A stretch of 63,817 nt of DNA, the filler included, from Octopus bimaculoides (lineage: Eukaryota), in assembly GCF_001194135.2 (NCBI RefSeq). It is 7 parts of 7 records of this genome, joined end to end, with 100 filler letters (N's around TTAATTAATTAA, not from the genome) between each part and the next. Parts side by side here need not be neighbours in the genome. Positions count along the whole stretch, not along the records: positions 55,391 to 60,919 come from NC_069005.1; 6 more parts are not named here. One strand, written 5' to 3'. This document shows positions 1 to 63,817 of the stretch, one piece after another; position 1 is the first letter of the stretch, and the number at the start of each line of letters is the position of its first letter. A program made the translations under genes and the position numbers. Under the pieces are notes generated by a model, which did no database searches, had not been told where the DNA came from, and was given only the letters and a program-made list of their open reading frames with translations.

Positions 1-57
1 ATATATAATTATACATGAGAAACGGGAGGAAGTAAAACATGGAGACTTACAGACGAT

Positions 58-390
58 GACTATTTAGGTACAAATATACAGATATCTATATTAAGTAGAT
101 CCAATTGACTCAGCGTACAAACGACAGAGAAAACTAAAGGGGTGGAAGAAAGGTGTTATAATTCCAACAGCTGTTTCTGAAGGCCTGGAGATTCGTGATA
201 ATGTTGGTGGATGTAGTTCATATCAATATGCAGCCGTAATCAGAGTAGAGAAGATCTTGCATTTCAGATCTTAATGCACAGAAGTTCAAAGATGGAAGTG
301 CATCACTTTGGCAGTATATTGAGATGAACTGCAACTATGAACATTATCATGGATCATCAAGCCCCCAGAAACAACTATTGGACTTATAAC
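58..390 (+). mobile_element. Degraded RTE/CR1-like LINE ORF2 C-terminal fragment
   Basis: Motif-like pieces in expected order across frameshifts: DYLGTNI (58-78, YLGS-like), VIIPT..G.E, FGSILR (W.GHILR-like), PQKQLL. Very decayed. Confidence 0.4.
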
Positions 391-1445
391 CCCTTTTTTC
401 ACCCCTTTAATTTTCTCTGTTGTTTGCACTCTGTGTAAGTTAGATCTACAAATATAAATATCTATATATCTGTGCTTAAATATTCATCGGCTGCAAGTCT
501 TTGTCTTATTTTCTCTTGTTTTTCATGTATACATGTATACATATTTTGTGTTTCATGCGAACATTATTATATTATATTTAATATATCTAGTTTGTTTATC
601 CGCATAATTACCTCTATATCCTGTCAACTTGATCCCTCTTATAGCAACTATTTACCATGTGAAATAGATCTCCCCATTAAAGACTTCGGAGTCTAAATTT
701 GAATATTTTTGAACACTACTATGTCTCTTCTATACTGAGGATCTCTGGATTTCCTTTCTTGACTATATATATATATATATAAAAAAGGCCTGTCTAAAAA
801 TAGTATTGGCTGTTTGAAGATTGTGTCATATTAAAAATATGTATGACTCTGAACTTCTAGATGCTATTCTANNNNNNNNNNTCTCTCTGTATATATATAT
901 ATATGTAACAATTATTGTAAAAGCTTTCAATCAAGATGTTTGTAAGAATTGCGCTCCTTAATTTTCGCGCAAACAATCTTTGTAAATGGAAAGATGCATT
1001 CAGAAAGAAATATATATATATATATAAAAAAGGCCTGTCTAAAAATAGTATTGGCTGTTTGAAGATTGTGTCATATTAAAAATATGTATGACTCTGAACT
1101 TCTAGATGCTATTCTAGCAATTTATTATGTCGTAACAGGGCAATCATTAAATCAGAAATAGCTTAAACGAACATGACATGAGATTAAAGACTAGTGTGTG
1201 AAAATCTATACATTAAAACGTAAGCTAATGTAGAAATGATTACAAAACATTGTCAGATACACTACACCGAGAGAATACGACGTAGAAAAGCCCTCTAATC
1301 TATCAATTTGTATGTCATAAATACAAATCAAGCTACTAAATTACAAAACCAAATAAACGTGTCGAATTGATGGCAAACGTGTCGAATTGAAGATTAGAAT
1401 ATAGATTATTATAGAGTTACATTAAAGGGGGGATAGAAAATGGAA

Positions 1446-1840
1446 TTTTTCACTTGTTTCATTCATTTGACTGTGACCATGCTGGGGCACCACCTTGAAG
1501 GGTTTTTTCTGTTTAGTCGAAGAAACCGGCCCTAGGACTTACTTTTTCTTAAGACTAGTACTTAGCCTAACAGTCTCTTTTACCCAACCGCTAGGTTACG
1601 GAGACGTAAATACACCAACACCAGTTGTCGAGTGTTGGTGGTAGGACAAATACAGACAAAAAACATACACACATAGATATATACCTATGCATATATACGA
1701 CGGGCTTCTTTCGCTTTCCATGTATCAAATGCACTCACAGGGCTATAGCAAAAGATACTTGCTGAAGTTGCCATGCAGTGGAACTGAATCCGGAGCCACG
1801 CTGTTGGAAATCAATCTTCTTACCACACAGCCACGCCTGT
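1446..1840 (-). mobile_element. SINE family A (tRNA head, CORE-like body, internal microsatellite, CR1-type tail), near full length
   Basis: Reverse complement starts GGCGTGGCTGTGTGGTAAGAAG (A box), then B-box-like GGATTCAGTTCC, GGCAACTTCAGCAAGTATC core and tail CCCCAGCATGGTCACAGTCAAATGAATGAAACAAGTG. Colinear with copies at 14583 and 20357. Confidence 0.85.
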
Positions 1841-2706
1841 GTCAATGGAATGGAAATAAATAAAAAATAAGAAAGAGAATAAAAGAGAGAAGAGAGGTGG
1901 GGGTATTTGCTTCTATTTAGGAAATGAGCAATATTATATAACGCGAAATATTAATAAGGCGATTAAATAATCAATTTCATTAAAAGTGATTGAAATCAGT
2001 TGTTTATGAAATTAACCATAATATATGCTAAATATTCTTAATAAATCTATGACTTCAGAGAAATGTGTGGGTGACAAATTCATTAATCAAATAAACAAAA
2101 TAACTAGAAGGGCAATGATTAGAATATACGTTTAAAAGGATTAAAAGACTAAACCAAATGGTGCAATCAAAGTCCTAATTAGTTATTGTATATTTTCTTT
2201 GCATAGCGAATGGATTTCTTGACTTCAGCAGCTATAATCTTGGCTCAGTAGCGATGTTTCAAATTTCTGTCCTGATTTTTACAAGCCGGCTTAGTTATAA
2301 GTCCTTCAAGACAGTATTAACGCACACGCACGCACAGGTTTCTGTAACTAAGGAATATCTATCTACCTAGAGAGTTACACGTCGCACTCCTTGTATATAT
2401 ATATGCTGTCGATAGGGCTGTTACTATTGTATTTATCCCAGGATAATATACTTTATGGACGTAGTGTGTTAAAAATATAATAAATATAATAAATAACTCC
2501 ATATACATGTGCTTTAGAACGAAGAGTTAGTCGTGTACAGAGCAGTAGTTAAGAAAATAAATGAGATAGGAAATAAACGATTATCTTCTGGACTTCATAA
2601 GCCTACAACTGTTTCTGCTATAAGATGCAGTGGACTCGTAGCAGAAATAGCTGTAAGTTAATAAAGTTCGTGAGATAATCGCTTATTTCATTGTCATCTC
2701 ATTCTC

Positions 2707-3056
<350 letters not shown>

Positions 3057-3064
3057 TGTATTCT

Positions 3065-3285
3065 TTTATTATTTTCCTTGTGACCGTTATTTGAATGCAG
3101 CCATGCTGGAACACCGCCATGAAAGTCTTTAGTCAAAGAAATCGACCCCAGGACTTATTTTTTAAGCCTAGTTCTTATTGTATCGTTCCCTTTTCCGAGA
3201 AGCTACGTTACGGGGACGTAAACACGACAGCGCCAGTTGTCAAGCGGTGATGGGGACAAACACAGACACAAAGACACATACACAC
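3065..3285 (-). mobile_element. SINE family A, 3' half
   Basis: gcagccatgctggaacaccgcc...tagtc...cgaccccaggacttatt...gttacggggacgtaaacac...ttgtcaagcg matches the family A body and tail, then runs into (CA)n. Confidence 0.8.
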
Positions 3286-3305
3286 GCACGCGCACACGCA
3301 CACAC

Positions 3306-3354
<49 letters not shown>

Positions 3355-4704
3355 TGGAGAAAGCGAGGTGGAAAGAAAAGAGTATAAGATCGATACTAAT
3401 ATTAACATCAATGGTAACCACCATTTCTCAACCTCTGAACACTATTGGCTATTTATTTTCAAAATGGTCGCTCGCTATTTTAAACTTTCTTTTCATTCTT
3501 TGTTGAACGTGTTTTTTTTATTTCCAGTGATTCAAACCTCTCTGGAATGATTGATTGATTTACTAAAAGATGCAAGAATATTATTTCGCAATATTAAACG
3601 AAATTTAGGAATTACCATTAATTTTATCATTACTCTCGGAACTTAGTTTACTCTGTGCCAAGCCGTTATTTGCTAAATTTGGAAATAAGACTCTAGGCCA
3701 AACATATTTTAAAGTTATTTTACTTTTTGTCTCATTGCAACATTTCGCCTATTATTTAATACTCATATAGTATCTATAAATTAAACTATTTTAGTGGTGT
3801 CACCCGAATGCTACCTCTTATTCCTCATAGAAATATGGATACACGAAAGCATAAGCTGGGCGTCCCTTCGACCTCAAGTACACTTACAATGTGATTTATA
3901 TGCGTCCACATAACATTTTCATTTGTATTTATGATTATAGCTTAACAATCCGTGCTATTCGGGGGTGGCCACCATCGCACGATGAATAAAACAGATGAGT
4001 AGTGAGAGTTTTTTTTTCTAATTTGGCCAACAGTAGTCTTGTTCGACTGCTGATTAGGGTAACATTTCTCTACTGATCCATTGGCGTTCCTTGCAACGTC
4101 AGCATTTTGTGCTAAGTCACACTAGTAAGATATTTTTGGTAGTTTTTTTCTGCCTTTATTATATAATAAATTGTTCTAATTTAGCCCTAGTCATACTTGA
4201 AATGCATAAATATGTGCATCTTGCGGCATAGAACGAAAAAAAAAACGCCGTACATGGTTAATAACAGATAAATCGGAAATTCTTCCACCTTTGAGAAGGT
4301 TGTGTGAATTATAGCCGCACTGATTAACATTTTTAAAGACAAGAGGAAATGGATAGTCTTTGGATGAACTGTATGTGCTAATCTAACTATTTTTGATCTT
4401 GAAGAAGTCAGTAAACCGGCTTTGAAAATATTCTAAAAATATTGTTCCATACATAGTCGATTATCTGTCTGCCTGTCTGTTTGTCCTGTCTACCTGCCTG
4501 CTTGCCAGTCTATCTATGTATTTGGTTGTATGTATGGCGTAATCGCTTGTGTATTGCGGCTGCTGTTGTAGTCCATCTCCGAATGTAGGAGCTGCTGTCT
4601 CATCAGACTCTGAAGCAGCACTGTAGATTTTTCGATCATTTCCGACGTGAAACCAGAGCCACCCGGGAGCACTCACCAATGTTGCTGATAAAATTCCTGC
4701 ACAT

Positions 4705-4920
4705 ATGTATTTATGCATGTATGCATCTATGTATGTATTTATGCTAGTATGTATGCATGTATGTACGTATTTATGTATGTATTTATGCATGTATGTATGT
4801 ATTTATGTATGTATTTATGCATGTATGTATGTATTTATGTATGCCTGTATGTATGTATTTATGCATGTATGTATGAATGCGTACATGCATGTGTGTATGC
4901 ATACATGCATGTAGGTATGT
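4705..4920. repeat. (TATG)n microsatellite
   Basis: Directly visible. Confidence 0.95.
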
Positions 4921-5325
4921 ACTGTAGTAAAGTCAACAATATTCTCTATAGGGGTTCACTGTTATTACTTCAAGTTTTATCTATCGAAGATGATTGTAAG
5001 AATGATCCGAGTATAGCGATTGTACGATTTTACGATTGTACGGCGATTTTTTTCTGAAAATTGCAATAAAAATTGTATGGGTCAAATGTAGTTATGCGAA
5101 ATGACAGTCTTCTTTCACTTAAAATTTCAAGGAATGTTGATTGGTAAACTTGCTGACATTGACGAGTTTCGCTGAAGAAGGAACCAGTCACCAACGTAGT
5201 TTCTATGCCATTTTACTGTACTCCATTTGTCGATTCTTTCAATATACATACATACATACATGCATACATACATACATACACACATGCATACATACATATG
5301 TGTGTGTGTGTGTATATGTATGTAA

Positions 5326-5360
<35 letters not shown>

Positions 5361-5842
5361 NNNNNNNNNNNNNNNNNNNNNNNNNNNNNNNNNNNNNNNN
5401 NNNNNNNNNNNNNNNNNNNNNNNNNNNNNNNNNNNNNNNNNNNNNNNNNNNNNNNNNNNNNNNNNNNNNNNNNNNNNNNNNNNNNNNNNNNNNNNNNNNN
5501 NNNNNNNNNNNNNNNNNNNNNNNNNNNNNNNNNNNNNNNNNNNNNNNNNNNNNNNNNNNNNNNNNNNNNNNNNNNNNNNNNNNNNNNNNNNNNNNNNNNN
5601 NNNNNNNNNNNNNNNNNNNNNNNNNNNNNNNNNNNNNNNNNNNNNNNNNNNNNNNNNNNNNNNNNNNNNNNNNNNNNNNNNNNNNNNNNNNNNNNNNNNN
5701 NNNNNNNNNNNNNNNNNNNNNNNNNNNNNNNNNNNNNNNNNNNNNNNNNNNNNNNNNNNNNNNNNNNNNNNNNNNNNNNNNNNNNNNNNNNNNNNNNNNN
5801 NNNNNNNNNNNNNNNNNNNNNNNNNNNNNNNNNNNNNNNNNA

Positions 5843-5900
5843 GCCAGCCATACCAAATCCTTGTGAGTGGATTTCGGAGACGCAAACTGAGAGAAGTAAA
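5843..5900 (+). mobile_element. SINE family A central fragment (5' part lost in gap)
   Basis: ccaaatccttgtgagtggatttcggagacgcaaactgagagaag versus ccaaagccttgtgagtggatttggtagacggaaactgaaagaag (reverse complement of the 20357 copy). Confidence 0.75.
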
Positions 5901-5934
5901 AGAATATATGTATACATCTATATATGTATGTACC

Positions 5935-5989
<55 letters not shown>

Positions 5990-7078
5990 TTGTGCTTGTG
6001 TGTGTGTGCGTGTAGATGTGTGTATGTATAGGTGAGAGTATTTGTGTACGTATCAAACCCACATATCTAAATGTGTATTATATTTAGAAACTAAAGTTTT
6101 CCTACAATTCCCATGAATTCAGAAAATTTATTTATCAATGCAAGATTTCGCAAAATTCCCTAGATCAAACTTTCGCCCGGTCTTTCATTAGTGTGTCACG
6201 TGGTAATTATTTATGTAGTATCGTAGGAAATATAAAGCAAATCAAATATATTCTTATAAAGTTGTAGAAATTTTCCTTTTCTGTGCTGGTTAAAACTAAT
6301 TCAAATGATTTAACAGTTAATTCTACACATGAATGTGAGATCTGGTTGTAACAGTTGCGCACAATACAAATTCCTTATAATGTTTCTACTGATGAAATTG
6401 CAATTTGGCACATTTTGGGGAAACAGTTGGTGATTTAGTTGTAATTGGATCAGCACTTCCACTATTTGTGAATTGCTGTGTGATTGAGTGGGGCATTTTA
6501 TGTTGTTTTGGTTCAGAATCTTGTTATTTATACTCAGAGGATAAACGCTTGAACAAATGTTCTAACAATTTTTAGAATTGTAGTTGTACCTGGAATAGGT
6601 TTTTATCAATCAACATTATACCTTGTTTTGCGTTTAACAAGAAATCTCAGTGTGATTTAGTAGTTTAGGATTTCTTGAAAACCACTATTTCTTCTTAACG
6701 ATTTCTTGACGTATTCCAAATTTTCATTAAAACTTTTCCCAAGAATAAATTAGAGATTTTTAAGGATGGCTGAATAATTTGAAGGTTCTTACTGTTTTAA
6801 CTAATATAATGTATGGCGGAGTGTAACATTCTTCTATTACAAATAGCTCCACAAGGTTACTAACTGCAGTCGTAACCTTCTGTTTCTTGTTCACGGCCAA
6901 TAATGGCGTAATATTTTTCTATTTCATATAGCAAGTGTTGAGAAAGAAGAGATTGATTTTGATGCCAGAAAATTGTTTCAGTATCAACTTTTTATAGATG
7001 ATAGATTTAAAAAATTTCATAGTTTCATTTAGAATAGATTCAATGACAGACAGGTAATAATCGTAGATATCGATCTGA

Positions 7079-7109
<31 letters not shown>

Positions 7110-7789
7110 CGCACTTGTGTGCGCACTCTCTCACACATACACGCACGCACACATATATATATATATATCAACCACATATACCTAACGCACGATAGGCCGT
7201 GACATGGTGCGGTCGAGAATACCCTCTCAAAGCGCCGGGTTTTATAACATCTGATAGTCATGGACAAGCGAGATAACTCAACTCCAATCCCATCTGGGAA
7301 TGATTGATAACGACGTCTCGCCAATTCTGTGGCTTGTTAACATCACGTACCCGAAGAGGGTCGCGAATAAGTCCATAGCTTATATGAGCATAGCTGGCAA
7401 ACCGTGTGCAGGTATGCCTGGACAAATCATACGTAAGAATATATTCATATATGAAATAGAAGTAGTGCTAGCGTAATAAACATATACTGAACGCGGAAAA
7501 CCCGTGTAATTGCCGATAAGCTGCAAATTTCATTCCATGCTACTCACATTGGACGCGTAACTTTTCTAGCTGCCTGATATGGAATCTCTTTAATAAGGTA
7601 CTTGATCAAAGTATGCTTGAAACAAGCGCTTACTTAAGTTGTCTTATTAGAAATTAGATTGTTATTAGGATGTGTAAGTAGAGATGAGCACTCGGAAAGC
7701 ATGGTAACCAAATTAAGAACAGAAACGAACACGTTTAGAAAGATATTATTTATTAAGAAAGAGGGAAGACGGACATTCTGATGCTTGTA

Positions 7790-8100
7790 GATACCGTACG
7801 ATATTGTCCAGTAGCGTTATGTGCCTGGAAGAAGGTGGATGTGAGAATGTTGGACATCTTAGGTGTAAACTGTTAGTACAGGAACAATAGAACACAAATC
7901 AACTACAAGAAAGCAGTTCGCTAGAAAATGGAATTACATACTGTGAGTAAGAAAGAAGAATGTGTTGAACATGAGTAACAATTTGTGGAGGAGGAATACA
8001 GGATGATATAAGAATTGATGAAGACTCATTTCGCGCGCTGAACCTCGCGAATGATGTGATAAAGGCTGCAGAAAATAGCGAGAAGCTAAGCTACAGAAGA
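7790..8100 (+). mobile_element. Possible highly decayed RTE LINE 3' ORF2 remnant
   Basis: RMLDILGVN and ELMKTH/RALNL pieces resemble the RTE C-terminal pattern (RML..., ...W.E.VK.DL..L.L). Many stops. Confidence 0.3.
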
Positions 8101-9031
8101 CTTGTACAACTCATGACAGCATGAAAAAATAAATGAGAAAGTAAGGATGAAGATGATGACGGTAACAGCTTTATACTCAAATAAAAATTTATAAAATAGT
8201 ATTGAGTAAATACTTGCAACATCAAAATGAACATGATTAAGTATTTGCTTCGTAACATATAACACTGAAATTCCTGTTATTTCATTACGAAAACTTTTTC
8301 TCGTGCCTTCATCTGTTATCAGTTTGGCCGACTTCTCTTGAGTGCAGCCATAAAATTTAAGAGTAACATTCTTTGGCTGAAGGTTACATAACCAATCTAT
8401 TAACTTAATAACGTTTGATGCGTTCTTATATTAATGCCGTTTCCTTATCGTTCACAAGTCTGTAATAATTATGTTTTCTATCAGAGATGCAAAGAAAACA
8501 AAAAGGTATGGTGTTAATCGACGCAGTCGATTAAATCTATCTCCACTACCTTTACTTAACAGAAAGGTTGAACACGCGCAAAGTTAGTGTAGCAGCACTT
8601 CGCTTCGAAACATAAAAGGGATGTAACAAATTAATATGAAACTTTTTTCTGATATTCTATAGAGGCAATATTTCCAGCAGAAACTTGCTGAACTTTCACA
8701 AGACAGGGAAAGCCAGGTTATCTGAGAGAACTCCCTGTCTGTCTGCTTTTGGGGTAAATATATTATTTTCGAGGGCGTATGACTTTTTCCTTCCTTTCTT
8801 CTTACACTGCACTGTACCTGAAAGTTCCTTCGTTATGTTCATTCTCCGTGTCCCTCTTATTTTCGAAAGACGATGGAGCAGCATAAGCTTTTGCGATCAG
8901 GAGAAAGGACATCTGGTCATCATCGTCCGGTACTAAAGATAAGGATTGATCTTCGGTGATTCCTAGAGATCTAATCACTTATGCAAATAGTGGTACGCTA
9001 CAAACCACTGCATCCGAGACGAGTTGTACTG

Positions 9032-9084
<53 letters not shown>

Positions 9085-9644
9085 NNNNNNNNNNNNNNNN
9101 NNNNNNNNNNNNNNNNNNNNNNNNNNNNNNNNNNNNNNNNNNNNNNNNNNNNNNNNNNNNNNNNNNNNNNNNNNNNNNNNNNNNNNNNNNNNNNNNNNNN
9201 NNNNNNNNNNNNNNNNNNNNNNNNNNNNNNNNNNNNNNNNNNNNNNNNNNNNNNNNNNNNNNNNNNNNNNNNNNNNNNNNNNNNNNNNNNNNNNNNNNNN
9301 NNNNNNNNNNNNNNNNNNNNNNNNNNNNNNNNNNNNNNNNNNNNNNNNNNNNNNNNNNNNNNNNNNNNNNNNNNNNNNNNNNNNNNNNNNNNNNNNNNNN
9401 NNNNNNNNNNNNNNNNNNNNNNNNNNNNNNNNNNNNNNNNNNNNNNNNNNNNNNNNNNNNNNNNNNNNNNNNNNNNNNNNNNNNNNNNNNNNNNNNNNNN
9501 NNNNNNNNNNNNNNNNNNNNNNNNNNNNNNNNNNNNNNNNNNNNNNNNNNNNNNNNNNNNNNNNNNNNNNNNNNNNNNNNNNNNNNNNNNNNNNNNNNNN
9601 NNNNNNNNNNNNNNNNNNNNNNNNNNNNNNNNNNNNNNNNNNNN

Positions 9645-9757
9645 GTCGGCCCGACGCTATAGTAGAATACACTTGCCCAAGGTGCCACGCAGTGAGACTG
9701 AACCCAGAACCATGTGGTTGGTAAGCTAGTTACTTACCACATAGCCACTCCTGTGCC
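9645..9757 (-). mobile_element. SINE family A head
   Basis: cacttgcccaaggtgccacgcagtgagactgaacccagaaccatgtggttggtaagc...cttaccacatagccactcctg; the body is in the gap. Confidence 0.85.
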
Positions 9758-10152
9758 TTTGTTTTATTGATCTAATGCTTTTTTTTTTTTAGCGACCATC
9801 GCATACGCATAAGTGCAATTATTTAACGTCTGCTCACTTAAGAAATATTGATATTTATTTATAAGGGTTAATTTAGCCTAAACTCTGGATTCACAAGAAA
9901 CACGATTGCAAGCTGCTCGAGAAAGGATGCGCAGATATAGAACACAGATCAGCGAGATACAGCGAAAAAAAATAATAAAAAGAGGAAGAAGACAATGACA
10001 ATGGAGACGTGAAAAAATGAATGTAGACGAACGTGAAAAATATTTTAAGAAACTAAGTTATGAATGCTATAAAAACACACATCATACTTTCTTTCTTAAG
10101 TAGGTTCTCTTCATTTTTTAAAATTCCGTGAGATTTCCACGGGTTCCACTAG

Positions 10153-10160
10153 TTGTTGTT

Positions 10161-10202
<42 letters not shown>

Positions 10203-10270
10203 TTGGTGATGGTGGTGGTGGTGGTGGTGGTGGTAGTAGTAGTGGTAGTAGCAGTAGCAGCAGCAGTAGA
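10153..10270. repeat. (TAG)n/(TGG)n/(CAG)n microsatellite
   Basis: Directly visible; abuts the R4/Dong fragment. Confidence 0.95.
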
Positions 10271-10299
10271 TGAAGTAAACAAATGAATAAGAAAGAGTA

Positions 10300-11068
10300 A
10301 ACAGTTATATAAAGAAGAAAGAATAAGCAATTTGAAAAGGAAATCACTTCATGGTCAATACCTCAGAGAAATCGAGGGAAAAGACAAGACCAGGACTTTG
10401 AGATGGCTAAGAAAAAATGATTTGAAAGGATACACTGAGGCATTGATATGCAGCGCACAGGAACAAGCTCTGACAACTAATTACACCAAGTTCCAAATAG
10501 ATAAGAAGCGAATTGTCCCTTTGTAGGATGTGTGACAGCGAAAAAATGAAACAGTTTCACATATCGGGAGTGATTGTAACAAGATGGATCGAGAGAACTA
10601 CAAAAGGAGGTACAATAACGTGGCCGCTGGAGGCTTTATGAAATGTACAGCTTGAACAGGACATAGAAATGGTACGAACACGAACCAGGAGTCACGAAAA
10701 CAAGGAATATAAGATACTGTGAGAATTTACAATCCAATGTGACTCCCTAATCAATGCTCAGAGACTAGATAGTATTATGTAAGATAAAGGAGAAATGGAA
10801 ACCAAGATTATAGATATTACAATACCTGAGGATGCATGCATAAATGGCAAATAACTAGAAAATATTGGAAAGTACAGACACAGTTGCAATAATGTGGAAT
10901 ATGAGGAGAATGTATGCTATCCCAGTAGTTGTAGGGGCACCCGGGGTACTAATAATATTCAGAGAAGTCGGAATTGACACGAGACCCTGCGAGACCTTTG
11001 CCAACAGGCTGCTGTCCGTTCTCACGGAATTAATCGGATCAAGTAAGATCGAGGGCTCTGGGGAGTAA
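10300..11068 (+). mobile_element. R4/Dong-clade (RLE) non-LTR retrotransposon, 5'-truncated 3' part: zinc knuckle plus restriction-like endonuclease, pseudogenised
   Basis: KSLHGQYL..WLRKNDLKGYTEALICSAQEQALTTNY (LHGQ/AAQDQAL.T motif), CRMC..ETVSHI..C (CCHC knuckle), WYEHEP, KIL*EFTIQCD, KIIDITIP (PD..D-like), MWNMRRMYAIPVVVGAPG. Confidence 0.9.
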
Positions 11069-11721
11069 AATGAGATATAAATTATAATAAAACAGATGTT
11101 GCGACGTATGTCTTCGCAAAATTTCAATATCCAATACTACCGGAGCCAAAACCAAATGAATAATGTAACATTATAAGAATAGCAATATGTAATGGGCTTT
11201 GTTATTTTAAGTATTAATTCTGCATGTTCCACGCAAAACATGTTGATGATATTGCACAGATGTGTGCAAAAAACAAATATGGAATTAAATTTTGAATGTA
11301 ATCGGAACAAATCTATCCCAGTTAGTACCATTAACAATTATTCTAAATATTACAAGTGATCACTGCAAACAAAATACATCATTTAAATAATTTATACACA
11401 TGCTAAAATGAAGAAGTGAACACTGGAGACAAAAGAGAAATAATCGAAAGTAAATTTTCAACACAACAGATCAAGATGAAACAAAATTTATCTCCCAAAA
11501 CAGCTAAACTACTTCCAGAGGGACATCAAATAGAAAAAAACTCCAAAACAAGAGTTGCATAAAGTGATTTTATTGAGCTTGTTATGCGAATGTAATGATT
11601 TAAATGTTTTTCTCCCAAAATATTAATTCTGGACAGAATGGCTGGCCATTTATTTCGCACAAAAGCAGTATAAAATCAAATGTTGGACCAATGAACACTC
11701 TTTTGAAGGGGCATATTCCTG

Positions 11722-11723
<2 letters not shown>

Positions 11724-11796
<73 letters not shown>
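11724..11796. repeat. (CA)n microsatellite
   Basis: Directly visible. Confidence 0.95.
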
Positions 11797-11798
<2 letters not shown>

Positions 11799-11849
11799 TA
11801 AACAAAAATACATCAACTAGGCATGCACATGCACACCATCAAAATGACC

Positions 11850-13125
11850 CATGAATTATGGAAAATAGAAAAAAAAGTAAGGAAAATATCATTGCAAATA
11901 TAGTTATGAATGTATGCAGATTTTTTGTAACCAATGTAGATGCAAAATTTTAAATACAAGGATTCAGAGAAGGAATATGCAAAGAGATAAAAGAAAAAAA
12001 ACTGACAACAAATGAAGAAGATAACCAATCACAAACCAATGAAATCATAACAATACAGTAACAAGCACCACATACAAAACGAGGAAATTCCCATAAAAAT
12101 AACACAGCAATATCAACCACGCATACAACAATTGAACAAATTCCCGCTCGAAACAATGGAAACACTACAGAAACCACTATACAAAAAAAAAACAAAGAAA
12201 GCATTCCAGTAAATCAAAAGAAACTGTAATCTAAAATGTTGAGGAAGACCATAGGATTCCTTATAAAAACATTGAACTACATAGATTACCATAACAAAAT
12301 ATAACCGTGCTTGCATACCTAACAACAACTAGAATATAATTATATATTACAACAGATCAACCAGAGTGAACGTTAAGGAAGACCTAACAGAAGCAATATA
12401 GTCGATAAAAGAAGAGAGCATAAGATATTTGATGAGCACGCACGCATAACGTAAATCCTGTTCAAGCTACAGAGAACAAACAACTGTACAAAGGAATAAA
12501 TAAAAGCAACAGAGTTTGGTAGCAAATTCTGTCCACGGAAACAAACAAGGTGAATACCAACAGACCGGATGATTCAGTAACAGCGGTAGTGAATAGGCAA
12601 AAAAAAAAAAAAAATAGTGTTGAATTTAACTGAATCAGCTCCCAGTTTGCAAAAAAAAAAAAAAAAAAAATACGTGATAAAATTGCAATAAATTACAGTG
12701 CTATCGCTACCTAAAAGAAGAATCAACCATGAAAAAATGAAAAGGGTACATAAAAGAAGGACTCAAATAATTACTAAGTATATAAAAATAGAAGATACTC
12801 TGGAAGCAAAAGAAAAGCTTAAGCAAATCCTATCAGTGAAGCAGAGATGATAAGATGCTTTAAAAATTATGAATGTTTCTTCCCAAAGAACAAAATATTT
12901 GTATGAAATAAAAAAATTTAAAAGGCCACGAAGAAAGACACACGTACGTATATGCGTACGTACACACACACACACACACATATAATAATAATAATAATAA
13001 TTATATATATACANNNNNNNNNNNNNNNNNNNNNNNNNNNNNNNNNNNNNNNNNNNNNNNNNNNNNNNNNNNNNNNNNNNNNNNNNNNNNNNNNNNNNNN
13101 NNNNNNNNNNNNNNNNNNNNNNNNN

Positions 13126-13156
<31 letters not shown>

Positions 13157-15930
13157 AGCTGACGTCATAAGAATTTATGAACGTTCGAGTGAACCAGGAA
13201 GAATTCGTTTTATAATTGGATCTCGATGTAGATATAAAGCTATTAATAACAGCATGTATATATTAGGCTGAGAAATCCAATTCGGTCAGAAAATGTGGAA
13301 GGCTGCCTTCGACTTTCAGCAACTAAAATGCATTAATAGATAGCTTTATACATAAATCAAGATCTGATATACCTATATCAAGGCAAGCTGAAAGATATTG
13401 TCGGGTAAGACTCAGGCAGAAGAGAAATGGGTTAAAAGTGAAGAATCGAGAGATTCACAAGTGTGGTCCACTCTAACCGTCAAGAAATTTACCAACCGAA
13501 TACATTAAGAACTGCAAGAAACTGAAAAAGAATCAAGGATTCGTATTTTCTTCCTGAAAACTTGACTGATATTAGTACCATTGGTTATGTGTCAGCAGCA
13601 TTCCAAGAACTGAGAAGCAGACCAAAATCAAGTGTTAAATCATTGATTCTGTTCAGACAGAGCTCAAAACATGCAAATCCCTTACATTTAGAGTCTAGAA
13701 CAGTATGATTATTCGAAAGTAATATCATATAACCAGATGAGGAAAGATGGCGCTAGATAACTATGACGGTGTAAAGAACAGCGTCTGGTTAATCCGACTA
13801 TCAGAAATGATAGCAAAATGTGGAAAACAAACTTTGATATGGTTTGGTTTGATTTACGATTCATTATGGAATATAGTTTTTAATCGTACCTATGACTCCA
13901 TTAAGAAATATGCTGAAATAAATGATAATGTTTATAGATGCCATGGGAAAACTAAAGGCATCTCCTCTAATATGGATGACTTAAGGATTGAAGAGAAAAT
14001 TCCTATTAGGAAAAAAAGTTTCTGCGAGCTTACATATGAGTAGCAAGTTAGCTATTGTAAGAAAAGAAGAATTAAGTAAAATGGAAAGAATTACCTTACA
14101 CTGAAATTAGAGATTTGAACTACAATTCTCATACAAACACTAAAGATAAAACACGTACAAATGAAATAAGTAAATAAAAAGAGATGCAGAAGATTTAGTC
14201 TGGTATTAAAAGCTGAAATCAATACCAGAAATAGATGAACAGGTATAATTAGACTAGCCATCCTAGTTATAAAATTCAGCTACAACTTAAGCTTAGTATT
14301 AAGTAAATTACACTGATAAAACAAAGAGAAAAAAAGGAGTAAACTACTAGCAGCGTTGAGAAGCAACCACCTCGAAGATTATATAGGCGGAATATACGTA
14401 CGCCAGAAAGAGGAGGTCTGGATGTGATGCTAATAGAAGCTACAATAAAATTTAAACTGTAAGACTAGAAATACTTAGAAGCAGGGAAAGGGAAGCTGAT
14501 TAGTGAAATAAGGATGCATAAGAAAATATTATCTCTGCATAAGCAAACCATAAAATATAAACTGGAAACAAGCTACATTAAAAGGCTGTGTGGTAAGCAG
14601 CTTGCTTACCAACCACATTTTTTCCGGGATCAGTCCCACTGCATGACACCTCGGGCAAGTGTCTTATACTATAGCCTCGAGTCGACGAAAGTCTTGTGAG
14701 TGGATTTGGTGGACGGAAACTGAAAGAAGCCCATCGTATATATGTATATATATNNNNNNNNNNTGTGTGTCTGTGGTTGTCCCCACAACATCGGTTGACA
14801 ACCGATGGTGGTATGTTTACGTCCCCGTAACTTAGCGATTCCGCAAAAGAGACCGATAGAATAAGTACTAGGCTTACAAAGAATAAGTCCTGGGGTCGAT
14901 TTGTTCGACTAAAGGCGGTGCTCCCGTATGGCCACAGTCAAATGACTGAAACAAGTAGAAGAGTAAAAGGGTAAAGAGTAAAAAGAGTAAATCCAAAATG
15001 TGCTAGATAAAGAGAAAAAGACACCGTGAAATGAACATTCCAATACAAAGTAAAAGATAATAGAAGTAATATCTACCCGATGGTCAATACCCTGCAATGC
15101 AACATTGGAAATAAGCTAGTAAGAAAGCCAACAATAGCATAAAATCTCTGGGCTAAAAGTAGACACGAAAAATTTGTGTTTGGCTGCCAGGATGTCTGGC
15201 CACAAATAACTGGAAAAAGAAAGAAAGAAAAAAGCAAAAACAGTAAAAATGCCAACACGAAATGTGAGACAATTGACCGCTTTATTTCCAGCTGCTTTGT
15301 CTGTATACATGTCCGAGTATATCTTCAGACAAGATCGAGTTGGCATCGTCGTCTACTGTACAATGATTGTGCCAGCATTTCAACATGAAATAAGTCGTAT
15401 AAGCATGCACTAAATACGCTACACTCTGCCCAAGTAGCCAAGAAATTAAAATGCACTGTCCAGGTATAATTATCAAAGCTTGGAATAAAAACCTCTCTGC
15501 TCTTCTAGAAAGCTCGATCTCTTATAAAAGCCGAATGCGACTTGTGAAAACGTGAACAGATTCAATGCACTTGTATCAATACAGAAAAAAAAACATAAGC
15601 ATAAAACCGCAACAAACAAGTTCGGTTCACAATTCGACAAAGGGTTCAAAAATAGTCCTACTAGATAAACTATATTTCTTGTGAAATACATATTTAATTC
15701 GGTAACATTTTCTTACTCCATCGTCCATGAAAGATTCACAAATCACATGTTCTGTTAAAAGAACCACCGAATAATATAAATCTACACCCACATAGTACAT
15801 ACACCACATAATTTCGAGCGAATGTGATAACATAATCCACACATCAGATACATCACACAATCATTGTTAACTAAAGTGATACAACACATTCTCATACATA
15901 AGGGATACGCCATATGAATATATGACACAC
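11850..15930 (+). mobile_element. Near-full-length but heavily decayed R4/Dong-clade element, interrupted by a microsatellite/gap (about 12950-13145) and SINE A (14583-14990)
   Basis: RT motif CKEQRLVNPTIRNDSKMWKTNFDMVWFDL (about 13770, GCK.QLLI..NL.M.W.DY type), RRFSLVLKAEINTRN..IIRLAI (about 14200), LKVDTKNLCLAA (about 15145), CETIDRFISSC and EYIFRQDRVG (about 15265-15345), IQHILI (about 15880). The 5' boundary is uncertain. Confidence 0.75.
14583..14990 (+). mobile_element. SINE family A, full length, inserted in the R4/Dong relic
   Basis: ggctgtgtggtaagcagc (A box)...gggatcagtccc (B box)...cacctcgggcaagtgtctt...internal TA/TG tract...tail gcggtgctcccgtatggccacagtcaaatgactgaaacaagtagaagag. 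Confidence 0.9.
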
Positions 15931-16219
15931 CAAAGACTAGGCACGTAGCTCATACTCTTCAAAATCACCACCGGATTCTAAAACATAAAATTGATCTCAT
16001 TAGTACAAACGAATTAGAATAATCCAAAAACAAAATAAACCCAACTCGTACTGCATATATTTCACAAAACAATGAGACGAAACGATAAGCTAATGCCAGA
16101 CACAGCAAAATATACCCTACGGTGAAGCATTATAACAAGAAAAAATATTTGACACGCTCAAAAGAAATTTGCACAAACGCAGGGATATAGCTTTATAAAA
16201 TATGATGATGCTACTACTA

Positions 16220-16403
16220 ATAATGGTTTTAAATTTTGGCACAGGGGCAGTAAATTCGGAGGATTGGACTCAATGCTCAACTTGGTTCTTATTCTATTGA
16301 CCCCGAAAGAATGAAAGGCAAAGTCGACCTCGGTGGAATTTGAACTCAGAAAGTAAAGACGGACAAAATGCCGTTAACCCTTCTGCCAACAACTAGCCGC
16401 CTT
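16220..16403 (-). mobile_element. SINE family B (Nin/Deu-domain-like), tail type 3, with 13-bp TSD
   Basis: gaccccgaaagaatgaaaggcaaagtcgacctcggtggaatttgaactcagaa core. Direct repeat gatgctactacta at 16207-16219 and 16404-16416. Confidence 0.85.
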
Positions 16404-16424
16404 GATGCTACTACTATTAATAAT

Positions 16425-16628
16425 TTCTTCTAACAGGAGCAAGACCTGAAATTTTGGCGCAGTGGGTAATCTATTACCTCGATCCCAGTACTTTATTGAT
16501 ACTTATTTCTTCGACCACGAAAGGATAAAGGGAAAGTTGATCTCGGCGGAATCTAAGCTCGTAAAGACTGAAGAAATACCACAAAGCCTCATGTCCGCCG
16601 TGCTAATGATTCTGACAGTTCGCTGTTT
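16425..16628 (-). mobile_element. SINE family B, diverged copy, tail type 1
   Basis: caagacctgaaattttgg...cgaccacgaaaggataaagggaaagttgatctcggcggaat...gtgctaatgattctgacag. Confidence 0.75.
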
Positions 16629-18277
16629 TAATACAACAAATTATAATAACAATAGTTTCTACTTTATGCGCAAGGATACATTTTTTTAGCATATGCGCAT
16701 GGCAGCCTTCAGCATTTTGTGGAAGGTGTGTAGTGGGGGGTATTCACTCCAGTACTTCACAAGTACCTATTTTATTGGCTCAAGAAAAGTGGACCTCTGT
16801 TACATAGGAACGTACAAGATGCAAAGCATTCCAGCAAAATGACAAAAACAGGCTTGTGTCGTATTGCTACAATGTGCCAGTTGCTATTTTTCAAGCCATA
16901 GTAGCGAGTATTCATAGTTCTCTACAAAGAATTTAAATATATTGAAAAAAAATAGTTGTTACTGAAGAGCAGATCTCTGTGAGTTTATACCTGAGTGTCC
17001 TAACTTGTGTGTGCGTGAATCGCTTCTAGAGTTTCGGGCCTTCCCCTTCGTCTTAGAATAAGGGAGAGACTGTGTTGTTACTGTTTCACCTGAGCGCAGC
17101 TACCTATCATAGTTAAATATTTTTTTCGCGTGCATGCGTGCTTGCGGGTACTGGTGCAGCGGCGTCCTGATTTGAAAGGAACGAGAAACTGTTGTCACCA
17201 ATGCAAGAAGTTTTCGTGATGTGGGTTCCTGGCTTTAAAGTGTTAAAGGAAGCGTGAAATGATAACTGCAGTATAGCTGTACTGCGGATTCCGTTATGAA
17301 ATAATTAATTGAGCAAAGAGTCGCAGATGGAATATGTTATGTGTCATAAAGTGGTTCTTTCATTCAGGAGCTAGAAAGAAAATGCGATATTTGAAGTTAG
17401 TATTTCTATAGATTATTGATCAGACAGTTTGTGGTGGTGGTGGTTGTTGTGGTGGTGGTTTTGATGATGATGATGATGATGATGACGGCGGCGACGATGA
17501 CTAGATTGGTAATAGGGTTTGACTGGCTGGAATGTGTCACAAGATCTCTGCTGTATTGTTGATTAGAGCAGACTGCTCTTCAAAGCGAGATCTTAGATTG
17601 AAAGCGTAGATCAGCAGCGACTGATGAGTGGAATATTAAGTTTCATAAGAAGTCAACGTTTATTAATTAGTCAACAATATTCGGATTATATGTGTGTGTG
17701 TGCGCGCGCGCGCGTATGTGCTCGTAGTGGAGTATGTGATTGCATGGTGTATATATGTACCTCTGTCTCTGTGTTTGTATGTGTGTATAGATTTTTAAAA
17801 TATATGAATGGAAGTTATTTATCCAAGTCAATATTAATCACTATGTTTTGTATAAAATTGTGATTGGTGTCGGTTGTGTTATTTAATTCCCAGATCAAAA
17901 AAGACGTTCCATCAAAACTATTACAACCGTGACCATATTGTTTTATTTATTGTTTTCATGGACAGAGTATCTAGGATCAAATTATTCAATTCCAAGATTA
18001 GATAAGGTGATTCTAGATACTCTCTGATCGATGGTCGATTCTAACGTTACCAGTAAAGGCACTGCACAAACACACATTCACAACTGCACACCTATACATA
18101 CAGATACATATACATGAAAATTCAAAAATATACACACATATACACACAGTACACGCTGAAATAAACAATGGTTATGACATTAGCCATCCGCAAATAGATA
18201 TTTTTACCCACCAAGGAAATTGAATTGTATCTTTGAGGATTGTTTGCAGAACGTTCACAAGTTTTACTATTTTCCAG

Positions 18278-18319
18278 CTATTTATAACGATGGACTCAAT
18301 CAAAGTGCATTAATAGAAA
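18278..18319 (+). CDS. Candidate 42-nt internal coding exon of an unidentified gene (xIYNDGLNQSALIEx)
   Basis: Acceptor gttttactattttccag|, donor aa|GTAAGT, length a multiple of 3, one open frame (phase 1-1), non-repetitive context. No homology recognised. Confidence 0.3.
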
Positions 18320-18639
18320 GTAAGTTGATTCACTGTAAGAAGTGTCCACTCAGTCCATAATCTCATCAACCTGAGTTTCAAACTTGATTAAAGTTTGAGC
18401 CAATGAGAGAGAGAGCTTCTGATCAGAATAAAGACCTATAGTCACAATTGGAGCACATTTTTTTAAAAATGGCTTTGTTTAATCTGATCTGACATGGATG
18501 TAACATTAATAAAAACCAGATATTATCGGTACCAAGAACAACTACCACCACCACGAGCGCAAAATGAATCATCAGACAGATAGCTTCACACAGTAACAAT
18601 GGCAATACAATGTCTTTTACCTTGAACTGCTCTCTTTTC

Positions 18640-18826
18640 TTTTTCCTACTCTAGGCACAATGCCCGAAACTTTGGGGAGAGAGGGACAGTTGATTAGATC
18701 GGCCCCAGTACGCAACTGATATTTAATTTATCGACCCCGAAAGGTTGAAAGGTAAAGTGGACCTTGGCGGAATTTGAACTCAGAATGTAAAGACAGACGA
18801 AATACCACTAAACGTGCTAACGTTTC
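18640..18826 (-). mobile_element. SINE family B, tail type 1, 5'-clipped
   Basis: tcctactctaggcacaatgcccgaaactttgggga...atcgaccccgaaaggttgaaaggtaaagtggaccttggcggaatttgaactcagaa. Confidence 0.85.
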
Positions 18827-19060
18827 TTATTTCTTTACTACCCACAAGGGGCCAAACATAGAGGGGACAAACAAGGACTGCCAATGGGATTAAGTCGATT
18901 GGATCGACCATAGTACGCAACTGATACTTAACTTATCGACCTCGAAAGGATGAAAAGTAAAGTCGACCTTAGCGGAATTTGAACTCAGAAAGTAAAGACA
19001 GACGAAATACCGCTAAGCGTTTCGCCCGGGGTGCTAACGTTTCTGCCAGCTCACCACCCT
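18827..19060 (-). mobile_element. SINE family B, tail type 2, full length
   Basis: ttatttctttactacccacaaggggccaaacatagaggggacaaacaagg tail, Nin-like core, and head gtgctaacgtttctgccagctcaccaccct. Confidence 0.9.
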
Positions 19061-19610
19061 CCGTGAAGTGGTCTCTGAAAAAATCGTAAGACTACTCTTG
19101 AGCAAAGCCATTTCTTATACGGCTGCTCCGGTGTTAAAAAAAAAAATCAGCTACCACCTAAGAGACATCATTTCTATGGTTCTTTCTGTCTAACAGAAAT
19201 AGCAACAAGACTTCCTTCAAATCCCTCTCTATTTTCTAAGGAAAGGAATGGTGTGTTGGGTAACTGCTGTGCTAGAAATGCTAATATAATGTAACATAAG
19301 ATGGTCATATTTCGAACAGCGTTCATCATAGGCATGTTCGATTAGAACTTGACTGAGACTACGCAACAAACAAATGTCAGGCAGGCAATTGTTCAAACTG
19401 AACTCCTTCTTGAGCGACACATTATTCCATTCAAGTCAATACCGAATTGTAGATGATATTTATGGAATTTTGATTTACTGTCGAGTGACTTCTGGTCAAT
19501 CTTGTACACACATACACATATGTATGTATGTATGTATGTATGTATGAATGTATGAATGTGCGTCTATGTATGTATCGATATGCATATATATGTATATATA
19601 TCTATCTATC

Positions 19611-19658
<48 letters not shown>

Positions 19659-20356
19659 NNNNNNNNNNNNNNNNNNNNNNNNNNNNNNNNNNNNNNNNNN
19701 NNNNNNNNNNNNNNNNNNNNNNNNNNNNNNNNNNNNNNNNNNNNNNNNNNNNNNNNNNNNNNNNNNNNNNNNNNNNNNNNNNNNNNNNNNNNNNNNNNNN
19801 NNNNNNNNNNNNNNNNNNNNNNNNNNNNNNNNNNNNNNNNNNNNNNNNNNNNNNNNNNNNNNNNNNNNNNNNNNNNNNNNNNNNNNNNNNNNNNNNNNNN
19901 NNNNNNNNNNNNNNNNNNNNNNNNNNNNNNNNNNNNNNNNNNNNNNNNNNNNNNNNNNNNNNNNNNNNNNNNNNNNNNNNNNNNNNNNNNNNNNNNNNNN
20001 NNNNNNNNNNNNNNNNNNNNNNNNNNNNNNNNNNNNNNNNNNNNNNNNNNNNNNNNNNNNNNNNNNNNNNNNNNNNNNNNNNNNNNNNNNNNNNNNNNNN
20101 NNNNNNNNNNNNNNNNNNNNNNNNNNNNNNNNNNNNNNNNNNNNNNNNNNNNNNNNNNNNNNNNNNNNNNNNNNNNNNNNNNNNNNNNNNNNNNNNNNNN
20201 NNNNNNNNNNNNNNNNNNNNNNNNNNNNNNNNNNNNNNNNNNNNNNNNNNNNNNNNNNNNNNNNNNNNNNNNNNNNNNNNNNNNNNNNNNNNNNNNNNNN
20301 NNNNNNNNNNNNNNNNNNNNNNNNNNNNNNNNNNNNNNNNNNNNNNNNNNNNNNNC

Positions 20357-20646
20357 TATCGGTCTCTTTTTGCCGAACCGCTAAGTTACGTGGACGTAAA
20401 CACACCATCGGTTGTCAAGCGATGGTGGGGGGACAAATACAGACACACAAACACACATACATATATATATATACACATATACGACGGGCTTCTTTCAGTT
20501 TCCGTCTACCAAATCCACTCACAAGGCTTTGGTCGGCCCGAGGCTATAGTAGAAGACACTTGCCCAAGGTGCCACGCAGTGGGACTGAACTCAGAGCCAT
20601 GTGGTTGGTAAGCAAGCTACTTACCACACAGCCACTCCTGCGCCTA
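20357..20646 (-). mobile_element. SINE family A, young copy (tail in gap)
   Basis: Cleanest copy: ggagtggctgtgtggtaagtagc...gagttcagtcccactgcgtggcaccttgggcaagtgtcttctactatagcctcgggccgaccaaagcc (reverse complement). Confidence 0.9.
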
Positions 20647-20700
20647 TATGCAATGTTTTCTTTTTGATTTTGGTAAGCAGCGTCGATTTTTACAATTCTG

Positions 20701-20773
20701 TAAATAATAATAATAATTATTATAATAATTATAATGATAATAATAATAATAATAAGAATAATAATAATAATAA
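20701..20773. repeat. (TAA)n microsatellite
   Basis: Directly visible. Confidence 0.9.
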
Positions 20774-20851
20774 TTTTTAAGCTTAAAGCTTAAGAAAATA
20801 GTCTAATATTGAGGCATATAAACCCACGACGGAAAAACACGTAGGTGTCCC

Positions 20852-20917
20852 GTAAGCATGGTACTCGAACCAATAGCTCTTTGTTTTCAAGACAAGTGTG
20901 TTACCAAAAACCATTGC
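20852..20917 (-). pseudogene. Degenerate tRNA-like sequence (Ser-TGA-like anticodon arm) or head of an unrecognised SINE
   Basis: Reverse complement: aatgg..ggtaacacacTTGTcttgaaaACAAagagctattGGTTCGAGTacc, giving an anticodon-like stem with a CTTGAAA loop and a B box. The acceptor stem is not intact. Confidence 0.3.
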
Positions 20918-21117
20918 AGAAAATTGCATGATGTTTGTTTACAAAAGCAAAACTACGAACTAGTTATGGTTCTTAAATGAAACGGGAAAAATGCATATTG
21001 TACGTTGGTGTAATGGTAACGCACGGGGAAAACTAAATATTGTCCGTACAGGGTTATCAGACTATTTTTTCGATATATGTATATTTTAAAAAGAAATACA
21101 CACGTGAGCATGTATGC

Positions 21118-21153
<36 letters not shown>

Positions 21154-21885
21154 NNNNNNNNNNNNNNNNNNNNNNNNNNNNNNNNNNNNNNNNNNNNNNN
21201 NNNNNNNNNNNNNNNNNNNNNNNNNNNNNNNNNNNNNNNNNNNNNNNNNNNNNNNNNNNNNNNNNNNNNNNNNNNNNNNNNNNNNNNNNNNNNNNNNNNN
21301 NNNNNNNNNNNNNNNNNNNNNNNNNNNNNNNNNNNNNNNNNNNNNNNNNNNNNNNNNNNNNNNNNNNNNNNNNNNNNNNNNNNNNNNNNNNNNNNNNNNN
21401 NNNNNNNNNNNNNNNNNNNNNNNNNNNNNNNNNNNNNNNNNNNNNNNNNNNNNNNNNNNNNNNNNNNNNNNNNNNNNNNNNNNNNNNNNNNNNNNNNNNN
21501 NNNNNNNNNNNNNNNNNNNNNNNNNNNNNNNNNNNNNNNNNNNNNNNNNNNNNNNNNNNNNNNNNNNNNNNNNNNNNNNNNNNNNNNNNNNNNNNNNNNN
21601 NNNNNNNNNNNNNNNNNNNNNNNNNNNNNNNNNNNNNNNNNNNNNNNNNNNNATATATATCTGAAAGTTGGGACACTGATGTATATGCCTGCAAGCTATA
21701 TGCTTGATAAAAGTATATGTGCCAAGGCAGTATAATTGTGTTTAATCTGAACGTGATATTCAACCACCGAAAGTATAGAACACCTTAAAATGTTGCCGAC
21801 ACTATAATTTTATGGCTATATGATTTAAAGAAGCATGAAGAATGGAGCTCGAATATAGCACATTAAGAAAATATTGAAAATGTAC

Positions 21886-21918
<33 letters not shown>

Positions 21919-23246
21919 CCTATCTAGCTAGCTATCATTCTATCTATCTATATATATCTGTATGTATGTATGTCTACCTGCCTCTGTGTGTGTATGTATA
22001 TATATAATATATATATGCATACATGCGTACACGTATATATATATATATATATTATTCAGGCATACATACTCATACATACAATCATACATACGTACATATA
22101 TACATGTGTATATATATACATATATGTATATATATGAGCATATTTTATAAATAAATTTACATATGTGTATGTATATATGTATGTGTGTGTGTGTGTGTAC
22201 ATACAGAGTGAGAGAGAGAGAGAGGGGGGAAGAGACGGAGAGAAAGAGAGGGAGAGAGAGAGAGAGCATTCAAAAGTTTTGATAGTATTGTAAAGCACAT
22301 ATCCAAAGCACCAATTTGTACATACCACAAAAATATACAAAGACTTACGGAAAAAGAAGACGGACACATTCACACTCACACACACACACACTCACACACA
22401 CACACACTCACACACATACTGTCTCAGTCACACTCAAACAATAAAAAAAAAAACAATAAAGAGTATATGAATGTAAGTCAAATAAAAAAAAACAATAAGT
22501 TACAAATATTTTGGAGAAGAAAGTTGTGATATCGTTCTAAGTCTTTCAGCCAATACAGTGTTTTTGCTATCTTGTTAGCAAATTGCTAGATGTATTGATT
22601 TACCGTTAATGCCAAAGTTATTCCTGCTTCCAGCTATTTCTGATAACGTATTTAACCAGCGTTCTGCAATGGATTTACCATTACAGTGTATGATGTTGAA
22701 TATACACCGTTAACTCTATCTTAAATATCTTCATAGAAATCATTGTGTCCTTTCGTTTCTGAATGAATTCCAGTTCGTTTTAGAAGTTCTCATGTATCTA
22801 CGAATGTGATTTCATCACTTAACTCTGAAAGCTTACGTGTACGTCACTGCCTGCCCGTGTATGCGTGCATTTTTGCGCTTGGTGCCAAACAGCGTAGGAG
22901 CGTGAAAACGCAATGGTAGAGGATACAAGAAAATATTTCAGTGTATTGATATGTGTTTGAATGCGTATGGATATAGAGATATACACATATACATACACTC
23001 ACATACACACAGAGATATACATATATATATTATATGAATATATATGTACACATGCATGTGTATGTGTGTGTGTGCATGTTTATGTGTTTATGTGTGTGTG
23101 AGAGTGTTTGTGTGTGTAATTTAACTGTACTAAAAGCAAAGGTGATAAATTTACTCAACTCCTACACTTTAAATTGATTCTTTCGAAGATGAGCTTCCTG
23201 TTGTCTTACATTCGATATACTTTATACACACACGAACATACACTGT

Positions 23247-23283
<37 letters not shown>

Positions 23284-23315
23284 ACACNNNNNNNNNNNNN
23301 NNNNNNNNNNNNNNN

Positions 23316-23363
<48 letters not shown>

Positions 23364-23559
23364 GCACGCACGCACATGCACGCACATGCACACACAAATG
23401 ATCGTACTTACACATAATTTTATACGTAGTTTTTCAGATATTGGCATATCTAATTTTAAAAATTTAATCTCGATCGTGGTTGTGGGAGTGGATTTCCACT
23501 GCTCGATTATGAGCAACCATACAATTATTGGATTAAGTGCATGACCTTCTCTCGAATTA

Positions 23560-23645
23560 GTGTAAAAGTGCCTAAGCATTCCATGTACAGGTGTACCCTT
23601 AATGTTATCTTCAGGCAAAATCAGCGTGATACAGTGTACGTGATA
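23560..23645 (-). mobile_element. Degenerate fragment of SINE family D core
   Basis: aagtgcctaagcattcca..caggtgtacccttaatgtta...cagcgtgatacagtgt aligns with caagtgactgagcactccacagacacgtgtgcccttaacgtag...cagcgtgacacagtgt at 27863-27935. Confidence 0.6.
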
Positions 23646-23944
23646 GGAATGTTCTGTCGGAATCAGAACTGCAATCCATTCAAAGGTTTTCTGCACAATT
23701 TCCACCCAATCGAATTCATTCTCAAATTCTGGATCGACCCAGTGTTATAAGAAAGGAGTCTTACCCAAAAAGCCAGCCAATGGAATCCACCCAATGGCAT
23801 CCACCCAATGGAATCAAACAAAAGAGATCGTTGTAGCGAAACGGATTTGTTAAGTATTAGGCCACGCTACGCTCATATTGTTTGAAGTGACCTCGGAATA
23901 GAAATATTTTAAAGGGCAAATATATATACTATATACATGGTTAG

Positions 23945-24180
23945 TCCACATTAATCTGCAAGGAGCACAGGGACGGTCTCCTGGTTTCTCTGGCATATAT
24001 ATTCCTCCTTAGACAGGACGCTGGTTCCTCGCAAGACTACGCATTTTAAACTAGATTGTTTGTAGCGACGGGAAATGAAGTGTTTTGCTAAAGACAAAAG
24101 CGCATCGCCCAGTCTAGGGAATGAAAGCACAATTTTACGATCATGAGTCCAACACTCTGACCATTAATCTGCACGCCTCT
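23945..24180 (-). mobile_element. SINE family C (Meta/V-like domain), diverged
   Basis: Reverse complement has gtcagagtgttggactcatgatcgtaaaattgtg head, agcaaaacacttcatttc body and gaaaccaggagaccgtccc tail. 12-bp direct repeat cattaatctgca at 23949 and 24162. Confidence 0.75.
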
Positions 24181-24282
24181 CTCTATATATGTATATATAT
24201 ATATATATATATATGGTGATGATAATGATGATGATGATGATGATGATGTTGATGATGATCATCATCATCATAGCTTCATCTT

Positions 24283-24512
24283 ATTTCTTTATTGCCTACA
24301 ATGGGCTAAACATACAAGGGACAAACAAGGACAGACAAATGGATTAAGTCGATTGCATCGAGCCCAGTCCGTAACTGGTACTTATGTAATCGACCCTGAA
24401 AGGATGAAAGGCTAAGTCGACCTCGGCGGAATTTGAACTCAGAACGTAAAGACAGACGAAATACCACAAACATTTCGCCCAGCATGCTAACGTTTCTACC
24501 AGCTCGCCGCCT
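24283..24512 (-). mobile_element. SINE family B, tail type 2, full length with 15-bp TSD
   Basis: Perfect direct repeat tcatagcttcatctt at 24268-24282 and 24513-24527. Core gaccctgaaaggatgaaaggctaagtcgacctcggcggaatttgaactcagaacg. Confidence 0.92.
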
Positions 24513-25120
24513 TCATAGCTTCATCTTGACTGATGGTAGCCGTTCCATTAACACTCACATCACACCCGTCATACAGCACAACCCCTCCGTTGACGAGCCC
24601 TCAGGTGACTTTTAAGACCAGCTGCAGACTTACAAGTTTTAAAACACAAATGACAGATATTATTTAAGTTTCTTCTATATCTTTGTCCTTTGGAATTTGA
24701 TTCCAAAGGACTGTTTTTGTGAACTAGCATGTTTTTTTTTTTTTTCAGTTTTGTGACATACGGCACAAGTCGTATGAGGTAATGGGGCTTCAAGATTATA
24801 ACCTACCTAGGCATTTCGATTTTATGTGATTTAATGTGATTCCCGTATCCTGCTTTTGACAACAGAACGCTGCTGATTTCAGTTCCAACCGTTCCTTTCC
24901 GAAAAGCCCTTTTAAGCTCAAAGTGCTGAATCATCTTTTCCTCCCAGCCGTTGCAACCAGTCCTAACAGCATCTCTCCACTTGTTCCTATCCAGAGCATT
25001 AGTTTCTCATTCACTTTTTCTAATAAATCAGCAAAGTTTGTGTACAAATCTTTCTATAGTCAACGTTCAGAAGTTGAGTAGTATCTTAAAAATTGACATA
25101 TATATCTATCTATCTCTCTC

Positions 25121-25159
<39 letters not shown>

Positions 25160-25186
25160 GTCTGTCTCTCTATCTCTCTATCTATC

Positions 25187-25221
<35 letters not shown>

Positions 25222-25255
25222 TTATATTTATATTTATCTATCTATCTAGCTAGCT

Positions 25256-25355
25256 NNNNNNNNNNNNNNNNNNNNNNNNNNNNNNNNNNNNNNNNNNNNT
25301 TAATTAATTAANNNNNNNNNNNNNNNNNNNNNNNNNNNNNNNNNNNNNNNNNNNN
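25256..25355. other. Scaffolding join 44N-TTAATTAATTAA-44N (also at 29354-29453, 42225-42324, 55291-55390, 60920-61019, 62084-62183)
   Basis: Six identical 100-bp blocks. The 12-mer has stops in all six frames, so it is an artificial linker. Confidence 0.95.
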
Positions 25356-25659
25356 GAGTGTTTATTGAGCGAAAACACCCAAAGCACCTCAAGGTTCCGG
25401 CAGGGGATTGTGGCGAACCCTGCTGTACTCTTCCACCACAACTTTCTCTCACTCTTACTTCCTGTTTCTGTTGTGCCTGTAATTCAAAGGGTCAGCCTTG
25501 TCACACTGTGTCACGCTGAATATCCCCGAGAACTACGTTAAGGGTACACGTGTCTGTGGAGTGCTCAGCCACTTGCACGTTAATTTCACGAGCAGGCTGT
25601 TCCGTTGATCGGATCAACTGGAACACTCGACGTCGTAAGCGACGGAGTGCCAACAACAA
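25356..25659 (+). mobile_element. SINE family D (head lost at join)
   Basis: About 90% identical by eye to the reverse complement of 27778-28090. Ends gtcgtaagcgacggagtgccaacaacaa. Confidence 0.9.
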
Positions 25660-25810
25660 TGACGAGTGTATTGCTGACTTAGAATTCTGAGTTCCAGTTT
25701 TTTTCAACGCTTGAAACGAGATTATGTGTATTAACGAAAATCTATCTCAGGCATACTATAATCTCTATTACGGCTTCTAATCTTTGCCAACTGGAAGGCA
25801 TCCTCCAATA

Positions 25811-26567
25811 TACGAGGGAGTATTCGCAAGAAACCGAAATTTTGCACTATTATATTATTCACTTAGTTTTACATATTTACACTTTTACCGCCTTCTAAAT
25901 ATTCTCCGTTTGAAGCAATGCATCAGTCCAGGCGCATTTTCCATTATTCGAAGCAGTGTTGGAACTCTTGCGAAGTGATGCCTTCTAACGCCTCCGTGGT
26001 TTTTTTCTTCACCTATTCCACATCTGCAAATTCTGTAGCAGCAGCTTTCATCACCAGGGATGACCTTCGGAAAAAGGTCCGGATCAACTTTCAACTGTTC
26101 TTTCAGTTCATGACATGCATTCAATTGTGACTGCTTTTGATCTTCCATGAGCAAGCGAGGAACAAATTTTGCTGCAACTATTTTTATTCGCAATTCCTCG
26201 CTCAAAAATCGTTGAGAGGAGCTCCAGGATACACCAGTCATATCGAGTTCGTCAATTGTTTGCTACTGTCCTTCAAGATTAGTACATGAATTTTCATGAA
26301 TGTTTTCATTCGATCGGGAGGTCGACGGTGGCCCCGAACGAGGTTGGTCTTCAAGCGACAAGTGACCATTCCTAAATCGCGGAAACCACTCATAAACTTG
26401 TGTTTTGCTCACGGCAACGTCCTTGTAAGCTTCTTGAAGCATGACGACCTTTTTTGGCCGCTGTTTACCCCAGCAGAAAACAGAATTTCACGGAAGCACG
26501 CTGTTCCGTCGTTTCAACTATCGCAAAAATTGTCGAACAGGGGAGAAGCACTGCAAAACAAAGACGC
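25811..26567 (-). mobile_element. Mariner (Tc1/mariner) internally deleted non-autonomous element
   Basis: TIR TA-cgagggagtattcgcaagaaaccgaaattt at 25811. Minus-strand transposase pieces EQRASVKFCFLLG, VYEWFPRFRNG..EDQPRSG, VAAKFVPRLL, DPDLF.KVIPGDESCCY are fused directly to C-terminal EFADVE*VKKKTTEAL...CIASNGEYLEG. Confidence 0.9.
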
Positions 26568-26587
26568 ATCATCATCATCATTGGCAG

Positions 26588-26820
26588 AAGGTGGCGAGCT
26601 GGTAGAATCGTTTAGCATGCCGGACAAAATGCTTGGCGGCATTTCATCCGCCTTTACACGTTCTGAGTTCAAATTCCTCAGAGGTCGACTTAGCCTTTCA
26701 TCCTTTCGGGGTCGATGAAACAAGTACCAGTTGAGTATTGTGGTCGGTATAATCGACTAGCTCCCTTCCCACCACCAAATTTCAGGCCTTGTGCCCCTAT
26801 AGTAGAAAGGATTATTATTA
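26588..26820 (+). mobile_element. SINE family B, tail type 1, at the mariner 5' end
   Basis: aaggtggcgagctggtagaatcg head, gagttcaaattcc B box, ttagcctttcatcctttcggggtcgatgaaacaagtaccag Nin/Deu-like core, (ATT)n tail. Confidence 0.9.
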
Positions 26821-27014
26821 TACGCATACGTATCTGAGAGAGAAAGAGTGAGAGAGAAGGAGAGAGAGAAAGAAAGAGAGAGAGAACTGATTGCAATTTT
26901 ATTTAGTGACTTTGCAAAGATTAAATGTAAAATTGATCTCTGTGGGATGTGAGCTCAGAGTATGCTCCAGGGCCAACATCCTCCCCAGCCATTACAAGAA
27001 CTTACAGCTTGAGC

Positions 27015-27115
27015 AATGTGAAATGGGAGTGTTTTGCTCAAGAACAAAACACAACGTGCTGCCTGATCTGTGAGGTGAAACGATTGTGAGTGCCACGCCC
27101 TACCCACCAAGAGGC
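27015..27115 (-). mobile_element. Degraded SINE family C head
   Basis: gagtgttttgctcaagaacaaaacacaacg...cctaccc resembles the reverse complement of 62611-62715. Confidence 0.5.
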
Positions 27116-27186
27116 GTGACTCAGCAGGCTATCATTCTTTACGACTAATAGTCTAACGTCTTAGCGTGCGAACCTCTACGCTACTG

Positions 27187-27379
27187 ATGGGTCTGCTAGA
27201 AATAAGAATAACAGCTACCTCAAACCACATCCTACCATCGTAAAAAAAACCCCAAAAAACTACACGTTAGATAATGTCGTTCGGGGTTCTTTGCACAGCA
27301 GGAAAAGACAGAATAGTTACAACTGAATGACTTTGATCGGTCTGCTCGATCTAAGTCGACCTGGAGCTAAACAGCAGCA

Positions 27380-27411
<32 letters not shown>

Positions 27412-27421
27412 AGCAGCAGCA
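27187..27421 (+). mobile_element. Repeat family F (SINE-like 3' body ending in (AAC/AGC)n); related pieces at 27599-27762 and 28205-28330 (+), 29535-29720 and 31545-31620 (-), 44145-44240 and 52965-53045 (+), and probably 17485-17580
   Basis: Shared ctgctagaaata.cagc...ctcaaatcacacc...ttagataatgt...ggaatg..tttgatc...gctcgatc...gctaaacaac motif order. Confidence 0.7.
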
Positions 27422-27422
27422 A

Positions 27423-27600
27423 ATGATCCTTTCTAGTATCGGCACAAGACTTGAAATTTATTGGAAGGAGTTAGCCAATAACATCAATTGAAATGCTACA
27501 CTGATACTTAATATAAAAATAAAGTCAACCAGGCGGCATTTGAACTCAGAACATAAAACTGGAAGAAATGCCGTGAAGCGTTTTATCTGGTGTGAAAAGA
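27423..27600 (-). mobile_element. SINE family B, degraded
   Basis: ggcacaagacttgaaattt...aaagtcaaccaggcggcatttgaactcagaac. Confidence 0.65.
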
Positions 27601-27777
27601 TCTGCTAGAGATACTAGTTAAATCTCCCACAAACCACACTGTACCTTTAGATAATATCGTTCTGGGAGCTCTGCACAATAGGAAAAAACAGGTTGGTTAC
27701 AGCTGGAATGATTTGATCATATATCCGCTCGATCTTAGCTGAACTGGGTCTAACAACAACAATATCAACGGCAAATA

Positions 27778-28163
27778 GTTTTAGTTGGCACTCCGTCGGT
27801 AACGACGACGAGGGTTCCTGTTGATCTGATCAACTGAACAGCCTGCTCGTGAAATTAACGTGCAAGTGACTGAGCACTCCACAGACACGTGTGCCCTTAA
27901 CGTAGTTCTCGGAGATATTCAGCGTGACACAGTGTGACAAGGCTGACCCTTTGAAATTACAGGTACAACAGAAACAGGAAGAAAGAGTAAAAGAAAGTTG
28001 TGGTGAAAGAGTACAGCAAGGCTCGCCACCATCCCCTACCGGGGGCTCGTGGAGCTTTAGGTGTTTTCGCTCAATAAACACTCATAACGCCCGGTCTGGG
28101 AATCGATACCGCGATCCTATGACCGCGAGTCCGCTGCCCTAACCACTGGGCCATTGCGCCTCC
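27778..28163 (-). mobile_element. SINE family D, full length (386 bp) with 12-bp TSD
   Basis: Head GGAGGCGCAATGGCCCAGTGGTTAGGGCAGCGGACTCGCGG...GGTATCGATTCCCAGACC (A and B boxes). Perfect TSD caacggcaaata at 27766-27777 and 28164-28175. Confidence 0.93.
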
Positions 28164-28608
28164 CAACGGCAAATAATGTTGTAATGAACCAACATAAAAG
28201 CCTCAACGCTGTGGCCTGATCTACTACAATTAGTCTCAAATCACACCCGACTGTCCTTAAAAAATGAAAAAAAAAATAAGAACAGAAAAAAAATAACTAA
28301 CTGCACTATTGCTGGAACAATGATGGAATGACATCAGCGGAAACAACTTTAATCATGGTAATCTTATAAACTTAAAGCGTTAAGAAGCACAGACACATCG
28401 TTAGCAGACTAGAGTCGTTTAGCATGAGCAGCGGATCTGCCAGCTCACGTGAGTTTAGCGCACACGCACTTCATGAGTAGCAGGCGTTTTTTCACCGCAT
28501 GCTACCCAAATTATACTGCCAACAATGTCTAGAAAAACAGTAAATGTTCAGTCATTGATGTCGAAAATAATCGCCAGGCACTTTAAAAAATAAATATTAG
28601 CAACAGAA

Positions 28609-28717
28609 GCAATATTATTAACGTGGATGTATTGTTAGAACGCAATATTACTAACTTGGATGTATTGTTAGAACGCAATATTACTAACGTGGATGTATTG
28701 TTAGAACGCAATATTAC
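28609..28717. repeat. 33-bp minisatellite, 3.3 copies
   Basis: Unit gcaatattactaacgtggatgtattgttagaac starting at 28609, 28642, 28675 and 28708. Confidence 0.95.
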
Positions 28718-29002
28718 AACAGTGTTCGCCTTGAGAGATCATTTCATACAGACATAATGTACTAAGAAGCACAGATATATCATTGCAAAGAATCGTCTAG
28801 CATGGGTGGCTGTATCAAGACTGTTCTTTTGCTACACTGCTTGTTTCATTCCAAGCTAATGAGAAAACTACTTCATAGTCATTCGACCTTTTAACTTAGA
28901 AATCAAATTTCCTCAAATTATACCATAACAGCTACAATAGCTATAGATTTCACCGAAGAAAAACATTAATCATATTAAGCTTCCACCAGTCTAGTTTGTT
29001 TC

Positions 29003-29340
29003 TGTTGTAGTAACGCCGTGCGCATGCGTAGTCTCACGCATGCGTGGAATTCAACAAGCAAACTTTCCCGCTTCATTCTGTCTCTTTCTTGCTGGCCAGC
29101 GATTGAGCATGGACGTGTTTAGCTGTCTCTCTCCATCTTTCGAACTTACGCTCGACAACTCGCTTACATCTACATACCAACGTCCCAACAACAATGCTCA
29201 CACACACAGAAGCTGTAACAACAAACAAGAGCTAAAGATGTATATATTTACCACCTGAATAAATGTTGTTTAAGTTGATAGTCTGGAGTTCAGCGTTTCG
29301 TTAATTTCTAATTTTATATAGGAAAGTCAGGTATACATCT
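29003..29340 (+). mobile_element. Possible solo-LTR-like segment
   Basis: Begins TGTTG, CpG-rich 5' part, CT-rich middle, AATAAA at 29258-29263. The 3' end is lost in a join, and no TSD or PBS is visible. Confidence 0.25.
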
Positions 29341-29837
29341 AATGATGTATAACNNNNNNNNNNNNNNNNNNNNNNNNNNNNNNNNNNNNNNNNNNNNTTA
29401 ATTAATTAANNNNNNNNNNNNNNNNNNNNNNNNNNNNNNNNNNNNNNNNNNNNGGTGGTGGTGGTAACAGTACTAATGGTTGTTGTGGTATGTGTTAAAA
29501 TGGTCTTGCTAATGGATGTAGTTGAGGCTGATGTTGTTGTTGTAGTTCTTGTTGTTTAGTCACAGAACAGCCCTGATCAAACAAATCAAACTTAATCCAA
29601 CCATGGCCATCCAATCTTTCTTCTATGACAATGTAGGACCGCATTAGTCAATATGTTCTTTCCTTTCCCAAGTCTGTAGAATGTAATTTGAGGGAGATTG
29701 CTTTGCTGTTTCTAGCAGTTTCGGCTACAACAATGTTTTATGCAATGCAGCCACTCAAGGTTTATTGGAGTGAATCTAATTGATATACTCTACTGCATGT
29801 ATTGAGTACTCTTTCTGGTTAACAACACTAAATGTAA

Positions 29838-29868
<31 letters not shown>

Positions 29869-30804
29869 ATCATCATCATTACAAGCAACATCATCTTCAT
29901 CATTATTATAACCCTTTTTCCTTTGGAAATCAGAGGTACCCACTCAAAGTGTCACTTACCCTTAATGGTGGGAAAGTAGTTTTATATACGAATCTATCTT
30001 TTGCTGAGGAATGTCATGTCTGAGACTATTTTCCAATGAGATAATGTCAAGTTTACTGAGGCCAAATGTGACTTGCAGAAAATACCAATTCTATTATAAA
30101 TTATTTAACGTCATTACTGAAATAAAAATGAAATTTAATTTCTCGGTTAAAGGGTTAACACCCCCTTCTCTATGCTTCCATGGGTCACACGGAATTTACT
30201 GATGCAGCTTTTCTGTCCAGGTGTCCTTGCTCTCAACACCTCTCACCTGTAAATGTTAGCTAAGTGACATTTTGATTAAAAGATGATTTAAGACATTCTA
30301 AGTTGATTTTGATCATTTTTTTCTTGCCCAATACATACAAACATCTTCTTTTCTTTTTTTTTGTCTCTTTTTATTTGTTTCAGTCATTTGACTGTGGCCA
30401 AACTAAGCTAAGAGCACTAGATTCCTTGGAAGAAAGCAGCAAATGTATACGAAAACAAGGATGGGAAAAAAAAAACGAGGAAATACATATAAATTTCTAT
30501 ATGCATAAATAAATTTCTATACGCTGGAACTGGAACATGCCTTACATATACACACACTCATACACATATGCTTGTCATATACACACACATATACACATGA
30601 AATATATTCTCATACAATACCTATATACATATACATTCACAAACACAGGCCCACACACACACACACACATACACGGCCCCAAACATACGTCTATGAATAC
30701 TAAGATACACTCTCTATGACTACCCGACTTCTCTCAACCTTCCCATACATCTCTCTCCATACACAAAGATTTATTATAATTCCTCTTGTGAAGCCAACCG
30801 TTCT

Positions 30805-31060
30805 ACAGAACACAAATGTGAAGCCAGTTGTTGACGCTTGAAGGATTGAGAGAGTCTGGTTGCTTGCAGGAACCACGTTCTACAATGTTTGTCCGAATTC
30901 TGTTTCCATATAACTGTCTGAATGGCCTGGTAATTCCTCGTTTTCGCATTTCTGTGTCTGTTGATAAAACAGTTGCTGAATAGCTTCGGCGTAGTCCAGA
31001 TTCATCAGGCAGTAGTGCTTCGATCAAAGACAATCCAGCCGAGACCATCCAACTGGTTTA
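30805..31060 (-). mobile_element. Decayed RTE-like reverse transcriptase fragment (domains 5-7)
   Basis: Minus strand CLMNLDYAEAIQQL (LDYADDI.LL-like), followed about 190 nt later by an FTF/YLGS-like remnant. Frameshifted. Confidence 0.5.
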
Positions 31061-31102
31061 TTTTTTACTTGGTCATTTTTGTTTGTTTTCTTGACACATG
31101 TG

Positions 31103-31269
31103 CAGGTATGGCTGTGTGGTTAGGAAGCTGGCTTTGTAACCACACTATTCTGGGTTCAGTCCCACTGTGTGGCAAGTCGGACAAGTGTCTTGTACTTGAG
31201 ACCACGGCTGATCAAAGCCTTGTGAGTGAATTTGGAAGAAGGAAATCATGGAAGTCCATTGTATAAATA

Positions 31270-31313
<44 letters not shown>

Positions 31314-31525
31314 TGTGATCTTTACCTCCTTCACTGCTTGACAACTGATGTTAGTTTGTTTACATCCCTGTAACTTAGTGCTTTGGCAGAAGAGAGTTAA
31401 TAGAATAAGTACGAGACTTTGAGAATAAGTACTAGCTTCGATTTGTTCAGCCAAACCCTTCAAGGCAGTGCCCCAGCTTGGTCATAGTCTAATGAGGGGA
31501 ACAAGTGAAAAACAAAAGATAAAGG
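31103..31525 (+). mobile_element. SINE family A, full length, older
   Basis: ggtatggctgtgtggttaggaag...gggttcagtcccactg...aaagccttgtgagtg...(GT)n...ccttcaaggcagtgccccagcttggtcatagtctaatgagg. Confidence 0.85.
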
Positions 31526-31684
31526 ATACTGTGACTCAGACCTTATTATGCATTTATTTTTAAGATGGAAGTTGTGATTTGAATGACAACTAGCTGCTAT
31601 TTCTAGCATGTCGTGTGACCATGGAGAACCCATTTCCTTGATGACTCTTCCACTGATATTGTTTCAAATTTGTGTATATATATA

Positions 31685-32435
31685 TATGATGATGATGATG
31701 ATGATGATGATGATGGGGTCGGTGGTGATGATGATGATGATGATGATGTGGTCAGTGGTGATGATGATGACGATGACAATGATGATGTTGTTGATGGTGG
31801 TGGCGGTGGTGGTGGTGATGATGATGATGATGATACCGTTAATATTATTACAATTACAGGAATAATAATAATAATGATTATTATTTATTTTTAATCCACT
31901 ACAAAGAAAATAGTAAAAAGTTAATAATAAACTAAGAAAAAAAAATAATGATAAATAATAATAATAATAATAATAAAAATAAAGTAAAGCTATAATAACC
32001 AACAATAATAACAGCAACAACAACAACAATAATAATAATAATAATAGTAAAAATCAAAAGAGTGAGGAAACAAAGAAAGCAATATTGAAATTGCTTTCTT
32101 TGTCTTTTTTTCGATTTCCTTCATTCTTTCTTTCTTTCTTTCCTTCATTGTCTTCTGTATATTTTTCAATTTTTGTTTCGTTTTTTTTCTTTTTTCATTT
32201 ATTCTTTTCCAATTTAGTTGCATGTTTAAAGACTAAAGATGACCGCTTTCTGAGTTGTTTGATAATTGAGAAAGGAAGAAAAAAAAAAAAATAATAATAA
32301 TAATAATAACAATGACAACATAATGACGATGATGATGATGATGATGATGATTAATAACAGTAATAATAACAACTAATAACAACAATAATAGTTACAAGCA
32401 GCAACAGCAGCAGCAGCAGCAGCAGTAGCAGTAGC

Positions 32436-32469
<34 letters not shown>

Positions 32470-32500
32470 AGAGGAGGAGGAGGAGTAGCAGCAGCAGCAG
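31685..32500. repeat. Compound trinucleotide microsatellites (GAT/GGT/AAT/AAC/AGC/AGT)
   Basis: Directly visible, with short unique spacers. Confidence 0.9.
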
Positions 32501-32559
32501 TCATTGTAGGAGATTTAAGAATCATGAAAATAATAACATGTACAATAATAGTAATAATT

Positions 32560-32700
32560 ATTATTTCTAAATTAAGCAGAAGGCCAGTTGTTTTGAGGGG
32601 AGGGGACGCGTTTAGTCAATATAATTCCCTTCTCTCTCCTATTTGACTGATACTGTATCTTCTCAACCCTTGGAAGGATGAAAGGCAAAGTCGATCTCTG
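32560..32700 (-). mobile_element. SINE family B 3' fragment
   Basis: ggaaggatgaaaggcaaagtcgatctc core at the end. Confidence 0.6.
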
Positions 32701-33074
32701 TAGGTGTTTTGCAAACAAACTGGCCCACGCAAGGGCTACCAGTCGAGAGCTCCGCAGTCAGCAAGTGTCTGGGGTCTTTAGGAGCGAATGTGCACCGTTT
32801 TGGGGGCCTACCTCTACACGGCATCAATGCGCCCTCCCCCCTACCTTACTGATATGAGACCCCCTCTTGCTAGATCAACTGGTTATCAAATAAAGCTCAA
32901 TATTCTTCTAGCCATTGCTCATCGTCTCTTTTTAACCAAATCCAGTGGCTAACCTTTTCCAAAACACAGAGAACCGGAAGAAATACCACAAGGCATCTTC
33001 TCTCTGATGTTTTAACAATTTCTGCCAAATGGCCTGCCTTCATAATGATAATAATAATAATAATAATAATAATA

Positions 33075-33375
33075 ATTTCTACTACAAGCACAAGGCCTGA
33101 AATTTGGAAGCAAATTTCTTACCACACAGCCACACCTATGTTCATACAAGAACGGTTTCAAATTTTAGCACAGGGCCAGCAATTGTTTAAAAGGAAAGGG
33201 AAACTGATTACATCAACCCTTGTACTTGACTGGTACTTTAATTTTTCATTGACCCCCAAAAAAATGAAAGGCAAAAAAAGACATTGGCAGATTTGAACTG
33301 AGAACATATAAAAGACGAGACCAAATACTGTTATGCATTTTTTTCTGACACTGTAACAATCCCACCGGCTCTAAT
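33075..33375 (-). mobile_element. SINE family B pieces (type 1 tail stub plus a type 3 copy), with a head fragment at 32960-33045
   Basis: tttctactacaagcacaaggcctgaaattt; ggtttcaaattttagcacagggccagcaatt...gacccccaaaaaaatgaaaggcaaa...atttgaactgagaac. Confidence 0.7.
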
Positions 33376-33559
33376 AGTACTACAAATTCTAATTCTAATA
33401 CTAATACTGATGATGATGATGATGATGATGATAGTAATAATAAAAACAACAACAACAACAACAGTATTACAGACAGTATGTGGATTGACTTAAGAAAATG
33501 CATCTAGGCAACCTTGATGAGAGGAAAAAGGAAAAAAAATTATGAAAGCACAAATAAGA

Positions 33560-33825
33560 CATCGGATTAGGAAACAGAGATAAGAGAATTAGACCAAACA
33601 ACAAATATTTAGGAATTAAATGAATGAACTAGACAGAGAACAATGTAGACAAATGAAAAACAAGGTTAGAAAGGAATATTGTAGATGCATTAGGTTTATA
33701 GTTAAAACAGAACTACATGCTAAAAATAAGCTAATAGGCATCGATACTTTAGCTGTTCCAGTAATCAGTTCTAGTTGTAGTATGTTTGGTTAGATGTGAA
33801 GAGAATTAGCAAGACAAGACGGAGG
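33560..33825 (+). mobile_element. R4/Dong-clade RT thumb fragment
   Basis: KYLGI then MKNKVRKEYCRCIRFIVKTELHAKNKLIGIDTLAVPVISSS (KEY.RR.R..LKS.LN..NK..AIN..AVPV type). Confidence 0.85.
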
Positions 33826-34029
33826 GGGGGTGGGTGAGAAACAAGAGAAATAATGACCGTGTTTAAGACGTTGCCTACGTGTTATGCGGAAAACCTCAGG
33901 GTATATCTATATGTGTGTGTGTGTGTGTAGATACATACACACACACACACACACACATGTATACACATGTATACACATATAAACACGCACACTAATATGG
34001 CTATTTTGTGTAGGTTGAATATATGTGTG

Positions 34030-34099
<70 letters not shown>

Positions 34100-34152
34100 T
34101 ATATAATGATATTCAAGATGCGCAAAATAGCTGAATTAGGGACTATATATGT

Positions 34153-34183
<31 letters not shown>

Positions 34184-34308
34184 GCATCAACATCAGCATC
34201 AGCATCATCCTTTAACGGTTAAACTCTTTCTGTTTCTCCATCTTTCATATGCACATGTACACACATACAGGTGTGTGTGTGTATATATATATATATATAT
34301 TTCCCTTC

Positions 34309-34680
34309 ATCATCATCATCATCATCATTTAATGTGTGTTCTTGATGCTGGCATGAGGTGGATGGTTGAACAGAAGCTGGTAAGCAAGAGAATCATAGCA
34401 ATCTCCTATTGCCAACCACTTTGCAGAGTGGAGTAGGTGCTTTTTTCTGCGACACCAGCACCAGTGAGGTCACCAAGTAACCTGCAGGACCTTCTGAGTG
34501 GAGAAGCAGTATTGGAGAGGGAGGTGGGTTTATGCCGGCTGATGAGAGGTTAAAATATGAAAGAGGGACGAGAACGGGTGTCTTGCTATAGAGGAGATGC
34601 ATGATTACTCCATCCAGGTGGATGAGAAAGATGGTGGTGGTGGTGGAGAGGTATTGGGGGTCTACCCTCAAGTTACAACA
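34309..34680 (-). mobile_element. Repeat family E (RTE-tail-like element), longer variant
   Basis: (CAT)n tail, catgctggcatg-like segment and gccaaccact..gcagagtggagtaggtgctttt shared with 40094-40301. Confidence 0.6.
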
Positions 34681-35079
34681 AGAAGCAATATGAATGGGTC
34701 AGTCAGTTCGAGGGAGAGTGAGAGGTGAGTGGTGGATGGAGAGAGATGGAGATGCAGAGAGTGGTGAACACATAATACAAATGAAAATGAAAAAAACTGA
34801 AACAGTGTACAGAGCTGTGCCTCGTTATGGAGGAAAAAGCACTCAGTAGAAATAAAGCTATCAGATTAAAGGTGCGGTTGAGAGGCCAAAGTACGACATG
34901 TGTGTTTTTGTAGACATGAGCATTTCAGGGAAGAACTCGATGGGATTAAAATTTAGAGTAATATATAAAGTAATACGAAACTAAGCAAACAAACAGAATT
35001 AAATCCAAGTTGGGGGGGGGGGCAGATATCTTAAAATATTGAATATATTCCAAGTGCAGAGACATATAAGCATGCTTCT

Positions 35080-35101
35080 AGTAAGTGTGTGTGTATATGT
35101 A

Positions 35102-35178
<77 letters not shown>

Positions 35179-35864
35179 ATATTCAAGTGAAAAGATACAA
35201 TAGACACATAGAACCCTCATCAGTTGGGTACCATATGAAGACAAATTTGAATTGCATAATAAATCTATACAAATCTCTCTTTCTCTTTCTCTCTCTATGT
35301 ATACACACACACATACACCACACAAACACATATGAGAGATGTAGAAAATAAAATGTAAATATTGAGTTGAAATTCTTATGAAATTTGAATTTCATGTGTG
35401 TGTGTGTGTCTGTGTATATATACACACACACATTCACATTCAGTGAGATATTAGAAATTGTACATATGAATGGTTACGTGTGTGTGTCTGTGTGTATGAG
35501 TGTAAATTCATATGTATATATACATACTCAGACACATATATGCAAATAGGTGTACATAAACATAAGCATGAATAAAAGGTATTTACATATGAATATATGT
35601 CTGTGTGTGTGTATTTGTGTTTGTATGTGCATGTGTATTTCCATGTGTGTGTGTGTGTAAAAGCCATCATGTATACGAGTGTATATCCAATATCTTGTAA
35701 TGTTGTTTATTCATGTATTGTACACAGTTCATATTGAATGGCGCGTTTGGTTTCAATATTGAAAAATTGCTTATTTGGAAGAAATAGTGAAACCACCATC
35801 CCTAAGTGGAAATAATGAAGTTTCATACATTCATACATATGGACATATATGTATACATATACAC

Positions 35865-35954
<90 letters not shown>

Positions 35955-36146
35955 GTATATGTATACATATATACATACATATATATACATGCAGATATAT
36001 ATATATAAATATACATATACACATGTATATGTGTGTGTGTGGGTATCTGTGTGTACATATGATGATATAAGTATGCAGATATTTCTTGCTCTATATTTTA
36101 CATATATATATATATATATATATATCATGCACATACATACATACAC

Positions 36147-36217
<71 letters not shown>

Positions 36218-36400
36218 ATCACACCATCAATGTATTGCTTGTGGTTGTCCATCAAATTTGGTGATGAATAGAATGAACACACACACACACACACATACAC
36301 ACACACACCTGCATACACACACGCGCACACAAACATACACTTACACACGTCCATCGATGCATACACTTGTAAACACATACATACAATCATACGTACATAG
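35080..36400. repeat. Extended (TA)n/(CA)n/(CATA)n low-complexity region
   Basis: Directly visible; source of many Y/I/H/T pseudo-ORFs. Confidence 0.9.
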
Positions 36401-38072
36401 AAATTACACATAGTGGAAGCAAACAAATAAAAAAACCAACCAAATAAATAAATAAATAATAATTTACAAAAACAACAACAAAGATTAAAAAAAAAACACG
36501 TATAAAACAATAACAGAAGCAATAAGACAAACAAATTGTGGCCGACCCCCGTGCAAGTCGTCTTTATTATTTCTCCTACGATGGAAAATCTCTGAAACCT
36601 TTAGCAAGATTAGTCACAGTCACATATATTTAGATAGAATAAACCATTTTACCATTTTCTCAGTCATATTGGAAGAATTTCTGAAGGGAAATAACTAGTT
36701 TGCTACATTCTTTTTTTACCTTCGTGTGTGTGTGTGCCCATGTATTTATGTTTGTGTGTGCATTTGTGTTTGTGAATATGTATATATGTATGTATATATG
36801 CATGTATGCACACACAGAAATATATATATATACATATATATATAGACAAAGCATGGGTTTAAGGAGAAAAGTCCGTCTGTTTTTATTTTATTTTTATTTT
36901 AAAAAACAATGGCCATTCAACACATTGAGGTCCGGCTTTAACTGCTCTTTCTCCCTCTCTTTGTCTTTATATATATATTTATATATCTATATATATCTAT
37001 CTATCTATCTATATNNNNNNNNNNNNNNNNNNNNNNNNNNNNNNNNNNNNNNNNNNNNNNNNNNNNNNNNNNNNNNNNNNNNNNNNNNNNNNNNNNNNNN
37101 NNNNNNNNNNNNNNNNNNNNNNNNNNNNNNNNNNNNNNNNNNNNNNNNNNNNNNNNNNNNNNNNNNNNNNNNNNNNNNNNNNNNNNNNNNNNNNNNNNNN
37201 NNNNNNNNNNNNNNNNNNNNNNNNNNNNNNNNNNNNNNNNNNNNNNNNNNNNNNNNNNNNNNNNNNNNNNNNNNNNNNNNNNNNNNNNNNNNNNNNNNNN
37301 NNNNNNNNNNNNNNNNNNNNNNNNNNNNNNNNNNNNNNNNNNNNNNNNNNNNNNNNNNNNNNNNNNNNNNNNNNNNNNNNNNNNNNNNNNNNNNNNNNNN
37401 NNNNNNNNNNNNNNNNNNNNNNNNNNNNNNNNNNNNNNNNNNNNNNNNNNNNNNNNNNNNNNNNNNNNNNNNNNNNNNNNNNNNNNNNNNNNNNNNNNNN
37501 NNNNNNNNNNNNNNNNNNNNNNNNNNNNNNNNNNNNNNNNNNNNNNNNNNNNNNNNNNNNNNNNNNNNNNNNNNNNNNNNNNNNNNNNNNNNNNNNNNNN
37601 NNNNNNNNNNNNNNNNNNNNNNNNNNNNNNNNNNNNNNNNNNNNNNNNNNNNNNNNNNNNNNNNNNNNNNNNNNNNNNNNNNNNNNNNNNNNNNNNNNNN
37701 NNNNNNNNNNNNNNNNNNNNNNNNNNNNNNNNNNNNNNNNNNNNNNNNNNNNNNNNNNNNNNNNNNNNNNNNNNNNNNNNNNNNNNNNNNNNNNNNNNNN
37801 NNNNNNNNNNNNNNNNNNNNNNNNNNNNNNNNNNNNNNNNNNNNNNNNNNNNNNNNNNNNNNNNNNNNNNNNNNNNNNNNNNNNGTACATATACATACAT
37901 GTATATGTACATATATATATATATATATATATATGTACATACGTATATATTTATATATGTGTGTATGTATAAGTATGCCTACTTGTCTTTGTGTAAGTAT
38001 TTGTGTCTGTGTGCATGTGTGTATATGTATATGCATATACATAAGTACATACATGTATATAGATACATATGC

Positions 38073-38103
<31 letters not shown>

Positions 38104-38124
38104 CTTGTGAGTATGTTGAGTATG

Positions 38125-38200
<76 letters not shown>

Positions 38201-39663
38201 AGCACACACACACACACATCACACACACACACACACATTCAAAATATGGTTTCTTAAATCAAAGCCAACACAAAAAAGTCTCCATCTGTCGCTAGTCTTT
38301 CTATATTTTTCACGAGTATTCTTTCAATTTCCTATTATTACCATCGATATTTCACAGCGTTTTGTGTCTTGAGATAAAGAACTAATGTTGTCTCTACCTT
38401 CTTCCATGGTTTCTCCACTACAAAGAAACACCTTCAGACAACTAGATTCACAACATAAGAGAGATACAAGTATATTAAATACCATACAGGTGAAAGAATG
38501 TAGCTTAGTGGTTATGAGTATTTGGCTCACGGTCTTAAGTTCATGGGTTCAATTACTGGTGGCGAATTAGAATCTTAATGAAGGACAACTCCCAAACCAT
38601 GAGAACACATAATACAGTCAACAACATACACAAATAAGCAAGCACATAGTAAGGTACACATCTCATCATCAGCTGCCAAACATATATCATTATGGTTTCT
38701 ACCCTGATACAATACAGCAGACATAAGTAAGAAATGAACTGCTAACCTCTTGCTCTGTTACTCCAATTCCCAATCAGCTCAGCTATAACCAAAGTCCCAT
38801 CAAAGTCAGACCCAACAAGCGCTATGGTGTATAATAATTACTTGCCGTTATTCTGCTGAGCTCACAAAGAGTGCCAAATCTAAATGAAGGAAGTGCTTCT
38901 CTTTGTTGTAGGTGATGTGGAAGGTAAGGATGTTAATGTTTCTGTGAGATGGCTAGCTGATGGAGGCTTGAGGTATATTATTTTTTCTCTAATTTCTGAG
39001 AAGGAATAAGGCTCCCCTGAAGTCACAAAAGTTTGTATGGACCCAGTATTTACTGACTTGCATCAAGTGCCAACAGTGCTGCTAATTGGCGGCCAAGATC
39101 TTTAACATGGATTTTCTGCCAAGTTCTCATGGCAGATTGTCAAAGTAAAGCTTTAAAATAAACCTGTTATTGGTCATGTCCTTCTCTTAAACAGCATCGC
39201 AAATGGTTGGTCAAACACTTCACACGTTTATTTTAAATCCTGCCACCGACCCACCACCACCACAAGCTTATTCTAGCACATCGTTTATTCTAGTCTATTA
39301 CAAACCAGTGTGTGTGTGTGTGTGAGAGAGAGAGCCTGTTGACAGTAAATCAACCCTGCTAAAAATTTCCAGTTAATCTTGCTTGACTCTACCCCTAATT
39401 CTCGGATGCATATTTCCTATCTTTAAACGATCTAAATCAAAACCTTCCATTGAAATTTCATCATAATTTATGTCTCAAACAATAATTCAATTAACAACAA
39501 AGTTCCTTTTACTAAATTCTTCATGATTTTCAAAACTGATTAAAAGAAATTCTATGCATTTCAACAGAAATTTGGTAACAAAAAGTTAAAACACTTTTTC
39601 ATGGATTTTTCCTGGTCTGAATGAAGAAAATTTAATACTGAGATTCGTTAGTCTTCGCAACAG

Positions 39664-39795
39664 CTAGATAGAACTAGATAGAACTTGATAGAACTAGATA
39701 GAACTTGATAGAACTAGATAGAACTTGATAGAACTAGATAGAACTTGATAGAACTAGATAAATCTAGACAGAACTTGATAGAACTTGATAGAACT
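39664..39795. repeat. 10-bp minisatellite with alternating variants (20-bp higher-order period)
   Basis: gaactagata / gaacttgata alternate; about 13.5 units. Confidence 0.95.
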
Positions 39796-40093
39796 CCCCA
39801 GTGTAAGATATTTAGGATAAACACATCATCTATTAACCTTATTAACACCAAACCTGCCTTAGACCACGCCTACTTTTATGATATAAGTTTTCTGCTTTAA
39901 CCCTTTAATATCCGACACAAATATCCTACCAGTTTTATGTGCAGACTAGCTATATTCAGCCTCTCACACCTACCCTACAATGTCATACAAGAAATAAACA
40001 AGCACATCATCAAAGTCTCAACACGAAAAAGATAATGCAGGACAAATTAAAAACAATGTGAATAAATAAATATTAGATTAGACTGACTAATCA

Positions 40094-40301
40094 CCATCAT
40101 CATTATTGTTGTCCTTTAACGTACACTTTCCATGCTGGCATGGGTTGGAAGGTTTGACTGGGGACTGGCAAGCCAGAAGGCTGCACCAAGCTCCAATCTG
40201 ATCTGGCAGAGTTTCTACAGCTGGTTGCCCTTCCTAATGCCAACCACTCCGAGAGTGTAGTGGATGCTTTTTACGTGCTACCAGCACAGGAGCCAGTCAG
40301 G
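40094..40301 (-). mobile_element. Repeat family E (SINE-like, RTE-type tail)
   Basis: Reverse complement: gagtggttggcattaggaagggcaaccagctgtagaaactctgcc...ccatgccagcatggaaagtgtacgttaaagg...(GAT)n. Confidence 0.8.
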
Positions 40302-40702
40302 TGAATCTGAATGCTAAAGGGTTCAAGTGAACTTAATTAAAACCTTCTATGAAAATTCTGTGCTAATTTGTGTTCCAAACACCCCAGCTTACTAATGACA
40401 AGGTTGTTTTACTAAATTCTTAATTATTTTCAAAATTAATCAAAACAATGGCTGTGTATTTCAAGAGAAATATGCTAACGAAAGGATTAAAATGATCTGA
40501 ATTAAAACCTTTCATTAAAATTTTATGTTAATTTACATTCCAAACAACAGTGGAATAACAAAAACAGTTATTTGACTAAATTTGTTATTTTGAAATTTAA
40601 TGGAAAGGCAATGTATTTCAAGAGAAATATGGTAACAAAAGGGTTGAACTAGTGTTTGGAGCATAAATTAACATGAAATAATGAAGGAAGATTTTAATTT
40701 AA

Positions 40703-40922
40703 CCCTTTTGATACCTACCAACCAACCAGCCTGCCTGACTTTGCCTCTATTTCTATGATACAAACCTCCTGTCTTAAAGTGATCAAAATTTAAACCTACC
40801 TTCAAAATTTCACGTTAATTTATATTTTAAAACACCAGATTGACAGTTTTTCTACTAAATTCATTATTCAAAAAATTAATTGAAAGGCAGTATATTTCAG
40901 CAGAAATATAGTAACAGAAGGG
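40703..40922. mobile_element. piggyBac-like MITE, complete, TTAA TSD
   Basis: TTAA(40699-40702)-cccttttgatac ... gtaacagaaggg-TTAA(40923-40926). The TIRs start CCC as in piggyBac. Confidence 0.8.
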
Positions 40923-41552
40923 TTAAGGTAATCTTAATTAAAAACTTCCATCATAATCTCATCTTAATTTATGTTCCAAATGCCAGCTTAGAAATGACAA
41001 AATTATTAAATGAAATTCTGCATTATTTAAAAAAATATTGACTCAAAAGAGTCAATATTTAAAACAATAAATTCCAATTGGACATGTTTTGAGAAAACTA
41101 AATATACCACTGCCCCCTCCCACACTTTTTTTTTTCTTTGTTAATCAATAATCACAAAGATCAAAGCTACAAAGCCTTAATGAATTAAAGAAGTTTTGAA
41201 AAAAATATACAAAAGGGTCTCTCCTGATGTAATGTTAGTTTTGACCCATTTGATACCAACCCACCTGATACTACCTCTGGTTCTTTGATCAATTAATACC
41301 TTCCATCAAAATTTCATGTTCCAAACACCAACTTAAAAATGGCAAAGTTATTTTACTAAATTCTTCCTTATGTTCAAAAGTAATCGAAACACGGTGTATT
41401 TCAACAAAAAGGTTTCAGTGATCTGAATTAAAACTTTCTTTCATCAAAATTTCATATGAATTTATGTTCCAAACACCAGATTAATAACGGCCAAGTTGTT
41501 TTATGAGATTCTCCATTGTTTTCAAAATTAATTGAAACACAATGCCGTATCT

Positions 41553-41770
41553 AAATGGCACCTGTGAAATCGTCATCATGGCCATTACAGGTGTCATGTA
41601 AATGGCACTTGTGGTTGGTGTTAGGAAGGGCAGCCAGCTGACCATAGAAACCCTACCAAATCAGACTGGAACCTGGTGCAGCTCTCTGGCATACCAGTTC
41701 CAGTCAAACTGTCTAACCCATGCCAACATGGAAAGTGGACATCAAATGATGATGATGATGATGATGATGA
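41553..41770 (+). mobile_element. Repeat family E
   Basis: gtggttggtgttaggaagggcagccagctg...agaaacc...cagtcaaactgtctaacccatgccaacatggaaagtggacatcaaat(GAT)n. Confidence 0.8.
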
Positions 41771-41952
41771 AAGTCAGAGTATTTCTACTGAAATATCAAA
41801 ACAAAAGGTTTCGATCTCTTTCAAATGACATACTTACCTACACCACTCATTACAGGAATTGAACCCACAGCCTTATGATCATCAGCTTAAGACCTTAAAT
41901 CCTATGCCAAGCACTTATATACAAGTAAGATTAATGAAATAAAATAAAAATA

Positions 41953-42035
41953 GGACATGGCTGTGTAGTTAAGAAGCTTGCTTTGCAACCATGAGGAACT
42001 GGGTTCCATCCTATTGCATGGCACCTTCAGCAAGT
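41953..42035 (+). mobile_element. SINE family A head
   Basis: gacatggctgtgtagttaagaagcttgc...gggttccatcc..catggcaccttcagcaagtg. Confidence 0.75.
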
Positions 42036-42047
42036 GTTTTCATCAAT

Positions 42048-42085
<38 letters not shown>

Positions 42086-42089
<4 letters not shown>

Positions 42090-42115
42090 GTATTTGATGG
42101 GCTATAAGACGCACC
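42086..42115. mobile_element. TcMar-Tc2/pogo-like TIR stub
   Basis: TA-ccgtatttgatgggctataagacgcacc after (TA)n resembles the CCGTATTT...TATAAGACGC end of Tc2-type elements. No second end seen. Confidence 0.5.
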
Positions 42116-42117
42116 TG

Positions 42118-42195
42118 GAGCTATAGCAGAAGATACTTGCCCAAGGTGCCATGTATTTGGATTGAACCCGAAATCACATAGCTACCAAGTGAGTG
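42118..42195 (-). mobile_element. SINE family A head
   Basis: gctatagcagaagatacttgcccaaggtgccatg...ttgaacccgaaatcaca. Confidence 0.75.
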
Positions 42196-42361
42196 AAATT
42201 GCTTTTATCATATTTCTGCTCCACNNNNNNNNNNNNNNNNNNNNNNNNNNNNNNNNNNNNNNNNNNNNTTAATTAATTAANNNNNNNNNNNNNNNNNNNN
42301 NNNNNNNNNNNNNNNNNNNNNNNNAGGGGGAAAGGGGGAAGAGGGGAGGGGGTGAATGAGG

Positions 42362-42620
42362 AGTAACGGTGGCGGTTTAGTAGTAGTGGTAGTAGTGGCT
42401 AATGGCGATAGTGGCGGTAGTGGTGGTAGTAGTAGTAATAGTAGTAGTAGTAGTCATGGTGATGGTGGTGGTGTTGATAGTAGTGGTCGTAGCAATTGTG
42501 GTAGTAGTAGTAGTAGTGGTGGTAGTATTGGTGGTGGTGATAGTGGTGGTTTATAGCAATTGTAATAGTAGTAGTAACAGTGGGGGTGGTGGTGATAGTA
42601 GTAGTAGTAGTAGTAGTAAC
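42362..42620. repeat. (TAG/TGG)n microsatellite
   Basis: Directly visible. Confidence 0.9.
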
Positions 42621-43019
42621 TCCAATAGTACCAGAGGGGGTGATAAAAGAAGAGAGAATAAAAGAAAGAAGTAGCAACGGTGAAGAAGAAAAAGAGATGA
42701 AGAGAGAGAGAGAGGGGGGGGTAAGAAAGAGTAAGAAGTAGGTCACATCCGGTTAGCTTGGCGCCAACTGCGGATTGCTAATGTCAAACTGTTGAGTTTT
42801 GATCAGATAATATGTTATCACGACTAGATAGGGTTAGATTGTTGTTGTTGTTGATGATGTTGAGTATGAGGCTTATAATGATGATGGTGGTGGTGATGAT
42901 GATGATGCTTCTGTTGTTGATTTTTATGCTCTTTTTTCGGGGGTTTGGGGCGTGCTTTTAGTTGATGTTGCATGCGTTTTTTAAATACGTTTTTGTGTTT
43001 TTCTTTATTTTTACTTTGC

Positions 43020-43079
<60 letters not shown>

Positions 43080-43110
43080 TATATATATATATACATACAC
43101 GCACTCATAT

Positions 43111-43142
<32 letters not shown>

Positions 43143-43639
43143 NNNNNNNNNNNNNNNNNNNNNNNNNNNNNNNNNNNNNNNNNNNNNNNNNNNNNNNNNN
43201 NNNNNNNNNNNNNNNNNNNNNNNNNNNNNNNNNNNNNNNNNNNNNNNNNNNNNNNNNNNNNNNNNNNNNNNNNNNNNNNNNNNNNNNNNNNNNNNNNNNN
43301 NNNNNNNNNNNNNNNNNNNNNNNNNNNNNNNNNNNNNNNNNNNNNNNNNNNNNNNNNNNNNNNNNNNNNNNNNNNNNNNNNNNNNNNNNNNNNNNNNNNN
43401 NNNNNNNNNNNNNNNNNNNNNNNNNNNNNNNNNNNNNNNNNNNNNNNNNNNNNNNNNNNNNNNNNNNNNNNNNNNNNNNNNNNNNNNNNNNNNNNNNNNN
43501 CACCATCCCTAACGCCACCGCCAACATCACCATCAACATCATCATCATCATCATTAACATTATGGTTACTATCATCATTAGTTTCATTATCGTTTCTCTT
43601 TGTCCGTCTTCTTTTTCTAAGACCTCGCACTTTCTCTTT

Positions 43640-43665
43640 AGATAGATAGATAGATATATGGAGAA

Positions 43666-43696
<31 letters not shown>

Positions 43697-43705
43697 TATG
43701 GAGAA

Positions 43706-43761
<56 letters not shown>

Positions 43762-43850
43762 ATAGAGGGAGGGATAGATAGATAGATAAATAGATAGAGA
43801 GATAGATAGATAGATAGAGAGAGATATAGGTAGATAGATTAAATTAGATA
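43640..43850. repeat. (GATA)n microsatellite
   Basis: Directly visible. Confidence 0.95.
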
Positions 43851-44240
43851 TAGAAGTACGACATTATATAATATATATGTATATAGACACTATGATACAG
43901 ACACACTACCCTACACAAACATACACATATGCATATACATATACACACGCACTCTACAGTTACTATACCGTAACACACAAAGCATGCATAGGTATGTATT
44001 GTAGCTCGTTGACACCTGAATGCCGGGTCAGAGTTCAGTGACTTCTGCTTTGTCGTCTGTTGTCTTCTCTTGCTAATGATATCAACCTCTTTCCGCCACC
44101 AATTGCTTACATACAAGAATTCGACCGAGTCTCTACCTGGTGTCTATATCTGCTAGAAATAACAGCCAAATGTCCATCAAATTTCACCCTTATCTCTTCA
44201 AAATAAAAAGGGGAAAATACAAAAAAGTGATACATTAGAT

Positions 44241-44845
44241 CAGTGGCTCTCGAGCGGGGTCCGTATGGCCCCTGAGGGTCCTTAAATGATTTTGGGGAGT
44301 CCACACAACTAAATAGTAAATTAGGGATCCGCAATAATATTTTAAGGGCCGTTGAAAAATGTTTTCTTTAGATGTATGTATTGGTATGCATTACAAGAAA
44401 CAGCTTGCTTTTTTGTTCTAATATTTATATAATCAATCTACACAAGTTAATGTTTGGAAAATAAAAAAAAGGAATTTTGAAAGACGTTTCTACAAAACTT
44501 TTTGGTTTGTGCATAATTATTGCTGCTTTTTTTTCATGAAATTTTATTCAACAAAAACAATAACATGTAACAAAAATATCTTTAAATGATTATTCCGGAG
44601 CATATTCACCATCAACTTCAATTACTGCTTCCCGTTTGCTTGGCAGACGGTCAGACCGTCATTTAAAGATGCTTTTGTTAAATATTGTTATTGGTTTTGT
44701 TGAATAAAATTTGTTGAAAAAAAAAAAAGCCGCAGTAATTATGCACCAACCCAATAGTTTTTAAACATAGAATGGCTATAGGGGTCAACTAGAATAAAAT
44801 AATAACAAAAGAGATCCATAGAAAGAAAATGCTTAGGGAACACTG
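44241..44845. mobile_element. hAT (Charlie-type) non-autonomous element with 8-bp TSD, carrying a nested mariner MITE
   Basis: Ends cagtggctctcg... / ...tagggaacactg; subterminal ggggtcc motifs. TSD cattagat (44233-44240) / cattacat (44846-44853) with TA at positions 4-5. Confidence 0.85.
44499..44756. mobile_element. Mariner-derived MITE with about 95-bp inverted arms
   Basis: Left ttggtttgtgcataattattgctgc...caataac...aaaaatatctttaaatga versus right tcatttaaagatgcttttgtt...gccgcagtaattatgcaccaacccaata. Ends resemble the Hsmar1/MADE1-type TIR (ttaggttggtgcaaaagtaattgcgg). Confidence 0.85.
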
Positions 44846-44877
44846 CATTACATAATGTGCACCTACGAATAAGAGCA

Positions 44878-45066
44878 GAAGTGGCTGTGTGGTTAAGAAA
44901 CTTGCTTCTCAAACCACGTGGTTCTGGGTTCAGACCAACGTCGTGACACCCTGGGCAAGTGTCTTCTATTATAGCCTCAGGCGGACCAAAGTCTTTTATA
45001 TGTTTCAGCTCCCAGGTTGTGGGCTTGTGGGTAGATTTGTTAAATGGAGACTGAAAGAAGCCTGTC
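44878..45066 (+). mobile_element. SINE family A 5' half
   Basis: gtggctgtgtggttaagaaacttgc...gggttcagacc...ccctgggcaagtgtcttctattatagcctc...actgaaagaagcc. Confidence 0.85.
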
Positions 45067-45072
45067 CTTTAG

Positions 45073-45195
45073 TCTTTTATTCTTTTACTTGTTTCAGTCA
45101 TTTGACTGCGCCTATGCTGGAGCACCGCCTTTAGTCGAACAAATCGAACCCAGGACTTGTTCTTTGCAAGCTTAGTACTTATTCTATTCACGCCT
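45073..45195 (-). mobile_element. SINE family A tail, apparently fused to its extreme 5' end (internal deletion)
   Basis: tttacttgtttcagtcatttgactgc..atgctggagcaccgcctttagtcg...agtacttattctat|tcacgcctg. Confidence 0.8.
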
Positions 45196-45329
45196 GCACA
45201 TAATTGTTTATAATTTTATAATGTTATAATTTCTTTTAATAATTTCATTTTCACCTCTGTTCGATCCCGTTTATCTGTCCACGACAGATTGTTTTCAATT
45301 TGGCTTCACTCATTTTCTCTACCTCCATC

Positions 45330-45614
45330 CACAGGTTTAGCTGAGCTGAAAGAACGTGTTGTGTTAGCAGTGCAGGAGATAATTCCTGAAATGCTTCAAA
45401 ATGTGTTTCGCTAAGGATAGATTTGAAATTTGCATATGCGAAAATTTGCATATGAAAAAGCATATGTGGAAAATTTTCTATGAAGTTTTCACGTAAGATT
45501 TATAAATCAATAAATCTACTAGTTTTAGTATCATACCGAAGTAAAAAAAAAAAAAGACTATTTTTTAAAATTTGACCGATTTCATTGAAATAGTTATTTC
45601 TGGGACACCCTGTA
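45330..45614 (+). mobile_element. Tc1/mariner-superfamily element 3' end
   Basis: LAELKERVVLAVQEIIPEMLQNVF (transposase C-terminal helix pattern), followed by TIR tttctgggacaccctg-TA. Confidence 0.7.
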
Positions 45615-45621
45615 TATGCGT

Positions 45622-46232
45622 ACTCTTTTATTTGTTTCAGTCATTTGACTGCCGCCATGCTGGAGCACCGCCTTTAGTCGAACAAATCAACCCCAAAACT
45701 TATTCTTTGTAAGCCTAGTACTTATTTTATCAAGTGATGGTGGGGAACAAACACAGACACACAAACACACGCGTGCACACACATACACACACACACATAC
45801 ACACACACACACACATATGATAAGATAAGAAAATAAAGAGATAATTAATAAAATATTTATTAATTAAAAAATTGACATATTACAGCTATAAGAAATGTTT
45901 GTCAATTTTTTAATTAATAAATAATAATTTATTAATTATCTCTCTATTATCTTATCTTATCTAGATAAATAAATACATATATAAACCATGGTTTATACAA
46001 CTAACTTACAGTTGAATAGTAATTATAATGTTCAACATTCTTTCATAGGATTCCGCTATCCTTTAATGAGGGCTTCTTTCAGTTTCCGTCCACCATATCC
46101 ACTCACAAGGCTTTGGTCGGCCCGAGGCTATAGTGGAAGATACTTGCCCAAGGTGCCACGCAGTGGGACTGGACCCGGAACCAAGTAGTTGGGAATCAAG
46201 CTTCTTACAACACAGCCACGCTTGCGCCATAG
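45622..46232 (-). mobile_element. SINE family A interrupted by an approximately 245-bp insertion (about 45819-46063)
   Basis: Tail and body 45622-45817; body and head resume at gggcttctttcagtttccgtccacc...cttcttacaacacagccacgc. Confidence 0.85.
45819..45961. repeat. AT-rich imperfect palindrome (hairpin MITE-like)
   Basis: Left arm gataagataagaaaataaagagataattaataaa...ttaattaaaaaattgaca (to 45877) versus right arm tgtcaattttttaattaataaata...ttaattatctctctattatcttatcttatc (from 45900); 22-nt loop. Confidence 0.9.
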
Positions 46233-46770
46233 CTGCGCCATAGCCACACCTGCGCCATAGCTGTCGCTCTCAATACGAAAATCTAACATTAGCAGCATTA
46301 TTCGTACTGAATTCTTACAGAGTTGTTCGTATGAAACGTAAGACCGAAACTATCTGCTTCCATCTGTCTGCTTTTGTCTAAATTTCTGTTTCAAGATATT
46401 TTAAGGTGTGGAGTTTTAAACCCCCAAACCCTTAACGAAGAATACCAGGTGCAGCTTTTTGTGTGGTTTCTACCTTCAAACCTGCTCAGCTAAGTGAAAC
46501 TCCTGGTATTATGATCTCCAGCAGTTAAGACTTAGGAGTTAGTTGCACATGCACACACTCGAGTAGCTAGAGGGGGCGGAGGGGGCGGTTCGCCGCGGGC
46601 AGCACGTACTCCAGCTGCCCTACTGCATGCGTAAATACCTTTCTACACTCAACCTTTTTTTTATTCATTCATCTCTCCGCGCTTATTACGCCTAAATTCA
46701 ATTTATGAATTACCCATTTGACAAACTTTAGTCATATGTATAAATATATATATATATACGTAAACACACA

Positions 46771-46806
<36 letters not shown>

Positions 46807-46897
46807 CTCGATCTCTCTCACACACACGCGCACACATACATACATACATATGCATACATAGATATATGTGTGTGTTTATATATATATATACATACGT

Positions 46898-46960
<63 letters not shown>

Positions 46961-48194
46961 CATATATACACACATATATATATCCTTCTCTAATTCCCTT
47001 TTTCTCCCCTTCACCGTTTTCTATCTGTCACCCTCCACCTCTTTCGCCTTTTCTCTCTGTCGCTGCTCACACGTGACCATTGTCCATCTTTCTTTTTCTC
47101 ACGTGACCATCTTTCTTTTCCTATATGACGTTCTAAGGATTGGACGTCTTCTGTCTATCTCTTCTATCTTTTCTCATTTCAAAGAAAATATTTCTTCCAG
47201 CGTTCACTATTTTTTCTCTCGTTCTGGTCTAACGACCCTCCATGTTTGTTTTCGTTCGATTTCCTTGTATGTCTCCACTGTCCTGTTTTTGTTCCTAACT
47301 TTGGCTCTCCATAAAATCCAAAATTTTATTTTGGTATTTATGGGAGCAACTGTCCTCGAAGACTCATATTGTTGTTGATTGCTCGAAATGGGGAGTAGAT
47401 CGACAACCGACAACTGATGAAGGGTCGTTCTTTGTGTTACTTGTCCTGTTTTCAATTTATTTTCTCTCGTTGTTTGCGTATTTAACTCGCTTGTTTTCGT
47501 ATTTCATGTTGTTTACAGTTGGTGACGTCCTGTACCTATATATGCATATATATATATAAAGGTAAGATCCAAGGATCAAGGTGTAGGAAGTTAATGAGCA
47601 TCAAATAATCTGTAGAAGTCTCCGTAGGAGACTACACAAAGGAGGTATAAAAACGTCTGGAAACAAGTCTAACAATTCCTATTTGAACCTTATCGGGAAA
47701 AATTTCTTATAAGTTACTACGTATTGGGCAAATAGCAGTGAGAGTCCCAAATGGCATCCAGTTTATGAATTAGGTTATTAGAAAAGATATTGTACAATGT
47801 CACATTTTGGGATAGTTGGCTATATAGATTGTACTTTTGTTATCTGGACAATCGACCTATAAGTTTTAGACAGAAAATTTAGTACTGAATGCTAAAAGCA
47901 CGTAATTTCCGGCATGGAAAACCTATAATTAACGGATTAACAAGCTTGTCAAGCGGGAATTTTGGAAGTATTTCATAAATGATAAATGGCGGTTGAGATT
48001 AAGCAAAAAATATAATTCACATCGTTTAGTTTTAGCAAAGACACCTGTGATGGAAAATACTAGAGATGGAGTGAGCAGATACAAAACAAGAAAATGTAAA
48101 GACGTCGCAGCCAAACGCTTTGTGTTGCGAATAGTACGCTCACATTATAGGTTGCACGAATAAGTGTTTTTGCCGAAGTTACATTAGTGTAATA

Positions 48195-48443
48195 CAATGG
48201 TTCACAACTAGGGTTCATATTACCCTTAGGGGCCTATGTAAGATTTTCTTAAAGTTTATGTGCAATTAATTGGTTATATTTCTACAACAAGCAAAATATT
48301 TTAACAAGTTTTTATACAATCCTTAATAATATTTAGATATAAAAATATAACAGGTCTTTGAAAACACTGAATGACAATGAAGGTCCAATAGATTTAAATA
48401 GGAACCAAAGGAGTCATAGGCAAAAATTGGTTGAAAACCACTG
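48195..48443. mobile_element. hAT (Charlie-type) MITE with 8-bp TSD
   Basis: Ends caatggttcacaac / ggttgaaaaccactg. TSD gtgtaata (48187-48194) / gtttaata (48444-48451). Confidence 0.85.
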
Positions 48444-48494
48444 GTTTAATAGGAAGTCGCTTCCCAGGGGTAGGAGGAAGTTGTAACCTGTGAC

Positions 48495-48880
48495 CTTTAA
48501 TAGTATCAAAGGCAACAATATTGCTTTTATCGAAGTATCTCTCCATCCTCCAGAGAAAATTGGTGACTGACGGAAATGAACTCCCTGGGAAATCTGAATT
48601 CGAGGAACAGATGCCAGTGATCAATGAAAAGGGAACAAGACTGAAGATGCTAAATGGGGTTACTTTTATATATCTCTAAAAGATCGATATTTGTCAGGAT
48701 CAGAGATATTGCCTTTCTGTGGAAGAAGGATATTTCTATTACAAAATATTGATTAAAAAAAAAAATTATTGTGGGAAGAGAATCATTTTGGAATTTGGTG
48801 AGTACAGGAGCTAACTTTGGAGTATACTGTTTAAAGTAATTGAAAAACAACATCGGAATTAGTGACATTGTTTGACTGGA
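48495..48880 (-). mobile_element. CR1/L2-group LINE RT N-terminal fragment, decayed
   Basis: KQYTPKLAPVLTKFQNDSL, PQKGNISDPDKYRS (PKKGD.S.P.NYRPI-like), SNIVAFDTIK (V.LD..KAFD-like). Confidence 0.65.
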
Positions 48881-49195
48881 ATAAATGGAAACATTTTAGT
48901 ACTTGGCGCTTGTTTATATGTGAGGTTGGAGTAGACACATAAAACTTAAGAGGGGTTTTGGTTTATGCGTACAAAGTAGAACATAGTGGGCGGAAACAGC
49001 AGGAATATATGTATGTAAGAGTGTTTACAGAATTATCTAGGTTGAATGTTTGTTGCTGGAAGGGTTCTGAAAAGTTAATGGAGACAGCATCAGCAAAACA
49101 CCAGAAAGCCTGGTTGCAAGATATAAGAAAAGAGATCTTGCAGGCCTTGCTATTGAAGATAGCATCGAACGAATCTGATCCTAAAGAAGGGCTGT

Positions 49196-49448
49196 GGAGG
49201 CATGTGGCTCAGTGGTTAGGGTGTTGGATTCATGATCATAAGATTGTGGTTTCGATTCCCGGACCGGGAGAGGTATTGTGTTCTTGACCAAAACACTTCT
49301 TTTCACGTTGCCCTTGTCCACTCAGCTGGCAAAAATGAGTAATCTTGTGACGGACCGGTGTCCCGTCCAGTCGGGGAATTTATACGGCATTGAAACCAGA
49401 AAACCGGCCCTATGAATCTCTATGACTCGGTAAGGTAACTTTACTTAC
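49196..49448 (+). mobile_element. SINE family C (Meta/V-like), full length
   Basis: ggaggcatgtggctcagtggttaggg (A box), ggtttcgattccc (B box), ttgtgttcttgaccaaaacactt...gtccactcagctggcaaaaatgagta (Meta-like), gacggaccggtgtcccgtccag (V-like), gaaacc..ccggccctatg tail. Confidence 0.9.
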
Positions 49449-50254
49449 ATAAAAAAATGGCTCAAAATTTCACTAAAATTTTGCTAAACTAGTTGGAGGA
49501 AATCTGGATNNNNNNNNNNNNNNNNNNNNNNNNNNNNNNNNNNNNNNNNNNNNNNNNNNNNNNNNNNNNNNNNNNNNNNNNNNNNNNNNNNNNNNNNNNN
49601 NNNNNNNNNNNNNNNNNNNNNNNNNNNNNNNNNNNNNNNNNNNNNNNNNNNNNNNNNNNNNNNNNNNNNNNNNNNNNNNNNNNNNNNNNNNNNNNNNNNN
49701 NNNNNNNNNNNNNNNNNNNNNNNNNNNNNNNNNNNNNNNNNNNNNNNNNNNNNNNNNNNNNNNNNNNNNNNNNNNNNNNNNNNNNNNNNNNNNNNNNNNN
49801 NNNNNNNNNNNNNNNNNNNNNNNNNNNNNNNNNNNNNNNNNNNNNNNNNNNNNNNNNNNNNNNNNNNNNNNNNNNNNNNNNNNNNNNNNNNNNNNNNNNN
49901 NNNNNNNNNNNNNNNNNNNNNNNNNNNNNNNNNNNNNNNNNNNNNNNNNNNNNNNNNNNNNNNNNNNNNNNNNNNNNNNNNNNNNNNNNNNNNNNNNNNN
50001 NNNNNNNNNNNNNNNNNNNNNNNNNNNNNNNNNNNNNNNNNNNNNNNNNNNNNNNNNNNNNNNNNNNNNNNNNNNNNNNNNNNNNNNNNNNNNNNNNNNN
50101 NNNNNNNNNNNNNNNNNNNNNNNNNNNNNNNNNNNNNNNNNNNNNNNNNNNNNNNNNNNNNNNNNNNNNNNNNNNNNNNNNNNNNNNNNNNNNNNNNNNN
50201 NNNNNNNNNNNNNNNNNNNNNNNNNNNNNNNNNNNNNNNNNNNNNNNNNNNNNN

Positions 50255-50336
<82 letters not shown>

Positions 50337-50417
50337 TGTATGAGTGTGTGTGTGTTTGCATGTGTGTGAGTATATGTATGTACATATATAGATAGATATA
50401 TATATATGTATCAGCTT

Positions 50418-50846
50418 ATAGAAACTAACAATGGAATATACGAGAGACTGTTGCTCACAACGATCGTTTCGACCCATCTTGCAATGATCCCTCGTGGGTG
50501 GGATACTATTAAACTGGTTGTGGTGTTCTCGTAAGGTTATGTTATAAGGTGTATTCTCGTTAAATTAACTCTGTTTCGCTCGGTTTTAATACAGCATGTC
50601 CCTCGCTATTCCCGCCCAACGGCTTAAACCTACGGTCACTAACAACATGCTGCATTAAAACCGAGAGAAGCAGAGTTTATTTAACGAGATAGCCCTTATA
50701 ACATAACCTGACAAGACACCTCTGCTCTGAGGGTTGCACCACAACAAACTGTACAGGACCCCACCCGCAAGGGATCGATGCAGGTTGGGTTGAAACGAAC
50801 TTTGTGAGCAATAAAGTTTCTCGTACATTCCATTTTCTGTCTCTAT
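50418..50846. mobile_element. Foldback element / long inverted repeat (arms about 180-200 bp, 45-bp loop)
   Basis: Left 50418-50599 aatggaatatacgagagactgttgctcacaa...ggttttaatacagcatgt is the reverse complement, with mismatches and indels, of right 50645-50846 acatgctgcattaaaacc...ttgtgagcaataaagtttctcgtacattccatt. Confidence 0.9.
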
Positions 50847-51782
50847 CGTTCCATAGGCAGATCCAGCAATGATTGTACAAATACCACAGAAAGTATTTCT
50901 TCATTAGACGAATTATGCCTTTAGCTTGACAGATGATTATTATTATAAAACCTTGACATTTTTATGTTTTGTACTAATAATTGCTTTCCTAAACGTACAG
51001 ATATTTCTACTTTTTCCTATTTTATTTTATTTGCATTTTTAAATATTAGGATACGTTTTTTGAATTTACAAGACCTGAAGAGTGACCTCATTCTGAGTGG
51101 AACTTACCTTGATCGATTTATTGTAAATTGCACAGATCTTTTCCACTATTATGTGGCCACGAAACGCGCGTAGTCTATTATTCACTTTCGTTTCTATAAA
51201 TTTACTAAACTGAATTAAATTTTTAATCTAATATTTTATAGTTTTTATGGATTATAAATTTTCTTTTGGATTTTATATTTTTTGAATCAGTATTTAGAAG
51301 AGAACGTTTTTCTTGATGGTGTCTGATCTCTTTCATTGTCTGAATAGCCTCTTGGTGGTTCTTCTCTAAATTATTAATATATTTTTCATTATAAAATTCA
51401 ATTTGATATTATTAAATTGAATATCCTTGTAAGTTCGGATTATACATTACCTAATATCATAATATTTATATATATATTTTTTGTAGTTTCCCGTGGGAAA
51501 TCTTGGGTCTTGTGTTACAATAAATAATTCTTCGATCTCAACTGTCTGCTATGCTTTAACACNNNNNNNNNNNNNNNNNNNNNNNNNNNNNNNNNNNNNN
51601 NNNNNNNNNNNNNNNNNNNNNNNNNNNNNNNNNNNNNNNNNNNNNNNNNNNNNNNNNNNNNNNNNNNNNNNNNNNNNNNNNNNNNNNNATATATGTATAT
51701 TTTACGAATGCTCATGTAAATTTTTTTAGAAACACATTCTATACATGTTATGCTTGTATACATACACAATCACAGCCTACAC

Positions 51783-51829
<47 letters not shown>

Positions 51830-52200
51830 GACACACACGCACACACACACACACAATACGTGTATATTTGTATGTATACGTGGGTAAAAGTGATTGATTG
51901 TTTCTTCATAACCTCCGTATGTTCATGCAGTTACTTTTGTATTCTGACTTCATCAAAAATATATATATATATTTTTTGTAGTTTCCCGTGGGAAATCTTG
52001 GGTCTTGTGTTACAATAAATAATTCTTCGATCTCAACTGTCTGCTATGCTTTAACACCAGACAGCTCAATGTTGAGTCTTTTTCTTCATTCACACCTTCT
52101 CCGCTTAATGTTATCTTGTGTTGATCGCGTCCAGACTTATTCCTGTTTTCTTCGTTAGCGTCATGTTTCACAATTGTATTTTCAACGAAATTTAACGCGT

Positions 52201-52950
52201 TTTACCTTTTTCAGTCACTGGACCGCGGTCATGCTGGAGCTTCGCTTTGAACGGTTTTAGTCATGCATATTGATCACAATGCTTATGTTTCTCTTTTAAA
52301 GTTTGTGACTTATTCTATCAGTCTCTTTTGCCGGAGCTCTAAGTTACGGAGACTTAACTAAGCCAACACTGTTTGTCAGGCCGTGTGGGCAGTGACGATG
52401 ACAACACACGCACACACAGAGGCACGCACACACACACACACGCACGGACACACATACACGTATACACACACACATACACACACACATGCACACACACGCA
52501 CGCACACTCACGCACACGCGCACACACACACATGCACATACATACATATGCACACATATACACACATATACACACATGCACACACATGCTCGCACACTCA
52601 TATACACACAGGCACACGCATACGCACACGCACACGCACACGCACGCACATACGTACACACACATACACACGCACACTCACGCACACACACATGCGCACA
52701 TACACTTACACACATATACACACATACACACATGCACACTCACACACATGCACGCACACTCATACACACATATACACATACACACGCACACACACATATA
52801 TACACATGCCTAGTTTCCGTCTATGAATTTCACTCACAAGGTTTTGGTTGCCTCAGGGCCATAGCAGAACACGCGCAAGATGCAGAGAGACGAAAGAAGG
52901 AACCATGTGGTTCGTATGCAAGCTACGTATCACACAGCCACTCCTGCGCT
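52201..52950 (-). mobile_element. SINE family A with about 400-bp expanded internal CA-rich tract
   Basis: Tail and body 52201-52400, CA-rich tract about 52405-52808, then agtttccgtctatgaatttcactcacaagg...atcacacagccactcctgcg head. Confidence 0.8.
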
Positions 52951-53574
52951 CTAGATAGATACGAAGGAATGGTCACGACTGGAACAGTTTTGATCATAGT
53001 TTTGCACGATCAAGGTTAATCTAGAAATGAGCAACAACTAAAACTGGGAGAAATTACACATGGTTTCAAAAATTTGCATAACAACTATCAAGATCGAAAA
53101 AGGTGTCTTTGTACTAAATACGGCCTGCAAGCTTTCTCGTTTCCTAAACTGCAATAGAGCCTTTGGTTTTTTGCCAAGTGGATCTCTTCTAACAGCAGAA
53201 TCTCCTACCCATCACCTCTCAGCCCTAATGGATCTGTTCGTAGCATTCCAAATTCTACACAAAATGGAACCTGATCTTTGTTAATGAGTGCTTTGATGTG
53301 TTTTAAAGAACTTATGACTGTATTCTGAGCCGGAAAATTGCCCGTAAAGATATGTTTTTAAACATATTCATGTTTTTAAATAGCTGCATAGATTATGCTG
53401 AGGTGAAAGGAATTACAAAAATGTGTTTCTTAAGGTAAATATTTATAAATAAGTCATTTAACGATGTTTCTCGAAGCAAAGACGGCTATAAATAATTGCT
53501 TGTAATATTTTGAGCTAAAACTCTCTTGGATGAAGAAAAGACTCAAGGTTACTTATGAGACGCAAAAAAAAAAA

Positions 53575-53685
53575 TGCTGTCAGCCATATTTTGGTTTAAT
53601 ACCAGCAATTTCGGGGGAAAGGCTAAGGCAATTAAATGGAACCCAGTGCTCAGCTGGTGCTTATTTCATCGATCCCGAAAGCATG
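53575..53685 (-). mobile_element. SINE family B 3' part (tail type 3), truncated at the mariner junction
   Basis: ccagcaatttcgggggaaagg...cccagtgctcagctggtgcttatttcatcgatcccgaaag. Confidence 0.75.
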
Positions 53686-54010
53686 CGTGTAGTGATCGGA
53701 AAAAACAATTGGAAGTTGATCCGGGCGTTTTTTCGAAGGTCATTACTGATGAGGAAAGCAGATGCCACGGAATTTGCAGATGTAGAAGAGGTGAAGAAAA
53801 ACAGCAAAAAAACCCCAAAAAAACCATGGAGGTGCTAAGAGGCCTCACTTTGTAAGAGTTCCCGAACTGCTTCGAACAGTGGAAAACGCGTCTGAACCGA
53901 TGCATTGCTTCAATTGGAGAATTCTTTGAAAGCGATAAAAGTATGAAAACGTAAAACTAATTGAATAAAATAATACCGAAAAATTCCGGTTTCTTTTGGG
54001 TACCCCTAGC

Positions 54011-54013
<3 letters not shown>
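53681..54013 (+). mobile_element. Second copy of the deleted mariner, 3' part
   Basis: KQLEVDPGVFSKVITDEESRCHG fused to EFADVEEVKK...CFEQWKTRLNRCIASIGEFFESD. TIR aaattccggtttcttttgggtacccc followed by (TA)n. Confidence 0.9.
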
Positions 54014-54042
<29 letters not shown>

Positions 54043-54302
54043 GTATAAATATACGTAATAGATGATTCAACCATTTTATACAGGATATTGGTTATCCATT
54101 ACTATACAAACACATTCGCACATACAGAGGCATTAATAGTTTGGTGTAGTAGTAAATATATAGAAATGTGTGCGCGTGTGTGTGTGTGCGCGCACGCGAT
54201 CATGCACACATGTATATACATATATACGTACATATATGTATGTATGTTGTTTGTTTGTGTGCGTGTACATACACACACTTATATATATGTGTNNNNNNNN
54301 NN

Positions 54303-54344
<42 letters not shown>

Positions 54345-54503
54345 TTTGTGTGTGTGAATACTGTTTGTATATATATAATAATATAAATAATATATAAAAA
54401 ATATATAAATATACATATGTATACATATTTATGCGCGTACATATGTGTGCGTATATTGTTTGTATACATACACACACATACTCACACAAAGACACTGACA
54501 CAC

Positions 54504-54546
<43 letters not shown>

Positions 54547-54844
54547 CACACTATTTTATTATATATATATAAGTGCATATATTAGCCTATTTGATTGCTA
54601 ATATTCGTGTATATGCATATCGGGAGATGTATGTTTAATCGGTTTGCATTTGTGCGTAGGTGGTGTTTAATGTTTACACATACACACATCCATATAAGTT
54701 ATGTAAATACATAACACACACACACACAAACACACCTACACACACATACATAAAGATAGCCTGATGGATGCAGACATATACATAATACATATGCGTGTAT
54801 ACGCACTCTTATGCGTGTGTGCAAGAGCGTGCGTTTGTGTGTAA

Positions 54845-54891
<47 letters not shown>

Positions 54892-55590
54892 TTATAACAG
54901 GGTCCCCATATCCTGTAGATAGGTGTCAGTGGCAGGATGTCAGGGAAAACTAAACAGAAAGTTATGCGCAGAAATGAACGGGCTTAAATGTAGCCGGATT
55001 ATTTGGTAAGACATGAGTATGGCGACTGAAAGATCACCCAAAAAATAAAAACCAATGAGAAGAAAATAAAAAGGAAATGGTTTAAAGAATATGCTGAAAG
55101 TGCAGAGATATAATGTCGCCATTCTTGAAGGAAAGCTTTGAAATGCCGGAAGAATATGGCACCAATGTGGAAAATTGGAGCCCAATATTTGTCGTAAGTA
55201 TTTTCGCAGTCGTGGCCCTTGCGGCCTTGTGACCCATGTGGTCCTGTGGCCCTTGCGGATTTCGTAGGCAGAAGTCGAAAGAAACTAGCCNNNNNNNNNN
55301 NNNNNNNNNNNNNNNNNNNNNNNNNNNNNNNNNNTTAATTAATTAANNNNNNNNNNNNNNNNNNNNNNNNNNNNNNNNNNNNNNNNNNNNTATATAATTA
55401 ATCAAAGGACATACTAAGTATATTATTAATTCTGTTATTATCATTTTTTTAAATAGTCATTCCGGATGATAACAATTAATATCTGAGCAAATTAATTTTC
55501 GAGAATTATATTTTTTCTCGCGAATTGTTTGCCCCTGTATAGAATATATATATACGTACACACACAAAATATGTGTCTATAAATATAAAA

Positions 55591-56360
55591 TATGTGAAAG
55601 ACTTGGGGATCAGTATGTGCAATGACGCATCATTTCATATGCACATTAGCAAGATGGCAGCAAAGTGCAGACAACTGGCAGAATGGGTACTGAGGTCCTT
55701 CAAGACAAGAGACCAAGAAACTACGTTGACCTTGTGGAGAACCTTTGTCCTCAGCCGCCTGGACTACTGCTCCCAGTTATGGTCACCACATAGTGCCAAA
55801 CTAACGCCACCACACTAAAAAGATTGAAACAGTGCAGCGGATGAGCTACAAAGATAGGCTGAGAAAGCTATGACTTTACTCCCTGGAGCGAAGGCGTGAG
55901 AGATATGCAATAATATACACATGGAAATTCTAGAATGGCTAGTGCCTAACTTTGGCATTGAGTGTTATACAAATGCCAGAACTGGCCGCCATTGAATTGT
56001 ACCAAAGGTACCATCCACTCCTAAATTCTGGACCAGGTACTGCAATAGTCTAGGGTTCAAAGGCCTACAGCTCTTCAATGCCCTGCCATAAAAATTAAGA
56101 AATTTGCGTAAGATGAAAGTAGATGTCTTCAAAAAGAAACTAGACATCCCCCTCTTCACAATACCGGATAAACCAACAGCCCGACATCAGGTAGAGACGA
56201 GGGCAGCGGAATCGAATTCCCTTATACACCAAATGTACCAACAGTTGGGACAAAGGCACATACAAGAGTGGTGATGTGAAACACCCAGACTGAGGAAGTT
56301 AGGAAGACCATGGTAGTGCTCCAGCATGACCACGGCTGCATGGCTGAAACGAGTAAAACA
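55591..56360 (+). mobile_element. CR1-clade LINE, 5'-truncated: ORF2 C-terminus plus 3' UTR
   Basis: VKDLGISM..HISK..VLRSFKTRD..LSRLDYCSQLWSP; IETVQR; SYKDRLRKL*LYSLERRRERY; QLFNALP; FKKKLD; PDKP..RAAESNSL. ORF stop at 56272-56274, tail to about 56358. Confidence 0.92.
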
Positions 56361-56789
56361 CTANNNNNNNNNNNNNNNNNNNNNNNNNNNNNNNNNNNNN
56401 NNNNNNNNNNNNNNNNNNNNNNNNNNNNNNNNNNNNNNNNNNNNNNNNNNNNNNNNNNNNNNNNNNNNNNNNNNNNNNNNNNNNNNNNNNNNNNNNNNNN
56501 NNNNNNNNNNNNNNNNNNNNNNNNNNNNNNNNNNNNNNNNNNNNNNNNNNNNNNNNNNNNNNNNNNNNNNNNNNNNNNNNNNNNNNNNNNNNNNNNNNNN
56601 NNNNNNNNNNNNNNNNNNNNNNNNNNNNNNNNNNNNNNNNNNNNNNNNNNNNNNNNNNNNNNNNNNNNNNNNNNNNNNNNNNNNNNNNNNNNNNNNNNNN
56701 NNNNNNNNNNNNNNNNNNNNNNNNNNNNNNNNNNNNNNNNNNNNNNNNNNNNNNNNNNNNNNNNNNNNNNNNNNNNNNNNNNNNNNCAC

Positions 56790-57045
56790 ATTAAAAGATC
56801 CTTCGCAAGCCATAAACTCATAAGAGCTGGTTTTCTGGATTGTGTGGCGTATATATTCCTCTTCCGGACAGGACACCAGTCCGTTACCGAGTTATTCATT
56901 ATTGTCAGGTGAATGGACTGGAGCAATGTCAAATGAAATAATGTTCTGCTCAAGAACATAAAGCAACGCATCACCCGGTCCAGGTATCGAAACCACAATC
57001 TCACCACCATGAATGCAACACCTTAACCACCAAGGCATGCGCTTC

Positions 57046-57046
<1 letters not shown>
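56790..57046 (-). mobile_element. SINE family C, full length
   Basis: Reverse complement: gcgcatgccttggtggttaagg...ggtttcgatacctggaccggg...ttgctccagtccattcacctg...gacggactgg-like V segment and tail. Confidence 0.85.
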
Positions 57047-57091
<45 letters not shown>

Positions 57092-58329
57092 ATGTGTAAC
57101 ACACAAAGAAGAATGGAGAATTATGCATTTTTAACTCGTTATTTATAATTTATAACTTGCTTACGTACGTTTCAGTAAGCAAGTGTTATGTAATATAATG
57201 ATGCGTTAATTCTGCATAGTAATCGATCCATATTTAATCGACTATGGTATTATATAGATCTAGAGAATCGACACAAGCACATCCTTCTCAGAGCTTCTAC
57301 ACTGCAAAGAATATAGGACAGAGAATCGTCAGGATACAGTAGTAAACTACCTATTGTTGTTCCGAGCCAGCAATGGGTAAGGTCACGTGTTCGTCTTGGA
57401 TTTTAACATCCCTATTACTTTGCGCGCGCGCGCGCGTATGTATGTATGTATGTATGCATGTTATTGTTCAGTTTTATTTCAAGATTTCTTGCTAATAGAG
57501 AAAGAGCCGGTTTCTAACCTAGAGTTATTGGAATTTCAACATTAGCAACAGGGTATGTATGTATGTATGTATGTATGTATGTGTGTGTATGTGCAGATTT
57601 GTATTATGCATGTATTCTTATGTCTATAGTTGCATATCTAGACATGCTCAAAGTTATTTGAATGATAAACGTCTGGAAAGTTTTACAGATTTTTATAGTT
57701 CCAGTGATGGATTGGATCTGTAGTCTTCGAATTCGCTTTCTCCTTTCTGGTTTTCAGAAGCCTAATTTCTCAAGGTATGTATATATGTATGCATGTACGT
57801 ATTTCCTTTTTTTATTTTTACACCCGTAAGCTGAACAACTACCCTCAATATCCACTAAATAATCATACTTTTTCACATTTCTTTCGCTAAAAACATGGCT
57901 GATTACCTCCTTCGAAATCCCGAAAAACATCGTGGCCATTGATCCTGCCGTTTGACCGTGAAGAGGGTACAGACAGGCAGACAGACGGGCATAATGTCCA
58001 TTATAGTAAGATGGTCTTTGTTGACGTATCTTATGACGGTATTTTTGGCAGATATTTTTGACCTCGCTCTGTCTCTCTTCCNNNNNNNNNNNNNNNNNNN
58101 NNNNNNNNNNNNNNNNNNNNNNNNNNNNNNNNNNNNNNNNNNNNNNNNNNNNNNNNNNNNNNNNNNNNNNNNNNNNNNNNNNNNNNNNNNNNNNNNNNNN
58201 NNNNNNNNNNNNNNNNNNNNNNNNNNNNNNNNNNNNNNNNNNNNNNNNNNNNNNNNNNNNNNNNNNNNNNNNNNNNNNNNNNNNNNNNNNNNNNNNNNNN
58301 NTATATATATATATATTTATATATACGTA

Positions 58330-58520
58330 ATGTGGTTTGGCTACGTCTGCAGGATGAGCACCAGAAGACTATCACACCAACGTTTGTGGCGGCAGCGACG
58401 CACGCAAGACAGCTGCTCAATTCGGAGAGAGAGTGGTGTCCACCAGTTCGACAAAGGAATCTTGTCCATGTGTTTGCAGTTGCTGAAAATTTTGGATCTG
58501 GAATTAAGTAGTATGGTAGA
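58330..58520 (+). mobile_element. RTE LINE ORF2 C-terminal fragment
   Basis: MWFGYVCRMSTRRLSHQRLW (LRWFGHV.RM..RL type) and ...LKILDLEL. Confidence 0.65.
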
Positions 58521-60140
58521 ATTCTTGAATCTAAAAAGAGAATGTGCGATCTTTCAGTTACGCATAACTTGCATCTCTTTGATCAATTTACATACTAGAA
58601 TTCGAAAATGCACACGCTCAAAAGGGCTACAGACTGTCATAATAAACCTTAAAGTGTATGGGACTAGCATTGCTGCTCAAAAACATTGGAATCATTATAT
58701 GTTGTACATTCTGTGGCATCCTTTTATCACAAGAAATGTGTTTAGTTCATCGAAATTTGGTTATATCATATTCTCAGTTTTAACAAAACAATTGTGTACT
58801 AATACTAATGTCATCTTTACGTAATAATTCAATCTATGAATGATAATTTTTATAAATTTACAAGTAATCAACCAAAAATAATCTAGTAATAATTTGTTTA
58901 ATTCGCATAATATGTGTGTCATAATGCGAATTGTCTTTGCTTATAATTATTTCGGTTTCATACTTCCATTGTTTCGTACTTCATGATAAATCAAGTTTTT
59001 CTTTTATCATTGTAATTTGCATGCAGTGTGAAATATGTTTTTTTATATACTTTGGTACGAAAAGTATTATAATGAATTTACTTATTCGAAGTTAAAGATC
59101 ATATTTTGTACATTTTCAAAATTTTATATTAAGAACTCGGTTTAATAATTTTCGTGACATCGTAATTCACACAAAAGTCTCTTTTCGTTTTAAGATGCCA
59201 CAGAATGTACAACATATAGTGATTCCAATATTTTTGAGCAACAACGCCAGTCCCATACATTTTAAGGTTTATTATGACAGTGTGTAACCCCTTTGAGCGT
59301 GTGCATTTTTCAATTCTAGTTTCGTACTTTTTAAAGGCAACGCTTGTAATATTTTATATATGTACCGTGTTTCTCCTAATGGTGTGGCAACCTCTAATAA
59401 AGTGACACCCGAACGTCGACCAATTGAAATAGTGTGACTGTCACAATATTAAAAGAATGTATGATAAAATCGATAATAATTGTCGTATTTGTTTATTATT
59501 ATACGGAGAGATAAAATGGTTAGAAGAATCTGGTCGTGTGACATGACTTTCCAATATTATAACAAAAATTACCATAGAAGCTGCAAACCCGACCCACAAC
59601 CTCCCAAAAGTGAAAAAACGGCAGTCATTCATCACTGAGATAATTCACTTCAATGGCGGGACCAGATTCATATTATCCTAATAAATTCAGAAATGCGCTT
59701 AAGCTATTGAAATAAAGCGCTACACAGAGATAAAGAGTTATATCTCACCACTTCTGTCACATTTCCCGTCTGACCGTCATGCAAATCATTCTTCAAATAA
59801 TGCTTGTTGCTTTATATCGGCCATAACAAATTAATTTAATTTCAATTCAATTTAATTCAATTTTTCCAAAAACAACAGGTAGTTGCTAAGCAGCTTGGAT
59901 GGGAAAGCTATATACTGCTTACAAAGAGTTTTCGTCAACTGGCGTAATGTAACAGATATGTACTATATACTCAGTTTGCTTTCCAACTAAAATTCTGGCT
60001 AAACTGCAACTGTGTTGAGACTGCCTATCGAAGGCGGCTAGAAGTGGTTTCTCTTTGAGCGGGTAGATATAGATTAAAATAAAGATAAAAATGATATATA
60101 GATTGAAATAAAAATAAAAACGCAAAAGCTTTTTCATTTT

Positions 60141-60141
60141 A

Positions 60142-60204
<63 letters not shown>

Positions 60205-60217
60205 GATCTATCTATCG

Positions 60218-60261
<44 letters not shown>
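60141..60261. repeat. (CTAT)n microsatellite
   Basis: Directly visible. Confidence 0.95.
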
Positions 60262-60263
<2 letters not shown>

Positions 60264-60800
60264 GTATGTATGTATGTGTACTTGTTTCTTTGTTTCTGTC
60301 TTCATACGCATGCGTATAGCTACGTGTGCGCACGTATATGCACCTCAGTTGCTCGTATGTGAAGTTATGTCTGCCTTAAGTGAACTTTCTTTATTCCTTC
60401 CTTCCTTCTTTCCTTTCTTTTATTTCCCGTCTCTTGTCTTTTCTATTTTCATTCTCGCTGTGTCATGTTCATAGAGTCATTTTTATGTTATTGTTGTTCT
60501 TGCTACAGTCGTCGTTGCTGCGTCTTTTACCTTTATTTCGTGACTGTTCTTTCAACAAAGGAATTCCCACACTTTTCCTCTGATTCTATTTATTTCTGTT
60601 TCACACCAGGTCCACTCCCAAGAACAGCTCAGTGTGTTTTTGCTGTTGTTGTTGCCGCTACTGCTACTACTGCTGCTACTGTTGCTCTTACTGGTGCTGC
60701 TGACACTGGGGATGGTGATTGATGACACAATCTACAACAGAAGGCAATCTGAAGTATGCAGGACATAAAACATTCCTCACACTGCCCCCTCCAACAAATG

Positions 60801-60919
60801 ACGATGACAACAACGACGACGACCACCGCGACGACCACAACCACAACCACGACCACGACCACAACCACCACGACTACCACGACGACGACGACGACCACTA
60901 CGACGACCACGACCACCAC
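60801..60919. repeat. Degenerate (ACG/ACC/ACA)n trinucleotide repeat
   Basis: Directly visible; runs into a join. Confidence 0.9.
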
Positions 60920-61314
60920 NNNNNNNNNNNNNNNNNNNNNNNNNNNNNNNNNNNNNNNNNNNNTTAATTAATTAANNNNNNNNNNNNNNNNNNNNNNNNN
61001 NNNNNNNNNNNNNNNNNNNTATTTCATATGCGTTTTTCTTTAAGCATGCCTAGTGGAAGCAAAATGGAAGCACAGCGAAATATCAGTCTGGGCAGGTTTC
61101 CTTCGAAACAAAGTAACTATTTTAGCTCAGTTTCCAATGATTTAGACAACTTTTCAATGTGGTTATAAATACATTACATTCTTAAATTGACTTTTGAGTT
61201 ATATAAAAATTTAACAGACATGCAGTGCATGGCTAGCGTGTCTTGACTGCATGCCACTGGTATATATACATATGTATATATATACATATGCATGCATATT
61301 ATATATATACATAT

Positions 61315-61438
61315 GCCTGACAACCAATGATGTGTTTACGTCTCCTGTAACTTAGCGGTTTGACAAAAGAGGCCAATAGAACAACAAAGAATAACTCCTG
61401 GGGTGATTTGTTTGACTAAAGGCAATGCACCAGCATGT
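61315..61438 (+). mobile_element. SINE family A 3' part
   Basis: tgacaaccaatgatgtgtttacgtc..gtaacttagcgg...ctggggtgatttgtttgactaaaggc.atgc.ccagcatg. Confidence 0.75.
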
Positions 61439-62029
61439 ATAACATGCTCTCTATTCATCAGTATGAACACAACCAGAAAAATATAAATTTATACATACCA
61501 TACGAATACAATGTATCCAGCAGAGCAAATACAAATGTTATATATCCATGAAACTTATATATCCACTTATATATCTATGAAAGGGACGTCTATCGTGTTC
61601 ATCTTGGCCACATATGGTAAACCAAAATAATTGAGCACTGAATATAGTTAGGTTTAATATTTGTAAATAAAATACAAGGATAAAATCTATACAAGATTTT
61701 ATCAAGTAGCCAGTGTGTAAAACCAATTTATAGAACAAATTAATACAAAGTATATAAATCATTTTTTTTCCATATATATAAAATACATTATTATATCAAG
61801 GGCTATTACTATAAGTAAAGCCACACGCTGTAAAGGGACTCTAAAGTCAAACTACTTCATCAAGGGGTACTGTGTCATGTAGCCAGTTGGAAACAATGTC
61901 TCATTTATAACATTTGTAACAATCATAACATTTGCCCCATCCAGGACTGCCACATAATGTTGGAAAATAGTCTTTACTTCAAAGTATTGTTATTGAATAT
62001 CTCTCTTTGTGAAATTTAGAAATAACTCT

Positions 62030-62083
62030 TTCACTCTTTACTTGTTTCAGTCATTTGACTGTGGCCATGCTGGAGCACTGCCG
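62030..62083 (-). mobile_element. SINE family A tail (rest lost at join)
   Basis: ctctttacttgtttcagtcatttgactgtggccatgctggagcactgcc. Confidence 0.85.
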
Positions 62084-62267
62084 NNNNNNNNNNNNNNNNN
62101 NNNNNNNNNNNNNNNNNNNNNNNNNNNTTAATTAATTAANNNNNNNNNNNNNNNNNNNNNNNNNNNNNNNNNNNNNNNNNNNNACAACATCAGAATAGTT
62201 AATGTTAATAGTTTTTAAGCATTTCCTCTGAACTTTGTTTCTTGGCTTCACTACAGCACCAAATGTG

Positions 62268-62481
62268 CTTTTCTGCTCTAGGCACAACGCCCGAAATTTT
62301 GGGGGAGGGTCCAGTCGATTAGATAAACCTCAGTACACATCTGGTATTTAATTTATCGACCCCCGAAAGAATGAAAGGCAAAGTCGACCTCGGCGGAATT
62401 TGAACTCAGAACGTAACGGCAGACGAAATACTGCTAAGCCTTTCGCCCGGCGTGCTAACGTTTCTGCCAGCTCGCCGCCTT
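62268..62481 (-). mobile_element. SINE family B, tail type 1, full length
   Basis: Very clean core and head. Flanking imperfect TSD acagcaccaaatgt (62253-62266) / acagcgctaaatgt (62484-62497). Confidence 0.92.
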
Positions 62482-62610
62482 AAACAGCGCTAAATGTTGT
62501 GATCCCTCCATCACACACACACCTGGTGATTTGGGAGACATTGTTACGTATTACATATTCTTATGAATTTTGCACGTTAACATATTAGGATTTGTTACAT
62601 ATTGTCTAGT

Positions 62611-62866
62611 GGAGGCGCGTGGCTTTGTGGTTAGGCTGTTGGACTCATGAGAGTAAGATTGTGGTTTCGATTCCTAGACCTGGCAACGCGTTGTATTCTT
62701 GAGCAAAACACTTTTTTTCACGTTGCTCCAGTCCACTCAGCTGGCAAAACTGAGTAATCCTGAAACGGACCAGCGTCTCGTCCAGGTGGAGAATTTATAC
62801 GCCATGAAACCAGGAATTCGGCCCTTATGGGTCGGTATGACTCCAGAAGCTAACATTTCATTTTAC
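62611..62866 (+). mobile_element. SINE family C, full length
   Basis: ggaggcgcgtggctttgtggttagg head, ttgctccagtccactcagctggcaaaa core. TSD-like ttacatattgtctag (62595) / ttacatactgtttgg (62863). Confidence 0.9.
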
Positions 62867-62979
62867 ATACTGTTTGGCTATCACATGTGGCATGACATGC
62901 TTCACATTGATCTGCCTTGATCTAATCAATAGATTCCCATCGAATACCCCACCCCACGCAAACACACGTATTTCTTTTT

Positions 62980-63370
62980 TAATTATTTCAATCATTGGTT
63001 GGTGGCCATGCTGGGGCATCTCTTTGAAGGGTTTACTTGAATAAACTGACTCCGGTATTACATTTTTTTGTGTATTTTTTCTTTTGTAAGTTTTGTACTT
63101 CTATCTGTATCTTTTTACTCAATTGCTAAGTTACGAGGACGTAAACAAACGAGCACCGGTTGTCAAGTGATAGAGGAGAGCACACACACACACACACACA
63201 CACACAAACGTGTGTGTGTGTGTATACGACGGACTTCGACACAGTTTCCGTCAACCAAATTCACTCGGGCTACAAGTAGAAGACATTTACCCCAAGATTC
63301 CGCGCAATGAGACTGAACCCGAAGTCTCGTGGGTCGCAATGCAAGCTTCTTAACCGCGCAGCCACGCCTG
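62980..63370 (-). mobile_element. SINE family A, full length, older
   Basis: ggccatgctggggca tail...gctaagttacgaggacgtaaac...(CA)n(TG)n...cttcttaaccgcgcagccacgcctg head. Confidence 0.8.
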
Positions 63371-63755
63371 AACCTACGTATGTATTCGACGACTACAGTG
63401 ACCCAGAGGACTCTTCGTGCAGTAAGGGCAAATTTCTTTTAGAGCGGGGTCGCTGAGGAAAACAGTAAGTGGGGCAATGAAGGATAAACTTAGAAGAGAA
63501 AGAACATGTGAAGGTGGAGTACGTTATGGCGGTGGTGCCTTGTCGTAATTAGTGGAGGTAGTGGTGGTGGTGGTGGTGGTAGTAAAGACGAAGCTAGCGT
63601 TAATTAGTGCAGTGAACTAATAAATTTTAATCTATCAAAAATTAACACCTGCGTGTTTTCTCCCTAACACGCCGACCCCGTCCTACAGTAATTTTGTTTT
63701 TATCTCGTAACGCCATCTATCAGTCAGGGTTTAGTCACCAAAAACGCCCCTCAAA

Positions 63756-63817
63756 AGGCGGCGAATTGGCAGAATTGTTAGAACGTCAGCTGGAACGTCA
63801 GGCGGTATTTGTTCCGG
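63756..63817 (+). mobile_element. SINE family B head (runs off window)
   Basis: aaggcggcgaattggcagaattgttagaacg...gcggtattt. Confidence 0.75.

What the first reader, a model, noticed from the sequence alone, without database searches (positions are those of the whole stretch)
56275..56360. CR1 LINE 3' UTR ends in the SINE-A tail, with a stem-loop kept by a compensatory change: a candidate SINE/LINE partnership
Seen: about 40 nt after the CR1 ORF2 stop, 56312-56357 (GGTAGTGCTCCAGCATGACCACGGCTGCATGGCTGAAACGAGTAAA) aligns without gaps to the SINE-A tail (reverse complement of about 62037-62082: GGCAGTGCTCCAGCATGGCCACAGTCAAATGACTGAAACAAGTAAA) at 37/46. Six of the nine differences fall in one 14-nt hairpin, yet pairing survives. 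The SINE has CAGTC-AAAT-GACTG; the LINE has CGGCT-GCAT-GGCTG, with a T-A to C-G double change and two G-U wobbles. Established: stringent LINEs mobilise SINEs sharing their 3' stem-loop (eel UnaL2/UnaSINE1; turtle CR1/SINE tail sharing). Inference: this CR1 lineage drove the most abundant SINE here, and the hairpin is the RT recognition signal.
Basis: partly seen in the sequence, partly recalled or inferred. Interest (0 to 1): 0.75.

Follow-up and report, generated by a model that had tools for sequence, protein, structure and literature searches.

The report
Native CR1-like LINE tail shared with SINE
The short sequence after this dead LINE's reading frame is that LINE lineage's own 3' end (two small RNA hairpins, then 8-base repeats), and a SINE carrying the same end is an ordinary case of a SINE borrowing its LINE's tail.

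Summary
56312-56357 matches the quoted SINE-A tail at 37/46. The SINE-A copy lies outside my piece, so I could not check it.

Five other LINE copies from unrelated public assemblies (57-75% protein identity) carry the same tail just after the same ORF2 end. The tail therefore belongs to the LINE and is not a SINE that landed there.

The tail holds two adjacent hairpins, not one:
conserved as a structure only, with a loop of 3-8 nt.
- **After the hairpins**: AAAC and octamer repeats, the CR1 hallmark.

None of the nine LINE/SINE differences breaks a pair. With only seven sequences the statistics are weak (about 1-10% by simulation).

The window copy is dead, and its tail is the least SINE-like of the six (79.5% against 84-87%). 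The real driver is probably a sister subfamily.

SINE/CR1 tail sharing with compensatory stem changes is already published for molluscs. I rate this a new member of a known kind, of modest interest.

The parts
55590..56274 (+). 5'-truncated, decayed C-terminal part of a CR1-like LINE ORF2, with stop TGA at 56272-56274. At least 5 in-frame stops, at least 2 frameshifts, and a 23-nt deletion relative to L003.
   Evidence: Three-frame translation. The stitched translation finds 370 homologues; the longer ones carry Pfam RVT_1 upstream of the matched region. The closest are P0003 at 75%, and P0002 and P0001 at 58% and 57% identity.
56275..56311 (+). Variable 3' UTR spacer between the stop codon and the tail module.
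   Evidence: The spacer is 37 nt here, 46 nt in L003, 27 nt in L001 and 1 nt in L002. In L020 it is 1-2 nt. It aligns only between the closest copies.
56312..56331 (+). Hairpin 1: GGU-a-GUGC[UCCA]GCAU-g-ACC, 7 bp with a 1x1 internal loop. The core GTGC.CCAGCATG is invariant except for the first loop base. The pair 56314/56329 covaries across copies.
   Evidence: RNAalifold consensus and single-sequence folds. Pair counts are U-A x3, C-G x3, U·G x1.
56333..56346 (+). The LINE consensus stem is CAGCC/GGCUG. Here two transitions give G·U and U·G wobbles.
   Evidence: The loop is 3-8 nt and not conserved among copies. The SINE-A quote has CAGUC[AAAU]GACUG, a C-G to U-A compensated pair.
56347..56363 (+). 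Single-stranded AAAC, then GAG, then the start of the terminal A-rich octamer repeat (TAAAACAC TA...), cut by the assembly gap that begins at 56364.
   Evidence: Complete relatives end GAAAC + about 3 nt + (TAAAAGAA)2 in L002, L004 and L020, or (TTAAAACA)2 in L001.

Best explanation
56312-56363 is the native 3'-terminal module of a CR1-like (stringent-type) LINE lineage. It consists of two adjacent stem-loops, a short AAAC linker, and octamer tandem repeats at the very end.

By analogy with tested LINEs, the ORF2 protein of an active master copy binds this structured tail on its own RNA. Reverse transcription then starts in the terminal repeats at a nicked target. This step is inferred, not shown.

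The window copy is a dead, 5'-truncated product of that process. The SINE most likely picked up the tail from a member of this lineage by template switching.

Which subfamily served the SINE is open, and it was probably not the subfamily of the window copy. The nearly invariant hairpin 1 is the likelier sequence-specific determinant. Hairpin 2 is kept as a shape only.
For: Shown:
- Six independent LINE copies carry the same module 1-46 nt after homologous ORF2 ends (spacer measured in five of them). They are the window, L001-L004 and L020, with 65-81% nucleotide identity over the last ~420 coding nt.
- The module is better conserved than the coding sequence (77-92%). The adjacent spacer varies in length and sequence.
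- The consensus fold has two hairpins and 12 pairs. 97.6% of cells are paired, against 22-47% when the partners are slid. Two pairs have compensatory changes, and the covariation score is reached by 8 of 500 shuffles.
- Intact-looking copies and the SINE-A quote fold well beyond shuffles (z -3.0 to -3.5).
- All nine window-versus-SINE-A differences preserve pairing or lie in loops or single strand.
- Octamer repeats end the element in four relatives.
- Relatives carry RVT_1.

From the literature:
- Stringent LINE ORF2 proteins bind their own 3' stem-loop, recognising the stem in general and the loop specifically (PMC4176376).
- CR1 3' UTRs have a conserved hairpin plus an octamer microsatellite (PMC4316615).
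- Mollusc SINEs share CR1 tails, with stem-loops and compensatory changes (PMC4824008; PMC4758252).
- Typical SINE/LINE tail homology in bivalves spans 35-61 bp at 72-95% identity (PMC11481361). Here it is 46 nt at 80-87%.
Against: - I could not see that copy, its pol III head or its 3' end.
- Only seven sequences were compared, and probably only about two independent compensatory events are involved. The shuffle control is not a probability.
- Keeping all 12 pairs after 9 random substitutions has a chance of about 1% under unbiased substitution, rising to 8-10% at the observed transition bias.
- The window copy alone folds no better than shuffles (z -0.49), and L004 does not adopt the fold at all.
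- No binding or mobilisation data exist for this lineage.
- The clade assignment (CR1 rather than a neighbouring clade) is by architecture only.
- The source organism is unknown.
Confidence: 0.7

Rival explanations
1. A truncated SINE-A copy happened to insert just behind the ORF2 stop of this one LINE copy. The LINE family itself has no such tail.
For: CR1-type copies and SINEs are both abundant, and nested insertions are common. A SINE of another kind lies only about 420 nt away across the gap.
Against: Five other copies, from different assemblies and diverged by 19-35% in coding sequence, carry the tail at the same position. The tail has diverged along with them. In L002 and L020 the tail starts 1-2 nt after the stop codon.
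Confidence: 0.02
2. The sequence the reader called the 'SINE-A tail' is not the tail of a SINE. It is a severely 5'-truncated 3' end of a sister CR1 subfamily lying next to unrelated sequence, so there is no partnership to explain.
For: CR1 copies are typically very short 3' fragments (PMC4316615). I could not see any SINE body attached to the quoted tail. The quoted tail sits within the range of divergence seen among the LINE tails themselves (80-87% against 77-92%).
Against: The CAGTC/GACTG stem and AAAT loop are found in none of the six LINE copies, which fits a separate lineage.
Confidence: 0.12
3. The conserved tail serves the LINE's own RNA (3'-end formation, stability or translation) rather than recognition by the reverse transcriptase. 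The SINE similarity is a by-product of template switching, with no role in mobilisation.
For: No functional data exist for this lineage. Conservation and covariation show only that a structure is under constraint, not what for.
Against: In every tested stringent LINE the 3' stem-loop is the ORF2 binding site and is required for retrotransposition (PMC4176376). A SINE that reached high copy number must be recognised by some reverse transcriptase, and this tail is the only LINE-derived part known.
Confidence: 0.08

Closest known systems
Bivalve CR1-14_CGi / CR1-1_CGi with BivaV-SINE2, BivaCORE-SINE1 and Vhc_1 SINEs (PMC4824008; PMC4758252), and the later bivalve survey of CR1, CR1-Zenon, L2 and Nimb partners (PMC11481361)
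   Same: An invertebrate CR1-type LINE and tRNA-derived SINEs share a 3' tail of some tens of nucleotides. Predicted conserved stem-loops and compensatory changes between SINE and LINE were used there to infer partnership. Homology length and identity fall in the same range.
   Different: I could not compare the tail sequences, because those are in figures only. The source organism here is unknown. The SINE body was not seen. The two-hairpin layout with a nearly invariant first hairpin is described from six LINE copies rather than from a curated consensus.
Eel UnaL2/UnaSINE1 and zebrafish ZfL2-1/ZfL2-2 (L2 clade; Kajikawa and Okada 2002 from my own knowledge; Hayashi et al. 2014, PMC4176376)
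   Same: This is the stringent-type logic: a 3' stem-loop followed by short terminal repeats, the SINE carrying the LINE's tail, the stem recognised as a shape and the loop as a sequence.
   Different: Those cases are experimentally proven and belong to the L2 clade, with a single stem-loop. Here there are two hairpins, a different sequence, and no experiment.
Amniote CR1 3' UTR (hairpin plus octamer microsatellite; PMC4316615 citing Suh et al. 2011) and the tortoise CR1 / Pol III SINE tail sharing (Ohshima et al. 1996, from my own knowledge)
   Same: The architecture matches: hairpin(s), then 8-nt tandem repeats at the terminus, no poly(A), and severe 5' truncation of copies.
   Different: The sequences are unrelated, and the octamer here is A-rich (TAAAAGAA or TTAAAACA). 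Clade membership was not tested by phylogeny.

Membership tests
SINE/LINE pair sharing a 3' tail (stringent-type partnership) | The tail is a family-level feature of the LINE, found at the same place in independent copies. | tested here: met
   Six copies carry it 1-46 nt after homologous ORF2 stops, spacer measured in five.
SINE/LINE pair sharing a 3' tail (stringent-type partnership) | A bona fide SINE (pol III head, short, non-coding, many copies) carries the homologous tail at its 3' end. | not testable with these tools
   The SINE-A copy lies outside the piece and only 46 quoted letters are available. Searches for SINE copies found nothing usable.
SINE/LINE pair sharing a 3' tail (stringent-type partnership) | Tail homology lies in the usual range (35-61 bp at 72-95% identity in bivalves, PMC11481361). 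| tested here: met
   46 nt at 37/46 to the window copy. Over the 39-nt core, identity is 79.5-86.8% to the five LINE tails compared; L020 was not included.
SINE/LINE pair sharing a 3' tail (stringent-type partnership) | A conserved stem-loop in the tail, supported by compensatory changes. | tested here: met
   Two hairpins, 97.6% of cells paired, two pairs with changes on both sides. Power is low: seven sequences, and P of about 0.01-0.1 for the pairwise case.
SINE/LINE pair sharing a 3' tail (stringent-type partnership) | LINE and SINE share the same terminal tandem repeat. | tested here: inconclusive
   The window copy is cut by the gap after TAAAACAC TA, and the SINE quote stops at GTAAA. 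Both are compatible with the AGTAAAAGAA... seen in L020.
SINE/LINE pair sharing a 3' tail (stringent-type partnership) | Mobilisation in trans, or at least overlapping periods of activity. | not testable with these tools
   This needs the whole genome or a cell assay.
CR1-clade LINE | An ORF2 with a reverse transcriptase followed by the conserved C-terminal region. | tested here: met
   The window holds only the C-terminal region. Homologues aligned over 93-95% of it carry RVT_1 upstream.
CR1-clade LINE | A 3' UTR hairpin followed by an octamer microsatellite, with no poly(A) tail. | tested here: met
   (TAAAAGAA)2 in L002, L004 and L020; (TTAAAACA)2 in L001. In the window copy the end is hidden by the gap. 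L003 has a decayed repeat running into an A-run.
CR1-clade LINE | Phylogenetic placement of the RT inside CR1 rather than L2, Rex1, Jockey or CR1-Zenon. | not tested
   No reference set of LINE clades was on hand, and the database homologues are unnamed. The LYSLERRRERY-type motif resembles chicken CR1 from memory only.
CR1-clade LINE | An apurinic-type endonuclease domain at the N-terminus of ORF2. | not tested
   The window copy and the short contigs lack the 5' part.

The most novel reading that the evidence does not exclude
The two-hairpin module, with its nearly invariant GUGC-nCCA-GCAU hairpin, could be the recognition signal of the CR1 lineage that drove a very large lineage-specific SINE expansion in the source genome.

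If the source is an octopus-like cephalopod (a guess from the sequence context), this would matter more. SINEs make up roughly a tenth of those genomes, and the papers I could read name no LINE partner for them. Naming the partner would make the cause of that expansion testable.
Probability: 0.2. Interest if true: 0.5.

Novelty: new member of a known kind. Interest (0 to 1): 0.27.

Why it matters
Knowing which LINE tail a SINE carries tells which reverse transcriptase copied it. That in turn explains when and why the SINE multiplied.

This work defines a LINE tail module from six copies: two hairpins plus octamer repeats. It also shows which part is invariant, which gives a concrete target for binding and mobilisation tests and a search pattern for annotating the genome.

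The principle is textbook and is already documented for CR1-type LINEs in molluscs. The gain is local annotation, not a new mechanism.

Tried and rejected
1. JGI metagenome scan for GGTGCWCCAGCATGRCCNCRGYY: 12 hits, all GC-rich bacterial chance matches with no hairpin or GAAAC after them.
2. Protein search with the spurious 48-aa ORF of the neighbouring SINE, hoping to fetch SINE copies and their tails: no candidate.
3. Exact look-up of the window's 81-aa LINE ORF, hoping for a contig that bridges the assembly gap: not on record.
4. Scans of prokaryotic genomes and viral contigs with a tail-plus-hairpin pattern: 0 hits each.
5. Full-text search for the tail letters: one irrelevant alphavirus paper. 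A search for the accession numbers of the related contigs, to learn the organism: nothing, and one of my terms was too loose.
6. Covariance model of the tail, run with filters off over the window and 11 of the fetched loci: only the six training LINE copies matched. There is no further copy in the piece.
7. More distant CR1-like relatives (L017, L018, L019, L021, L022) have different tails, though they also end in short tandem repeats. In L023 the contig ends about 70 nt after the stop with no sign of the tail. The module is therefore lineage-specific, not a general CR1 motif.
8. Local alignment of the neighbouring SINE against the LINE: no meaningful similarity.
9. Rfam and ARAGORN on the piece: only low-complexity miRNA false positives and no tRNA.
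10. I considered reading the window copy's two G·U wobbles as selected and rejected it. The copy is dead, and transitions in stems often give wobbles by chance.

Full report
**What is in the piece**

The usable sequence is three blocks: 55391-56363, 56787-58081 and 58302-60919, separated by runs of N.

From about 55590 to 56274 the + strand carries the decayed C-terminal part of a LINE ORF2. The reading frame is broken by several stops, at least two frameshifts and a 23-nt deletion relative to the nearest relative. It ends ...VETRAAESNSLIHQMYQQLGQRHIQEW, followed by TGA at 56272-56274.

A stitched translation finds 370 homologues. The longer ones carry the Pfam reverse-transcriptase domain RVT_1 just upstream of the matched region. 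This is therefore the end of a non-LTR retrotransposon ORF2.

The 3' UTR runs for 89 nt and is then cut by an assembly gap at 56364. The true end of this copy is not visible.

**Checking the observation**

They match the quoted SINE-A string at 37/46 without gaps, and six of the nine differences fall in 56334-56343. A 22-mer of the tail with up to three mismatches occurs once in the window and in none of 100 shuffles.

The SINE-A copy itself lies beyond my window, so the SINE side cannot be verified. A local alignment and a covariance-model search found no second tail copy in the piece.

**Is the tail the LINE's own?**

Five further LINE copies carry the tail:

| Copy | Source | Protein identity to the window |
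|---|---|---|
| L003 | ENA metagenome assembly | 75% |
| L001 | ENA metagenome assembly | 58% |
| L002 | ENA metagenome assembly | 57% |
| L004 | Logan assembly of a sequencing run | 54% |
| L020 | NCBI assembly GCA_024449705.1 | 62% |

All end ORF2 with the same ...RAA..SNSL.HQ... motif. In the four where I measured it, GG(Y)nGTGC(n)CCAGCATG(R)CC(n)CAGCC-loop-GGCTGAAA(C/T) follows 1 to 46 nt after the stop.

Over the last ~420 coding nucleotides these copies are 65-81% identical. Over the 39-nt tail core they are 77-92% identical. The spacer between the stop and the tail varies in length and aligns only between the closest copies.

The tail is thus a conserved, native part of this LINE lineage. 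The idea that a truncated SINE landed behind one ORF2 is rejected.

More distant CR1-like families have different tails, although they also end in short tandem repeats. One of them (L022) ends ...RAAESNSLIHQ... So the RAAESNSL motif is much wider than the tail-bearing lineage.

**Anatomy of the tail**

The consensus fold and the single-sequence folds agree on two adjacent hairpins.

- **Hairpin 1 (window 56312-56331)** is GG(Y)-n-GUGC[nCCA]GCAU-g-(R)CC, with seven pairs and a 1x1 internal loop. Its core is invariant in all seven sequences apart from the first loop base.
The LINE consensus is CAGCC-loop-GGCUG, with a loop of 3 to 8 nt and no conserved loop letters.
- **After the hairpins** come AAAC, about three bases, and octamer repeats: (TAAAAGAA)2 in L002, L004 and L020, and (TTAAAACA)2 in L001. 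In L020 the element visibly ends after the repeats and passes into unrelated flank. The window shows GAG TAAAACAC TA and then the gap.

**Covariation**

On the seven-sequence alignment 97.6% of pair cells form standard pairs. When the partners are slid the figure is 22-47%.

Two pairs show changes on both sides:
- In hairpin 1, U-A in the window, L003 and L004; C-G in L002, L020 and SINE-A; and the U·G intermediate in L001.
- In hairpin 2, C-G in all six LINE copies against U-A in SINE-A.

All nine window-versus-SINE-A differences are now accounted for: two compensated pairs (four bases), two wobble-to-Watson-Crick changes, two loop bases, and one base in the single-stranded 3' part. None breaks a pair.

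This evidence is real but thin. It reflects perhaps two independent compensatory events in seven sequences. The covariation score is reached by 8 of 500 shuffles, and that control is not a probability. A simulation of nine random substitutions keeps all 12 pairs in about 1% of trials without transition bias, and in 8-10% at the observed bias of 8 transitions in 9.

The window copy alone folds no better than shuffles (z -0.49), and L004 has lost the fold. L003, L001 and the SINE-A quote fold at z -3.0 to -3.5.

Right:
- The tail is shared.
- The hairpin is real.
- The T-A/C-G double change holds against all six LINE copies.

To correct:
- The two G·U wobbles of the window copy are weak evidence. 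The copy is dead, so its private changes were never tested by retrotransposition. One wobble (U·G next to the loop) is shared with L004 and may belong to a subfamily; the other is private.
- The window copy's tail is the least like SINE-A (79.5%). The other LINE tails compared score 84-87%, with L002 at 86.8%. The subfamily that served the SINE is probably a sister of this one.
- If one hairpin carries sequence-specific recognition, the invariant hairpin 1 is the better candidate.

**Mechanism (inferred)**

In tested stringent LINEs, a region of the ORF2 protein between the endonuclease and RT domains binds the 3' stem-loop of its own RNA. The stem is recognised in general and the loop specifically, and this step is required for retrotransposition (PMC4176376). 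From my own knowledge of UnaL2, the terminal repeats serve initiation.

I infer the same here. ORF2 protein of an active master binds the two-hairpin module, starts in the octamer repeats, and often stops early, leaving 5'-truncated copies like this one. A pol III transcript ending in the same module would be copied in trans.

Shown: conservation, structure and position of the module in the LINE lineage. Inferred: binding, initiation, and any mobilisation of SINE-A.

**Comparison with what is known**

- The architecture, hairpin plus octamer microsatellite, is the one described for amniote CR1 3' UTRs (PMC4316615).
- SINEs sharing CR1 tails, with predicted stem-loops and compensatory changes, are published for bivalves (PMC4824008; PMC4758252).
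- A later survey found SINE/LINE tail homologies of 35-61 bp at 72-95% identity, with CR1, CR1-Zenon, L2 and Nimb as partners (PMC11481361).
- The present case falls inside that range and that logic.

I could not place the RT in a clade tree, so 'CR1' stands on architecture and on a remembered motif resemblance.

The source organism is unknown to me. The papers I read on octopus repeats describe abundant tRNA-Core and tRNA-Deu SINEs and recently active CR1 families, and name no partner LINE. That link is only a possibility.

**Verdict**

The feature is a native two-hairpin tail of a CR1-like LINE lineage. Its homology to a SINE tail is the ordinary signature of a SINE/LINE partnership. I rate it a new member of a known kind, of modest interest.

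Noticed in passing
window 56787-57045, minus strand: A tRNA-derived SINE with its head at about 57045 and a B-box-like GGTTTCGATACC at about 56994-56983. More than 250 nt of it are visible before the assembly gap cuts its 3' end. Its 3' end and the LINE's 3' end point at each other across the gap 56364-56786. If it carried the same tail, the resulting inverted repeat could explain why the assembly broke there. ARAGORN and Rfam do not call it, and it has no similarity to the LINE.
   Followed up: partly
window 58594-58720 and 59194-59320: An inverted repeat with 127-nt arms, 91% complementary, 473 nt apart. It looks like a MITE or a small DNA-transposon remnant.
   Followed up: no
window 57052-57095, 57554-57590, 60140-60260, 60786-60919: Dense microsatellites: (TA)n(TG)n, (TATG)n, (TATC)n and an ACC/ACG triplet array running to the piece's edge. 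The Rfam mir-297 and mir-3149 hits sit on these and are far below the gathering scores, so they are false positives.
   Followed up: yes
proteins P0123-P0139 and P0174; loci L021, L022, L023: The ORF2 C-terminal motif (G)RAAE(S/T)NSL(L/I)HQ is shared by many CR1-like LINE families in marine metagenome contigs. Where the 3' end is readable (L021, L022), the tail differs from the one here and ends in its own short tandem repeats; the L023 contig ends about 70 nt past the stop. A very conserved protein end sits next to fast-changing RNA tails.
   Followed up: partly
L002 735-737 and L020 531-536: In these two LINE copies the tail module starts 1-2 nt after the ORF2 stop codon. In the window, L001 and L003 it starts 27-46 nt after it. 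The 3' UTR spacer is therefore dispensable.
   Followed up: yes
window 55800-55815: The window LINE copy has a 23-nt deletion relative to L003 in the ...LEAVQRHYTK... region, in addition to its stops and frameshifts.
   Followed up: yes
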